From assembly GCA_030264375.1 (NCBI GenBank), contig JASCQW010000109.1, forward strand, positions 51,639,263-51,703,262: a stretch of 64,000 bases of DNA, written 5' to 3'. Below are positions 1 to 64,000 of the stretch, piece after piece. The notes under the pieces were generated by a model. It was given only the letters and a program-made list of their open reading frames with translations. It did no database searches and was not told the origin of the DNA. A program made the position numbers and the translations under genes. The stretch is from Carcharhinus longimanus. Taxonomy: Eukaryota. Every line of letters begins with the position of its first letter. The first letter of the stretch is position 1.

Positions 1-293
1 CCTGGGTTTGATTCCCGGCTTGGGTCACTGTCTGTGTGGAGTTTGCACATTCTCCTTGTGTCTGTGTGGGTTTCCTCTGCGTGCTCTGGTTTCCTCCTAC
101 AGTCCAAAGATGTGCGGGTTAGGTTGATTGGCCATGCTAAAATTGCCACATCGTGCCCTGAGATGGATATGTTAGCGGGATTAACTGGTAAATGTATAGG
201 GATATTGGGGTGGGCCTGTGTGGGATTGTGGTCGGTGCAGACTCAATGAGCCAGAAGGCCTCTTTCTGCACTGTAGGGTTTCTTTGATTCTAT
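1..293 (+). mobile_element. HE1-like V-SINE with CR1-type tail, cut by the window edge
   Basis: B-box-like ggtttgattcc, V-domain gtgtggagtttgcacattctcc...gggttaggttgattgg, tail ggcctctttctgcactgtaggg...attctatg. Confidence 0.85.
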
Positions 294-1429
294 GAAGCCC
301 TTCCTCCTCACCACCTCCCTCTATTAGTTTAGAAACCTCATTAAAACGGCTCAGTATTCTGGGAGCAAACTATCTCATGAGAGGCCCACATTGCATATTG
401 CACCAACGTAGAAGAATTTCACGATTATCCCTGCTCCCTCGCCAGCGATGGAGTTCCAGCGTAAAACATCGTGAACGCCATTACAGTGCATTTACATAAT
501 GTTATTAAGCCTGTGCACTGAATCATCCCCCGCAGAGGGCAGATTGGAGTGAATTATGACTGGTCTCCCATGGTGTGGACCTGACAGGCAGATCTCCCAG
601 AGGAGTTCAGGTGAATGCATCATCCAGGAGAGGGGAGGATCATGCCTGGGCACTGCCTAGGCACTTAAACCTGGCACTGTTACATTGTGGGACCCACCCC
701 TTGAAGTTTTGTGTTCTGTGTTCTTAATGATATGGAGGAGAAAACCACCATTGTGAATGGCTTCAATGCCACGTTCCCCACCTGCTGTTGCAATCTGCCA
801 AATGCAGGTAAAATTCTCCCCAGTGTATCTGTATTTTGTATTGTTTGTAGCTGCGCTACCTTTATTAGAACCCTGTGCCCTACTTACCACAATCCAACGT
901 TTCAAGTTACCTCAGAATAAACATGGCACTTAATAAATCTTGACTTTGTATCGAATGAATAATTCTGACGCATGTCAGGTTACAGAAAGTACCCAGAGCT
1001 AGAAACCGTAGCAGGAACATTAGAAAAAATTGTGCCTATGGCTTTAATACAAAAAAATGAACAACTGTGTATTGCTCATAAAGTAAATATCCACTTACAA
1101 GATACATTGATTAAAATGCAAAAACTGAAGGAAATGCCTGAAGCTGGAAGTACCACCTAGGTTTGGTTTAAATTTCACTGAAATAGTTAAGGACTGTTTT
1201 GTGTGTGTAGGACTATTAGACAACACAGAACAAATTATTCCCAGCCATGGTGTCAATAGCATCTCATGGAAAGTCCCCATATCATGAATTTTCCCATCCT
1301 ACCTGCCATGGGAATTATAGTGGGCGGGACAGGACCATGCAAAGATCTATTAACCTTGGGGGCAGGATTTTCTCATCTTGGGTGAATGTGGCTGGAAAAT
1401 CCCACCCTGTATCTTTAGCAAGCCATCAG

Positions 1430-2140
1430 GGAAATTGCAAATGCTCTCAATCTATTGCCATCCAGACAACAACCTACCTTCTGCTTTTGTTACCAAAGGG
1501 TACCACACATTTATTCACATTATACTACAATTGCCATGCATTTGTCCACTCAATCATCTTGCCTCAATCACACTGAAGCACCTATGCACCCTCCTCAAAG
1601 CTCACCCCACTACCCAGCATTTTTTCACCTGCAAATTTGGAGATATTATATTTAGCTTCCTTATCAAAGTCATTAATATACATTGTTAATATTTGGGATC
1701 CTAGCAGAAATCCCTGTGGTCCCCCACTAATCACTGCCTGCCACCTGTTTATTCCTACACTTTGCTCACTGTCTGACAATCAGTTTTTCTGTCCATCTCA
1801 ATACACTACCTCCAATCCCATGTGCTTTAATTTTGCACACTGGTCTCTTGTAGAGGACCTTGTCAAAAGTCTTCCGAAAGTCCAAATAAACCAGATCCAC
1901 TGGATCCACCTCACCAAGTCCGTGAGTTATATCCCCAAAGAATTCCAGTAAATTTGTCAAGCATGATTTCCCTTTTGTAAATTCACGCTGACTCTGCACT
2001 GTTTTCCAACTGTCCTGCTATTAAATCATTGATAATGCGCTCTGGCATTTTTCCAACTCCTGATACCAGGATTACTGGTCGATAATTCCTTATTTTTGCT
2101 CTACCTCCCTTTTTGAATAATAAGCTTACATTAGCTACCC
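1430..2140 (-). mobile_element. CR1 LINE ORF2 reverse-transcriptase fragment
   Basis: Minus ORFs encode FTKGKSCLTNLLEFF...VDLVYLDFRKTFDKV and GPQGFLLGSQILTMYINDFD...ISKFA. Confidence 0.9.
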
Positions 2141-2282
2141 TGAGCACTAAATTCTCTGTCCTCGCTTGCAGCAGCAGCTGGGTGTGATGGCCAGAGAATT
2201 CCCAGCCATTATCATTTTGGCCCTTTTTAAAAACTGACTGGAAAAGCTCCTATAGGTCTTTAAAGGGGAAAAAAAAATCAAT

Positions 2283-2570
2283 GAAGACAAATGTAGGTTC
2301 CTTACAGTCAAAAACAGATGAATTTATAATGAGAAACAAAGAAATGACTGACCAACTAAATACATACTTTGGTTCTGTCTTCACAAAGGAGGATACAAAT
2401 AATGCGTCCAAAATGTTGGGGAACTCAGGGTTTATTTAGTGAGATAAAGGAACTGAAAAATATCAGTATTAGCAGGAAATTGATGGGATTGAAGGCTGAC
2501 AAATCCCCAGGGCCTGAAAACTTACATCACAGACAACTTAAGGAAGTGGCCTGAGAAATAATGGATGCAT
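2283..2570 (+). mobile_element. CR1 LINE ORF2 fragment
   Basis: Encodes KLMGLKADKSPGPENLHHRQLKEVA, typical of CR1 just upstream of the RT domain. Confidence 0.8.
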
Positions 2571-2894
2571 AAGAACATAAGAAATAGGAGCAGGAGTAGG
2601 CCATCTAGCCCTTCGAGCCTGCCCCGCCATTCAATAAGANNNNNNNNNNNNNNNNNNNNNNNNNNNNNNNNNNNNNNNNNNNNNNNNNNNNNNNNNNNNN
2701 NNNNNNNNNNNNNNNNNNNNNNNNNNNNNNNNNNNNNNNAATGATAATGGCTGGGAATTCTCTGGCCATCACACCCAGCTGCTGCTGCAAGCGAGGACAG
2801 AGAATTTAGTGCTCAGCCAAATCTCTGTTCCCTGCAACAGGTCCAGATTATTCCAGTGGCTTGCATCCTAGAATCTGAAAAGAAGTGACTTTAA

Positions 2895-3872
2895 TGATAA
2901 TGGATGCATTGGTTGTAATTTTACAAAAATCATTGCATTCTGGAGAAGTAATAGTGAATTGGAAAACTGCCAATGTGACACCCCTATTCAAGAAGGAGGG
3001 AGGCAATAATCAGATAGCTATAGGCTGAGTAGGTTGGCATCTATTGTTGGACAAATGATGGCATCAATCATTAAGGAAGTAATAGCAGCACATTTGGAAA
3101 ATCATAGCGTCATCAAGTAGAGTTAGCATGGCTTCATGAAAGGGAAATCATATCTGACTTATTTATTAGAGTTTTTTGAGGAAATCTCAACCAGTGTGGA
3201 TTGAGGGGAACCAGTAGCTGTGTTGTATTTGGAGTTCCAGAAGGTATTTGACAAGGTACCTCACATAAGTTTAAGTCATAGGATAGTGGCACATGGGTTT
3301 GGAGATATTGGCATGGATAGAGAATTGACTAATGGTCAGGAAACAGTGACTAGGAGTAAGGGATTCTTTATCAAGTTGGTGACCTGTAACCGGTGCATTC
3401 AACATGGATCAATCCTGGGACCACAACTGTTTACAATACATATTAGTGACTTGGAGGAAGGAAGCAAATGCCAAAATTGCAGGTGACCTAGGTAGAAAAG
3501 GCAAGTTGCGAGAGAGATACAGTTTACAAATATTGATAATTTAAGTAAGTGGGCAAAAAGTTGGCAAATGGAGTATAATGTGGGAAAATGTGAAGTTATT
3601 CATTTTGGAAGGCAGAGCAAAGAATAATATTATTTAAGTGGAGAAAAACTGCAGAAAGCTCAGCACAAAGGGACTTGGGGATACGTACACATGAAACACA
3701 GAAGATTAGCGCACAGATACAGTAGGTAATGAGGAAGGCTAATGGAATATTGGCCCTTATTTCAAGGGTATTGGAGTACAGGAGTAGAGAAGTCTTGCTG
3801 CAACTGTACAAGGTACTGGTGAGACCACATCTGGAGTAAAGTGAGCAGTTTTGGTTCTCTTATTTAAGGAAA
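2895..3872 (+). mobile_element. CR1 LINE ORF2 fragment
   Basis: Encodes LYLEFQKVFDKVPH...GSILGPQLFTIHISDL, then degenerate WAKSWQMEYNVGKCEV and LVRPHLE motifs. Confidence 0.9.
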
Positions 3873-4411
3873 GCAGATGCTATTCTTTTACTCTGTTCAA
3901 GATATTCATGATTTTGGCCATCTCTAATCAATTCACCCCCTTAACATTCTCTGCCCCAATGACCCCATTCTAAAGTACACATATTTTCAGCAGATATCTA
4001 TCTTCCATACATCCACTCTCTGTTAAGAAAGCTTTTCTGAATTTTGGTTTCCTACTGTATCTCAGTTGATCACACTGTTTCCTCTGGCAGATGGCTATTG
4101 GTTAAAAATTCCACTCAGTGGAGCATATTCAGGCTATACAACAGGGATTATACCTCAAAAAAGCACATCAGGTACATTTGAAAAGTAGTATACAAGTGCA
4201 AGTCTTCCTTTCAAATATATACCTATCTTCCAGACTCTATTAATGAGATAAGTTGGCTGGCCAAGCCTCCACAGTACTTAGGACCTGCAAAGCCCAGAGG
4301 AATAATTTGCTTCCGATTTTCCATTGTCAGGTACGTCATGTTGGAGCTATACACTCAAACATGCCCTATTTAGCTGTTCTGTGAATGTGGCAGGATCCAC
4401 ATTTGTAATGA

Positions 4412-4646
4412 TGTTTGCATGTTCTCCCCGTGTCTGCGTGGGTTTCCTCTGGGTGCTCTGCGTTCCTCCCACAGTCCAAAGATATGCGGGTTAGGTTGAT
4501 TGGTCATGCTCAATTGCTCTTTAATGTCAAGGGGATGAGCAGGGTTTATATATGGAGTTCCAGGGATAGGGCCTTTATGGTATTGTTGCAGGCACAATGG
4601 GCCGAATGGCGGCCTCCTGCACTGTAGAGATTCTATGATTCCATGA
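4412..4646 (+). mobile_element. HE1-like V-SINE, 5'-truncated
   Basis: V-domain plus tail atgggccgaatggc...gcactgtagagattctatgattccatg. Confidence 0.85.
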
Positions 4647-5072
4647 CTTTCTTTACAGGAGAGAAGGTTTTTCATAGGAGTGAGGTTTCTTTATCTGGTG
4701 TGTCTATAGTCTCACCTGTGGTAGTTTGTGGTGGCACATTTCTGAGTGAGTGCTGGTAATGGTACTGGAATTGAAAACATGCTGTTACACAAGGCAACCT
4801 TGTAACGTGGCTGTTTGCAGTCAGGCTCCAGTGACAGCAAAATCAAAATGACTTTACTGCATTCCTGCCCCAATTTTCCATTAAAACTGCGACAGGGACA
4901 GGTTCTGGGACACATGAAAGGTGGGTGCACCCCGACACTGAAGTTAAATAGGTCAGGAAATGTAAAATGAAGGCCGCGACTGCACAAGACTTGCACATTG
5001 AGTCAAAGGTTAGCTTTCTTAGTTTGTTGTTGTTTTAAGAGAGCAACCCTCCATTCTTTGGATAAATATTCC

Positions 5073-5249
5073 ATGGAATCCAATGAATCCCTACAGTGCA
5101 GAAGAAGGCTAGTTGGCCCATGAAGCCTGCACTGACAACAATCCCACTAAGCCCTATACTCATAAACCCATGTATTTATTTACCTTGTTAGTCTCCCTGG
5201 CATTAATGGGTAACTTCGCATGGCCAATCAACCTAATCCGCATATCTTT
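5073..5249 (-). mobile_element. HE1-like SINE 3' fragment
   Basis: Reverse complement of the SINE tail (gaatccctacagtgcagaagaaggc...ggccaatcaacctaatccgcatatcttt). Confidence 0.75.
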
Positions 5250-5374
5250 CGTCTCAACTATAAAACTGACCTTATTCAGCCCCTGGAAGCTGTTTTAAAT
5301 TAATAAATAAAAGTTTACTCCCTTCTCTTAAATTTATCAGCAACAGCTAGACTGCAAAGCACTGCCATATTAAA

Positions 5375-5455
5375 TGAGGTAGAGATGCCGGCGTTGGACT
5401 GGGGTAAACACAGTAAGAAGTCTCACAACACCAGGTTAGAGTCCAACCAGTTTAT
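5375..5455. mobile_element. Penelope-like palindromic element, one arm running into a gap
   Basis: gagatgccggcgttggactggggtaaacacagtaagaagtctcacaacaccaggttagagtccaaccagtttat is nearly identical to 6652-6725. Confidence 0.75.
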
Positions 5456-5555
5456 NNNNNNNNNNNNNNNNNNNNNNNNNNNNNNNNNNNNNNNNNNNNN
5501 NNNNNNNNNNNNNNNNNNNNNNNNNNNNNNNNNNNNNNNNNNNNNNNNNNNNNNN

Positions 5556-5806
5556 TGCACCAACCACAATTCTATCCAGTCCCTATCCCTATAACCCCAT
5601 GCATTTACCCAAGCTAGCCCCCTGACACTAAGGGGCAATCTAGCAGGGCCAATCAACCTAACCCACACATCTTTGGATAAACCTGTGGGACTTTAATCTG
5701 ATGTTGTGAGACTTCTTACAGTGGGAGGAAACCAGAGCACCTGGAGGAAACCCATGCAGACATGGGGAGAATGTGCAAACCTCACACAGACTGTGACCCA
5801 AGCTGA
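5556..5806 (-). mobile_element. HE1-like V-SINE interrupted at about 5677-5720 by a piece of the Penelope-like element
   Basis: Reverse-complement V-domain split by ataaacctgtgggactttaatctgatgttgtgagacttcttac. Confidence 0.75.
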
Positions 5807-6449
5807 GATTCTTTTTTTTAAATTCATTTGTGGTACATGGACATCACTGGCTGACCAGTGTTTATTGCCCATCCTTAATTGTCCGAGAGCAGTTGCGAGT
5901 GGCTCTGGAGTGATATGTAGGCCAGAACAGGTAAAGATGGCAGATTTCCTTCCTTAAAGGACATTAGTGAACCTCTAAACAGGATTACAAATGTTTCTCA
6001 AATCATTAGTTGCACCTGTGATAAAATCGGAGATTTCTTAATTTAGTTTTCATGAAATATTTATCAGTGGAAGGACTGGGCTGTGTATCAGGTGTCATTA
6101 ACATCTTGCAGATTTATATTTCCAACACATTTCAATTTTTTTATCTGCTTTTTCAAACTATTTATTCCCACATGAATGTGTCAAAGGAATATAATTACCC
6201 TTTAAGCGTTAGAGAATATTGAAAAGATTTAACCTTTTGATTATAATTTCCAGCTTTGTGACAATTGAGTAGATTCAAACATTGAATTCAGCTACAATTA
6301 CCCATTCAAGTTTTCACCACAGGAACATCGATGAAAATGTAATTAATTTTGCAAGAAAATGTGTGCATGTGATTTGGATTTTAATAATGATTTAAGATAA
6401 AAAATCAATTTGGCAACATTTCCTCCTCAGCATAATTTTTTCTTTTTTT

Positions 6450-6645
6450 AAAAATACAAGATGTGGGCATTGCTGGCTAGACCAGCATTTATTGCCCATC
6501 CCTTGTTGCCCTCGAGAAGGTGGTGTGGAGCTGCTGCTCTGAGCCACTGCAGACCCTGAGGTGTAGGTTCATCTACAGTGCTGTTAGGGACAGAGTCCCA
6601 GGATCTTGACCCAGTGACCATGAAGGAATGCCGACATATATCCAA
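6450..6645 (-). mobile_element. LINE (CR1/L2 group) 3' end
   Basis: Reverse complement of the same tail seen at 57640-57815 and 62740-62915 (gggcaataaatgctggtctagccagcaatgcccacatc). Confidence 0.7.
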
Positions 6646-6881
6646 GATGTAGAGATGCAGATGTTGGACTGGGGTAAACACAGTAAGAAGTCTCACAACA
6701 CCAGGTTAGAGTCCAACCAGTTTATTTGATAGTAATCCCACAAGGTTTTGGAAACAGTGTTCCTTTGTCAGGTATGTGCCTTCCACAACCTGACGAAGGA
6801 ACGCTGTTTCCGAAAGCTTGTGAGATTATTTTCAAATAAACTGGTTGGACTCTAACCTGGTGTTGTGACACTTCTTACTGT
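6646..6881. mobile_element. Palindromic Penelope-like insert (arms 6680-6773 and 6788-6881)
   Basis: Two ~94 bp inverted arms around a 14-nt loop. Same family at 5375, 46466, 54263 and 61353. Confidence 0.8.
6786..6823 (+). ncRNA. Minimal type I hammerhead-ribozyme motif (Penelope-type)
   Basis: CTGACGA (6790-6796), one extra A, stem II GGAA/TTCC, GAAA (6812-6815), palindromic AGCT stem III, CUU triplet with predicted cleavage after 6819. Stem I is weak in this copy (CAAC vs GTGA). Confidence 0.55.
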
Positions 6882-7699
6882 ATTAAATGAGACCAGACAA
6901 CAAGCTACTGTACCTGCATTTACATTTCAGCCACAAGCCTGCTCAAGCTGATTGCATCAGTGGATCACCACCGTTCTACATGTCTAAATATTGGATGATT
7001 TATGTTAAAGACAGTAACCATTGCAAACAGATCATGCAGCTGTGCTCATTTTGTATAAAGAAATCCATGAAGCTCTTGGCTTTTTGCAGCATCTAGCATT
7101 TCATGGATCCCAAGAGTAGAGGATGAAAGCATGGAAAACTAATACTTGGCCCTGAAAAATCATCTACAGGGGCACTGTAGGCTTGGCAACAGAAGATCAA
7201 CCTATGTCCACTGATGCCAATATCAGTGATTTTCCAGCATCTTCTACTCTTATTTCAGCATTTGCTATTTCTTTTAGACTGCTCAGTTTTTGGCTGTTTT
7301 CACTGCAATAGCATTGCTTTCAAATGTTTGTTAACTACTTTTCATAGCAGCAAGAGGTTTTCTGCTCTTGGAGTTCTGTACAGTTGCTGTTTTCAAGCCA
7401 CATCATTGCCTGGAGACCAGAACTCGAGGAATCACCAAACACGTCTACAATCAAAATAGCAGCCAGGAGAAATCAGTCAACCAACTGATGATCCCCTAAG
7501 TATCATTGGGCGGGCAGCAGTTCCTCCTTGCTGCTGAACAGAATTGTACTGCTAACATCAAACCAGCAGTGCACGCGCATGCACACACACACACACTGAT
7601 GCCACAATCTACCCATTGTATACGTTCAACAGACACCCCCTGCATGTAACATGTAGCTATCCTTACCAAAATGCCATCCCCTGCCATTATACAAATTCT

Positions 7700-7983
7700 G
7701 GGCAGCATGATGGCATAGTTGCCTCACAGCGCCGGGGACCCAGATCCAATTCCCAGCTTGGGTCACTGTCTGTGTGGAGTCTGCACATTCCCCCTGTGTC
7801 TGCGCGGGTTTCCTCCCACAATTTGAAAGACGTGCTGGTTAGGTGCATTGGCTATGCTAAATTCTCCCTCGGTGTACCCGAACAGGCGCCAGAGTATGGT
7901 GTCTAGGGGATTTTCACAGTAACTTCATTGCAGTGTTAATGTAAGCCTACTTGTGACACTAAGCAATAAATCTTAAACCTTAA
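7700..7983 (+). mobile_element. V-SINE, second subfamily (alternative 3' tail)
   Basis: tRNA-like head and V-domain, with tail ttttcacagtaacttcattgcagtgttaatgtaagcctacttgtgacact...aataaa. Confidence 0.85.
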
Positions 7984-8027
7984 AGTGGTAATGAACAAAT
8001 TGGAGATTTTACCAAGGAGGGAAGTCA

Positions 8028-8173
8028 AGGGCAGGAATTTTCCACCTATTCATGCTGGCGGGGTTCTCTGGTCCTGCTGCAGTGAACACAGATTTAGCTG
8101 AACGCCGAATTTTCCGTCCTCACTTGCAGCAGTGGTTGTGAATGGGGTGTAAATGTCTAGAAAATTCCAGCCA
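8028..8173. mobile_element. Short non-autonomous DNA transposon (MITE-like)
   Basis: Imperfect TIRs gggcaggaattttcc / agaaaattccagcc. Interior similar to 8942-9072, 18796-18917 and 2749-2860. Confidence 0.6.
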
Positions 8174-8941
8174 AGAGATTTCCCCATGAATAAGGTGGAT
8201 GATTTGCAGCTACCTGGTTTGCTCAACAGGGAGAAAGTATTGTGGCATGCTCAAATGTTACTCAATATTGATGTACAACAAGAATCCTTAATTAACTATT
8301 CCAACTATTGGCTCATCAATTGAATTGGGTAAATAATACTTCTTTTCCTAACTGAATTATTTTGTACTGTGTTTGACCTGCGATCTCGTCAGGGTAGGCT
8401 GCTGAGGATGACTTAATAGGAAACTCTATTTAGGCTGAAGTGGAATCCTGGACATAAACTGGACAGAACTGCCAAGTATGACTCAGTTAGTTTCATCCTA
8501 GCAGGGACACATTGGGCTCTGTAATCTTGACGCCTACACTTCTACAAAGGCTATTTTCACTGAGGAAAATGATTGCCTATTTCCTGCCATAAAGTATGCT
8601 TAATTTCTATCAGAATTTAAAGAGTCTTGTCCTCCTGCTTTATTTGATTAGTCTCATGTGAACTGCTTTTAAGACTTCTATCACTCTGTAACATTGCTCA
8701 GTGTGATGTGTATATAACTTACTTCCAAAAATAAGCCTATTCATCAATTAACAACCCTGATTTACTGCAAGCGACCACAAGTTCTTTTACATATACAGTT
8801 CAATACAGAAATCAGAGGCTGTTGCCTGTGATTCTACACTTCTCCATAGGATATACCGTGCCGCTGCAATGGAAATGAAATAGAAATCACTGGACTGATG
8901 AGATTTTGACATTCTATTCCATCAGTCTTGTGTAAAAGTCT

Positions 8942-9072
8942 TTGGCCGCAATTCTTTGACCTTGCCCATGGCTGGGATTCCCCAGTCCCGCTGCAGAGAT
9001 TTGGCTGAGTGTCAAATTTTCCATTCTTGCTGGCAGCAGTGGCAGGGCGTATGTCATCAAAGAATTCCAGCC
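8942..9072. mobile_element. MITE-like element, same family as 8028-8173
   Basis: ggccgcaattcttt...aaagaattccagcc, with shared core gatttggctgagtgtcaaattttcc. Confidence 0.6.
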
Positions 9073-11429
9073 TTTATCTTTTTGAGCAGCCTTCTTCTCC
9101 ACAAAATCTGGGCCTATTGTTAGATAGAGTCTGCCAAGACTGATATCCTCCCTCTGGTAATGACGTGAAATGTAATGAAGTCCTTAGTTGCCAAAGCCAG
9201 GACCCATTGTCCAATATAAACTGTATACTAAAAGCATAAGAATGTGTTCGTAGAGGGAACACAGGTTCTATGGTATAAGCTGCCTTTTGAGGTGAATTCA
9301 ACAAAGATGTATTAAAAGCAAGCCCAAATAATTACAAGTTCAGGTTAGTTGAGAAATATGCAATTTGTTACCATGAAATTCTACTGCATTGGCGGAATAA
9401 TTCAAACTGTGTTTAAAATCCTCCGGAATTTATCAACATTCAAACTTGAAAGAGGTGCTTTGTTTGTCATTTCTATAATAAGTACTTTGTTGGCAAGATA
9501 TCTCTTGGCCGTCTGACTATTGGGGATGGAATGCAATAGAAATGTTCATCACTTTCTTGAAAAGAAAAATAAAATTAGCTGTGAGCTGAAGAACAATTAA
9601 CTGGAGCCAAGACTTCAACATAATTGAAACCAGATGACAGAGAGAAACCCGTTGGTGGACCTAATCCTGTTCCAGTAAAGACAGTCAGAGGAGACAAAAT
9701 CTTGTCAGTAAAGTCTTGCGGATGTCGATTGAGAAACTTTCACAGGGATTATTTAACCCAGTGGTTGTAGCAATCTTTCCAAATTGCTTCTTGTTCCAGA
9801 GTTAACCTTGAAAATCGTTGTTCTGAAGATCTAGTTATTATATATCTTAAGGACAACACAGCAGGAGAGAGTTAGCTGGCTTGAAAGACCAGTTGAGACT
9901 GAATGTGGGGAATCACCTCAGGGGATGGAACCATCATTTGGGCAGCAGACATTCTGAAGACGTAGTGTTTGGGGCAGGAGGGAAATTATTGGCCTCTACA
10001 ATTTTTCTTGTTAATGAAAACCTTTTGTGTTCCTGATGAAGTCTGTGTGGGGCATCGTTACAATAACTTTCTCCCTGTACCTCCCGATTAACAATGTTCT
10101 TCCTGATGCGATACAATGCTGAAGTTGCTGACTCTGCAATTCCCAAGGTCAAGGTCAAATTTAGGCAGGGAACATAAAGAGCTCTGGCCAGGAAGGAAGG
10201 ACAAGGAAGTAGAGGAAGGGAAGGGAAGGAAGGAGGAATTCTTCATTAATTTAACACCTTTAAAGACGCTCAGGACTTTGTAAGATTCCTTATAGCCAAT
10301 AAGATATTCCATGGAAAATGCAGCCCAGGTAATCCATGCTCCACATGAGCCAATAATTTTGTAGGGTGGTCAGTGTCAATGGAAGTGGGTGGTCAGTGGT
10401 AATGTAGAAAACAGTTCAACTACTCACTAGATAGACTTGCTGAACCACTGGGGGAGGTTATTGAAATTCTGTTTTATGTTTCTGTAAATTATAAATCTTA
10501 TGGGTAGAACATTTCCCTCTTGCCTGTGATTGGTTTTGTGGCAGGCAGGAGTGGGAAAGTTAGAGCAAGGCCAAGTATCAGAATCCTGCTGGCAGAAAAA
10601 CAGATTGGAATTTTCCCCTCACCTCTCCAATGGCTGATCAGTGTTGGGAATGCCATTTGCAAGCATTACCCTATCACAACTGCTCATTAAACGTGCAACT
10701 CACTGGAATTAAACACCCCTTCCCCATCGTGTGCTACATGAATAGGAAATTAGACCATTTGGAATGATGTCAAGAAACAAGTGGCATGCAACTCGTGAGT
10801 GCAAGGTTCAAAACCTACCTGAGGCAGCACTGCTCTCACCAATGCCAGTGAGATGTTGCACTGGTTGGGAGGATATGGATGGTCCTACTCATTGGCCTAC
10901 CTCCATTTTCCAATAGGATGCCTTCTATGAGGCTCAGGTAAGTGTGCACTATGAGAAAGAGACTGGCATTGTGACTGAAGGGTGCAGGGGTCTATCTGAC
11001 AGTAGGGGGTGAGGCAGGATTGTAAGTGCAAGACAAATACAATGGGGGATAATGTGCAATTTTGATATTGCAGGAGTGGGAGGCGATGGTAGGCTGTGGT
11101 GAAGGTAGCTATTTGGGGGTGTTGGGGTGGGTGGCTAGAGACAATGACAGGCAGAGAGGAGACCAAGGGTGGAGAAACTGGAGCCTGAAATGGAGGACCT
11201 GAATGTAGACACAGAAGGGGTGGATGGGAATCGATCTGTATGAAAGGTGGGGGATGTACGCACACTCCGGAATGTGAGGGTGGGGAATGTATTGGGGGAT
11301 CCAAAAGAGATGGGTTGCACAGGTATTCCATAAAGCCAGGGGAGAGGAATACATGCAAGAGTAATATATGCAAGTTCTGTTATGACATAGAGCTGGGCAG
11401 CAAAATGTACTGTGAAGAAGGCACAAAGA

Positions 11430-13212
11430 GCTGAATACAGGCATAAGCTGGTTAAATAGGTCAGTAATAAGTTGACAGATGGAAAATTAATTGGGGGGAA
11501 AGTGAGGCTTTTCACAATGGAAAGAATAATAGAAAATCAGAATATTCTTTCAAATGATTGAAACTTTTATATGTGAGTGTTTGAAGAGAACTGGTTGTCC
11601 TTGTACAAAAAATAAGCATTCAGGAGGAGCAAGCAATTAGGAAGGCAAATGGCATGTTGTATTTTATTGCAAGTGTGTTGAATAACAAAGAAAGTTTTGT
11701 TACAATTATACAGGGCTTTGGCAAGGCCAATCTTTGGTCTCCTTACCTAAGACGTTATATAATTGTCCTGTAGGTAGTGCAGTGAAGGTTCACTAGATTA
11801 ACTCTTGGGTGCAAGAATTGTCCTGTGATAAGAAATTATGTACAATCGCCAGAATTCTACTGGCCTGCCCACCACAGGAATGGAGGTGAGAGACAGACAA
11901 TGGAAATGTCCGTTGACCTCGCCGGGGCGGGGGGGGTGAATTTCCGGACTCACTCGAGCGAGGCCATAAAATCCCACTCATTAATAGATCTACTCTGCCT
12001 GGAGTTTAAGGATGACAGGTGATGCCATTGAAATACATAAGATTCTTTGGGAGTTCAGGAGAATAGAAGTTGAGAGATTGTTTTTACTGGCTCCAGGGAG
12101 CATTGTCACAGAATAATCATCCAAAGATGTGCGGGTTAGGTTGATAGGACATGCTAAAATTGCCCTTAGTGTCCTGAGATGTGTAGGTTAGAGGGATTAA
12201 CGGTAAATGTGTTGGAATATGAGGGTAGGGCCTGGGAGGGGTTGTAGTTGGTTCAGACTCGATGGGCCGAATGGCCTCTTTCCGTGCTGTAGGGTTTTAT
12301 GTTTCTATAAAAGACTGAGATAAAGAGGAACCTCTATACTCAGAGCTTTGTGAATCTTTGGATCTCTTGTGTGCAATTGTGTACAATTACAATTGTGTAC
12401 AATTCTGGTTGCCACATTACCAGAAGGATGTGGATGCTTTGGAGAGGGTACAGAAGAGGTTTATCAGGATGTTGCCTGGTCTGGAAGGTATTAGCTATGA
12501 GGAGAGATTGGGTAAACTTGGTATGTTTTCACTGGAAGGATGGAGGTTGAGGGGTGACCTGGTAAGGGTTTACAAGATTGAGTTGCATGGACAGAGTAGA
12601 TAGTCAGATGCTCTTTCCTAGGGTAGAAAAGTCAAATACTAGGGGACATAGATTTAAGGTGCATGGGGAAAAGTTTAGAAGAGACAATTTTTTTTTACAC
12701 AGAGGGTGGTGAATGTCTGCAACACGCTGCCCAGGGAGGTGATGGGGGCAGGTACAATAGCCACATTTAAGAGGCATCTAAACAAATACATGAATAGAAT
12801 GGGAATGGAAGGATGAAGACTTCATGAGTGCATATTGTTTTAGTTTAGTCAAGCATCATGATTGGCACAGGCTTGGTGGGCCAAAGGGCCTGTTCCTGTG
12901 CCATACTATTCTTTGTTCTTTCCTCAGATTGCTCCAGATGCTTGGGAATGTGTGTTTAACCAAAGTTGAGATAGATACATTTTTAGACACTAAGGATATC
13001 AAGATATAAGGAAATTGGACAGGAAAGTAGAGGTGAGGTTTAAGATCAGNNNNNNNNNNNNNNNNNNNNNNNNNNNNNNNNNNNNNNNNNNNNNNNNNNN
13101 NNNNNNNNNNNNNNNNNNNNNNNNNNNNNNNNNNNNNNNNNNNNNNNNNGATATAAGGAAATTGGACAGGAAAGTAGAGGTGAGGTTTAAGATCAGCCAC
13201 GATCTTATTGAT
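11430..13212 (+). mobile_element. Nested CR1 3' regions: an older CR1 split by a MITE-like element (~11848-11979), a V-SINE (12119-12308) and a younger CR1 (~12395-12920)
   Basis: ORF CVQFWLPHYQKDVDALERVQKRFIRMLPGL...RLRGDL; CR1 3' UTR ggcttggtgggccaaagggcctgttcctgtg; the older copy resumes after each insert. Confidence 0.8.
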
Positions 13213-13464
13213 TAAAAACGTATTCTTGGTATGTGAATGTCATTGGCTAGGCCAGCATTTATTATTCATATTCTGATGCCTCTTGAGAAGATAATATTCA
13301 GCCAACTACTTGAACTGCGATGTCTTGAAAATGTGACATAGGTACATCCACGTTGATTTGATTTGATTTGTTACTGTCGCATGTATTGGTATACGGAGAA
13401 AAGTATTGTTTCTTGGGTGGCGTTCCAGAATTCTCCCCAGTGACAGAGCAGGAACAGTGATATA

Positions 13465-13978
13465 CTAATGTATGAATTAGGAGCAGGAGTAAGCCATTCA
13501 GTCCCTTGAGCCTGCTCCACTATTGAGTAAGATCATGGGTGATCTGATTGTAACTTCAACCCCACATTCCTGCCTGCCCCCAATAACCTCTCACCCACGT
13601 GTTAATCAAGAATCTGTCAAACACTGCTTTAAATTATTCAAAGACTCTGCCTCCACTACCTTCTGAGGAGCCTCTGAGAGAAAAAAAACTCCTCATCAGT
13701 ACCCTAAATGGGTGGCCCCTTATTTTTAAATAGCAACTCCTTATTCTAGATTCTCCCACAAGTAGAAATATCCCCTCCACATCCGCTCGGTCAAGACCCC
13801 CCAGGATCTTAAAGGTTTCAATCAAGTAACCTCTTATTCTTCTAAACTTTGATAGATATAAACCTAATCTCTCCAACCTTTTCTCATAAGAGAACCTTCC
13901 CATTCCTGGTATTAGTCTAATAAACCTTTTCTGAACTGCCTCTAAGACATTTCCTCAAATAAGGAGACCAATACACAA
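13465..13978 (-). mobile_element. CR1 LINE 3' end nested in another LINE tail (13215-13465, resuming 13980-14027)
   Basis: ORF GRFSYEKRLERLGLY...RRIRGYLIETFKILGGLDRAD. Confidence 0.85.
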
Positions 13979-14027
13979 TGCAAGTTAGGATTGCGTTTGA
14001 CTTGGAGGGGTACTTGCGGGGGGTAGT

Positions 14028-14873
14028 TGTGATATTGTGTGAATGTCATTGTAATGTAAAGGTGCTCAGCCTAGCAAGGTTTAACTTGAAACTGGAGAAA
14101 AGCATCACCCACAAAATGATGTATAGAATCCCATGATAGAGAGTTTAGAGAGAACATTCTGGAAGTCTAACTGCATGGAGTAGTAGCACTATGCATGACA
14201 GTAACCTGGGATCTGTAAATAGTTAAAGACTGTAGTAGGGCAAAAGCAGTGAGCGTGGGCTGCAGCAGGAGAGGAATGAATTTAAAAGGTTAAACAGACA
14301 GCACTGAAGTATTCACATCACTGCAGGCAGACACAAGACTAATTACAAATAACTACATCTCAGACTGCACTAACAGTCACACCCTAGAGATCTTTCCAAG
14401 GTTACAGCAACAATAAGAGAATCAATATGACTTATCAAAGCTCCACAATATCTAGAGGAGCCATTGTGCCTCTGGAAAATGAATCAACAATTAGGGAGGT
14501 GGGACAATTAACACACATTTGAATCGGTTTGACAAACACAATGTTTTGATATTGCAAACAGGTAGACAGTTGATGTCTAGAAATGATTAAATCTAAGCAC
14601 ACAGGACAATTGATCTGTATAATGTGATTAAAAACAGAACTGTAACCAATTCAAACTAACAATATGATGTTCTAATATAAATGTAAATGCTTTGTAAAGA
14701 AAAGGATAAAAGAATATGTAAGAACCGATGATTAGCAGAGTAGTTTGGATGCAAGCTGGAATTATAGCCATGAGTTCTGCTCTCCCTCAAGCATGTTGAA
14801 TTAAGCCATTTTTGTTGAAATTCTACAGTCTCTGAAGACTCAGCTCATTCTTTCCCTCCAAGAAAGACTAACA
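14028..14873 (+). mobile_element. Possible solo LTR
   Basis: Begins TGTGAT, ends CTAACA, AT-rich interior with TATA-like aatataaa. No target-site duplication found. Confidence 0.35.
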
Positions 14874-15359
14874 ATAAATGGTTCATTTTTAAACATGCAA
14901 GTCCCAAGATCTCATCATTGAGACATCTAAAGAACCCACACTATAACAATAGTGTTTCCATGCTTACCATCAGCTTCTCAATTGCCATTAGGAATGAACA
15001 ATTGTTGCCAACTTTGACACATTCCTGTGTTTGACACATTCTGTTGTCAACTTTGACACATTCCTCTGTTTGCTCACCTTTCAGGAGAGGGAAGTGATGA
15101 GTGGGAGAGTTGAAGAACGGGAGCGAGAGCAAGGACTGATAAAATGGTGGGTCAGGGAGTGAGCGAGGCCATAAATCAGAGGGTCAGTAGTGAGAGGGTG
15201 GGTCAGGGGATGGTAGAGGCCATGAACCATGGGGTCGCTGAGACAAAGTGTTTGTAGCAATCAGGAGTGTCCGAGAACAGGATGTGTGGCGAGCGGGAAG
15301 TTTAGGAAGCTAGATCAGCAGCAATTGGGAGGGAAGTAGAAAGTTATCACACTGTATTT

Positions 15360-15670
15360 CATAGAATCCCTACAGTATAGATGGAGGCCATTCAGCCCAT
15401 CGAGTCTGCACCAACAACAATCCCACCCAGGCCCTATCCCTGTAACCTCACATATTTATCTTGCTAATCCCCCTGACACTAAGGGGCAATTTAGCATGAC
15501 CAGTCCACCTAACCCGCATATCTTTGGAATGCGGGAGGGAACCGGAGCACTCAGAGGAAACCCACACAGACACAGGGAGAACATGCAAACTCCACACAGT
15601 CACCCAAGGCCAGAATTGAACCGGGGTCTCTGGTGCTGTGAGGCAGCAGTGCTAACCACTGTGCCACCCC
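15360..15670 (-). mobile_element. HE1-like V-SINE, near full length
   Basis: catagaatccctacag...ggaaacccacacagacacagggagaacatgcaaactccacacag...gcagtgctaaccactgtgccacc. Confidence 0.9.
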
Positions 15671-17885
15671 TTTTCTTTTTTATTTGTCAATATCTTTTGG
15701 ACAATGTATAGTATTTAACTTAATGGGGTATAATGTTTTCCTGATGTTGAAGCTCCAAAGAATGTACCTGTTCAATTTTGGTTTAATGGGAAAAGATGAC
15801 TTCCTTAAATTTACATAAAGTTACATTTTTCAGGAATATAATCACAACTTATCAGGATTTTCTCTGTTTTTAAATACTAATTAAGAACAGCCACAAGATG
15901 GTGCCGCTGAGGTTAGTGTTTGTCTCATATAAAAAAAATTCTGAAACATCTGTTATGAGAAAACTTTTGTTTTGACTGCCTGAAGCTGCAGGCAACCTTT
16001 ATAACTCTTTCACATATTCACGTGGATACCCATATTACTGCAAAAAATACTTCACATCAGCCACTGAAGTATAAGGGTAATTTTTGCCACCATAAATGGG
16101 CAGTTATCTGGTAGAGTTGATTGTCCACCTCATTTTAATTCCATCGATTTCATGGAATCAGAGGGAAACAGTCTAGAGGCAGCTCTTCCCTGACATCTCT
16201 GCTGTCCTTAAGGCTGATCACCATGCAGGTCAGTGTATGTGCTGGGGGTAGCCAGCAAATTGGGTTTGGTTGGAAGAGATACAGATAATAAACTTGCTCA
16301 ATGGAGCAGTGAATATCTCCCAACCAGCCAAGGTGCTAAAATAGCATAAGACGCTGGCGGGGGAGGTTGGAGTGAGGGTGAGGGGAGGTTAGAGGAGGTT
16401 TGGAGAGGGTGTTGGAATGGGTGGCCATAGGGGAGAGGTTTGCTATATAGTTGAAGTGTTTTGTAAATGTATTGGCTGACAGAGAAACATAGAACATTAC
16501 AGCACAGTACAGGCCCTTCGGCCCTCAATGTTGTGCCGAGCTACGTCCAATCCCAAGATCAANNNNNNNNNNNNNNNNNNNNNNNNNNNNNNNNNNNNNN
16601 NNNNNNNNNNNNNNNNNNNNNNNNNNNNNNNNNNNNNNNNNNNNNNNNNNNNNNNNNNNNNNCCTATCTCCAGCATACAAACAGTGAAGTGCCGGCTCAA
16701 TTCGATCCATTTGATGGACCTGTGGAAACCGTAGGGCTGTGTTGTGGGGCTAGAGACCTAACAGAACATACATTCCCCAAGTAGAACAGAAAGGAAAATC
16801 TCCTTCTCGATGTCTTTCACATACTCCACCCAGGGGACATTCCTTCCCACCTCAAACCTTGCTGAATTTATCCTCTAGCTCATTCCTTCTGACTCATCTT
16901 GCTGGGAAGTTGGGGAACTCATACTTTTGATAATTTATTGCTTTGTTGTTGCCAATGGAGAATTAAACTAAAATGCAAATTTTGTAAGCGTCAGGATTCA
17001 ATTCGGGTTTCCAACGCTGCCCGGATACATTCCTGATCGTTTTAAAACATAATCTTTCTATAATTACCATTTTTCCCCACTTCCAATACTTTTATAACTA
17101 ATTGACAAAATCATTCAAAGGACAGGGGGAAAAAACACTTCCTTTTTTAAAATTACGCCAATAAATTTTATCCTGGATTATTCACGGCAGCATCCAAGAG
17201 ATGAATCTTTAACATTGCGGAGATAATGCTGGGAGGTTTGGTAACTGGAAAAGGTGACATTGATCTATACCTTTAACAGTCAAACAAAAGCCTGTTGGCA
17301 AGTGTAACTGTGTTCTTTGGCTGGAGTGGATCGAAAAGCTGAACCACAAGTCTCAGAGAAGCTAAAGGCCTCTGGAAAACAGCCCAGCTGTGAATCTAAC
17401 ACCAACAGGAAAATTTTCTCAGAGATAATAAAAAGGCAATGTATTTTTATTTCTGTAAATTCGTCAAGAAAGGCCAACAGGTAGAAGGTCCTGCCTTGAA
17501 TAGAAACACAAAGATACCTCGTATTATCAATAAGATTCCACAAAGGTTAAAGACAAGCAAAGGCAGCATTGGGACTCAACGGGAGCAGAGATTGGTTATG
17601 GGCCATTTTCCACACATAGTGCATGCCCCCACTCGAGGGCCCAATGGACACCTGAAATTGTGCCTCAGACTTCATTCCAATAAAACATTCCAATACTGAC
17701 CTCTTGAGCACCCCTGACTGTAATCACCCCATCACTGGTGGCTGTGATTTAGCTGCCAAAGCTCTCAGCTCTGGAATACACTTCCTCAGCCTCACTACAC
17801 ACAAACATACAAACAGAAGAACAAGAAACAGGAGCAGGCCATTTGGCCCCTTGATCCTGCACCGCCATTTAGTAAGATCAGGAGA

Positions 17886-18190
17886 GTGGCACAATGGCAC
17901 AGTGGGGTTAGCACTGCTGCCTCACAGTGTCAGGACCCGGGTTCAATTCCGGCCTCAGGTCATTGTCACATGGGGACTGCACGTTCTCCCCGTGTCTGTG
18001 TGGGTTTCCTCCAGGTGCTCCAGTTTCCTCCCAAAGATGTGCAGGTTAGGTTGATTAGCCGTGCTAAATTGCCCCTTAATGCCAGGGGGGTTGGCAGGGT
18101 AAATTCATGGCATTACGGGGATAGGGCCTGGGTGGGACTGTTGTTGGTATAGGCTTGATGGGCCGATGTACTGTAGGAATTCTATGATCT
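17886..18190 (+). mobile_element. HE1-like V-SINE
   Basis: A/B-box head tggcacagtggggttagcactgctgcctcacag...gggttcaattcc, V-domain and tail. Confidence 0.85.
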
Positions 18191-18401
18191 GATAGTAATT
18201 TTAAATCTGCATCCCGCCTGCTCCTTATAATCTATCAGCCTCTCTCTTCTTTAAGATGCTCTTTAAAACAGGGCCCTTTGAACAAGCTTTTGATCATCTG
18301 TCCTATTGTCTCCTTTTTCCCTCAGTCTCTAATTTTGACAGTTCTTCTACGATAACAGGGGAATGTTTCGCTATGTTAAGGGTTTAAATAAATGTAAGTT
18401 T

Positions 18402-18701
18402 GGGGCAGCACAGTGGCACACTGCTACCTCACAGCACCAGGGACCCGGGTTCGAATCCGGCCTTGGGTCACTGTCTGTGTGGAGTTTGCACATTTTCCCC
18501 ATGTCTGTGTGGGTTTCCTCCGGGTGCTCCGGTTTCCTCCCACATTCCAAAGACGCGCTGGTTCGGTTGCGTGGCCATGCTAAATTGACCCTGGTGTCAG
18601 GGTGATTATCAGGGTAAGGGTTACGTGAATAGGGCCTGGGTGAGATTGTGGTCAGTGCAGGCTGGATGGGGTGCATGGCCTCTCTCTGTAGGGATTCTAT
18701 G
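18402..18701 (+). mobile_element. HE1-like V-SINE inserted in an L2-type tail
   Basis: Head gggttcgaatcc and V-domain. The L2-type tail ...aaatgtaagtt resumes afterwards as aagttgttgttgttg. Confidence 0.85.
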
Positions 18702-19744
18702 AAGTTGTTGTTGTTGTTCCTGGGCCAGGGCAGTTCACTCTGCTTTACACAGTTGGGGAATCTGGAATTCTCAGGGCGACGGAAATGACAAATCTTGGCC
18801 AGAATTCTTGGATCTCATCGGCAGCTGGGATTCTCCGGTCCCACTGCAAATGCAGCTGAGCACCAGATTCTCCATTCTCACCGGAGGCACGCGTACAACG
18901 TTGGAGAACCCTGCCCCTAATTTAATCGGTCTCTTCCTCTCTTTTTCTGACCTGCACCCTTCCTTCAGTCTTTCTGATTTCTTTGAGTTTCCCGAAACAA
19001 AGGTCAGGAAGGTCACTGCCGCTTCCACAACCAAATGTCAAAAACCAAGGTGTTCGGTGCGGGAGCAATCACCCCTCCCCCACCCTTTCCCAGCCCCCGA
19101 CGCAAAAAAATGATTCATGTGTTTTTGGCACTGACCCCCCCTGTTCAATCATCTCAAAATCACCACTACTGCCAATTGTACTTTGATGTAATGCAGTAAG
19201 TGTTGGAAAGTTGAGTGAAACCTGCAGCCTATATGAAGAAGCTATGCCCCATTGTATCCTCAGCCAGTCTATCAGTTTGTCTTCATTAGTGACCGGTTTC
19301 TGTTCTGTGTTTTTGAACTGGCAGATTTACTGCAGTAGTCAGTTTGAAACAGTTGGCCAACTTCTGTGCATTGAAGTGTTGGTACAAAGGTTTGCTTTGC
19401 AATACGCTCTGCAGAATAGGCTTGCAAAGCAGAGGCAGCGCAGACCTGGGTGTAAATTACAGTGGAAAAGTAATCAAGCTGGGTAACATTCGCGCACGTC
19501 TCAGTGCTCACACTACTTTGAAGCTTTCGCTCGTGTTCAAAATTCACACTCTACCATTCCATTGCAGCAATATCTGTTCCAGCAAAATCTCTTGTTTGTC
19601 AAAACTTGAAATTTTGTACAAACTAGTCATTCTCTTCCCTTCCCCTGATGTAGAAACCACAAATCTTGCTTAACGGAGAAGGCCTCCAGCAATTCTGCTC
19701 TCGAGCTTGTCTGTGCTAGGTGTACTGAAAAGGTCTGGGATTCA

Positions 19745-20625
19745 AAGAGCAAAGAACAAAGAAAAGTACGGCACAGGGACTGACACTTTGGCCCTCCAAG
19801 CCTGTGCTGATCAAGAGTTACACTAAAAAAACACCTTCTGCCCTTTCCCGGGCCGTATCCCTCTATTCCCTCCCTGTTCATGTACCCATCCAAATGATTC
19901 TTAAATGTTGCTAATGTGCCTGCTTCCACCACCTTGCATGGTGGCACAGTGGTTAGCACTGCTGCCTCACAGCTCCAGGGGCCAGGGTTTGATTCTTGGC
20001 TTGGGTCACTGCCTGTGTAGAGTCTGCACATTCTCCCTGTGTCTGTGTGGGCTTCCTCCAGGGGCTCCAGTTTCCTCTCACACTCTGAAAGACATGCTGG
20101 TTAGGTGCATTGGCCATGCTAAATACTCCCTCAGTGTACCTGAACAGGTACCAGAGTGTGGTGACTCGGGGGTTTTCACAGTAACTTCATTGTGAGCCTA
20201 CTTATGATGTTAATAAATAAATAAATAACTTCCTTTGGCAGTGCCTTCCAGGCACCCACCACTCTTTGCTTGAAAAATTTCCCCCGCCCAACTCCCTTAA
20301 ACTTTCATCCCCTCACCGTGAGCCTGTGCCTCCTTGTAATTGACAGTTCCACCCTGGGAAAAAGCCATCCTGCCTATGCTTCTCATAATTTTGTAGACCT
20401 CTCAGGTTTTTCAGGTCTCTCCTCAGCCTCTGCTTATCCAGTGAAAACAATCCTTGTTTACTTAACCTCTCCTCATAGCCAACATCCTCAAGACCAGGCA
20501 ACATCCCGGTGAACCTTCTTTGTCCTCTCCCCAAAGCTTCCACATCCTTTTGGTAGTGTGGTGACCAGAACTGCATGCAATGCTCCAAGTGCAGCCTAAC
20601 CAAGGTTTTATCAAACTGCAACTCA
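19745..20625 (-). mobile_element. CR1 3' region split by a V-SINE
   Basis: ORF LVRLHLEHCMQFWSPHYQKDVEAL...; 3' part KVVEAGTLATFKNHLDGYMNREG. Confidence 0.85.
19936..20228 (+). mobile_element. V-SINE, second subfamily
   Basis: Same head and tail as 7700-7983; ends in (taaa)n. Confidence 0.85.
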
Positions 20626-20954
20626 GCAATTAAAACAACAAGTGCTTCAAACACAGACTTGGACTGTCAGCATTTGAGATGGGTTTGTATTCAAAATCTA
20701 GACCTTTCATCATAACTTTGACATGCTCTTAGTTGCTGCGTACCTCCTACATTCCCTGTTTTTTTAAAATTCAGTTTCCAGCTTTTTATTTATTTGTTTT
20801 TAGTACTTCCACATGAGAGCAACTGCAACACAAACCTGCACCCCATTACTGTGTGAGGAAAGCACTGGGGCTCCAACATGTCATTGTACCCTGTCAGGGC
20901 TGAGAACTTTATACAAAGGACTAGTCACTCTCCGGAATCAGGTTGCCAGTATTA

Positions 20955-21215
20955 ATTATGGCTCAGTTGATAACACTCAAGTTAAAATGTTGTAGCTTCA
21001 AGTTCCATCCTGGGACTTGGGAACCAAACAAAAATTCAAGGCTGACCAAGGTTATTAGAAGTGTTAAACTAAGGCCCTAAATGTCCTCTCAGGTGGATAT
21101 CAAAGACTACATGGCATTATTAGGAAGAAAAGTGGGGAGCTATTCCTGTTTCCTGGCCAAAATTTGTCACTCAATCAACTGTATAAATTCAGATTAACTA
21201 ATGGTTATCACAATC
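20955..21215 (+). mobile_element. Old DeuSINE (SacSINE1/AmnSINE1-like) remnant
   Basis: Deu-domain-like gttaaactaaggccc...ctctcaggtggatatcaaagactacatggcattatt...gaagaaaagtggggag...cctggccaa. Confidence 0.6.
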
Positions 21216-21239
21216 CCCTTACCTTAAAAAGAATAATGG

Positions 21240-21800
21240 AGACAGTACAGTGGAGATTCACCAGGTTAATTCCTGGATTAGATGGTCGTCCCATCAAGAG
21301 AGACTAAATAGTCTGGGTCTGAATTCCTTGGAGTTTAGAAGAGTGAGGAGTGATCTTATTCAAACAAATGAGATCCTGCAGGGGGCTTGTCAGGGTAGAT
21401 GGTGAGATGTTTTCACTAGTGGAAGAGTTTTGAACAAGGGGACATAGAACATAGATCAGTACAGCACAGTACAGGCCCTTCGGCCCTCAATGTTGTGCCG
21501 AGCTTTGTCCAAACCCAAGATCAAGCTATCCCGCTCCTTATCATCCTGGTGTACTCCATGTGCCTATCCAATAACCGTTTGAAAGTTCCTAAAGTGTCCG
21601 ACTCCACTATCACAGCAGGCAGTCTATTCCACACCCCAACCACTCTGAGTAATAAAGAATCTACCTTGGACACCCCTCCTATATCTCCCATCATGAACCT
21701 TATAGTTATGCCCCCTAGTAACAGCTGCATCCACCTGAGGAAATCGTCTCTGCATGTCCACTCTATCAATCCCTCTCAGCATCTTATAAACCTCGAAGTC
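21240..21800. mobile_element. Two adjacent CR1 3' fragments (+ 21240-21445; - 21446-21800)
   Basis: Plus: ttggagtttagaagagtgaggagtgatcttatt. Minus ORF: RVVGVWNRLPAVIVESDTLGTFKRLLDRHM. The minus tail is also present at about 16485-16562. Confidence 0.75.
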
Positions 21801-21823
21801 TATTAAGCCTTAAGTAAGTCTTC

Positions 21824-21854
21824 TTCGCTTCTCGGCCTTTTGGCTGAGATCAAG
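21824..21854 (+). pseudogene. U2 snRNA 5' fragment (nt 1-31) heading a chimeric repeat
   Basis: tTCGCTTCTCGGCCTTTTGGCTgAGATCAAG versus U2 ATCGCTTCTCGGCCTTTTGGCTAAGATCAAG (29/31). Similarity stops before the branch-point recognition sequence GTAGTA. Confidence 0.85.
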
Positions 21855-22923
21855 AATCAGATCAAGACCAAGGTGGGGTACAATGCCTCATCCTGTCAGC
21901 TTGGATCTTAAATGTCTCTCTTGTGGGCACCATGAATTGGGTTCAATTGGAATTTGAATTTGGCTTTTGGATCAAGGAAGGTATGGATTTTAGTTTGCCT
22001 GGTCCGCTTTGAACATTAGCTTTGTAACTTTATGAATGGAGTAAAAAACTTTCAAAAATATTTCTTTTGTAGTCACTTTCCTAATATCAGTTGGTTGCTC
22101 TGTGATTAATTATCCTTAGAAATTCAGCATTGGGCCTTCAACTTTACCATTGCTACAGTCACTCTGCCTAATGCATTCCTGTGTAATGGAAGAAAGGTAA
22201 AACCTACATTTGTACAGCACCATTCACAATATCTCAAATTGCTTTGCAGCAATTAAGTAGTTTTGAACTGTAGTCACTGGTGTTGATAATGTTATCATGT
22301 GGCAGAGTAGAGTTGAGGGGCCAAATAACTTACCCCTACTCAGAATATGTATGGTTGTATGTCATCCTGGGATGAACAAGATAAACTGAGCTAGGTGGCC
22401 TTTGATGAGAGGATGAAGTCATGGCTGGAGTTTTATTTATTTTGTTGTCAATGCAAATGTACTGTGAGCAGACTCTGGGGAGTCGCATTGCTAGGACGGG
22501 AGTGCATGAAAGACTCACAGTACATCAGTAGCCTGCTTTTCACTGAGCATTGCCCTCAGCAGTCTTTTCCATTGACTTCAATCCTGTCTTTTTGTCTACT
22601 TTATCTCTTATCCCATTCTATCTTGGTGCAATCTGAGTTTTTCTGAGGTGTTGGAACATCATGTTACAGTTGTGTTGCAGAGATTGAAAATATAGTCATA
22701 AGAAGCAACAATCAGCAGTCTTCACATCTGCCATATAAGAAAACACAACAACGTGAATCATTCAGTCTTTTTCCTCTGGCCTCTAAGGTTTGGCCACACA
22801 GAGACACCTGAGGTATCCAATGCTTCTCACTGACAGTAAAAACCATTTTGTTGCTCCGGAGTTAGTTACTCTTTCTACCCTATGAAGTTTCTGATAAAAT
22901 AATCCAGTTGTGCCCCTTGTACC

Positions 22924-23235
22924 TGGTGGCACAGTGGTTAGCACTTCTGCCTCATAATGCCAGGGATCTGGGTTTGATTCCTGGCTTGGATTGTTGTCTG
23001 TACGGAATTTGCACATTCTTCCCGTGTTGGCATGTGTTTCCTCTGGGTGCTCTGGTTTGCTCCCATAGTCCAACAGACCTGCTGGTTAGGTACATTGGCC
23101 ATGCTAAATTCTCCCTTGGTGTACCTGAACAGGCCCCAAAGTATAGTGACCTAGGGAATTTTCACAGTAACTTCATTGCAGTGTTAATTTAAATCTACTT
23201 GTGACTAATAAATAAACTTTACTTTACTTTTACTT
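22924..23235 (+). mobile_element. V-SINE, second subfamily
   Basis: Head, V-domain and cagtaacttcattgcagtgttaat tail with (acttt)n end. Confidence 0.85.
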
Positions 23236-24639
23236 TGTATGGAATAATTACACACCCAGGGAGAAGGAAGTCTTTTCCTTCTACACAGTGGAAATGTTTT
23301 ATGAAGTTTACCTGGGTTGCAAGTACTGAATCCTTTTCTCAAAACATAAACTTACTGTCACCATGTCCATATAGTGCAGAGTGCAGAACATGTTAATAAG
23401 GGCCAAAGTAGTAGCCAAAATCAATGTTATTGTTAGTGCAGTGCTATAAATGGCTTTAGGTTATTCTCCAGTCAAACTAACAATATTGCATTATGTTGTT
23501 AAAGTAAAATTTGTACTTTATGCATTGTTTAATAGTCACAGTGGGATCATCTAGAACATATGCAAACACTACATTATATCAGTGTTGCTCTTAATATTAA
23601 TGACCCATGCTGCATAAATATTGAACAATATTTGTAAGCAGATGCTAGCAATGGGTGCCATCATTTTGCTGGGATCTTTCTGCGATTGGTGAAATGATTG
23701 GCGAATTGGACAAAAGATCATATACGTTTGAGGGAGAGGTTTGAAGTGGGGAGGGGAGAGGCATAAGGTACCAGGACACAGAAGGAGGACCAGGGCCCAT
23801 ATATCTTTCCTTGGCCCTGGCCACTGCAACCAGGTAACTCACCCACACAGCACCTCATTGTTCAGTACAGAACAGAAACCAAACCTAATTCAATCATATA
23901 AAAAAATGTCTATTTATATAGGAAGTTCCAAGATCGACTTTCAATTAGATCTTGATGGTAAAACGTTGGTTCAATGTTTAGGACCTCATCCTGGTGCAGC
24001 AATAAAAGTTACACCTTTATACAGAGTCTTCAGTGTAATAAAATTTCCAATGCACTTTTTTTCATTTATTCATTCAGCCTCTGGGCTAGGCCAACAATTA
24101 TTGCCCATTCTTCATTGATCTTAGCAGGGTCATTTGTTATGAAGCAAAATTAGACACCAAGTGTTTTGATTTGTTTTGCAGTCGCTAAAAGTGCTGAACC
24201 TAGTTGATTTTTGCTGCAAACACCATTTTCCTCTGCCTTCTCGAATACATGCCTTTTTCATGTTGCCTTTCCAGGAGCTGGGACAGCCTTGGGTGCAAAA
24301 TGCACAGGCATCACTTCTGAAGTTGGGATCACCATTCTGAGGACCATATGAAATTTGAATTTCCTTTTCCGTTCTGTTTGTGTGTGTGTTGGTTTGGGAT
24401 TTGGAAACCCAGAAAGCATGCACCTTTCTGGAGAGTTCGTGACCACTGGGGAGGCCTGCTGACAATTTAGAAACATTCTGACAAATAAAAGTTAAGTGTT
24501 TTGACATATTCAGATGTCACTATTAGATGCTGTTTGTTAATGCAGATGTATTTTTGATACCATGATTGATCATAGCTGACCCTTACATTGACCAGCATTG
24601 TTTAAGTGTTGACACGCTGTGATAAAAGAAGTGCTATTG

Positions 24640-25361
24640 ATTATATGTATAGCTTTCTTATGTTTAAGGGGAATCTAAAATATTTAGTTTCATTCTGCAG
24701 CTGGTCTGTACACCTGGAAGAAAGGTAGCTCCAATGCTGACAGAGCAGGATAACTATTCATTTCAGCCATGTAGTGTTTACTTACGATGTAGCGAAAGAA
24801 TTTTTGTTTGCAGTTGGAGATTTCCTCTGAGGTTTTTGATTAGGCTGATTAACCACATGATCCTGTCAATGTGCAGTGTTGGGCTGTAACAGAGAGAAAA
24901 ACTAAAACACTTGTTGTTGGAAATTTGATAAAGTTAGTGGCAAGTGCAGGCTATTCCTGAGAACTCTCTCCACAAAATCTCTCTGAAAGCGCTAAGATTC
25001 TTCACATAGTTTATAGCAAGTATGCCTGGGATTGCTTGCTGTATTTATTTCAAAGTGGTTTTGATCTATGTATGAATGGGGCTTATTTGGAACTGGAGCA
25101 GTAATAAGCTAGAAAATAAAGTTGCTTCCTTTCATTTTTAAATATTGCTCAACTATCAATAGTTAAGCTGCTTCATTTGGTAGATTTATATTTAAACTGT
25201 TATCAAATAAAGTTTGCTTTACTATAAAGATCTCTAATTTGTCAGCAGAATTACTCCTGGAGCAAACCATCTTTTCTTTACATTAATGCTAAAATAGATT
25301 TATTTTAGGGTTTAGTCTGGCTCCACAATATAACTTGAGGTTGTGGTCCACCACTGTAACA
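24640..25361 (+). mobile_element. Probable solo Gypsy LTR
   Basis: AATAAA-containing U5-like segment ending ...ggtccaccactgTAACA, similar in style to the LTR end at 52358. 5' boundary uncertain. Confidence 0.4.
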
Positions 25362-27699
25362 ATGCATTACAGTACTTTTCTAATGGAGAAAGTCCCATAA
25401 TGCCTTCAATATTGTAGAAAAATATGCTGGCATCATTCCAGTCTTATTTTGGATTGAGATTTAAATGTCTTTCACTTTGAAAAAGGTGTCTTGCCTTCGA
25501 ACATTAGAAATAAAATAAGTTAACTTGTTGGTCACTTGCACTATTGATGATACTTGGCTGCGTTCCAAAATGGTAACGTTCTCAACTTTATTGCCATAGT
25601 TGCTCATGTAGCATGGTTGACAGTTTTAAGAGATTGTAATAACAATCTGCCTTTGATATGCTTGCTTCATACATTGTTGCTTTTCACCTGCACTCTTTGC
25701 TTTAGCTTGGCTTGTGAGGACCGCACATAATGTAATTGGATGATTCGCTATGGAGGATACATGTGGGGCTTAGAGATGTGAGGGGACATGGAGGCAGCAG
25801 TAAGATACAAGGGGGCATGTAGAGTATGAGGGGCCATAAGGTCGGAGTGGGGAGGGGTGAAGTTTAGACATGAACTAATGTTGTACATTCATATATGAGG
25901 GACAGCATTTAAATTGGAAATAGAAAGGAGTCAAGGATAGAATTTTAGGAGATACCAAAGGTAACAATGTCAGAGTTGAACAGGGCTGAACAGTGCAGCA
26001 CTTAATTCTGTTCCTCCTGCTCCTAATTCAGCCATTGCTATTTTTGGCTTGCAGTAGAAACAGGCAACCAGAGTGCTTGCTTATTGTATCAGCAGGCTGT
26101 TTTCCAGGTGAAAATCATAGGATCCAGATGTAATTTTGAGGAGGCAATGTGCAAAGCTCACATCTTAAGGAAGTTGGGCCAGGCCACTCACAAAACAGCC
26201 TGCCATTTTTTTTTGTTTTAAATGCCTGTAGTTCTCTGACAGCTCATCCAGAAACATCTTTAAAATTGCTTCCCGCCCCCCCTCCCCCCCCCCACCCCCA
26301 TTTAAGGTGCAATTTGCCCTTGGTTCATCTGCAGTGGACCTGTTGGAACTGCCTCCTCATCACAACAGACAATCTGTTTCNNNNNNNNNNNNNNNNNNNN
26401 NNNNNNNNNNNNNNNNNNNNNNNNNNNNNNNNNNNNNNNNNNNNNNNNNNNNNNNNNNNNNNNNNNNNNNNNNNNNNNNNCAGACAATCTGTTTCACAAC
26501 CCTGGCAGAATACTTGCAGCTTTCCAATGACATAGAAATAACGCCCAGTTCTCAAAGTGACTCAAGCTTTTTGACGGTAACCAGGCAGGCAATGAGTGCA
26601 ATCGTTCCACCACCCACCCATCATCCGCTCAAAACGAAAAGTTTCACCCTCTCACATTAAAAGTGCTTTCCATGTCAGATTATTTTGTAATGCAAGAGTG
26701 AAAGAACCGAACAGAAAAGTGAATCGGCCTAAACAAGGCTTTTGTTCAGTTCCATGGGAACAGGCAACTGAAATCTGAGGAACACAGCACTTGTGTCTGG
26801 CACTGTTATAATGATGGAATCACTTGAACAGAGAGTACTTCATTAATTATCACATTACATCAAGAAATACGAGCCCTGTCCTGAAAATAGTTTATTTCCA
26901 GACAGTGAGGAAATCCAAAACAGTACAGGGCATGACAATTTGCATTTTCAGGATGATCTTATTCAAATATTTATAAGGCATTCAATGTTTGTGTTATGTT
27001 TATCATTACTGGCTGGTCACTAAGAATAGCTTGTTACTCATCGATTCNNNNNNNNNNNNNNNNNNNNNNNNNNNNNNNNNNNNNNNNNNNNNNNNNNNNN
27101 NNNNNNNNNNNNNNNNNNNNNNNNNNNNNNNNNNNNNNNNNNNNNNNNNNNNNNNNNNNNNNNNNNNNNNNNNNNNNNNNNNNNNNNNNNNTGGTGACCC
27201 TTCGAACTGGATTAGTAGGTCAAGCAGGAGAGCAGGAGTTTATTATGCTTTATTAGCATAAGGATCTAGAGGGTTAGGGGTTTGAAGTTGATTGATCTTT
27301 ACCTGTCTGCGAAATTCTCGATGTCAAACATTGAAAGCTGTGGCAGCCTGGAGGTGATGAAAAATGTCAGTTTCTGGAATGGGTAACGTGATATCGAGGC
27401 TGTAAGCATTCTAACAAGAACTGCAGAGGAGATATGGGCCATTTTATATTGACAATTAATCCACGACAATTTAAAATTATACAAAGCCCCTTTGAAGTAG
27501 ATAAGCATGCCTAGAGACACAGGGATATAAGAAAAAATGATGGACGTCCACCCAAAGATGGAGATATATGGTCCAAATGACAAAGAGATGGAGGAAATGA
27601 ATGAGGTAGAAATCCAGGTTCCTGGTCCAGCAACACCTCAATATGAGAGTTAAATCTGTTCGTATTTGTCATGGCTGTACCCTCCCTGTCTTCCTATCC

Positions 27700-28030
27700 T
27701 CTTCCTTAAAGCACCTCCCAAACTCTGGTTTCCTTCAAACTCTAACTTCTTCTGCAGCCTAGATTTCTTTCGCCCATATGCATGCCTGTGTATTCAGTTG
27801 TCTAGGACATTAAGCTGTTAATTTTTTTCTCAAACCTTTACCCTTCCCCTCCCGCCCCAAACCCCCGCCGCACCTTTTTTTAAGCATCTCCTTAAAAACC
27901 TGCTTTTTCACCAAGCATCTGATTCCCCTCTGTTCTAATGCATTCTTAAGTGGCTTGGTTGTTTGATAAAATTCCTGCAAAATGCCTTGGGAGGTTTTAC
28001 TGCATAAAGGTGCTTTATAAATGTAAGTTC
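27700..28030 (+). mobile_element. L2-type LINE 3' tail
   Basis: ctccttaaaaacctgctttttcaccaagc...gccttgggaggttttactgcataaaggtgctttataaatgtaagtt; related to 18250-18400. Confidence 0.6.
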
Positions 28031-28943
28031 TTAATGCATTTTAACTGAATTTACATTGTTTCTTCATTTAATTGGGAAATAATCTGATAACTACTCCTGC
28101 AATGTTTTTTTCTTAATAATAGAGTACATGTTTAAATTGCTGGGGGAGATAATGCCAACTCATGGGGTTCCTGTATTTCCTGAATAAAATGGGTGTTCGG
28201 CCTCTGAATTTTGCTTGGTAATCTATGGCACTTTACCATATGTGCGCCAGATATGATTCAGAATGAGCTTGCTAACATTATTATTAATGCAGAAGGTTAA
28301 ATTTCTTCCTCATTTTGTTTTTCCACGTTTTAAACCATTCAAATAATGAACCACCATGGAAAGTGATTAAATTACTACAAAGCATTGAAATATCCAGAAA
28401 ACTTACACTCTTCCATTTAGGACAAGTTATTACAAGCGATGTGATTTGACGCTATATCGAGCATTCTTGTAAGTCTCCCACCCTGAATGAGATTTCCTTC
28501 CTTTCTTTGTTATTTCTTTCCTACCATTATTTTTGCCAAAGAATAGAAACCTCTTTGGAACTTATAATTGCTTTTTCAAAATGTGACATAGCCAAGGATT
28601 CTCTTTATGTAAGTTCCATTGTGACTGTTGTCTTTTATCTGAGTGAAGGGTGGTTGTATTAAACAACCTTGAGCGAGTTTATCTATTTTCTTTAAATAGA
28701 TAGCTTTTTCGGTTTTGGGCAGTTTGCAAACATGCAACATTTTAATTCATGAACACAAATAGCTAAGCCCCACCTTACATTGTAAATGATTAATATCCTG
28801 GTTTAATACCCTGAACTCATTTGTAACCCTGCAGGTATATTGCATGGTGTGTTATTGAGCTAAGTCGACCACGAATGTGCCAATCTGATCCCTGCTTTGC
28901 TCTGTTACTTAGCTGAAGCCAGGGTAGCAGTTCTGACATTGAG

Positions 28944-29153
28944 AATCGTAGAATCCATATGTGCAGAAAGAAACCATTTGGTCCATTGAGTCTCCACCAC
29001 CTCTTTGAAAGAGCATTCCACCCAGGCCCTCCCCCTCATTCTAACCCTGTGATCCCACACATTTACCATGGCCAATCCACCTCACCTGCACATCTTTGGA
29101 CACTAAGGGGCAATTTAGCAATCACCAATCCACATAACCCACACATCTTTGGA
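28944..29153 (-). mobile_element. HE1-like SINE 3' half
   Basis: Reverse-complement tail and cactaaggggcaatttagca...cctgcacatctttgga motifs. Confidence 0.7.
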
Positions 29154-29409
29154 GTCTTCACTATGTTCTGTTCCATTCTGTTTTGCCTCAAAAGCAAACA
29201 GGGCTGGCTCCCAAGGAATCTCCATATCTAGGCCTCTTTACATTGTGCAGCAAGTATACTTAGAAGCAAATAATAGGGTTGGCCCTGTTCTACCAAGTCA
29301 GTAAATGTGGCCCCTCAATGGATTTTTCAATTATAATACATATACCACATTGCAGCGTTTCTCACCTAAGAACGGATCAGTAACCATGTAAACAAGGATC
29401 ACATTTTTA

Positions 29410-30420
29410 TAGATTATAGGATTGTACACCTCAGTGAAAACCAGTCAACTATTGTGGTTTTGCTGGTCCTTTGAAAGAGCTATGTAAATAGTTTCTCTGC
29501 TCTGGTCTGTAAACATTTCCCCAAATATCCAATTTCCTTTTGAAAGTTAGTACTAAATCAGTTTCTCTGTTCAACTTTTCAGGTTGTGCTTTTCAGATCG
29601 TAACCACCTGCTGCGTGTTCCAACGGGTCTCAGACTCTTTCGCAAGTTATGTGAAAATTGTTTCCTCTGGTTCTGCCATGCTTTTCAAATCAAACAAACT
29701 GAGGGACAAAATAAAAGGGACAGCCCCTAAAAGGTAGGTTGGGGGGTGGGGGTGGGGGGGTAGAATCGGCACAGAAACAAAAAGCCAAGTGTAAAAGAAA
29801 CTTAAAATATCAAAGCAAAAGATGATTAAAGCATTTTGTGTTTACTTATTTTGTTAAAATTGTCATTTCAGTTGCCTCTGTCAAATGTCCCTTTAGCCTT
29901 CTCTTCAGTAAGGGGAACCATTCCAGCTTCTCTACTGCCTTTTTGTGACTGAACTTCTGCAACTCCGGTACAATTCCGTTACACCACCTCTGCACCCTCT
30001 TTACTGCCTTGACATACTTTCCAAAGTGTGACACCTAGAATGGGATCTCTCCAATGATTTATCAAGGATTAGAATATGTCCCTTGTTTTTGCACTCTATG
30101 CCACAGTTAATAAAGTCAAGGATCCCATATACTTAAATTACCATCTCACTTCATTCTGTTACCAACAATTTGTCTACGTATTATGGTACATGTACCACAT
30201 TGCAGTGTTTCTCACCTAACAAGGGATCAATAACTATGTAAACAAGGGTTACATCTTTATAAATTATAGGATTATACACAGACAATTTGTCTATGTACAT
30301 TCCCTTTAAAATTATATAAGTCAGTCATTGTTTTTCATCATTCTTCCCACCAAAGTGCAACATTTCACAGCCCTTTACATTAAATCACATCTGCTGTGCA
30401 TTTGCCCATTTTGCTAATGT
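29410..30420 (-). mobile_element. Highly degenerate CR1 3' region
   Basis: Minus ORF SHFGKYVKAVKRVQRWCNGIVPELQKFS...KRRLKGHL. Confidence 0.6.
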
Positions 30421-33400
30421 TCAGTCAGGAGTTATATATTCACAGCAGCAATCTAATTATACAATGCTTAATGCAATGTTCGGAGAATATGTAGAATGTT
30501 GGAGGTTGAAAAATGATCAAGGACGCACTAAATTTCTATAACCTTGAAGTAAGGGTGTCACACTGCCTTCAGAGATAATGCTGAAACATTTCTTCAAAGG
30601 GGTGAAGCACAATTGAGAATCCTTGCCTGTTAAGTTCAAAGTTAACATTAGCGGTTCGCAATATTAGTGGGGGACGTGGTATGATACTGTTTGAGAGTCA
30701 GTGCTGACTCAATGGGCTGAATGGCCTCCTTCTGCACTGCAGGGATTCTATGGTTCTATGAATTTACTGTCACTGTATTCATATGGTATAGAGACCATAC
30801 TAATGAGGGCTGAGACAATCACTGAAATTAATTTATAGTCTGCAGTGTCACAGATAACTAATGGGATATTTTCTTGTCAAATTAATATGTTGTTGTTAAA
30901 GTACAATTTATGCACTCTGATTTGTTCAGTAGCTTTTATGGGATCACCAATAGGGCAAAAAACAAAGTAACACTGCATTATATCATTACTGCTCTTTACA
31001 TTAATAGCCCATGCTGCATGGACATCAGGCAATTTATGTAATCAATATCAACAATGGTGAACGAGCAGTCAAAAACTGTTTGGTGAAATATCATGCACAA
31101 ATGAAGAGCGGATTAACGTTGGGGTGGGGATGCAGGGAGCTGAGTAAGCAGCTCAGAAACACGAGCAATGCCAGGGCCCACACTGTCTCTCCCTGGTCCT
31201 GTACGTCAATGACATCAGCCTGTCATGTGTAAGTCTATTAGGAGAGAGGTTGGTACACCATGCTCGAAGCAACAGGCCTACTTGATAACCTTTTTTAGAT
31301 GTATTACTAATAACCATGCATTCCACAAGCACCAGATCAGTGCATCCAGTAACCAAGAGCCACGGCAGGAGTCCACAGAGGAACAATCCATAAAATGCAT
31401 AATTTTTTAAAGATGCATCTTTATAGGAAAAAAGAGCCACAATCTATTATCCAATGCTTAATGCAGTGTGGCTATGTAATACGTGGAATGATTCTTTCCT
31501 TCAATTATAATGTCATAACATTTCCTCCACCTATAGGGATATTATCATTAGCTCAATGGTCCGTCGTGTTGGTGGTTGGGGGGGGGGGCAAAGGTCANNN
31601 NNNNNNNNNNNNNNNNNNNNNNNNNNNNNNNNNNNNNNNNNNNNNNNNNNNNNNNNNNNNNNNNNNNNNNNNNNNNNNNNNNNNNNNNNNNNNNNNNTTT
31701 GCTATCTGTTTTTATATTCTGAGCTAGTTTACTCTCATTATCCATCTTACTTTTCTTCATAGCTCCTATAATCAAGCAGTCAATATTTGATACCCATTTG
31801 ATTGAAGTTCTAGAAAGACAGTAGATTTCCCATGCAATTTCTTCCTCAACAGAAATCACAGCCATTTGTAGTGTGGTTAAACTTGTGCAGAACTTCTGGG
31901 ACAACATTTCAGTCCCCAAGCAAATAATTACAACAAAAAGACAAGTGGGAATTACTAACGGAAGTAATCTCATCACAAGATCATATGAAGTCATTTATAT
32001 CGAGATCATTTTCATATAATGAGCCCCATCATCTGTGAGGAATTTTCACACTGCAAAACAATCCTCCATTCTTCAGTGTGTTGAAGCACCAATGCCCTCA
32101 GTCACCATATTTTGCTGTCACTAAAGCATAACATGAGACAATTAGCTTGGTTCAAATCCCATGGTAAGGACAGTTTGCGCAAGTAATGAGCTAATTTCTA
32201 TCATTGCTACTTGTAATATCCTAAATGTTATCAGTAAACTAAGTAACAGGACTTTTTTAAAGATCTGTTTGAATTAGGGGAAGGGTGATTGAATTCACAA
32301 GAAATACATTTATTATAACTGTAAGAAAGGAGGCACAAACCTATAGCTTAAGGCAATTGCATGTAGCAAAGTACAATTAATAATAATAAAACAGCCTCCC
32401 TCTATTCCAGTGTAGAAATAGGTTGCTTTTTCCATAAGCAACGTTTAACTGACACTTAAGCATTCACAATTGAAAAAAAAACATTTATACATTATATTGT
32501 AATTTGTTGTACTAGAATGCATTTAAAATGCACATTGCAATAAATCTCCAAGTTATTTTAGAGGTCACACATTAACAACTTGCACAGAAAGAATCAAGTC
32601 ATAACTTCAACATTCCTGAAGAAATTTTAATTTAGCAGATACAAGAGGTATTATCCTTAATGGCTTATGTAGCTTTGCATTGATGAGAAATATGTTATAT
32701 GTGGTGCACTAACAGCTTGAAGTGTATTTTTTAAAAATATAATTTCACCACAACCTGGTTTTACAGAAGAGCACATGTATGTTCTGCATACGTCTACACA
32801 GCTTGCTGTTTTCTGGAAGTTATTACAAGTTAGATTGTTGCTCTCAGCAAAATGGAGTAATTCCAGTATAAATGTGTGGCCGGATGTTATTCTATGTTAA
32901 TGTTAGGTTATTTCAAGGAAAGGATGCCTTATTAATGGAACAATCCCGGTTTTGTCACTGCAAATCAGGAAAAGTTTGATTTGTTGGAAAATTTCTCAAA
33001 AGGCCAAAACTGCATGGCAGTTAGCCTGTCAACTGTAATTATAAGCCATTTATTCCTAAGAATGTTCTGAATGATTCATTAATCCATAGCAATTTAACTC
33101 AGTCACATTTTGACAAAACTGCTTTTAAGTTGTTTTATGTTGGTCTCTGCAAGAGGCAAAGTGCACATAATGGAGGATTAGTACTACTTTATCAGGCAAG
33201 CTGTACATGAAAAGTTAATTTTGAGATTCTTTTAAAGTTCTCCCTCTGTCCCATTTCCCACTTGCATTCCTGAACATGGTGACTCATGGCTCATCCTGTG
33301 CCAGTACTCAATTGAAATATCATTTATGTGTAAGCAGAGACAAACTGTTAGCAAGTTCTTCAACAGTGCAAAACAGGAATCACAATTGAGCGGAACATAT

Positions 33401-33464
33401 ATGTGCACTTTCCAGTAGTATTTGCTGGATAGAATAATTCACATGTTGGATCCCTGGGTGTTTT

Positions 33465-33712
33465 GGGGCAGCACAGTAGTTAGTACTGCTGTTTCACAGT
33501 GTCAGGGAGCTGGGTTCGATTCCCAGCTTAGTTTACTGTGTGGAGTTTGCACATTGTCTATGTGGGTTTCCTCCCACATTCTGAAAGATGTGCTGGTTTG
33601 GTGCATTGACCTAAACAAGTACTAGACTGTGGCGAGTAGGGGAATTTCACAGCAGCTTCACTGCAGTGTTAATGTAAGCCTTACTTGGTGACTAATAAAT
33701 AAACTTTAACTT
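33465..33712 (+). mobile_element. V-SINE, second subfamily
   Basis: Head ggggcagcacagtagttagtactgc...gggttcgattccc; tail gcagtgttaatgtaagcc...aataaataaac. Confidence 0.8.
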
Positions 33713-34057
33713 TTCAGTTCCCCTCAGCTCAATGTATACTAGGATGATCTGTAGAATTTCCGGCTCCACTCTGGCCATCAATTAGCCGAATGGAGAGTAG
33801 CGAAAGCCATATACATGCAAAGTGTGACAAACTTCTAATTATCAGCAGTTAAATTCAACTGTCAAGTGCTTGAAACAGTTGAAGATAAAGTTGAGGGGTT
33901 GAGTTCAGAGAACTGTTGTGTCAGTAAAGTGAACCTGATGACTGATGGGACAGATCCACTGTGGCGCAGGGAAGAGGGTAGGAAATAAGTTCTTGTAATG
34001 CAAATTATTGAGAAATTGGGCATAATTACTTTTGGCTTAAGCAATTTTCCCAAAGTG

Positions 34058-34347
34058 GCAAAGTTTATTTATTAATGTCACAAGTAGTCTTGCATTAACA
34101 CTGCAATGAAGTTACTGTGAAAATCCCCTAGTTGCCACACTCTAGCACCTGTTTGGGTACACTGAAGGAAAACTTGGATGGCCAGTGCACCTAACCAGCA
34201 CATCTCTCAGACTGTGAGAGGAAACTGGAGCACCCAGAGGAAACCTACGCTGAAACAGGGAGAAATTACAGACTCCACACAGACAGTGACCCTAGCTGGG
34301 AATCAAACCACGTCCCTGGCACTACAAGGCAGTGGTGTTAACCACTG
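34058..34347 (-). mobile_element. V-SINE, second subfamily
   Basis: Reverse complement of the same tail and V-domain. Confidence 0.85.
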
Positions 34348-34934
34348 TCTACAGAAATCACAAGCGAAGCATATTTTTACTGTGTCAGTTATGTGATGTA
34401 AAAATTGCATTAGTAACTTTATTGTAGCAGAGCTCGATAGATAAACTGGTCATGTTTGGGCTCATTTGCAACTTCAGTAGGCTATAAAAGTTGCAATCCA
34501 TCTTCATGACTGCCAGTAAACTGCATAACTGGATATTTAATAGCGCATTTAAAATGCATAAGAAGACGCTTTCTATTGTTTAATATGTACTGTCAGCTGA
34601 TGCCCAAGCTTCAAGGCGTCTCTGCCCTTTGGCAAATGCTGGTTATATTTTGTATGTTGCATCGATTCAAAAGATTTGTGCAAAATAAATTAACTTCACT
34701 TCAGCAACGTTAGGCCTACTACAGTTAACCTTATCACTTTAGGATTAAAAACAGGGAACAATCCTTTCATTCCTGCTGAAAAGCATGTCTAAAAAAGGTA
34801 ACAATTGCAAGTGTAGGATTGAGTTTAGTTACATATGTTCCCATATTAAGTTAGCTTACTGGCACACATCATTGTAACCTCCAAGAAGAGGTTACAAAAC
34901 CAAGATGGAGAAATGAAACACCAAGGCAAATAAA

Positions 34935-37900
34935 GTAGTTTTGTGTTCATGGCTTTATTCTTATTCCCTAGCAGTATTAGTAACACTTACACAATTTTTT
35001 TAGGAAACAAACAAAAGATGGAGGAAAACAGAATAATCTGTAGCACAATGTAAAGGGCATACAGAAACTACACAGTTAAATCCTGAAAGTTTGTAGATTA
35101 CACTGTAAATGTGGTAAAACACAAGAACTGTATACGTAGTGTATATTGTCGTCTACAATCAGAAATGAGGGGATATTTTAAAAAACAGAGCAAAGTTCTT
35201 GTTTCTAGCAATATATATGATAAATATAGTCAAACACACAAATGTGGCTTTTTGATGCAAGATATGTGCATGCTCTACCCAAGTTAGCAAAAAATTTTCT
35301 GGCGTTCCAGCATAGTGCAATACAATGGCAATAGATTTAAAAAGAACACAGTTGATAAGCAGTTGAAAACATTGGCCCCATTTACACACCATTGCTGTGC
35401 AGATCCAACCTTCTGCTAATAGAATTAAAGGAAAATGATACCTTTGTTTAGACATCAAAATGTGGGAAATTGTTGTCATGCCTGAAGAATGGCCTGATTA
35501 TTTTGCTTGACAAACTTTACATGATTTTGACATATTATAGAAACAATGAAACCAAGTTATCATTTCTCTCCCCCTCCCATTGTACATATTGGTTATATTT
35601 TATGCGTTGCATGCATTCAAAAGAATTGTCCACATCCCTTTTGTGCTGATGGACTTCATGCGCAGCCATCCAGTTACAAGCCTTTGCCCTTAAGCTCCAC
35701 CAGCTCCATGAGGCATTGACAAGTTTACCCACTGAATGTTGGAACTTATGGTCAAAAGGCCAAAATTTGAAAATTGAGGATAAAAGCCAACTACTTCAAC
35801 AGATTTGATTCAATTATAACGCATTAATCCTGTCAACACTATAACCATGTAAACAGGTCAAATCCATTGTAGTCCAACTTGATTCCTTTAAAATCAAAGT
35901 TTTTCATTTGAAGATGATGCAAGGTTATTAAAATTTATGATTTGGAATATCTCATTAACAAGGGGATGATTGGTTTAAGTACTTTTCTCATGTCTGAAAT
36001 ACTAAATCCAGCATGTGATTTAGATGGCCCATCACACTCATGTTGCTCTCTCATATTGATCTTTGTTTTAGCCAAAAAAAATCAATGTTTTTAAAAGGGC
36101 TTCTCAATTATTTTGTGTGAAACAGACTGCAGGATGGTTGTTAACATTTTAGAAGTGCTAATCCAGCCAAGCATTTCAGATGTAACTCCAGTTGACTTGA
36201 AATTTATTGATAACCACCCAGTGTCTACAATCTACACACAACACACGTCCATAACACTGACACCAGTTATTCTGCTGGAGACAGTGTGCAACTTGATACT
36301 GTACAAAAATAATGCATTTCTATTCATCGAACACTAGAATATTTATGTTTAAACTAAAATGGTTTACAATCATTAAGTGCATCACTCAGTTCCACTTTTA
36401 TAGAATTGTGACCTCAGTTTCATTCACGAGCAAAAACAGAACAGGCTATAAGTATAACCTACAATAATTATTTCCACTCCATTGACAACATATAAAAGTC
36501 CTGTGTTAAAGCAGCAGAAGTCTCAATTAAGGCCAGGCTTTTAATAACTGGTACAATATATTTTAGGAGCTTGCCAGACTCTGGAAAATTCATTAGGAAA
36601 GGCATATTCACCTTTCGGGCTTAGGCACTTCCCAGGTTACTACCACAACTGGGATAAGGAGCCCATAAGGTATCTAATTTGTTACCACAACAGTAAAAGG
36701 TGTTGCTATATTAAGCATGGCAAATGAGGGTTGCTTCAGTCACATTACAACACACTGTCCTGGCTACACAAGTCAAATCAAGCTAAGATCATATATCATG
36801 AACTGGATTTTCAAAGCAGGTGGGACTTTAAAACTTCAGTCCTAGAGCTAGTCTTGGAATCCCAATGCTCCTGCTAGCATTTGAGGAGGTGAGAAATGAA
36901 AGCAACATAGCTTGGCCACAACGTTTGGACCCAGAATCCATCCAGGTGTTGTATGGTGAACAGCAATGACGATCCAATCCCATAACCTTTTAACCAAGTA
37001 AAGCAGACTACAAACTTTTCCCTTTAACTCAGCACAGTATAAGTGTGTTTGAATTCTTACTGTTCATGTCAATTAAACAGGAGGGCATTTTGTAGTACCA
37101 ATTACTACATGTACATTTTCCATACTGCTATCACCAAAAGTCCTGATCCAAAAATATCTTCCAGAGTTTTGCTATCTTATGCAGAAATCTGTATTTATAC
37201 CCATGAAGGGCAGATTCTGTAACTTTTTTTTTCCCTCTTAATTCAGTTTCTGTTGCAGGACACAATGATGTCTAACTGAAGTAGACAGATGGGGCAGTGG
37301 GGGATTTTAATACAAAAACCTTCAGGTCACTTAGGTATAGAGACAGCGAGAAATCACAGATCGCATCCACCTCCCAAGCTCGAGGCTGGTGCTTAGATTT
37401 CACTCAGTCCCTTTCTCCCTCCACCACCTGTATACATTCCAACACACACCAGATGATATTGTATACAATACAAGCAATATGTGAATGGTATCACACAGCT
37501 ACTATTTTAATGCATGCCTTTCTCTTTCAATCAAATTCAAACAAGTAGCAGAATTTGGCCTCCATATGACTTCACGTACCCTACATCATTCACAGCTTAC
37601 AAACAGAAAGACAGGCAAATTCATTTCAAAAGGTCTGGGATAAGGAAATCCAGGTGAAGTATTGAGCATGTGTAATGAAAAGTATGTGAAGGAACAGACA
37701 CAGAGGATAAAATAGCCTTGCAACCTGACGACTTCATTCCCTGCTCCTCAAAAATGGTGAAAATGATGATGAAACCAGTTCGAGGGCCATCTTATGCTTC
37801 ACTACAAAGGGGCAGATAGCCACTGCAATTCGTTTCTTTGCAATTGCTTGCTTTGTCACAGAAAAATCAGGAATTGGGCTGCTTACCCTCAGACAAAACT

Positions 37901-39589
37901 ATTCCTCCTCATGGACTGAAAAACTTTTAAGTACTATATTTGAAAATTGGATCCAAAAACAATTTTCTTAAAATAAAACTCTTGTGTTGCTTTAAGACTG
38001 ACTTGCACCTGCTCTGAGAAGTACTTCCAGACAAACATCAAGAGAATAAGGAGTCAACTGAAAGACCCTTGTTGACGTATGAAGTGAGGCATTCACTTAA
38101 AATGAGCTGCTGTAAATGATACAGGCCCAAATGTAAATTGATGGGAGAGCACCCAGCATGGAACAGGCTGCAGTGCTTAACAGCAACATTCCTGGTCATG
38201 CACACAATCATTTCATCCGGTGGTGGTAATATCATTGGGAGAATATCTAACATCATATGCACTATAAATGTTTTGTATTATCTTAAACGGCAATAACTCA
38301 CTGCCGTGTGTACTACAATGATTTTGTTTATCCTCATGGCACAGGAAGACATAATCAGAATCCTATTGCATACAGCATTTCCTGCGCAGTCCAATGGAGC
38401 AACAATACATTTAGCTAATTGGTATCAGAAAATCAATATGATTAGTTCCTTAAGGCAAAGAGTGTCCATCATTTGAAATAATGCAGCCCATGTTAGCTGT
38501 TGTCTAAAATACTACAGCCACTAATAATAAAACTAACAAAACCCTTTCAATAACCCTCCCCTAACAAAAAGGGGTAATCTCTGCAACCTTATAGCCAATA
38601 TTTACTTTACTTGTATTCTAGCCATAGTCAATGCATCTCCCAATCTTGTAGATATTGGCACAGATGTTTTGCTTCAAAATTAATGTGAAATTCTCTGCCC
38701 AAGTTAGTGTGTGAGTACAGGCCACCAGAAAGGCACTTGTTCAGATACAATTCTAGAAACACAAGTTACAGCTTTAAAGAAGCTAGTGCGCCATAATTTT
38801 AGTCCAAGTTCTTTTTTCCCCCCCCAAACTCAATGAAAACTAGAAATATGAATAAATGCTAACTTGCAGTGGACAAGAATAGAATGCTGCCTCAACTGAC
38901 AGGATGCTGAACAACAGAAACCAGAAGCTCAAATTCAGTTCTTACGCGGCAGAGAGTTTTCAGATATAAACCGGGGTAGGAGTGTGATGCTACGGTTACA
39001 GTCTTTTTCCTTTATTAACCAGGGATAATCAGCCAACAATAGTTGCGTCCATTGTCTTAGTGATTCCACTGCTGGAACAGTGAATGTATTTGGTTCTGGC
39101 CAGGTTCAGACTTGGCTGTAATGCCTTTTACAAGAAAAATATCCTCTAACCTGCACTCTTAGTCTAGGATCTGACGAGAACAATGGACATTTCTAGGTGA
39201 GGTACCAGACCATGCCTGATACCCACATTCAGCAGATGAGGGTCGGCGGTAGCCGGGGTGGGGGAGGGGAAGCAGAATTAATGCAGAAACTGTTTAATGC
39301 AGCGATAGATCAACTGTGTGCCAAGTTATTTGAAATTTGTATTCCAAAAAGGTAATCCTTACAGATTTGTTCATGACACTGAATTTGTCTGAAGTTATTT
39401 GGTGAGCATTCATGATTCAGCTCAATTTGAAGCATCAGTTCTGCAGCTGGAACCATTCTGGCTCTGGGTATGGCTTAAATGTCCACACAAATTTAAATTG
39501 TGGCACACAGCTTCGTTTAGAATCCAGATATCAAAAGCAAAAGGTTTGTTTTTATTTAAATAGAAATTCAGAAGGCACATGCTCAACTT
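34935..39589 (-). other. PDLIM4: Probable long 3' UTR of PDLIM4
   Basis: Follows the stop codon and contains no recognisable young SINE or CR1 copies. Minus-strand AATAAA at 39551-39556, 39011-39016 and 34954-34959. The extent is inferred, not shown. Confidence 0.45.
34954..34959 (-). promoter_or_regulatory. Candidate distal polyadenylation signal
   Basis: Minus strand reads gaataagAATAAAgccatgaacacaaaactac, followed by T/GT-rich tttatttgccttggtgtttcatttc. Confidence 0.45.
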
Positions 39590-39785
39590 TTACACTCTGG
39601 AATTAGGATACACAGCTACAACTTCATATCCCTCTGGAGGCTGTACTCTTGCTTTCGCATGGGTCTCACAGTATAGTTGCTCTTCGATAAAGAAGTAGCC
39701 TTTCTGCTTCAGATTTAACCCACAGTCGGAGCACATAAAGCACGCTGGGTGGTAGAGCTTCTCTCGCGCCTTAACAACAGCACCA
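39590..39785 (-). CDS. PDLIM4: PDLIM4 last coding exon (LIM zinc fingers, C-terminus and TAA stop)
   Basis: Acceptor ttttccttttgccAG. 196 nt. Encodes [64 protein letters not shown], near-identical to the recalled RIL C-terminus [28 protein letters not shown]...AKARVKPPEGYDVVAVYPN. Confidence 0.97.
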
Positions 39786-41457
39786 CTGGCAAAAGGAAAA
39801 ATGTCAAAAGAGAGATTTTAGAATGAATGATTCTGAGAGGACAAACAAGATTTCAAGTTATACAATCACCAGGGTGTGTTGCGATGATATAATTAGTAAA
39901 AAGATAGGAACGAGAGAAACGAGCGATCAAGTCTTGAAAATAGTGCAGAACTCATTTAGTGAAAAGCATCATCAGATCAGAATTAAATCCAGTAAAAAGT
40001 ATGACTTTTTTTTTTAAAATACACCTCTGCTAGCAAATACTTAGTTGAAGCATTCAAATGTGGACTTGGATTGAACTTGATGTTCCATTTAGACAGTATG
40101 CTCAATCAGAAAAAGGTTAAACTGACTGATGGAATCTTAAATAATGGGATTGATTGAAAGAGTATTGCTCATGTTTCCATTGAGATCGCAGTAGTAAATT
40201 ACAGTTTTTCAGGCAGTCCAGACAAATATTGAATAGTAAATGTCACACTAAGCTATCAGCATCTTTCCTCACTATCCTTCCTGAATTCACTACTATTCCA
40301 GCTCACTTATAAATGAATGTGTTTTTGTTTCGTCCTTTCCTGCACAATCCACACATTGTAGAATATGCATGAAACATCTATCCAGGCCTCTTCCTAGCTT
40401 GCTCTGGACTGTGTGCACCTTATAGATAAACAACCTCATTGGTCTCTGCTCATGTTTTGCTGTAATGGTGGTTCTCAAGCTTCTTTGATTGAAGGGCCCA
40501 CTTTTCAAGTAGATTAGTAATCACAGATCCCCTATCTAAATTGTACAGCTATGAAACACTTGTAATGCGAAAGTGCTGCATTAAAAAGAGTATTTAAAAA
40601 ATGCTTTTATGAAAATGGGAATTTACTTACAAATGGCAGTGAGATAAATTGCCTGCAGAGTCTGTCTATCCTCAAGTCTATTTCCTTGGTAGGTCAGAAT
40701 ACCAGTACACACTGCTGTGCATGTGATGTTCACACTCTCGTTACTGCCTCCAGGGTCACATTGCACATAATTTTGAGGGCTCCCTGAAAAGTCTCAATGG
40801 CCCTAGTTTGAGAACTGCTGCCAGGTAGCAATGCAACCAAGATTGGTATGGATGAAATTACAGGTACAGATTGCAACACAAATGGCTTGCAAATTGGACA
40901 GGAAGTTACTGCACTATTATCAAATGAGACTGGGGTCTATGGCAATCAGCAAGATCCTTCTCTCTGAAGTGCCATGCTCATGCATGTGTCAATATTCTGT
41001 ACATCCCTCGATCATCACTGATGAATTTTGCCCGAGAGGTTCTCAGGGGAGAGTGTCTTTTCTCGGTGGGCTGCTCAGCAACCTGCACCCTCTCAAATCT
41101 CATTATAGAGTGGGATTAAATAACGTGCACTACAGGAGCAAAGAAGGACAAAATTAAAGTGCAACTGAGGATGGAAAGGAAAGAAAGACAAGGTGGAACA
41201 ACAAATATGGGATTGAATTTACTGAACTTATAGTGATGGAAGTGGAAGCTGATCCTTCTTAGGCAGGTGACAGGACTTTGCAACAGCTATTACTGACTGG
41301 GGCCAGTGCTGCTATCCAATGGAGGATGTTGGCCTGCTCCTGAGAGCTACTGTCCCATTAGAGGGCTGGCAGCTCAGCAGCACGACTGCTAGTGATGGTT
41401 ACTACCCCGCCTACAGCTTGAGGATTAGTGAAGCTGGACACAGGTGTTGATACTTAC

Positions 41458-41578
41458 ACTATGCCAGTCTCGCATCTTGTACATTGCGGTAACTTCTGTA
41501 GTGAGGGTGCAGAATTGCTGAATTTTGTTACAGGAGATTTTACACTTTTGGTGATAGCCGGCCTTTCACTTTTTTCGC
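41458..41578 (-). CDS. PDLIM4: PDLIM4 penultimate coding exon (start of LIM domain)
   Basis: Acceptor aatgttttatAG and donor GT|GTAAGT. 121 nt. Encodes GEKSERPAITKSVKSPVTKFSNSAPSLQKLPQCTRCETGIV (human: LQGLPECTRCGHGIV). Absent from the ORF track; read by hand. Confidence 0.95.
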
Positions 41579-43246
41579 CTATAAAACATTTCAGAAATTA
41601 CACATTTTAGGACTGTACAATTGAGGTTTGCAATATGTGTACACAGATATAAATATACATATAATAATAATAAATCTATGCTCTGCTTGTTTAAGTGCAA
41701 GTTAATTTATCTGGCTGGACTGCAACTTCGCACTGAAAGATGAGCATTATGTTGCCAAACTCTCACTCACTGCTTTGCGGCAGATAGTACTATATCCACT
41801 GCCTTTCTATTACAGACTCCAGTCAATGCAGAGAACAAAAATGTAAAATTTTCCTGCAATACTATGAAATCATTAACTGGCCTCAGTAACGTCCCAAAGG
41901 TCCATACTTTACATTGAATATTCCAAGACACGAATCTGAAAACCATGGCCTGAAACATTGCCTAAGACAAGGGTCGCAACAACCATTGGAGAGCTGACAG
42001 AGAACCCGCAAGTTCCATGATCTAGGTCCAATGGAATACGGGACTTCCCTGCAGAAGATCCACCTGATCACCAATCAATGGCTGCCAGTTTGCCATTGCC
42101 GTCAATGCCAGTGGGGGTGGTGGCTGTGGGAAGAAACCCAGGATCATTGTGGGCCCCCAGGCTAAACAGGAGTGATGGCAGGATGGGAATTGTGGGGGCA
42201 GGGTTGGCAGAGGCCAGGGCAAAGTGTAACTTTCAGCAACCAGCCACTTGCCTGATGCCCAGTCCTTAAATTTAGGCACAGATCCTACCCACATGGGACC
42301 ATCACTCCACTCCCCCAATGAGGCCGCTGGCAAGCCCAATAAGGATTTGCTGTATGGCCTTTACGAACGAGCAGGAAAGCTGTGTGGTCCCAATTTGATT
42401 CTTGAACAATCACTGAATCGCGATAAGCTCAGGGATAAGTGGTGTCAATTGGTTCATTACAGGCCAAATTCATATCCCGTATGGGCATCTACTGGACACA
42501 TTGGGGTGCAGGTAGGAACTGAAACATGAAGATTGTTTTAAAAAATTATCAATAACCACATTGGTTACATTTTGCAATATGCCACAAATAAATATTTTGC
42601 CAGCAACTGATTGGTCTTCTAGTAATAGGTATTACTCAGATTGCCATTAAAAACTCAATTTCACCTCACTGAACATGGTTTCACACAGGAATGCGAGAGC
42701 TGGAAAAAGGGTAATTGTCCCCACATTAACGGATTTCACCGATTGCTGGCTCAGTAAATGCAGAGGGTGTTGGATGCGACAGTCTGTGGCAGGGCAGTGA
42801 ATGACAGGCTGCAACGGCAGGAGTTTGGTGTTTGCCTGTGCTAAATCCTGAAGTCGGCAAGTTTCAAAAGAGTAATGACAGATCCAACAAAGTTATCCTG
42901 GCTGGAGGGATACCGGAACAGGAGGAATGCACTGGTACCCTGGGAATGGGGATGGAGTTCAAATGAGAGGGATGGCATAGGAAAGGTTGAGTGGTATAGA
43001 ATTGGGATTTAAAGTAGTACTGTTGTAATAAATATATTAATTTCACCTCAGGTATTTTGAGAGAGTCTCAGTTTTTAAATAACCAAGTACTTACTGTAAG
43101 TACTAACGTACTTACTGCCTATCAAAAATGAAACTTTTTTTTTAAACCAACATACTGGATTTTGAGGCAGTTAAAAGAAATAACAAAAAAAAAGCTATCT
43201 AATCATGTAAAAGGTACTAATGGCCCATCCTTCCGCTAGGCATTAC

Positions 43247-43404
43247 CTGTCTGCTCTGCTTCCAGCATGCCCTGTAGTAATTTGAAAGAGCCAGACTGTT
43301 TAGGTTCTGAAATCGGTTCCTCGCCATCTTGAAGCATCTTATAAACATCTGATTCAGTGTCGACCTCATTCCACAACTTTGGCGATAGCTTTGGTGGATC
43401 AGTG
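43247..43404 (-). CDS. PDLIM4: PDLIM4 internal coding exon (ALP-family middle motif)
   Basis: Acceptor ttttgttttcatacAG and donor ACAG|GTAATG. 158 nt. Encodes TDPPKLSPKLWNEVDTESDVYKMLQDGEEPISEPKQSGSFKLLQGMLEAEQT, matching RIL SEVYRML...EPKQSGSFRYLQGMLEA. Confidence 0.95.
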
Positions 43405-43744
43405 CTGTATGAAAACAAAAGCTTTTGGAATTAAGCATACACGGATGAACAGATGATTAGATTTTTAACCACTAATTTTTTTCCAAGTGGTGCATGTCAT
43501 AACTCTTGTAATTCTGAAAATATGTTATACACGACAATGTATGATTTGACATTCTTATATTGGAATGTGCAGATTTTTCTGAAAATCTGCCTGATTTCTG
43601 TGGTCTTGCTGCATTTTTTTGTGCAATATATTCATTGTGATTCATTGGCAAAGAGTCCAACCACACAGTTCCCTTGCCCAGTTTGAAAGGAGGTTAGTAA
43701 GCAGTGAATAATTCAGTCAAAAGATACAAGAAAAATAAGTGGAA

Positions 43745-44400
43745 CAAAATTAAAATGCTGTGGATGCTGGAGATCAGTACTAAAATCCTCAATCTGAAAG
43801 CAGCCAGTTCAGTGTTTCAAGTTGATGACTTTTCATTGGAAATAAGAGTCAGAGATTTAACGGTTCATAAAAAAAACTCAGTACTGGGGGGGGAGAAATG
43901 AAAAGGCAATTTCTGTGAGCAGTTGGAGGGATTAAGTAACAAAAGGAATGGCAGTCCAAGGCAAAAGGGATTGGTAATTGGACCGTTATGAAACAAAATA
44001 TTGGCCCAGGGGAGGTGTAAAATGGTTACAGCAGAAACTATTACCAATATACGTTCCACATGAAAATGGAGTGATGATTCAAAGTCGTTGAATGCAATGT
44101 TGAAGCTGCAAGGCTGTGAAGTATCAATCAAAAGACAGCGTTGGCCCTCGATTTTGCACTGAACTTAAAAATAAATGTAGAAGGGCAAGGACAGAGAGAT
44201 TGGAATGAGCGTGGGATGAAGAATTTGAAACAGAAATCAACTGGAAGTGAAGGCTCACTCTTGCAGGCTGGATGTGCTCAGCAAGCAGTCAATCATTCTG
44301 GGTTCGACCTCCCAGTGCGGACTGGACTGTGACCAGCATATATAGTATGCCAAGTTAGAAAAACTGGAAGAGGATAATGCCATTTAACCCGTTAAGCCAG
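43745..44400 (-). mobile_element. Degenerate Penelope-like retroelement 3' end (GIY-YIG endonuclease remnant)
   Basis: Minus translation gives DTSQPCSFNIAFNDF (PLE consensus GTLQPxGLNIEFNNF) and HSNLSVLALLH, followed by a 3' UTR ending ...ccagcatccacagcatttt. Confidence 0.65.
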
Positions 44401-44929
44401 AGTGTTTGGGACCCTTGTGATGCACATGTCACACCCTCAGAGGGTGGAAAACTTCTTCCAAACATACAGGCAGAATTAAAGGTGCCATTTGGTCTTCAGC
44501 TATCACTGACCTTGTGACCATATTAGTTGCACTCAACAATAAACTATTCACCAATAGACAGTTTCGATTCAGCCAAGACCACTTGACTCCAGAGTCTTAG
44601 TCCAATCCTGGACTAAATTCCAGAGAGATGAGCAACTGCTCCTGACAACAAATGTAGCATTTGGCATCACGGAGTCCAGATAAAACTAAATCAATGGGAA
44701 TTGGGGCTCTACTGGCTGCAGTTGTACTTTGTAAAAAAGAAGCTTGTTATTGTTGTTGAAGGCAAATCATCCCTGTTCACGGCATGGATAGTGGAAAACC
44801 ACAGAACAAAGTCCATGACCCAAATATCTTCAACTCCTTCATTAATGACCTGCCCTCAAACTTAAAAGGTCAAAGTGGGGATGTAAACTGATGATTGAAC
44901 AAGGTACACTCGCAGCTCCTCATATATTC

Positions 44930-47060
44930 TTCTCTTCGCAAGCAGTCGAGGATGACTTGCTTCCACATTAGTTCTCAGGTGACTCAGTAAACTCACCACA
45001 AATGTGCAGCTTCCAGTCTCTGTCCAAGGTGGGACAGACGGTGCTTGGATGAGTGGGTGGGTGGGGTGAACAAGTTGGCATATGCTCCTTTCACTGTCTA
45101 CGCTTGGCTTCAGGTTGCCCTTGGTGATTTAACAGCTTAACTGGTGAAACTCAAGTCATAGAATCTCTCCAGTGCAAAAAGGAGGCCATTCAGCCCATTN
45201 NNNNNNNNNNNNNNNNNNNNNNNNNNNNNNNNNNNNNNNNNNNNNNNNNNNNNNNNNNNNNNNNNNNNNNNNNNNNNNNNNNNNNNNNNNNNNNNNNNNT
45301 CTGCACTGACAGAGATTTTGTGTTTCTGGGAAGGTGGGGGGGGGGGCCCAGGTCAGGGAATCGCAGCTGTAAGTGGGGATGCTGCAGTTTTCAAAAAGGA
45401 GGCTTTGAGGGTATCCCTGAACCATTTTCCCTGTCCTCCTGTGGCTAGCTTGTGTCAAAGCTCCGTGCAGAATGCTCATTTTGGGAGTCGCGTGTCAGGC
45501 ATGAGGATGGTGTGGCCAGCCCAGCAGAGTTGTTTAAGAGTGTTTAATGCTTCAATGCCAGGGTGCTGGCGTGAAGACATGGATATTGGTGTGCCTATCC
45601 TGCCAATGGATTTGCAGGGTCTTGCCAAGATAGTGCTGGTGATACTTCTCCAGGATTCGGAGCTGCTGGTTGTACATAGTCCACATCTGAGCCATACAGG
45701 AGGGTGGGTTTCCCTACTGCACTGTAGGCCATGAGCTTGGTGCCAGGTTTGAGGTCCTGGTTTTTTCCCTTCCTCAGGAGACCAAAGGTTGTGCTGGCAC
45801 ACTGAAGATGTTGTTGAACATTGTCACTCTTGTCTGCCCTTGTTGACAGTAGGCTCTAAAACATGGAAAGCAGTCTGCCTTGTTGATTTTGATAAATGGG
45901 TGGGTGGGTGAAGTGCTATGTAGCAGGGGCATGCTGGTGGAGGACCCTTGCATTTGACCTATGCTCCTGAACATTTCAATGAAGGAGATGATGATGACTT
46001 GGAGGTTGTGTGTGTGCTGATGCAAGCATCACCTGTAGTCCAATGACAGAGGATGGAACAGCCTTGGATCTCGCCTGCAGGTGGCACAGGTTGAACAGCT
46101 TTTCTTTTTTCTGTATTTTAATTCCACTCCAGCCAGGAGCTTGATGAGGGCAAGAAAGATCGAGAAGAGCATCAGTATGATCACACAGCCTTCCTTAACC
46201 CCAGTCTGAACTTCAGTTGGGTTTGTAACAGATCTGTTGGTAGAGATCATGGCTTGCATGTCATCATGGAGTAGGTAGAGGATGGAGACAAGCTTTTGTG
46301 GGCAGTCAAAATGGGGAGGATGTTCCAAAATAACTTTGTGGTTGACACTGTCAAAGGCTTTCCTGAGCTCAAAGGCAGCCATGTACAAGGGTTGACATTG
46401 TTTTCTGCATTTGCTGTGTAGTTGCTGCTTGGTGACATGGTGACAGAGCTGCTTTTTTGCTCTCTCTCTTGTCCTACCAAATAAACCTGTTGGACTTTAA
46501 CCTGGTATTGAGACTACTTACTGTGCCTACCCCAGTCCAACGCCAGCAACTCCACATCATTCTTGCTCTCTGGTCAGGGTCCTGTTTCAGGTTGAGGCGA
46601 GCCTTGTACTTGTGGCTTATCCTTTCATGGGTCGACCGATCGTTCTTATTGAGCCAGTCTTGACGTTTCCTGGTTGAGTAACTAAGTATCTCTTTGCAGG
46701 TGCTGATTATGGAGGCCTCAAGGGCAGACAAGGTGCTGTGGACACTTTGCGTCTCTGGGATACCAGGGGTAGTCAGCTGGCAATGAGGCTTGGCAATTTT
46801 CTTGTAGCATGGTTTCTGTTGCCATCACTGCTTTGGGGCTACATTGATGTTGAGCAGAGCGGATTATACAGTTCTGGTTTTCACAGTTGGGGTTATCCAA
46901 CAGGGGTCCTCATGTTCTGGATCCAGTTGCCTGGGTGAGATTTCTTTTAAAGTGGGAACACATTGCACACCAGCTCCCACACAGGCTTGATGTAGAAAGG
47001 CCTTGTCTCAGTGGCAAGGGGTCCCAAGTTGACTGCTAACCAGGCTCTGCTGTATGGGCC
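44930..47060 (-). mobile_element. RTE-clade (BovB-like) LINE, fragmented
   Basis: Minus ORFs: FELRKAFDSVN...CPQKLVSILYLLHDDMQA...TGVKEGCVI, LKQLCWAGHTILMPDTRLPK and STRKRQDWLNKND. Confidence 0.85.
46466..46562 (+). mobile_element. Single-arm Penelope-like insert inside the RTE, with a 9-bp TSD
   Basis: ccaaataaacctgttggactttaacctgg...ccccagtccaacgccagcaactccacatca, flanked by ttgctctct at 46457-46465 and 46563-46571. Confidence 0.75.
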
Positions 47061-47349
47061 TAGGACATACATGCACACAACTCCTTCGCTCCTCCTTTCC
47101 ATATGGTCGTCTCTCCCTGGGATTGATAAAGTACAGTGGCACCTGCTCTGCTGACTGAAGTTTCACTCTATATCCTGATTTCCTCACTGAAGTTTTTTTT
47201 TTAAAATACACTGCTCTCCTCACGGGTCTCACTTTTTAAATCCAACACGCCTTGCTCAAGTCTCATTCCTTATGCCCCACTCAAGTACTGCAAGTACTCC
47301 TCACTGACATCTCACTCTTTAAGCCCTGTGCATTTTACTCCTCATAAAA

Positions 47350-47570
47350 GATGTAAAGTTGCCATAGTCCCTGATGATTATAGGCTGCTGTCTGCTTTGA
47401 GAGAGAGCGCTGATTGGTGTTGATTTATCTTGAGGATTAACACACCTCAGACGAGTGGCAAGGCCGAGAAGACAGGCAATTATGAATAATCTCATCTGGT
47501 ACAGGAACTGAACCCATGCTGTCAAAGTTGCTCTTCATCACTAACCAGTTGTCCAGCTAACTGAACCAAG
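47350..47570 (-). mobile_element. tRNA-derived SINE of a different family
   Basis: Minus strand starts ggttcagttagctggacaactggttagtgatg...agcatgggttcagttcctgtacc (A/B-box-like). Confidence 0.5.
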
Positions 47571-49477
47571 TGTAACATTGTAAGCACAAAAGTGCCAGGC
47601 AATGATAGTCCCCAACAAAAGGAGATTCTAATCGCCTCTCTTTTGACATTTTAGAAGCACTACCATCACTGGGTTCCCCACTATCATCATCCTGGGGTTA
47701 CCACTAACCAGAAAGATATGTCACTGTTTCAGTCAGCTATGTGGTGACAAAAGCAGCCAAGAGGTGATGAATTTTGTAGCAAGTAACACACCTCCTGACT
47801 GCCAAAGCCTTCTCACCAGTTACAAGGCACAAGTTCAGAGTGTAATGGAATACTCTCCAATTCCCTAGATGAGTGCAGCTCCCAGGACACTCAAATCTCA
47901 ACATCAACCAGTCACTCATTCTTGCAATGTGAAACTCTTGTGTACAAAAGTTATAATTGAATAAATGCATTCCATGAAATGGAGGAGGGAAAGAGAACTA
48001 AATATCAGCCAGTAATTTTCAAATATAGCACTTACGCAGCTCACTTGGTCAAAGCAGTGGTAACAAAATCCAATGGGGTCTCGGGTTTGACCTCAGGCTA
48101 TGTAGGGTTAGTTGTTTTTTGAGAGGGTGGTAAATGTGGTCCTGGTGGAAGAGCTTAGAGGGGGAAGATTTGGCCAGATTTTCCATCCCTTTCACCAACG
48201 AGCAATCCTTGCTGAAGTAGATACGCTTCAATGCTGGGTGAAGACAGGACCAGACTAGGGTTTTTAATGTTCCCAGGCTATGAGCAGCCTGCCAACACTC
48301 ACTGTGTAAACTCACAATGAGAGGTAATGGAGAATTACCGTGGACTCTAACAAGCAAGTCAATTGTTCAGGATGTGATAGAAAGCTGGCAGGAAAAGGAT
48401 GATTTGTATCAGCAGGGTACCTGTTGTACATGTGATATAGAGCCAAAATCATAAACTTGTATGAACTCACTCACAGCTATCAGCTTGCCAAACTGTGGCA
48501 TATAATATTCGAAACCAATTTCTTTGGATTTGTCCATTTGCAGAAAGGACAGAATTATTTCACCTTTAGTCCGAATAATAAAAAAAATTTAATCCAGCAT
48601 CTGTTTGCCATCAATTATCAGGACAAAAAGACATTGGACACATTGTCCTTTCTGCTCAAGAATCAGAGAGCACCACAGGGGAAATAACATTCTAACAAGA
48701 CACACATCATAAATCCAAGTGAATTTGATTCTCAGAGCACTGTGTTGTACTAAAATGCTGGTATGGTTTTGTAAAGTTAGCTCTTAACATGTGGAACGAG
48801 ACCTTTGGCAGTTTTGTATTTTATAACAGCTTGGTGGGGGGTGGGAGGAATAAAATAAATGCTTCATTGTTTATTTACTCTCCTCCTGCTGGGATATAGC
48901 TCCATGTGGCACCAATCATCCTCCTAAATAGCCTTTTTTCATTTGAGCTGAGACAATCAGTGTCAGAAAGCTATTTTACTGCAATAGATGTAATAGTTTG
49001 TCCAGTTCACATACTAATGGCAATCACCAGATTGTGTTACCAAAACATATTGCCAGTTTTCCCCCCCAACTACCTAGCTGATGATCTGTGAGGTCAGTTG
49101 TAATATCCTGAGATCAGATAAAATCGGCATATACTGAAGACTGAACATCACACCTGCCTGAGATACATGGCAGCTAGAATTTATTTTCAATGAAAATTTT
49201 CAAACTGATTTGGTAGAAGATCTGTCTCACATACCACAAACTCAAAAAATTAATTATCAGGAAAACACAAAGCAAACTGTCTTTCTACTTGCTATGTGGC
49301 AGTGGAAATCTGCCAATAGAAATGTTAGAACTCCCATGGCGGTTTAGCTGGAATTCAGCCATACAAGCCCAAGAAAAAAAGGTTCAAATTCCATTCTCAT
49401 GGAGAGGTGGGCTCAAAACTGATAATCAATCTCATTATACATCCCACATTCTTTCTGTATATCTGAAGTTATTTAGG

Positions 49478-49824
49478 TATCAGCGGTAGCACCAGCAGCA
49501 TAGCTGCCTCTCAGTGCTAGAGACCCAGGTTCAATCCTGGCCTTGTCAGTGTGGAGCTTGCATGTTCTCCGCATATCTGTGTGGGTTTCCTCCGGGTGCT
49601 CCAGCTTTCTCCCAGAGTCCAAAGATGTGCGGGTTAGGTGGATTGGCCATGCTAAAATTACCCATTAGTGCGCCAAGATGTGTAGATTAGATGGATTAGC
49701 CATGGTATGTGTGTGAGGTTACAGAGATACGGTGGTGGAGGGGGCCTGGGTAAGATACTCTTGTAGGGAGTTGGTGTAGACAAGGTGGGCTGAATGGCCT
49801 CCTTCTGCACTTCAGAGATTCTAT
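49478..49824 (+). mobile_element. HE1-like V-SINE
   Basis: Head ccaggttcaatcc, V-domain, tail gggctgaatggcctccttctgcac...gattcta. Confidence 0.85.
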
Positions 49825-50048
49825 TTCTTTTTCAACTCGCCTTTTATTCTTCTAATTTAAGCTAAAAGTAATTTATTGTTTATAACAAACTTGTGAAAAT
49901 TAGGTTAAACTATTGGTTTTGATTAATCAAATTGCTTACGTGATTAGTAATTTCTGATAGGATACATCCAGGGTGAAACGGAGATTCGATACAGCTTAGT
50001 TAAATTACTGGAGATGAGAGAGAGAAATGAAAAATATTGGAGGGTGGG

Positions 50049-50923
50049 AGGAGGGAATTCTCCCGTCCCACTGCACTAATTTTTTTTTAAGCACAGCTGG
50101 CTGGGAGATTCAAGTAGTGCCCGATGCACGGGATCCAGACTGGGCATCACGCCACGATAGCGTTTCCCAGCATCATTCCAGCTGTGCCACTCCGTGCCAG
50201 AAATTGGTGGGGAGCCAAATGAATTATTCAAAACGCTAATGTCAACATAATTTAAATGCTATTCAAGGGCCGGTGACTGAAGTCCCTGGGTTCACTAGCA
50301 TCTCCCCTGCCACCAGGAGTATTTCACACCAGTAGGATTACAATAGCTCCCCACTTTTAGGGAGCTAGTAGCCTGAACGCCACTGGAGTGAAGGGGGGTG
50401 GGGGTGGCAAATCAGTGCCCCTGGAACTGCCTAAAGGGCAAAGTGCCAATGCCCAGCAGGTACCTTGGCACTGCCCATCAGGCATGGGGCAGTATCAAGG
50501 AGGAGGGGCCTAATACAGATGGAGTCTAATAAGGGGCAGATCAGTGGGGGTGGGGTGGGGGGTCCTGCTGCCACTCTGCACTCTGGGATTGAGCAGAGAG
50601 AGAGAGAGAGAGGCCAGCGATTGAGACTGGCTCACGCTTGAGCTGGCCAGTACACGGGAGGCCAGCAGACAGGAGCCACTGTGCATGAGCCAATCTCAGT
50701 ACTGACAGATTAGTGCATGTGCACTGGCCCACTCAGTGCTATGCTGCCAGATTCCTGGGTGGGAATAGGCCTCACCCCCAATTTTTTCCACACGCTTTAT
50801 GTTAGTGCACTAGCACACATTGTGGGAGATTCATTTTGAAGCTTCCACTGAAAAAAGACAGCGTGATTTCCTACAGTTTTCACACAAATTCGACAGCTAG
50901 AATTTTTTGGGGAGAATCCCAGT
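50049..50923. mobile_element. Longer non-autonomous DNA transposon
   Basis: Ends gggaattctccc / gggagaatccc resemble the TIRs of the short elements; GC-rich interior with no ORF similarity. Confidence 0.45.
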
Positions 50924-51026
50924 CGTGAGGTTCGAGAGAAAGGCAATCAGAGAACCCCTCCTTCCCACCACATCTACAAAGAGCAGCAGCAAATTTATTT
51001 TGCAGCAATCACCAAGACATACTTAC

Positions 51027-51208
51027 TATTGAGGAGAGGTGACGTGAAGTCCACTTAACTGTTTCTGCAAATCTACATTGTCATTGGTATAGAGCGCAGC
51101 AGGAGTGTTGTACTGTGTACTTGCTGTCTGTTTGGCGTCAGTCATGTTTGTACCAACCCCAAATGGCATTGGCTTTCTGTTATTTGAATTCCCAATGGGT
51201 CTGCAATC
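51027..51208 (-). CDS. PDLIM4: PDZ and LIM domain protein 4 (RIL), internal coding exon (probable exon 4; linker with ZM-like motif)
   Basis: Acceptor ttttttgtgctacAG and donor TA|GTAAGT. 182 nt, phase 0 to phase 2. Encodes DCRPIGNSNNRKPMPFG...QYNTPAALYTNDNVDLQKQLSGLHVTSPQ; QLSGLHVTSP resembles human RIL QMSTLHVSPP. Splices in frame to the next exon (TA+C = Tyr). Confidence 0.9.
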
Positions 51209-52074
51209 CTGTAGCACAAAAAAGGAAAAGTAAAGATTAATCTTGAGCTTCACAAAGCACGTGAATGCATTCCAAGCAAATATGTATCACTGCATGAACA
51301 AGTCATTCAATTTTTCCGTAACATTTTTCAGACCAAAGTCCTCAGTTTTTATATGGTTATTACACGTGTCGACTGGATTTTAATCCCCTGTTCCCAATGG
51401 AGATAGCCAGGGCAAAGTATTGCTTTCCTCTTTATACCTTCAAGAAGAAAAATATTTCAGCCACATAGCACTGACAAGTGTGACAGCAGTACACGTCAAA
51501 ATCAAAACTCCCAGAGGAGTCAGACTGCTCAGAACAAATCACATGCTATATCTACAGCTGTCACTCTTTACTTTTACCAGAACTATTCATGCTGCAATGA
51601 CCTAGAAATTAGTTGGAAAACATTTGTAAATTACTTTCACATCTGTTAATAACAGCACACATTTTGAAAAGTGAAAAAAATGTAACTGATTTGATTTGTA
51701 AGGTCAAGTATGTGCCCAATGATGCAGTTGGATTGTGCATTGCCATATCTCTTAAAAATGTGGAAAATTATTGCTCAGCCTGAAGGATGAGTTACGCGGC
51801 AAAACAAAAAAAAATTCCCCCCTACTGCTGTGTCTACCATCAGGATTAAATAGGATCCTAACAGTGCAGAAGGAGGCCATTCGGNNNNNNNNNNNNNNNN
51901 NNNNNNNNNNNNNNNNNNNNNNNNNNNNNNNNNNNNNNNNNNNNNNNNNNNNNNNNNNNNNNNNNNNNNNNNNNNNNNNNNNNNAAGGGCTAGATGGCCT
52001 ACTCCTGCTCCTATTTCTTATGTTCTTATGTTCTTATGTAATTTATACCTTCTCATATAACAATCACCTGGGGA

Positions 52075-53660
52075 GATTCTGAGGATAAATTGCAAATATC
52101 GACTTTTGGTGCTGACCAGACAATTGTAGCCTGTGTGCAAGTGTTATGCTAAAGGAGGAGTAGAGGAATATTGTATTCCATTTTAAAAATGTTTAATAAA
52201 TGTTTTCTTTTGTTATTGGAAACTAATTAGCAGTCCTGTGACTCTGTTTCCTTCGCATTTGATAAAAGTGGAAAAAAAAGCTCTTATGATCTTTTGGAGA
52301 TAGGGTTCCACTCTGGGATCCTCCTGTCCAATTATTAACACCAATTGAGATCATAACAAAAAGTGGGACTCATCATCTGGAATATCAGAAGATGGGATAT
52401 GGGTTATTAGTGACAACTTGGTGAAAATTTTGAAATGTGGAAAATAAATTATGGGAGGCTGAAGAGTAAAACTGGTTTTGGGATTTATTGGTAACAGGTG
52501 TGATCTGTGAATTCTTAAAGAGTGAGTGCCTCAGTATCTCTGGTGTAGGTGCCCACTTATGCCAGAAGTATTGAGGCCTGTGCCAAAAAGGAGAGTTACC
52601 ATAAGGTATACTCTACAGATCAGAGTCCAAAATGGCATTGGGAAAAGCTTTTTAAAGATGGAAGATGCAACTCTAACTGGTTTACAGAAAGTAATCAAAA
52701 GTCAGTGAACAGCCAATAAATTTGAATTAGGATTACCTCCAAGATTAAAAAAGCTGACATGATCAACAATCTAGCGAAATATTTAAAATTACAAGGGTTG
52801 CTTAATAGATCAAATATTCCGTGAAGTGAGGGAATTGAAATAGCCAATCTTCAGTTAGAAAGAGATATAGAAATTAATAAGTTAGAGATACAGGAATAAT
52901 GGAGGAAATAGGAAAGGGGAGAACTTTCCAATGGAGAGGGGCGGTACTCTCGCATAATAGTTAGCACTGCTGCTTCACAGTACAAGGGACCTGAGTTTAT
53001 TTCTGACTTGGGTGACTGTGCGGAGTTTGCATGTTCTCCCCACGTCTATGTTTCTTCTGGGTACCTGGGTTTTTCGCACAGTCCCTAGATGTATAGGTTA
53101 GTTGGATTAGCCATGGTGAGTGCACGTGGTTATGGGGTTAGGACAGGTAGGCTGCGTAAGATGCTCTTTAGAAGAGTTGGTGAGGATTCATTGGACTGAA
53201 TGGCCTCCTCTTATACTGTAAGGATTTTATGGATTATATGGAAATATTGAGAGAGAGAGTGAGTTTAAAAGGGAAATGGAGCAATATGAAATGGAAGAGA
53301 GAGACTTCCAACATTACTCACAAGCAACAGAAAACTAAAGGGCAGTGCAGACAGCTGTGGAAGGTGGTTCTAGATTGGAAACTAGTGAGGAGATGTTCTA
53401 ATACGTACAAGCACTTTCCAAATTCGCAAATGAAATGCCAAGACTTTTTTTATGCTTTTGAGAAGACATCCGAATGGATGAAATGGCCAGAAGAAATTTG
53501 GACATTGCTTTTACAAAGTAAAGGTAGACATAGTGAGATGTATACATCATTCTCAGAAAAGGTATTGTAGATTATGATGTTGTAAAGAAGGATATCCTTA
53601 TTGAGTGTGAGTTAGTTCCTGAGACATACAGACAGAAATTTTGAAATGCAAAAAAACACA
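52075..53660 (+). mobile_element. Gmr1-type Gypsy relic: LTR 3' part (ends CATAACA at 52358), degenerate PBS and gag
   Basis: PBS-like tgggactcatc at 52364. Gag pieces FLKMEDATLTGLQKV, ANKFELGLPP, FFYAFEKTSEWMKWPEEIWTLLLQSK and DYDVVKKDILIECELVPETYRQKF. Split by a SINE at 52939-53239. Confidence 0.8.
52939..53239 (+). mobile_element. HE1-like V-SINE inside the Gypsy gag
   Basis: gttagcactgctgcttcacag, V-domain, tail ggactgaatggcctcctc...ggattttatgg. Confidence 0.8.
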
Positions 53661-53685
53661 TACAAACTCATTTGAATTCCAGAGA

Positions 53686-53904
53686 GTAGAATCATAAAAT
53701 CCTATGCAGAAGGAGGCCATTCAGCCCAACAAGTCTGCACTGACCACAATCCCACCCAGGTCCTATCCCCATAACACCATACATTTACCCTAGCTAGTCC
53801 CCCTGACACTTAGCAGCAATTTAGTTTGGCCAATCCTCCCAACCTGTATGTCTTTGGACTGTGGTAGGAAACCCAGAGCACCCAGAGGAAGCCCACACAG
53901 ACAC
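53686..53904 (-). mobile_element. HE1-like V-SINE
   Basis: Reverse-complement tail gcagaaggaggccattcagccc and V-domain. Confidence 0.8.
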
Positions 53905-54262
53905 TTGATGTCTTATCCACGACAGAGCATGGACATCAGTGTAGACAACCCCAGCTCTGCTTTTGCACTTCCAATGAGGTACCTAGTGAGGAACAGGAAC
54001 CCTGATCCTCCAGCTGGCTAGTGAGCGTAATGAGATAATTTACACCCCTGCTGAGATTAACAAATTCATCACACCAGAGGACTTCAAGCAAAGATCATAT
54101 AGTTCATGATCATGCCCACTGGGCCATCAATTTTTTTAAAAAATGTTCTTGACATGGCTTATCTCCAAAGAGTGAGAGGAGCTAGTGTATTTATTTGTCA
54201 ACATCCATTCAGCAACTGTTTCCCCTTCACCAATTAATCCAGATTTCCCCACTCCTTTACCT

Positions 54263-54453
54263 GTGGGCACAGAAAGAAGTCTCAACACCAGGTTAAAGCC
54301 CAACAGATTTATATGGAATCACAAGCTTTCAGAGTACTGCTTCTTTATCAGGTAAAGGAACAATGCTCCAAAATGCTCATGATTCCAAATAAACCCTTTG
54401 GACTTTAAACTGATGTTGAGACTTCTTAACGTGCCCACCCCTGGCATCTCCAA
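54263..54453. mobile_element. Palindromic Penelope-like insert, more decayed
   Basis: Inverted arms gtgggcac...atcaggt / ...gtgcccac, flanked by ctttacctgtg (54255-54265) and ctttgcctgtg (54454-54464). Confidence 0.7.
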
Positions 54454-55344
54454 CTTTGCCTGTGCATACACATCATTTTCTAGTTAGTAATCCATCAATT
54501 GTCCAGCTCTCTCCAACCCTATCCTGTTCATAGAGATTCAGTTCCTGTTCCCACAACACAATTTTGAACACCCCATTTCCCTTTTTTCACTCTTTCTAGT
54601 TGATGTGGTAACTAGTCCCTTCCCATCATTTCAACCAGTCATATTCCCTCCTTGATTAGAACTAATGCTTGACTGGTGTAAACTAATGCCTCGTCTCCAA
54701 CCTTCTTTTGCTCTTCAGAATGTGAGGGTAGAGATTAGCTGCTCGAAGGGAAGACGGGGTGCAATTAATCCCCAGCTCACCTTCTCCATCCCAAATCTAT
54801 TGGGTCTTGAATTTAAATACGTGGAGTCAATTAATGCATTCTTCAACCCAGAATTTAACAAGCAGCGCAAAGGTTTTCCGAGCTATGTGGAATTTACCAG
54901 GGACAAGAAAGTGGATTCATTGCCCAGGAAAATAAATAGGCTAAAAACCCTTTAAAGGAGTGAAGACACTTTGCTGCTTCCTTGCTTGAAGGAATTGGTT
55001 ATTTTCACGAAACATGTGCTTTCACAACTTTACAGGTAATTTCCAACTTGGTCACCAGTACTGAACTATTAACCTTAATTTGTACTACCCTGCTGCCATT
55101 CACTGCAGCATGGGACCCGCTGGTGATCTCTACCTCTGGCCCATGATGAGAAACAAGGGGTGCAGCAACATCAGGAACACAAGGAACAGCACCAGCTGTT
55201 GGCTACGCTGCAGCTGCATAGGGCAACAGAGGACAGTAATAGAGTGCTAGTTTCAAGTAGGTGCTGCAGACAGGTTCAGAAGTGAACCATAACTCCATAC
55301 CCTTCTCCTTACTTCCTGTAACCACGGTGGTTTCGGAGAAGAGT

Positions 55345-56560
55345 CATAGAGTCAGAGGTTTACAGCATGGAAGCAGGCCCTTCGGCCCAATTTGTCCATG
55401 CCACCCTAAGCCAATCCCAATTGCCAGCATTTGGCCCATGTCCCTCTCTACCCATTGTACCCATGTAACTATTTAAATGCTTTTTAAAAAGATAATATTG
55501 TATCTGTCTCTACTACTACCTCTGGCAGCTTGTTCCAGGCATTCACCACCCTGTGTGTGAAAAAACTGCCCCTCTGGACACTTTTGTATCTCTCCCCTCT
55601 CACCTTAGACCTATGGCCTCTAGTTTTAGACTCCCCTACCTTTGGGAAAAGATATGGGCTATCTATCTTGTCTATGCCCCTCATTATTTTATAGGCCTCT
55701 ATAAAGACACCTCTCAGCCTCCTACGCTCCAAGGAAAAAAGTCCCAGTCTATTCAGCCTCTCCTTATAACTCAATTCATCAAGTCCCGGTAGCATCCTAG
55801 TAAATCTTTTCTGCACTCTATAATTTAATATCCTTTCTACAATAGGGTGACCAGAATTGCACATAGCATTCCAACTATGGCCTTACCAATGTTCTGTACA
55901 ACTTCAACAAGCTGTCCCAACTCCTGTATTCAATGTTCTGACCGATGAAATCAAGCATGCTGAATGCCTTCTACACCACTCTGTCCACCTATGACTCCAC
56001 TTTCAAGGAGCTATGCTCATGTACCCCTAGATCTTTGTTTTGTAACCTCCCAAATGCCCTATTAACTGAGTAAGTCCTGTCCTGGTTCAATCTACAAAAA
56101 TACATCACCTTGCATTTGTCTATATTAAACTCCATCTGCCATTCGTCAGCCCACTGGCCCAATTGATCAAGATCCATTTGAAATTGGAGGCAAAACATTC
56201 TTCACTGTCCACTATGCCACCAATCTTGGTGTCACCTGCAAACTTACTAACTATGCCCCCTATATTTTCATCCAAATTATTAATATAAATGACAAATAAA
56301 TAGTGGGCCCAGCACTGATCCCCAAGGCACACCGCTGGTTACAGGCCTCCAGTTTGAAAAATAACTCTCTACAACCTCTCTCTGGCTCCTGTCAAAAAGC
56401 CAATTTTGTATCCATTTAGATACCTCACCTTGGATCCCGTGAGATTTAACTTTATGCAACAACCTACCATGCAGTACCTTGTTAAAGGCTTTGCTAAAGT
56501 CCATGTAGACAACATCAACCTCACTACCCTCATCTAGCTTCTTGGTTATCCCTTCAAAAA
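55345..56560 (-). mobile_element. CR1 LINE, 3' ~1.2 kb
   Basis: Minus ORFs MDFSKAFNKVLHGRL...GVPWGSVLGPLF, YINNLD...SKFAGDTKIGG, RVQKRFTRMLPGL...ERRRLRG, then the CR1 3' UTR. Confidence 0.92.
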
Positions 56561-56939
56561 AGATATTGTGCAGTTCTTAGCTCCAGAAAGTAGCCAATTT
56601 AAAAACAGCAACAACCAAAAGTAGTTTAAAGAAGGCCAAGTAAAAATTATTTATTCATACATTCACTCCCAAAACTCTAAATACATTTGAATAGTGCACT
56701 TTTAAGATGTAAACAAAATAATAGTTTGTAGTTCACATGTTTGGTTCATCGTAGGAATAACTGTTGTTGCAGGCCTGGAAAAGGTGATGTTTCCAGTCCA
56801 AAAGGAAAGGTGGGTTCAATAACTGCAGTCATAGATAAGGGATTATTATAGAATCCTGTCAGAGGAATGGATGTTCAGCAGATTGCAAAGTTAGTCACTT
56901 GTAGTTTCTTCTTACTAGCAGATTTCTTTACAGCTGGGC

Positions 56940-57815
56940 TTAGAATGGGAATGAGGGTCAGAGACCTTGCTGATGACTGCACAATGCTCTACACCATTTG
57001 TGACTCTTCAGATACCAAAGCAGTCCATGCACAAAAATCTACAAGACATGGACAATATATGACAAGTGATAAATAACATTTGTGCCACACTGGTACTAAG
57101 TAATGAGCAGATCCAACCATTGTTCCTTGACATTCAATGACACTACCATCACTGCATCCCTCACTGAATGAGCATCCTGGGGATTACCATTGACCAAAAA
57201 CTGAAGTGGACTAACCACAAAATTATTATGTCTACAAGAGCCGGTCAGAGGTTAGGAATCCAGTGAGTATCTCACTTCCTGATTCTCCAAAGCCTGTCCA
57301 CAATCTACAAGGCACAAGTCAGAAGTTTGAAGGATTATTCACCCTGAGAAGTGCAGCTCTGACAATAATCAAGAACCTCACCACCATCTAGGACAAAGCA
57401 GCCTGCTTGACTGGTATCCTTTTCACAAACATTCACTTCCTCCACCACCGACAAACCGTGGCAGCTGTGTGTACTGACTACAAGATGCACTACAAGAACT
57501 CACCAAGGTTCCTTAGACAGCACCTTCCAAACCCACATCTACTACCCTCTAGAAGAGGAAGGCAGCGGATGCCTCAGAACACCACCACCTCCAAGTCGCT
57601 CACCATTCTGACTCGGAAATATATCACCATTCCTTCACTGTCACTGGGTCAAGATCTTGGAACTCCCTCCCTCACAACACTGTGGGTGCATCGACACCTC
57701 AGGAACTGCAGCGTTTCAAGAACTCAACTGACCAGCACCATCTCAAGGGCCAGTAGGGACGGACAATAAATGCTGGTCTGGCCTGTGATGTCCACATCCC
57801 ATAAATGAATTTTAA
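56940..57815 (+). mobile_element. LINE (CR1/L2 group) RT C-terminus and 3' end
   Basis: Encodes DLADDCTML (FADD-like). Tail gggacggacaataaatgctggtctggcctgtgatgtccacatcccataaatgaa. Confidence 0.75.
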
Positions 57816-59174
57816 AATTAGAAATGGAAATACAGTTTGAACCAGCACCAGTCTTTTTCCAAATTTTTACTGTTTTTTTTTGCCCTTCAGGGCAATGGGG
57901 TTTATATTTAATTTGGCAGAAATCAATCAGCATCTGCCAATAAAGAACAAATAATAACCATGATCCTTATGGGGAGGCATGCAGCCATTTCATACAATTT
58001 TCCCTTCATTTGCTCATGTGTCACAGAATCCACCATCATACAGACCACAAATGTTACCATGTTGTCATAAAGCATAGGCTTGTTCAGGAAGTTTAAGCAC
58101 ATTTGTTTAAAATTCCTCCGCCCACTTCCAATTTTATGCTTTAAACACATAACAGATGAGATCAGAATTTTAAAAAAAAGTCAGTGCGATTACTCAGTGA
58201 TTCCTCTCCAGTGTCAAGAAACAGCTGCTTGCTCTTTCCAAACGCAGCTGATGCATGTTACTATCGAGATGCAGACTGAACCACTTTTGTCAGGGAGTGC
58301 AAGGCTGTACGTTAATCTCAGAAATATGCACTGTTTCAGAATGAACCAGTTCCACATCGGAGCACAGCAAGAAAATGAGTCACATCTTCATCGTTCAGAT
58401 CTGACGACTGGATAAGTCTCTGGAAATTTCGGAAAGTTTCATCATAGATCTAGTAACTGATGACACTGTCCCACCTCTTATTTTCTATAATGAAACCCTC
58501 TGTCAGTAATATTTTTATGATGCTCTTAGGAATTACATAACATGTCTTGGACATTTTATTTAAAAATATGCAACATCTGGGTTTTTCCTTACACAGGGGA
58601 ATTAAGACAAAGACCTAATGCATGCTTTCACAAATCTCGATGCGTTACCGTGCAAGGTGATGGAGATTATTTCGCATTAGATTTGAAACATGCAGACATG
58701 ATAAAATGTTAAGACACCATTTAGCAGCTTCAGTTTAGATTTACAAGGGATCTGTTTAGCCAGTTAAGTTTTACATTAGTTTTCTACATGCATGCGGGGC
58801 ATGGTTATTGTAAACATTGCAACAGACCCATCTTACAATGCACAAACACTTGAATTAGCAAGTTGATGGACAACAGAATCACCCCAAGTGTCCTTAAGTT
58901 TTTCTAACACGTTGTCAGTGATCCATCAGCGCCTCCTCAGGAGATCGTGAGTGGAAAGTAAATGCGGATTCAACAGAGAAATAAATCTTTTTAAAAATTT
59001 CAATGATATGCACATACCTTTTCCAGGATTGCCTTTTTACTACAGGATTCCAATGTTCAAGATTGTACTTAGAGTTTGCCACTTCAAGGAGTGTTACTAT
59101 ACAAATATAACCTCTGACATGGAGTGGCAAGATATTGATGTGCACTTGCAATAAGTTCAAGGAGTCTTAGGCCA

Positions 59175-60870
59175 AACTTTTCACAAGAAACACAGATTGG
59201 GGATATATGGTCTAACATCTTCTGTTCAAAATTCATCAATTAGTTTTAAGGGACCTCTCACTTAAACTTTTACTTTATGTATTAGCCGCAAGTGAGGCTT
59301 ACATTAACACTACAATTAAGTTATTGTGAAATTCCCCTCATGGTCGTAAATTCATTCAAATAAAGATTAGACTCGATGGACTTATTGGGCGTGTCCCTGG
59401 TGGTAAATAGAACAAAACTCAGTCTTTATTCCAGTTCCGGGGCTACTCATAGCACTGTGCCTTGATCAATGATGTTAAGGTTTAATTGTGCCTTACTAAA
59501 GCTCCTTGTGACTATGAGAACTTCAGCTAGGCTATGGCCAAGTTATCCATGACTTCGGGAAATATTTTGACATGAGATTTGAGCCCTGACCCAAATGGAT
59601 CTCAGTGGGCAGGCCATATTGCGTGAAGAATTGTGTTAATCCCCACACCACTACCTTGATAGAGGTCGTTCAAGAAAACAGTCTTTGGGAATCATGCACT
59701 ACATCCATAATAACCACATACTGATTGCCCTGTTGTTCTTCACAGGGGTCCCACACAATCCGAGCACCTTGCCAACGGGTCTTATAGGGATCATAGGTGC
59801 AGGTTGAATTGTAGGTTGTGGTTTCTCCACTACCTGATGGGTATGGCAGGTTTTGCAGAACCACACCACATCTTTGCAGCAACGAGATTAATAAAAAACA
59901 ATGGCATCTGCTTTCGTGGGTTTTTCATGTACTCAGCTATTGAGATTTCATGGGCAACTCTCAGTATCTCCCAACATATCACTACCTGGTGCATCACTGT
60001 CTACCACTCAACTGCAAGTCTGTGAAGGAGGTGTCCACTTTCTCATCAGCATCTTACTTTTAAAATAATAGTCCTTTGCAACTTCCTTCACTTCAGCTTT
60101 GGTTTGGGTAGGCTGTTCTAGCATTTTTTAAGCACTGAATCAGCTTGCTGAGCAGCAACCAAGGAAGACCAACTCATTACATCATTGATATTCTAATTGC
60201 AAAAAAAAAACTTCAGGGTCATCTGTCTGCACTGCTGGTTTGGCCTCCTCTAACATTTGCCCATAGACTGAGTCACTATGCAGCCAGGAAAATGAAGGAC
60301 TTTCTCCTGCAGTTGCTCTAACTCCCTGATCTTGTTCAGCTTCTCACAAACTCAGGGACACTACCACCTTTGATCCCACTAAGTCACTGCCAAGGAACAA
60401 GTTGACAGGGAAGTTGGGAACAATCCCAGAAGCACTGATCCTGAAGTAAGGTCACATTCCTTGTGCACCCAGTAGGAAAGTAGGAGCTTGACTTCTCTCT
60501 TGAAGCCCTTTGCCAGCACTTTGGCTAGGATGACACGCTCAGGGAGAAAGGTCATGCCTGTTTGGCCTCGGTATCACTCAGTACGACTATGGACTTACTT
60601 GCCACACTCTGGAGAAATGGGGACGGCTCCCCTTCCAACACAAGATCCTTGCAACTTTGCTAAACTCACTCAGGCAAGGGTAAGGGAGCATTTACAGGAA
60701 TTTGCTGTTGCAATCAAAGCTACTACCTGGTGTGCTAGGCTCTCTGCCTGACTCACTTTTTTTCATACAGGGCTCATGATCCCCAGAAATGGCTCATGCA
60801 GAGCTCTGCTGCATTAATATCTGCACAGGAATTGATGCTATGTACCTAGCACAGGAAACGAAAAGGAGTC
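59175..60870 (-). mobile_element. Gmr1-type Gypsy pol relic (protease directly followed by integrase)
   Basis: Manual minus translation gives SKSIVVLSDTEA (LRDTGA-like protease site), EILRVAHE, KDVVWFCKTCHTHQVVEKPQPTIQPAPMIPI, DCVGPL, GLTQFFTQYGLPTEIHLGQGSNLMS, SQGAL and VRGPLKLI. A V-SINE tail is inserted at about 59262-59338. Confidence 0.85.
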
Positions 60871-61352
60871 AGCCATTGAAGAGATCACACCATCGATAAA
60901 GCTCTGTTCATTTTTAACCAAAGCCTATCCTGCGTATCACATCTCCAACACCACAACAATTAGGGTGAAAAGGTTTTCTTTGGAATAAAGTTGTATCATC
61001 ATCACCCAGGATCGGTGCCTGCCTGGCCGTCCTCCCTCTGGTCCTATCTTGACTTTCTCTGAATCCTCCACAATCAGCATCCTGGAGGTTACCACTGACC
61101 AGAAGCTGAACTGGACCAGTCACAAGTAATTCGACTACAAGAGCAGGGCAAAGGTTGGGACTTCTGTGGCAATTAAATCACATCTTGACTCTCCAATCCT
61201 GTCCACCGTTGCAATATGCCATTATGGGTAAGCAGCATATCATCGCTGGAAGAGAAATGTGTCATGTGATCTAGTCTTGGTTTAACTTTTGGTCTAAGCA
61301 GAATGCAGAAAACAGCTCTGCTGCTTTTGCCTTCAAGCTTTGTGCATAAATG

Positions 61353-61573
61353 AACCCAGTAAGAAGTCTGACAACACCAGGTTTAAGTCCAACCAATTTA
61401 CTTGATAGTAAACTCTCAAGCTTGAGGTTAAACTCTTCGCCAGGTGAATCACCTGACAGAGTTTAACCTCAAGCTTGTGAGTTTACTATCAATAAAATCG
61501 GTTGGACTTAAACCTGGTGTTGTCAGACTTCTTGCTGGGTTTACCCCAGTCCAACGCCAGTATCTCCACATCA
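61353..61573. mobile_element. Palindromic Penelope-like insert with a 10-bp TSD
   Basis: Arms 61353-61447 and 61449-61541 with a 1-nt spacer; aatgaaccca at 61349-61358 and 61576-61585. Confidence 0.8.
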
Positions 61574-62319
61574 TCAATGAACCCACACGTTTACACAATC
61601 CCTTGAGTGATTGGCACTTTTAGATCATTTGGAAACAAAATGACATGGTATACAGTAGTGGTCATTATGTCAGCAAGATTAAGTATAGGTACAACATAAT
61701 GAAGAGTCTTAGATTGTGATACATGGCATGAGGCTTTCTTTGGCATTTTGGCCAGACCGCAATGTGTTTACAGCATTGGAAAGAGATGAAATTACAGTGT
61801 GGTGACTGCATAGAAAAAAGCTTTGAAGACACATACTGCAATAAAGCTCAAGAGCTGGTTAGCAGATGTATTCCTCATTCTGAGATTGTAGCACATTGCC
61901 TGTTAGGTCAATGAGTGAGACAGCACTTCGAGAGAACCAGTGTTGGGTTAGTTCAGTTGGAAAAAAAGTGAGTGACCGGAGTGTGGGCCGGATTGGTAGA
62001 GAGTGAGGAGAGTCAAAAAAAAATGTATAAAAATCTGGCCAGGAAAGGTTGTTATTATAATGGGTGGAGCTACACAAACACAGCAGTGACAGTCATCCCA
62101 GATACAATACAAGATCGAAAGGATATTGTCAAAACTTCCACAAATTTCCCTTGTTTGAATTAGGATGCAGCTTATCTACTATCAGAATTCAACAGAGCTA
62201 TGGTTTCTTGATTCAGGTGCTTTTGAACCACACAAGCAAGCCATAAATTTTGCCTAGCAACTGGGAATGAAGGTTTACAGAGGCTGAATATGTCAAAATT
62301 AGTAAAAGAGCAAAAGAAT

Positions 62320-62915
62320 CACCAAAAGGACCAGCCATACAAATACAACAACTATCACAGCAGGTCAGAGGTTGGGAATTCTGTAGAGAGTAACTCACGA
62401 CTCCCCAGAGCCTGTTCACCATCTATAATGCACTCATCAGAAGTGTGATGAAATACTCTCAACTTGCGTGGATATGTGCAACTCCCACCAAGACGTTTGG
62501 CACCATCCTGGAGCTAGCAGTCTTCTTGGCTGCCACCCCATCCAACATTCACTCCCTCCACCACTGATGCACAGCGATAGCAGCACGTACAGTATATAAC
62601 ATGGCAGAAACTCACCAAGGCTCCTCTTCCAAACCTGTGATCCCTACCACCTTGAAGGACAAGGACAGTAAATGCATGGGAACATCACCACATGCACGAT
62701 CTCATCCAAGCCACACACCATCCTGACTTGGATCAATTGCCATTCCTTCACTGTTGCTGGGTCAAAATCCTGGAACTCCCTTCCCAACAATACTTGTGGT
62801 TTTACCTATACTATATTCACTGCAGCATTTCAAGAAGGCAGCTCATCACCATTTCAAGGGAAATTAGGGACAGACAGTAAATGCTAGCCCAGCCAGTGAC
62901 ATCCACATCCCGTGA
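62320..62915 (+). mobile_element. LINE (CR1/L2 group) 3' end, same family as 56940-57815
   Basis: gcaggtcagaggttgggaattctg...gggaaattagggacagacagtaaatgctagcccagccagtgacatccacatccc. Confidence 0.75.
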
Positions 62916-62969
62916 TAGATTAACAAAAACAAAGTAGAAACAGAAATAAGATTCTTCTCAGCAGAGCCA

Positions 62970-63060
62970 AATCTCTGAAAAAGGGTCATCCAGACTTGAA
63001 ACGTTACACAGTTCTCTCCACAGATGCAGTGTTTGAGATATTCCAGCATCTTCTGCTTTT
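62970..63060 (+). mobile_element. Penelope-like terminal repeat remnant with a decayed hammerhead motif (second family)
   Basis: CTGAAAA-AGGGTC-atcca-GACTT-GAAACGTTA followed by ttctctccacagatgc...ttccagcatcttctgctttt. A related tail is at about 63245-63292. Confidence 0.55.
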
Positions 63061-64000
63061 GAACATGCTTCTACTGGCTTGATTCATTATTCAATAAGAT
63101 CATGGGCAAACCTCAATATCAATTATACATTCCTGTCTTATTCTTTGATTTTCTTAAGGATAGAGAGATTGAGTCTGTGTTGGATATATTCAGCAACTTA
63201 ACATCTACAGCTGACATACTGAATTCAAAATGTAAATTGCTCCCCTCTCCACAGATGCTGCCAGACATGCTGGAGTTTGCCGGCATCTTGCAATTATAGT
63301 TTATAAATACACATACTTTAAAAAATGTTCTAGTTTCTTTCCTTCTTAAAGGCATTCTCCTACTTAAACCATCGGACTGCCTAAATTGAAAAATTCAAGT
63401 TATATTCTTTTAATATAAATAAGATGGAAAATGTTGAAGGCTGGTGTAGTTTAAGCCCAGTGAGCTATTCTACTTCAGAAATGAACAGTTGGAGATTTTT
63501 TGCAAAACAAAATCCCTGAAGAAATTAAACCACGATTTTATGGACTGAGTAACGCTGTTTTATTTTATTTCTTAAATTTAAGAGCAGCAAACCAGCCATT
63601 TGAGGAAATACTTCAAACCTTCCTTTCAATGACATAATTTCTGGCAGTGCTGGGGAGCAACATTCATCAATTCCGTCATATTAAAGCAAAACTCCCATTT
63701 CTTCAGGAAAGGGAGGCACTGATTGAATTTATGTTTTTTTCCACAAGTGGTGCATTGACAAATACACTTACAGTAAATGGCGGACACTTTTGATTTGAAA
63801 TGTTTACATTAAAGGGTTCAAAGTAATTTAGTTTCGCAACAAAAACTATTTTGTTCAAATTTAACAAACAAAACAAGATATTTCGCCTCTCCAGCAGGGG
63901 GGTTTTTCTTTAAAAAAAAAGATACTACCAAGACATATCCCCTCAGAAGTTGGAAATGGTGTGTGGTATTATTTGTTGGAACATTTTCTGTCCAGAGGAG

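Follow-up and report, generated by a model that had tools for sequence, protein, structure and literature searches.

Head-to-head, hammerhead-bearing 3' ends of a Penelope-like retrotransposon form palindromes in Carcharhinus longimanus, probably at the site of insertion

Described Penelope-like insertions and hammerheads

Inverted pLTRs and a one-sided tail are published features of Penelope-like elements (PLEs) (PMC3846280). Insertions of Adineta vaga Pen2a and other EN+ PLEs consist of head-to-head, 5'-truncated copies with a 30-40 nt tail on one end (PMC3846280; overview in PMC8557442), and PMC3846280 also describes variable duplications, palindromes or microhomology at the junction, and occasional unrelated DNA between the pLTRs. 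The palindromes described here resemble them in these respects. They differ from the Pen2a-type insertions presented in PMC3846280 in that both copies are usually trimmed to 50-150 nt, leaving very numerous ORF-free palindromes of 90-350 bp, and in that counts are given here for the pairing of a long with a short end and for its association with the duplication. The layout is thus known, and the strict end pairing hints at how these elements integrate. No published count linking this pairing to the duplication was found in a search whose coverage excluded Repbase and most subscription journals.

The formation of the PLE tail and of inverted ends is treated as an open question in PMC8557442 and PMC11167929. 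In the in vitro system of PAc (Poseidon of Anolis; Frangieh et al. 2024, PMC11167929), two reverse transcription (RT) start sites bound the tail, both target strands are cut and extended, and uncleaved RNA is the main template. The element described here would likewise use two start sites bounding its tail; PAc belongs to the Poseidon clade, whereas this element is of the Neptune/Nematis type. As presented in PMC11167929, no difference in start site between the strands is seen for PAc, and the joining of two cDNAs is not followed.

The hammerhead found here shares with the PLE hammerheads of PMC4209133 the CUGANGA core, an extra base before G10.1, the G10.1-C11.1 pair, GAAA-NN-UH and a palindromic 15.2/16.2. 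It differs from the Schistosoma hammerheads in that report by a stem II of 4-5 rather than 7-8 pairs and a stem I of 3 rather than 4-5. Dual hammerhead motifs on opposite strands are described in Schistosoma at a spacing of 100-700 bp (PMC4209133), whereas the two motifs here lie within tens of bases. Non-LTR retrozymes (bioRxiv 10.64898/2026.07.22.740005) are, like these palindromes, protein-free, hammerhead-bearing derivatives of PLE pLTRs; they are described as head-to-tail tandem units able to form dimeric ribozymes, whereas the palindromes are head-to-head, with one motif per strand and no fixed unit. Head-to-head arrangement, rather than tandem units each with a hammerhead, was found both in the window (the whole 64,000-nucleotide stretch that was analysed) and in the sampled loci. 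The supplements of PMC4209133 and of bioRxiv 10.64898/2026.07.22.740005 may list the motif in cartilaginous fishes.

The focal palindrome and its hammerhead motif

The focal palindrome comprises the features below, with reference coordinates set so that position 0 is the C before the CUGA core.

6646..6773, minus strand: long arm, a 5'-truncated Penelope-like 3' end from just upstream of the hammerhead through the tail end
6646..6676, minus strand: tail of about 31 nt, in the long arm only
6739..6772, minus strand: dead hammerhead remnant, with G8 and G12 changed to A and the GC palindrome altered by a G-to-C change
6774..6778, no strand: head-to-head junction of the two 5'-truncated arms
6779..6884, plus strand: short arm, a second 5'-truncated 3' end that starts near -11 and has the short (tail-less) end
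6789..6822, plus strand: minimal type I hammerhead motif with intact core, stem II at 6798-6801/6808-6811

The inverted repeat, originally given as 94 bp, is real and measures 97 nt per arm (6677-6773 and 6788-6884) with 91% complementarity; its folding z-score against shuffled sequences is about -20. The long arm aligns to reference positions -1 to +126 with 89% identity. The right-arm motif (CTGACGA-A-GGAA(6 nt)TTCC-GAAA-GCTT-GTG, 6790-6822) is present as predicted: it combines CUGANGA and GAAA with the extra base before G10.1, the G10.1-C11.1 pair and a palindromic 15.2/16.2, which supports its assignment to the minimal type I hammerheads with a palindromic stem III. The left arm, as had also been proposed, holds the same motif on the minus strand; its two G-to-A changes are accompanied by the additional G-to-C change, and it lacks the core of a minimal type I hammerhead. 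Stem I departs from the TCAC/GTGA that had been claimed. It is CAC/GTG in the subfamily, where three pairs occur in 68 of 88 typed copies instead of the 4-5 expected of PLE hammerheads, and just two pairs in the focal right arm, with the predicted cut between 6819 and 6820; sister subfamilies reach 4-6 pairs. An Rfam scan returned no hammerhead family match, a blank that is uninformative because the Rfam models do not cover the minimal form, and a PDB sequence search gave no relevant match.

Both strands of the palindrome are predicted to fold into a single hairpin (-158 and -151 kcal/mol). Stem II has a predicted probability of 0.2 when the motif is folded alone and of 0.000 within the whole palindrome, and stem I is near 0 even in the isolated motif. 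Transcription of either strand yields the antisense arm before the motif, with which it is predicted to pair, and a single motif per strand cannot form a cis dimer. Given the hairpin, the stem probabilities and the lack of a cis dimer, the palindrome is likely to be silent as a ribozyme. Together with the mutated left core and the two-pair right stem I, these predictions speak against the original prediction that a ribozyme would be presented whichever strand is transcribed. The ribozyme is inherited from the parent pLTR, where it was probably under selection.

Abundance of the motif and selection on source elements

Genome-wide counts were taken over the 2.68-Gb assembly. The exact hammerhead of the subfamily has 292 matches, a 27-mer downstream of it has 3,380 and a generic minimal hammerhead has 13,395 exact matches (control 0 in each case); head-to-head cores within 30 nt of each other number 1,335 (control 1). 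The proposed abundance is therefore borne out by thousands of motif matches. Covariation in stem II, one of the checks suggested at the outset, is found across subfamilies: pairs 3 and 4 alternate between AU, GC and GU and are paired in 66 and 60 of 67 sequences, against 56.5 and 44.7 in a shuffle that ignores relatedness. Position 17 is G in just 272 of the 13,395 matches, while A, C and T are common (9, 9 and 11 of 30). The covariation and the rarity of G at position 17 point to selection acting on source elements, rather than to activity of the stumps.

The parent element

The arm consists of the pLTR and tail that make up the 3' end of a Penelope-like element with RT and GIY-YIG, of the Neptune/Nematis type. 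A Pfam GIY-YIG search yielded eight loci, none of which carries the arm, and the endonuclease protein from one of them, used as bait, gave 4,555 candidate remnants in the assembly. Among the matches listed, 7 of 22 loci (L044, L045, L048, L051, L053, L057 and L058), all from sister subfamilies, run from the ORF end through a 230-nt UTR into the hammerhead and on to the arm's terminus. The arm of the exact subfamily follows a GIY-YIG ORF end and UTR in L070, L182 and L222, and a search with the exact-subfamily UTR returned 30 loci, most of which continue into the same hammerhead and terminus. An RT lies upstream in the same ORF in L212, L215, L220 and L234, as detected by tblastn with a Pfam-typed RT-EN protein. 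The GIY-YIG domain of L212 scores 23.4 bits against a Pfam cut-off of 22.6, the RVT_1 match of L215 (E 4e-5) falls below the Pfam cut-off, and L220 is 89.7% identical to the subfamily 3' end; the broken proteins of L045, L182, L204, L050 and L220 were missed by Pfam.

The endonuclease has two cysteines between GIY and YIG and a CxxxxCxxC linker, fitting the definition of the Neptune/Nematis type in PMC8557442 (two cysteines between GIY and YIG and a CX2-5CxxC linker finger), hence the type assignment. The insertions also display the 30-40 nt tail at one end, the 5' truncation and the variable-length duplication of EN+ Penelopes. Only truncated or broken copies, rather than a full-length copy flanked by direct pLTRs, occur among the loci retrieved, and these contain no intact full-length parent ORF. 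The Penelope origin that had been proposed thus holds through the continuity of the arm with RT + GIY-YIG ORFs, and the suggested search for an autonomous PLE ending in the arm sequence recovers RT + GIY-YIG remnants that share the UTR, hammerhead and terminus, none of them intact.

A second Penelope-like family is represented by L046, L049, L050, L055, L056 and L059. The 3' end of L056 shows, by eye, a hammerhead-like core with U3 and A8 replacing C3 and G8, a covariant form described in PMC4209133. Two loci on small contigs, L038 and L054, have long open ORF stretches with an N-terminal GIY-YIG and a CxC motif (a Naiad-like order); these two, together with L031-L034 and L041, are located on small contigs rich in AT and could derive from contamination.

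Junction diversity among palindromic copies

A motif-anchored sample of 90 loci (L061-L150) was drawn from the first 100 of the 292 hammerhead matches, with three rows merged and three previously sampled palindromes and four others left out. Thirty-eight loci are inverted, 26 have no adjacent inversion and 26 are uninformative owing to an N gap upstream. Their junction points span -415 to +87, and the copies form a continuum from solo stubs through palindromes to copies that reach the ORF. In a set of 73 gap-free head-to-head insertions among loci L061-L180 and L241-L345, with total lengths of 90-643 bp, all 73 pairs of junction coordinates are distinct. The 50 centres listed from among the 1,335 head-to-head core pairs also all differ on inspection. 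The commonest junction is a 3-nt GAA/TTC homology that recurs in both orientations and in several haplotypes, and palindromes occur in every subfamily. The palindrome is therefore very probably assembled anew at each insertion rather than being a separate fixed element.

Two exceptions to this diversity were observed. One complex slipped centre is common to L003, L008 and L014, two of which share a haplotype, and may reflect a recurrent slip or rare copying of a whole palindrome. L022 and L069 have the same junction and the same haplotype.

Many junctions (among the listed centres, and in L296, L303 and L113) contain short repeats templated by arm sequence close by, resembling end-joining patches. 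The N gaps found right upstream of 26 of the 90 motif-anchored loci indicate that the assembly breaks at palindromes, which probably makes the number of inverted copies an underestimate.

Pairing of long and short ends

The 3' ends are discrete, lying near +90 (short) or +128 (long), about 35 nt apart. The two classes rest on BLAST end points, and 12 of the 73 insertions were dropped for an unclassed end. One long end is joined to one short end in 51 of the remaining 61 insertions, against 30.5 expected (p 5e-8), with four long+long and six short+short insertions. A duplication (score of at least 7) flanks 40 of the 51 long+short insertions and none of the 10 with two like ends (Fisher p 4e-6), and a shifted control gave 1 of 51. 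The duplications measure 8-18 bp, with a mode of 11-12. Solo copies have 16 short and 7 long ends, and either arm of a palindrome can be the longer one.

Haplotypes were compared in a set that mixes 27 similarity-picked with 38 motif-anchored loci. Of 27 insertions typed in full, 11 combine two different common subfamily haplotypes, one on each arm. Site +34 is discordant between arms in 15 of 47 cases against a background of 7.3%; two of the four diagnostic sites exceed this background and the other two do not. Arms of one insertion are also concordant above chance, at +63 in 37 of 45 against 22.4 expected and at all four sites with P below 0.001. Two templates are thus likely in some insertions, a conclusion that does not extend to most of them.

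Positions of the 5' stops

Among 64 gap-free arms, 27 of the 59 at risk have their 5' stop in a pile-up at -9 to -18. An independent sample of 90 loci, taken from the first 100 of the 3,380 matches to the 27-mer, shows the same in 16 of 35; its 96 arms were anchored downstream of the hammerhead, and the 72 without a gap were counted. The stop rate in this interval is 0.055-0.059 per nt, compared with 0.002-0.017 elsewhere. As solo copies show the pile-up as well, junctions alone do not account for it. Most cDNAs extend past the predicted ribozyme cut site. In the 4 nt to either side of the cut, 10 stops were counted where about 4.6 were expected (P 0.02, 117 gap-free of 151 arms), a twofold bump that is no more than a hint of a cleavage footprint.

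A spliced leader was considered for the pile-up at -14, where CAG precedes the boundary, and was ruled out because no common sequence lies upstream of the boundary. A TATA/Inr start near -5 is mismatched in spacing to the pile-up.

Proposed mechanism and alternative explanations

These observations suggest, with a probability of roughly 75%, that the palindrome consists of two 5'-truncated, hammerhead-bearing 3' ends of an RT + GIY-YIG Penelope-like retrotransposon, joined head to head at the insertion site, where both strands of a staggered cut served as primers. Double priming as the specific route is favoured somewhat less firmly. The arm is the 3' end of the element, and it occurs with two discrete ends, one of each being paired within 8-18 bp duplications. 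A dimeric RT-endonuclease would nick both strands, and each 3'-OH, helped by a few homologous bases, would prime at a start site, one of them long-tail and the other short, as for PAc in vitro (PMC11167929). Most of the resulting cDNAs pass the hammerhead cut and many halt 9-18 nt upstream of the core, which may mark the RNA 5' end or a strong stop. The two cDNA ends could then be joined through microhomology or short templated patches, and the recurrence of the GAA/TTC junction in both orientations and several haplotypes supports this explanation. It is weakened by the arm concordance, which means that one template or fold-back can explain many copies, by the focal copy, which is without a flanking duplication, and by the junction and haplotype shared between L022 and L069, which may involve some copying of whole palindromes.

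The main rival to double priming is fold-back self-priming, a type of model proposed in PMC3846280, in which the 3' end of one cDNA snaps back at a short palindrome, extends on itself and stops before the tail. The above-chance concordance of arms fits this route, as do the small palindromes (GAA/TTC, AAGCTT and stem II) at many junctions. It provides no reason, however, for the second end to coincide with the short-end site of solo copies (16 short, 7 long), and it is made unlikely by the interchangeable arm lengths, by junctions in both mirror orientations and by the 11 of 27 typed insertions with two different common haplotypes. The original prediction had described a protein-free palindromic family of about 200 bp, copied as a unit by Penelope enzymes and carrying a ribozyme on either strand. 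The 1,335 close head-to-head core pairs, the centre recurring in L003, L008 and L014, and the roughly 40 loci that look uniform and resemble the focal copy at 84-90% would suit such a family. These look-alikes were, however, picked by similarity; the unbiased samples show a continuum up to ORF-bearing copies with no fixed centre, palindromes arise in every subfamily, and on each strand the predicted hairpin would occlude the motif. Largely refuted by the diversity of junctions, a unit-copied family is left as a quite improbable account.

A DNA-transposon MITE whose inverted repeats happen to contain the motif would also be short, palindromic, abundant and flanked by duplications. The fixed interior, symmetric termini and fixed-length duplication of such a unit are contradicted by the 73 differing junctions, the asymmetric ends and the 8-18 bp range of duplications, and direct continuity with RT + GIY-YIG ORFs refutes it further, so its probability is negligible; the element had rightly been held not to be a MITE. 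From the original interpretation, the Penelope origin, hammerhead type, abundance and variable duplications are retained, and the distinct family of about 200 bp and the either-strand ribozyme are not.

Returning to insertion by double priming, the stumps could represent a genome-wide record of Penelope integration, a broader reading that we hold tentatively and at slightly below even odds. A dimer would prime at the long-tail site on one strand and at the short site on the other, often from separate RNAs; only such pairing would leave a duplication, and the cDNA ends would mark the RNA start before the hammerhead and, weakly, the ribozyme cut. From thousands of minimal insertions come a rule that can be counted, namely that a long end pairs with a short one and that the duplication goes with this pairing, and a prediction of the RNA 5' end, both testable in the existing in vitro system. 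Taken by itself, the focal locus is an unremarkable insertion in decay. Annotation should label palindromes of this kind as Penelope ends rather than as MITEs or novel ribozyme elements.

Related copies in the window and the displaced duplication

All five related copies named in the original prediction exist, and the window also holds two copies of an 11-mer at the ends of the focal region.

5373..5455, minus strand: long-tail arm of the same subfamily, interrupted by an N gap at 5456-5555
5677..5723, plus strand: 47-nt stub with the short end, from a sister subfamily, lying within a SINE-like repeat and with no duplication
46474..46561, plus strand: solo long-tail arm without the hammerhead, duplication of about 9-10 bp
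54268..54452, no strand: decayed head-to-head pair of a sister subfamily, 11-bp duplication with one mismatch
61353..61574, no strand: head-to-head pair of another subfamily, short end left and long end right, 14-bp duplication with one mismatch
6881..6891, plus strand: copy of an 11-bp duplication, overlapping the focal short end
5368..5378, plus strand: sole partner of that 11-mer in the window, overlapping the long end of the 5373-5455 arm

The copies at 5373, 5677 and 46474 end before the hammerhead, and the cores at 54268 and 61353 are damaged. Three copies carry duplications, as had been stated; the range of 9-11 bp given for them holds for two, the duplication at 61353 being 14 bp long.

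No duplication surrounds the focal palindrome (6646-6884) itself. Enclosed by the 11-bp duplication at 5368-6891 are a long arm, the N gap, a 1.1-kb stretch made up of single-copy and SINE-like DNA, and the palindrome itself. Capture of DNA between pLTRs, recombination and an assembly chimera at the gap may each account for this structure, and the insertion ending at 6884 probably has its real opposite end in the 5373-5455 arm. For the focal copy only, the two arms may stem from two insertions united by an assembly chimera or later recombination, the partner of the short arm being the 5373-5455 arm; this has close to an even chance, marginally on the lower side, and is compatible with the double-priming explanation. 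It would account for an 11-mer that links 6881 with 5368, 1.5 kb upstream across the assembly gap, and not with 6646, and for a host repeat that is interrupted at 6645 and fails to resume after 6884. The N gap inside the arm at 5376, the difference between the focal arms at one diagnostic site, and the intervening unique DNA, which is single-copy in the assembly, also favour it. Against it, rotifer Penelopes are described as capturing unrelated DNA between pLTRs inside a duplication (PMC3846280), so the 1.5-kb unit may be real. A search of the assembly for a donor copy of the intervening unique DNA found none. A local inversion between two palindromes was considered as the cause of the displaced duplication and ruled out, because both 11-mers are direct.

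Two further features of the window were observed. A 77-nt perfect inverted repeat (2140-2216 and 2740-2816) flanks an N gap and is likely an assembly artefact. The segment at 21824-22052 resembles U2 snRNA (34.9 bits, E 0.0025, below the Rfam gathering score), with a strong match only in the first 30 nt, and is likely a truncated pseudogene.
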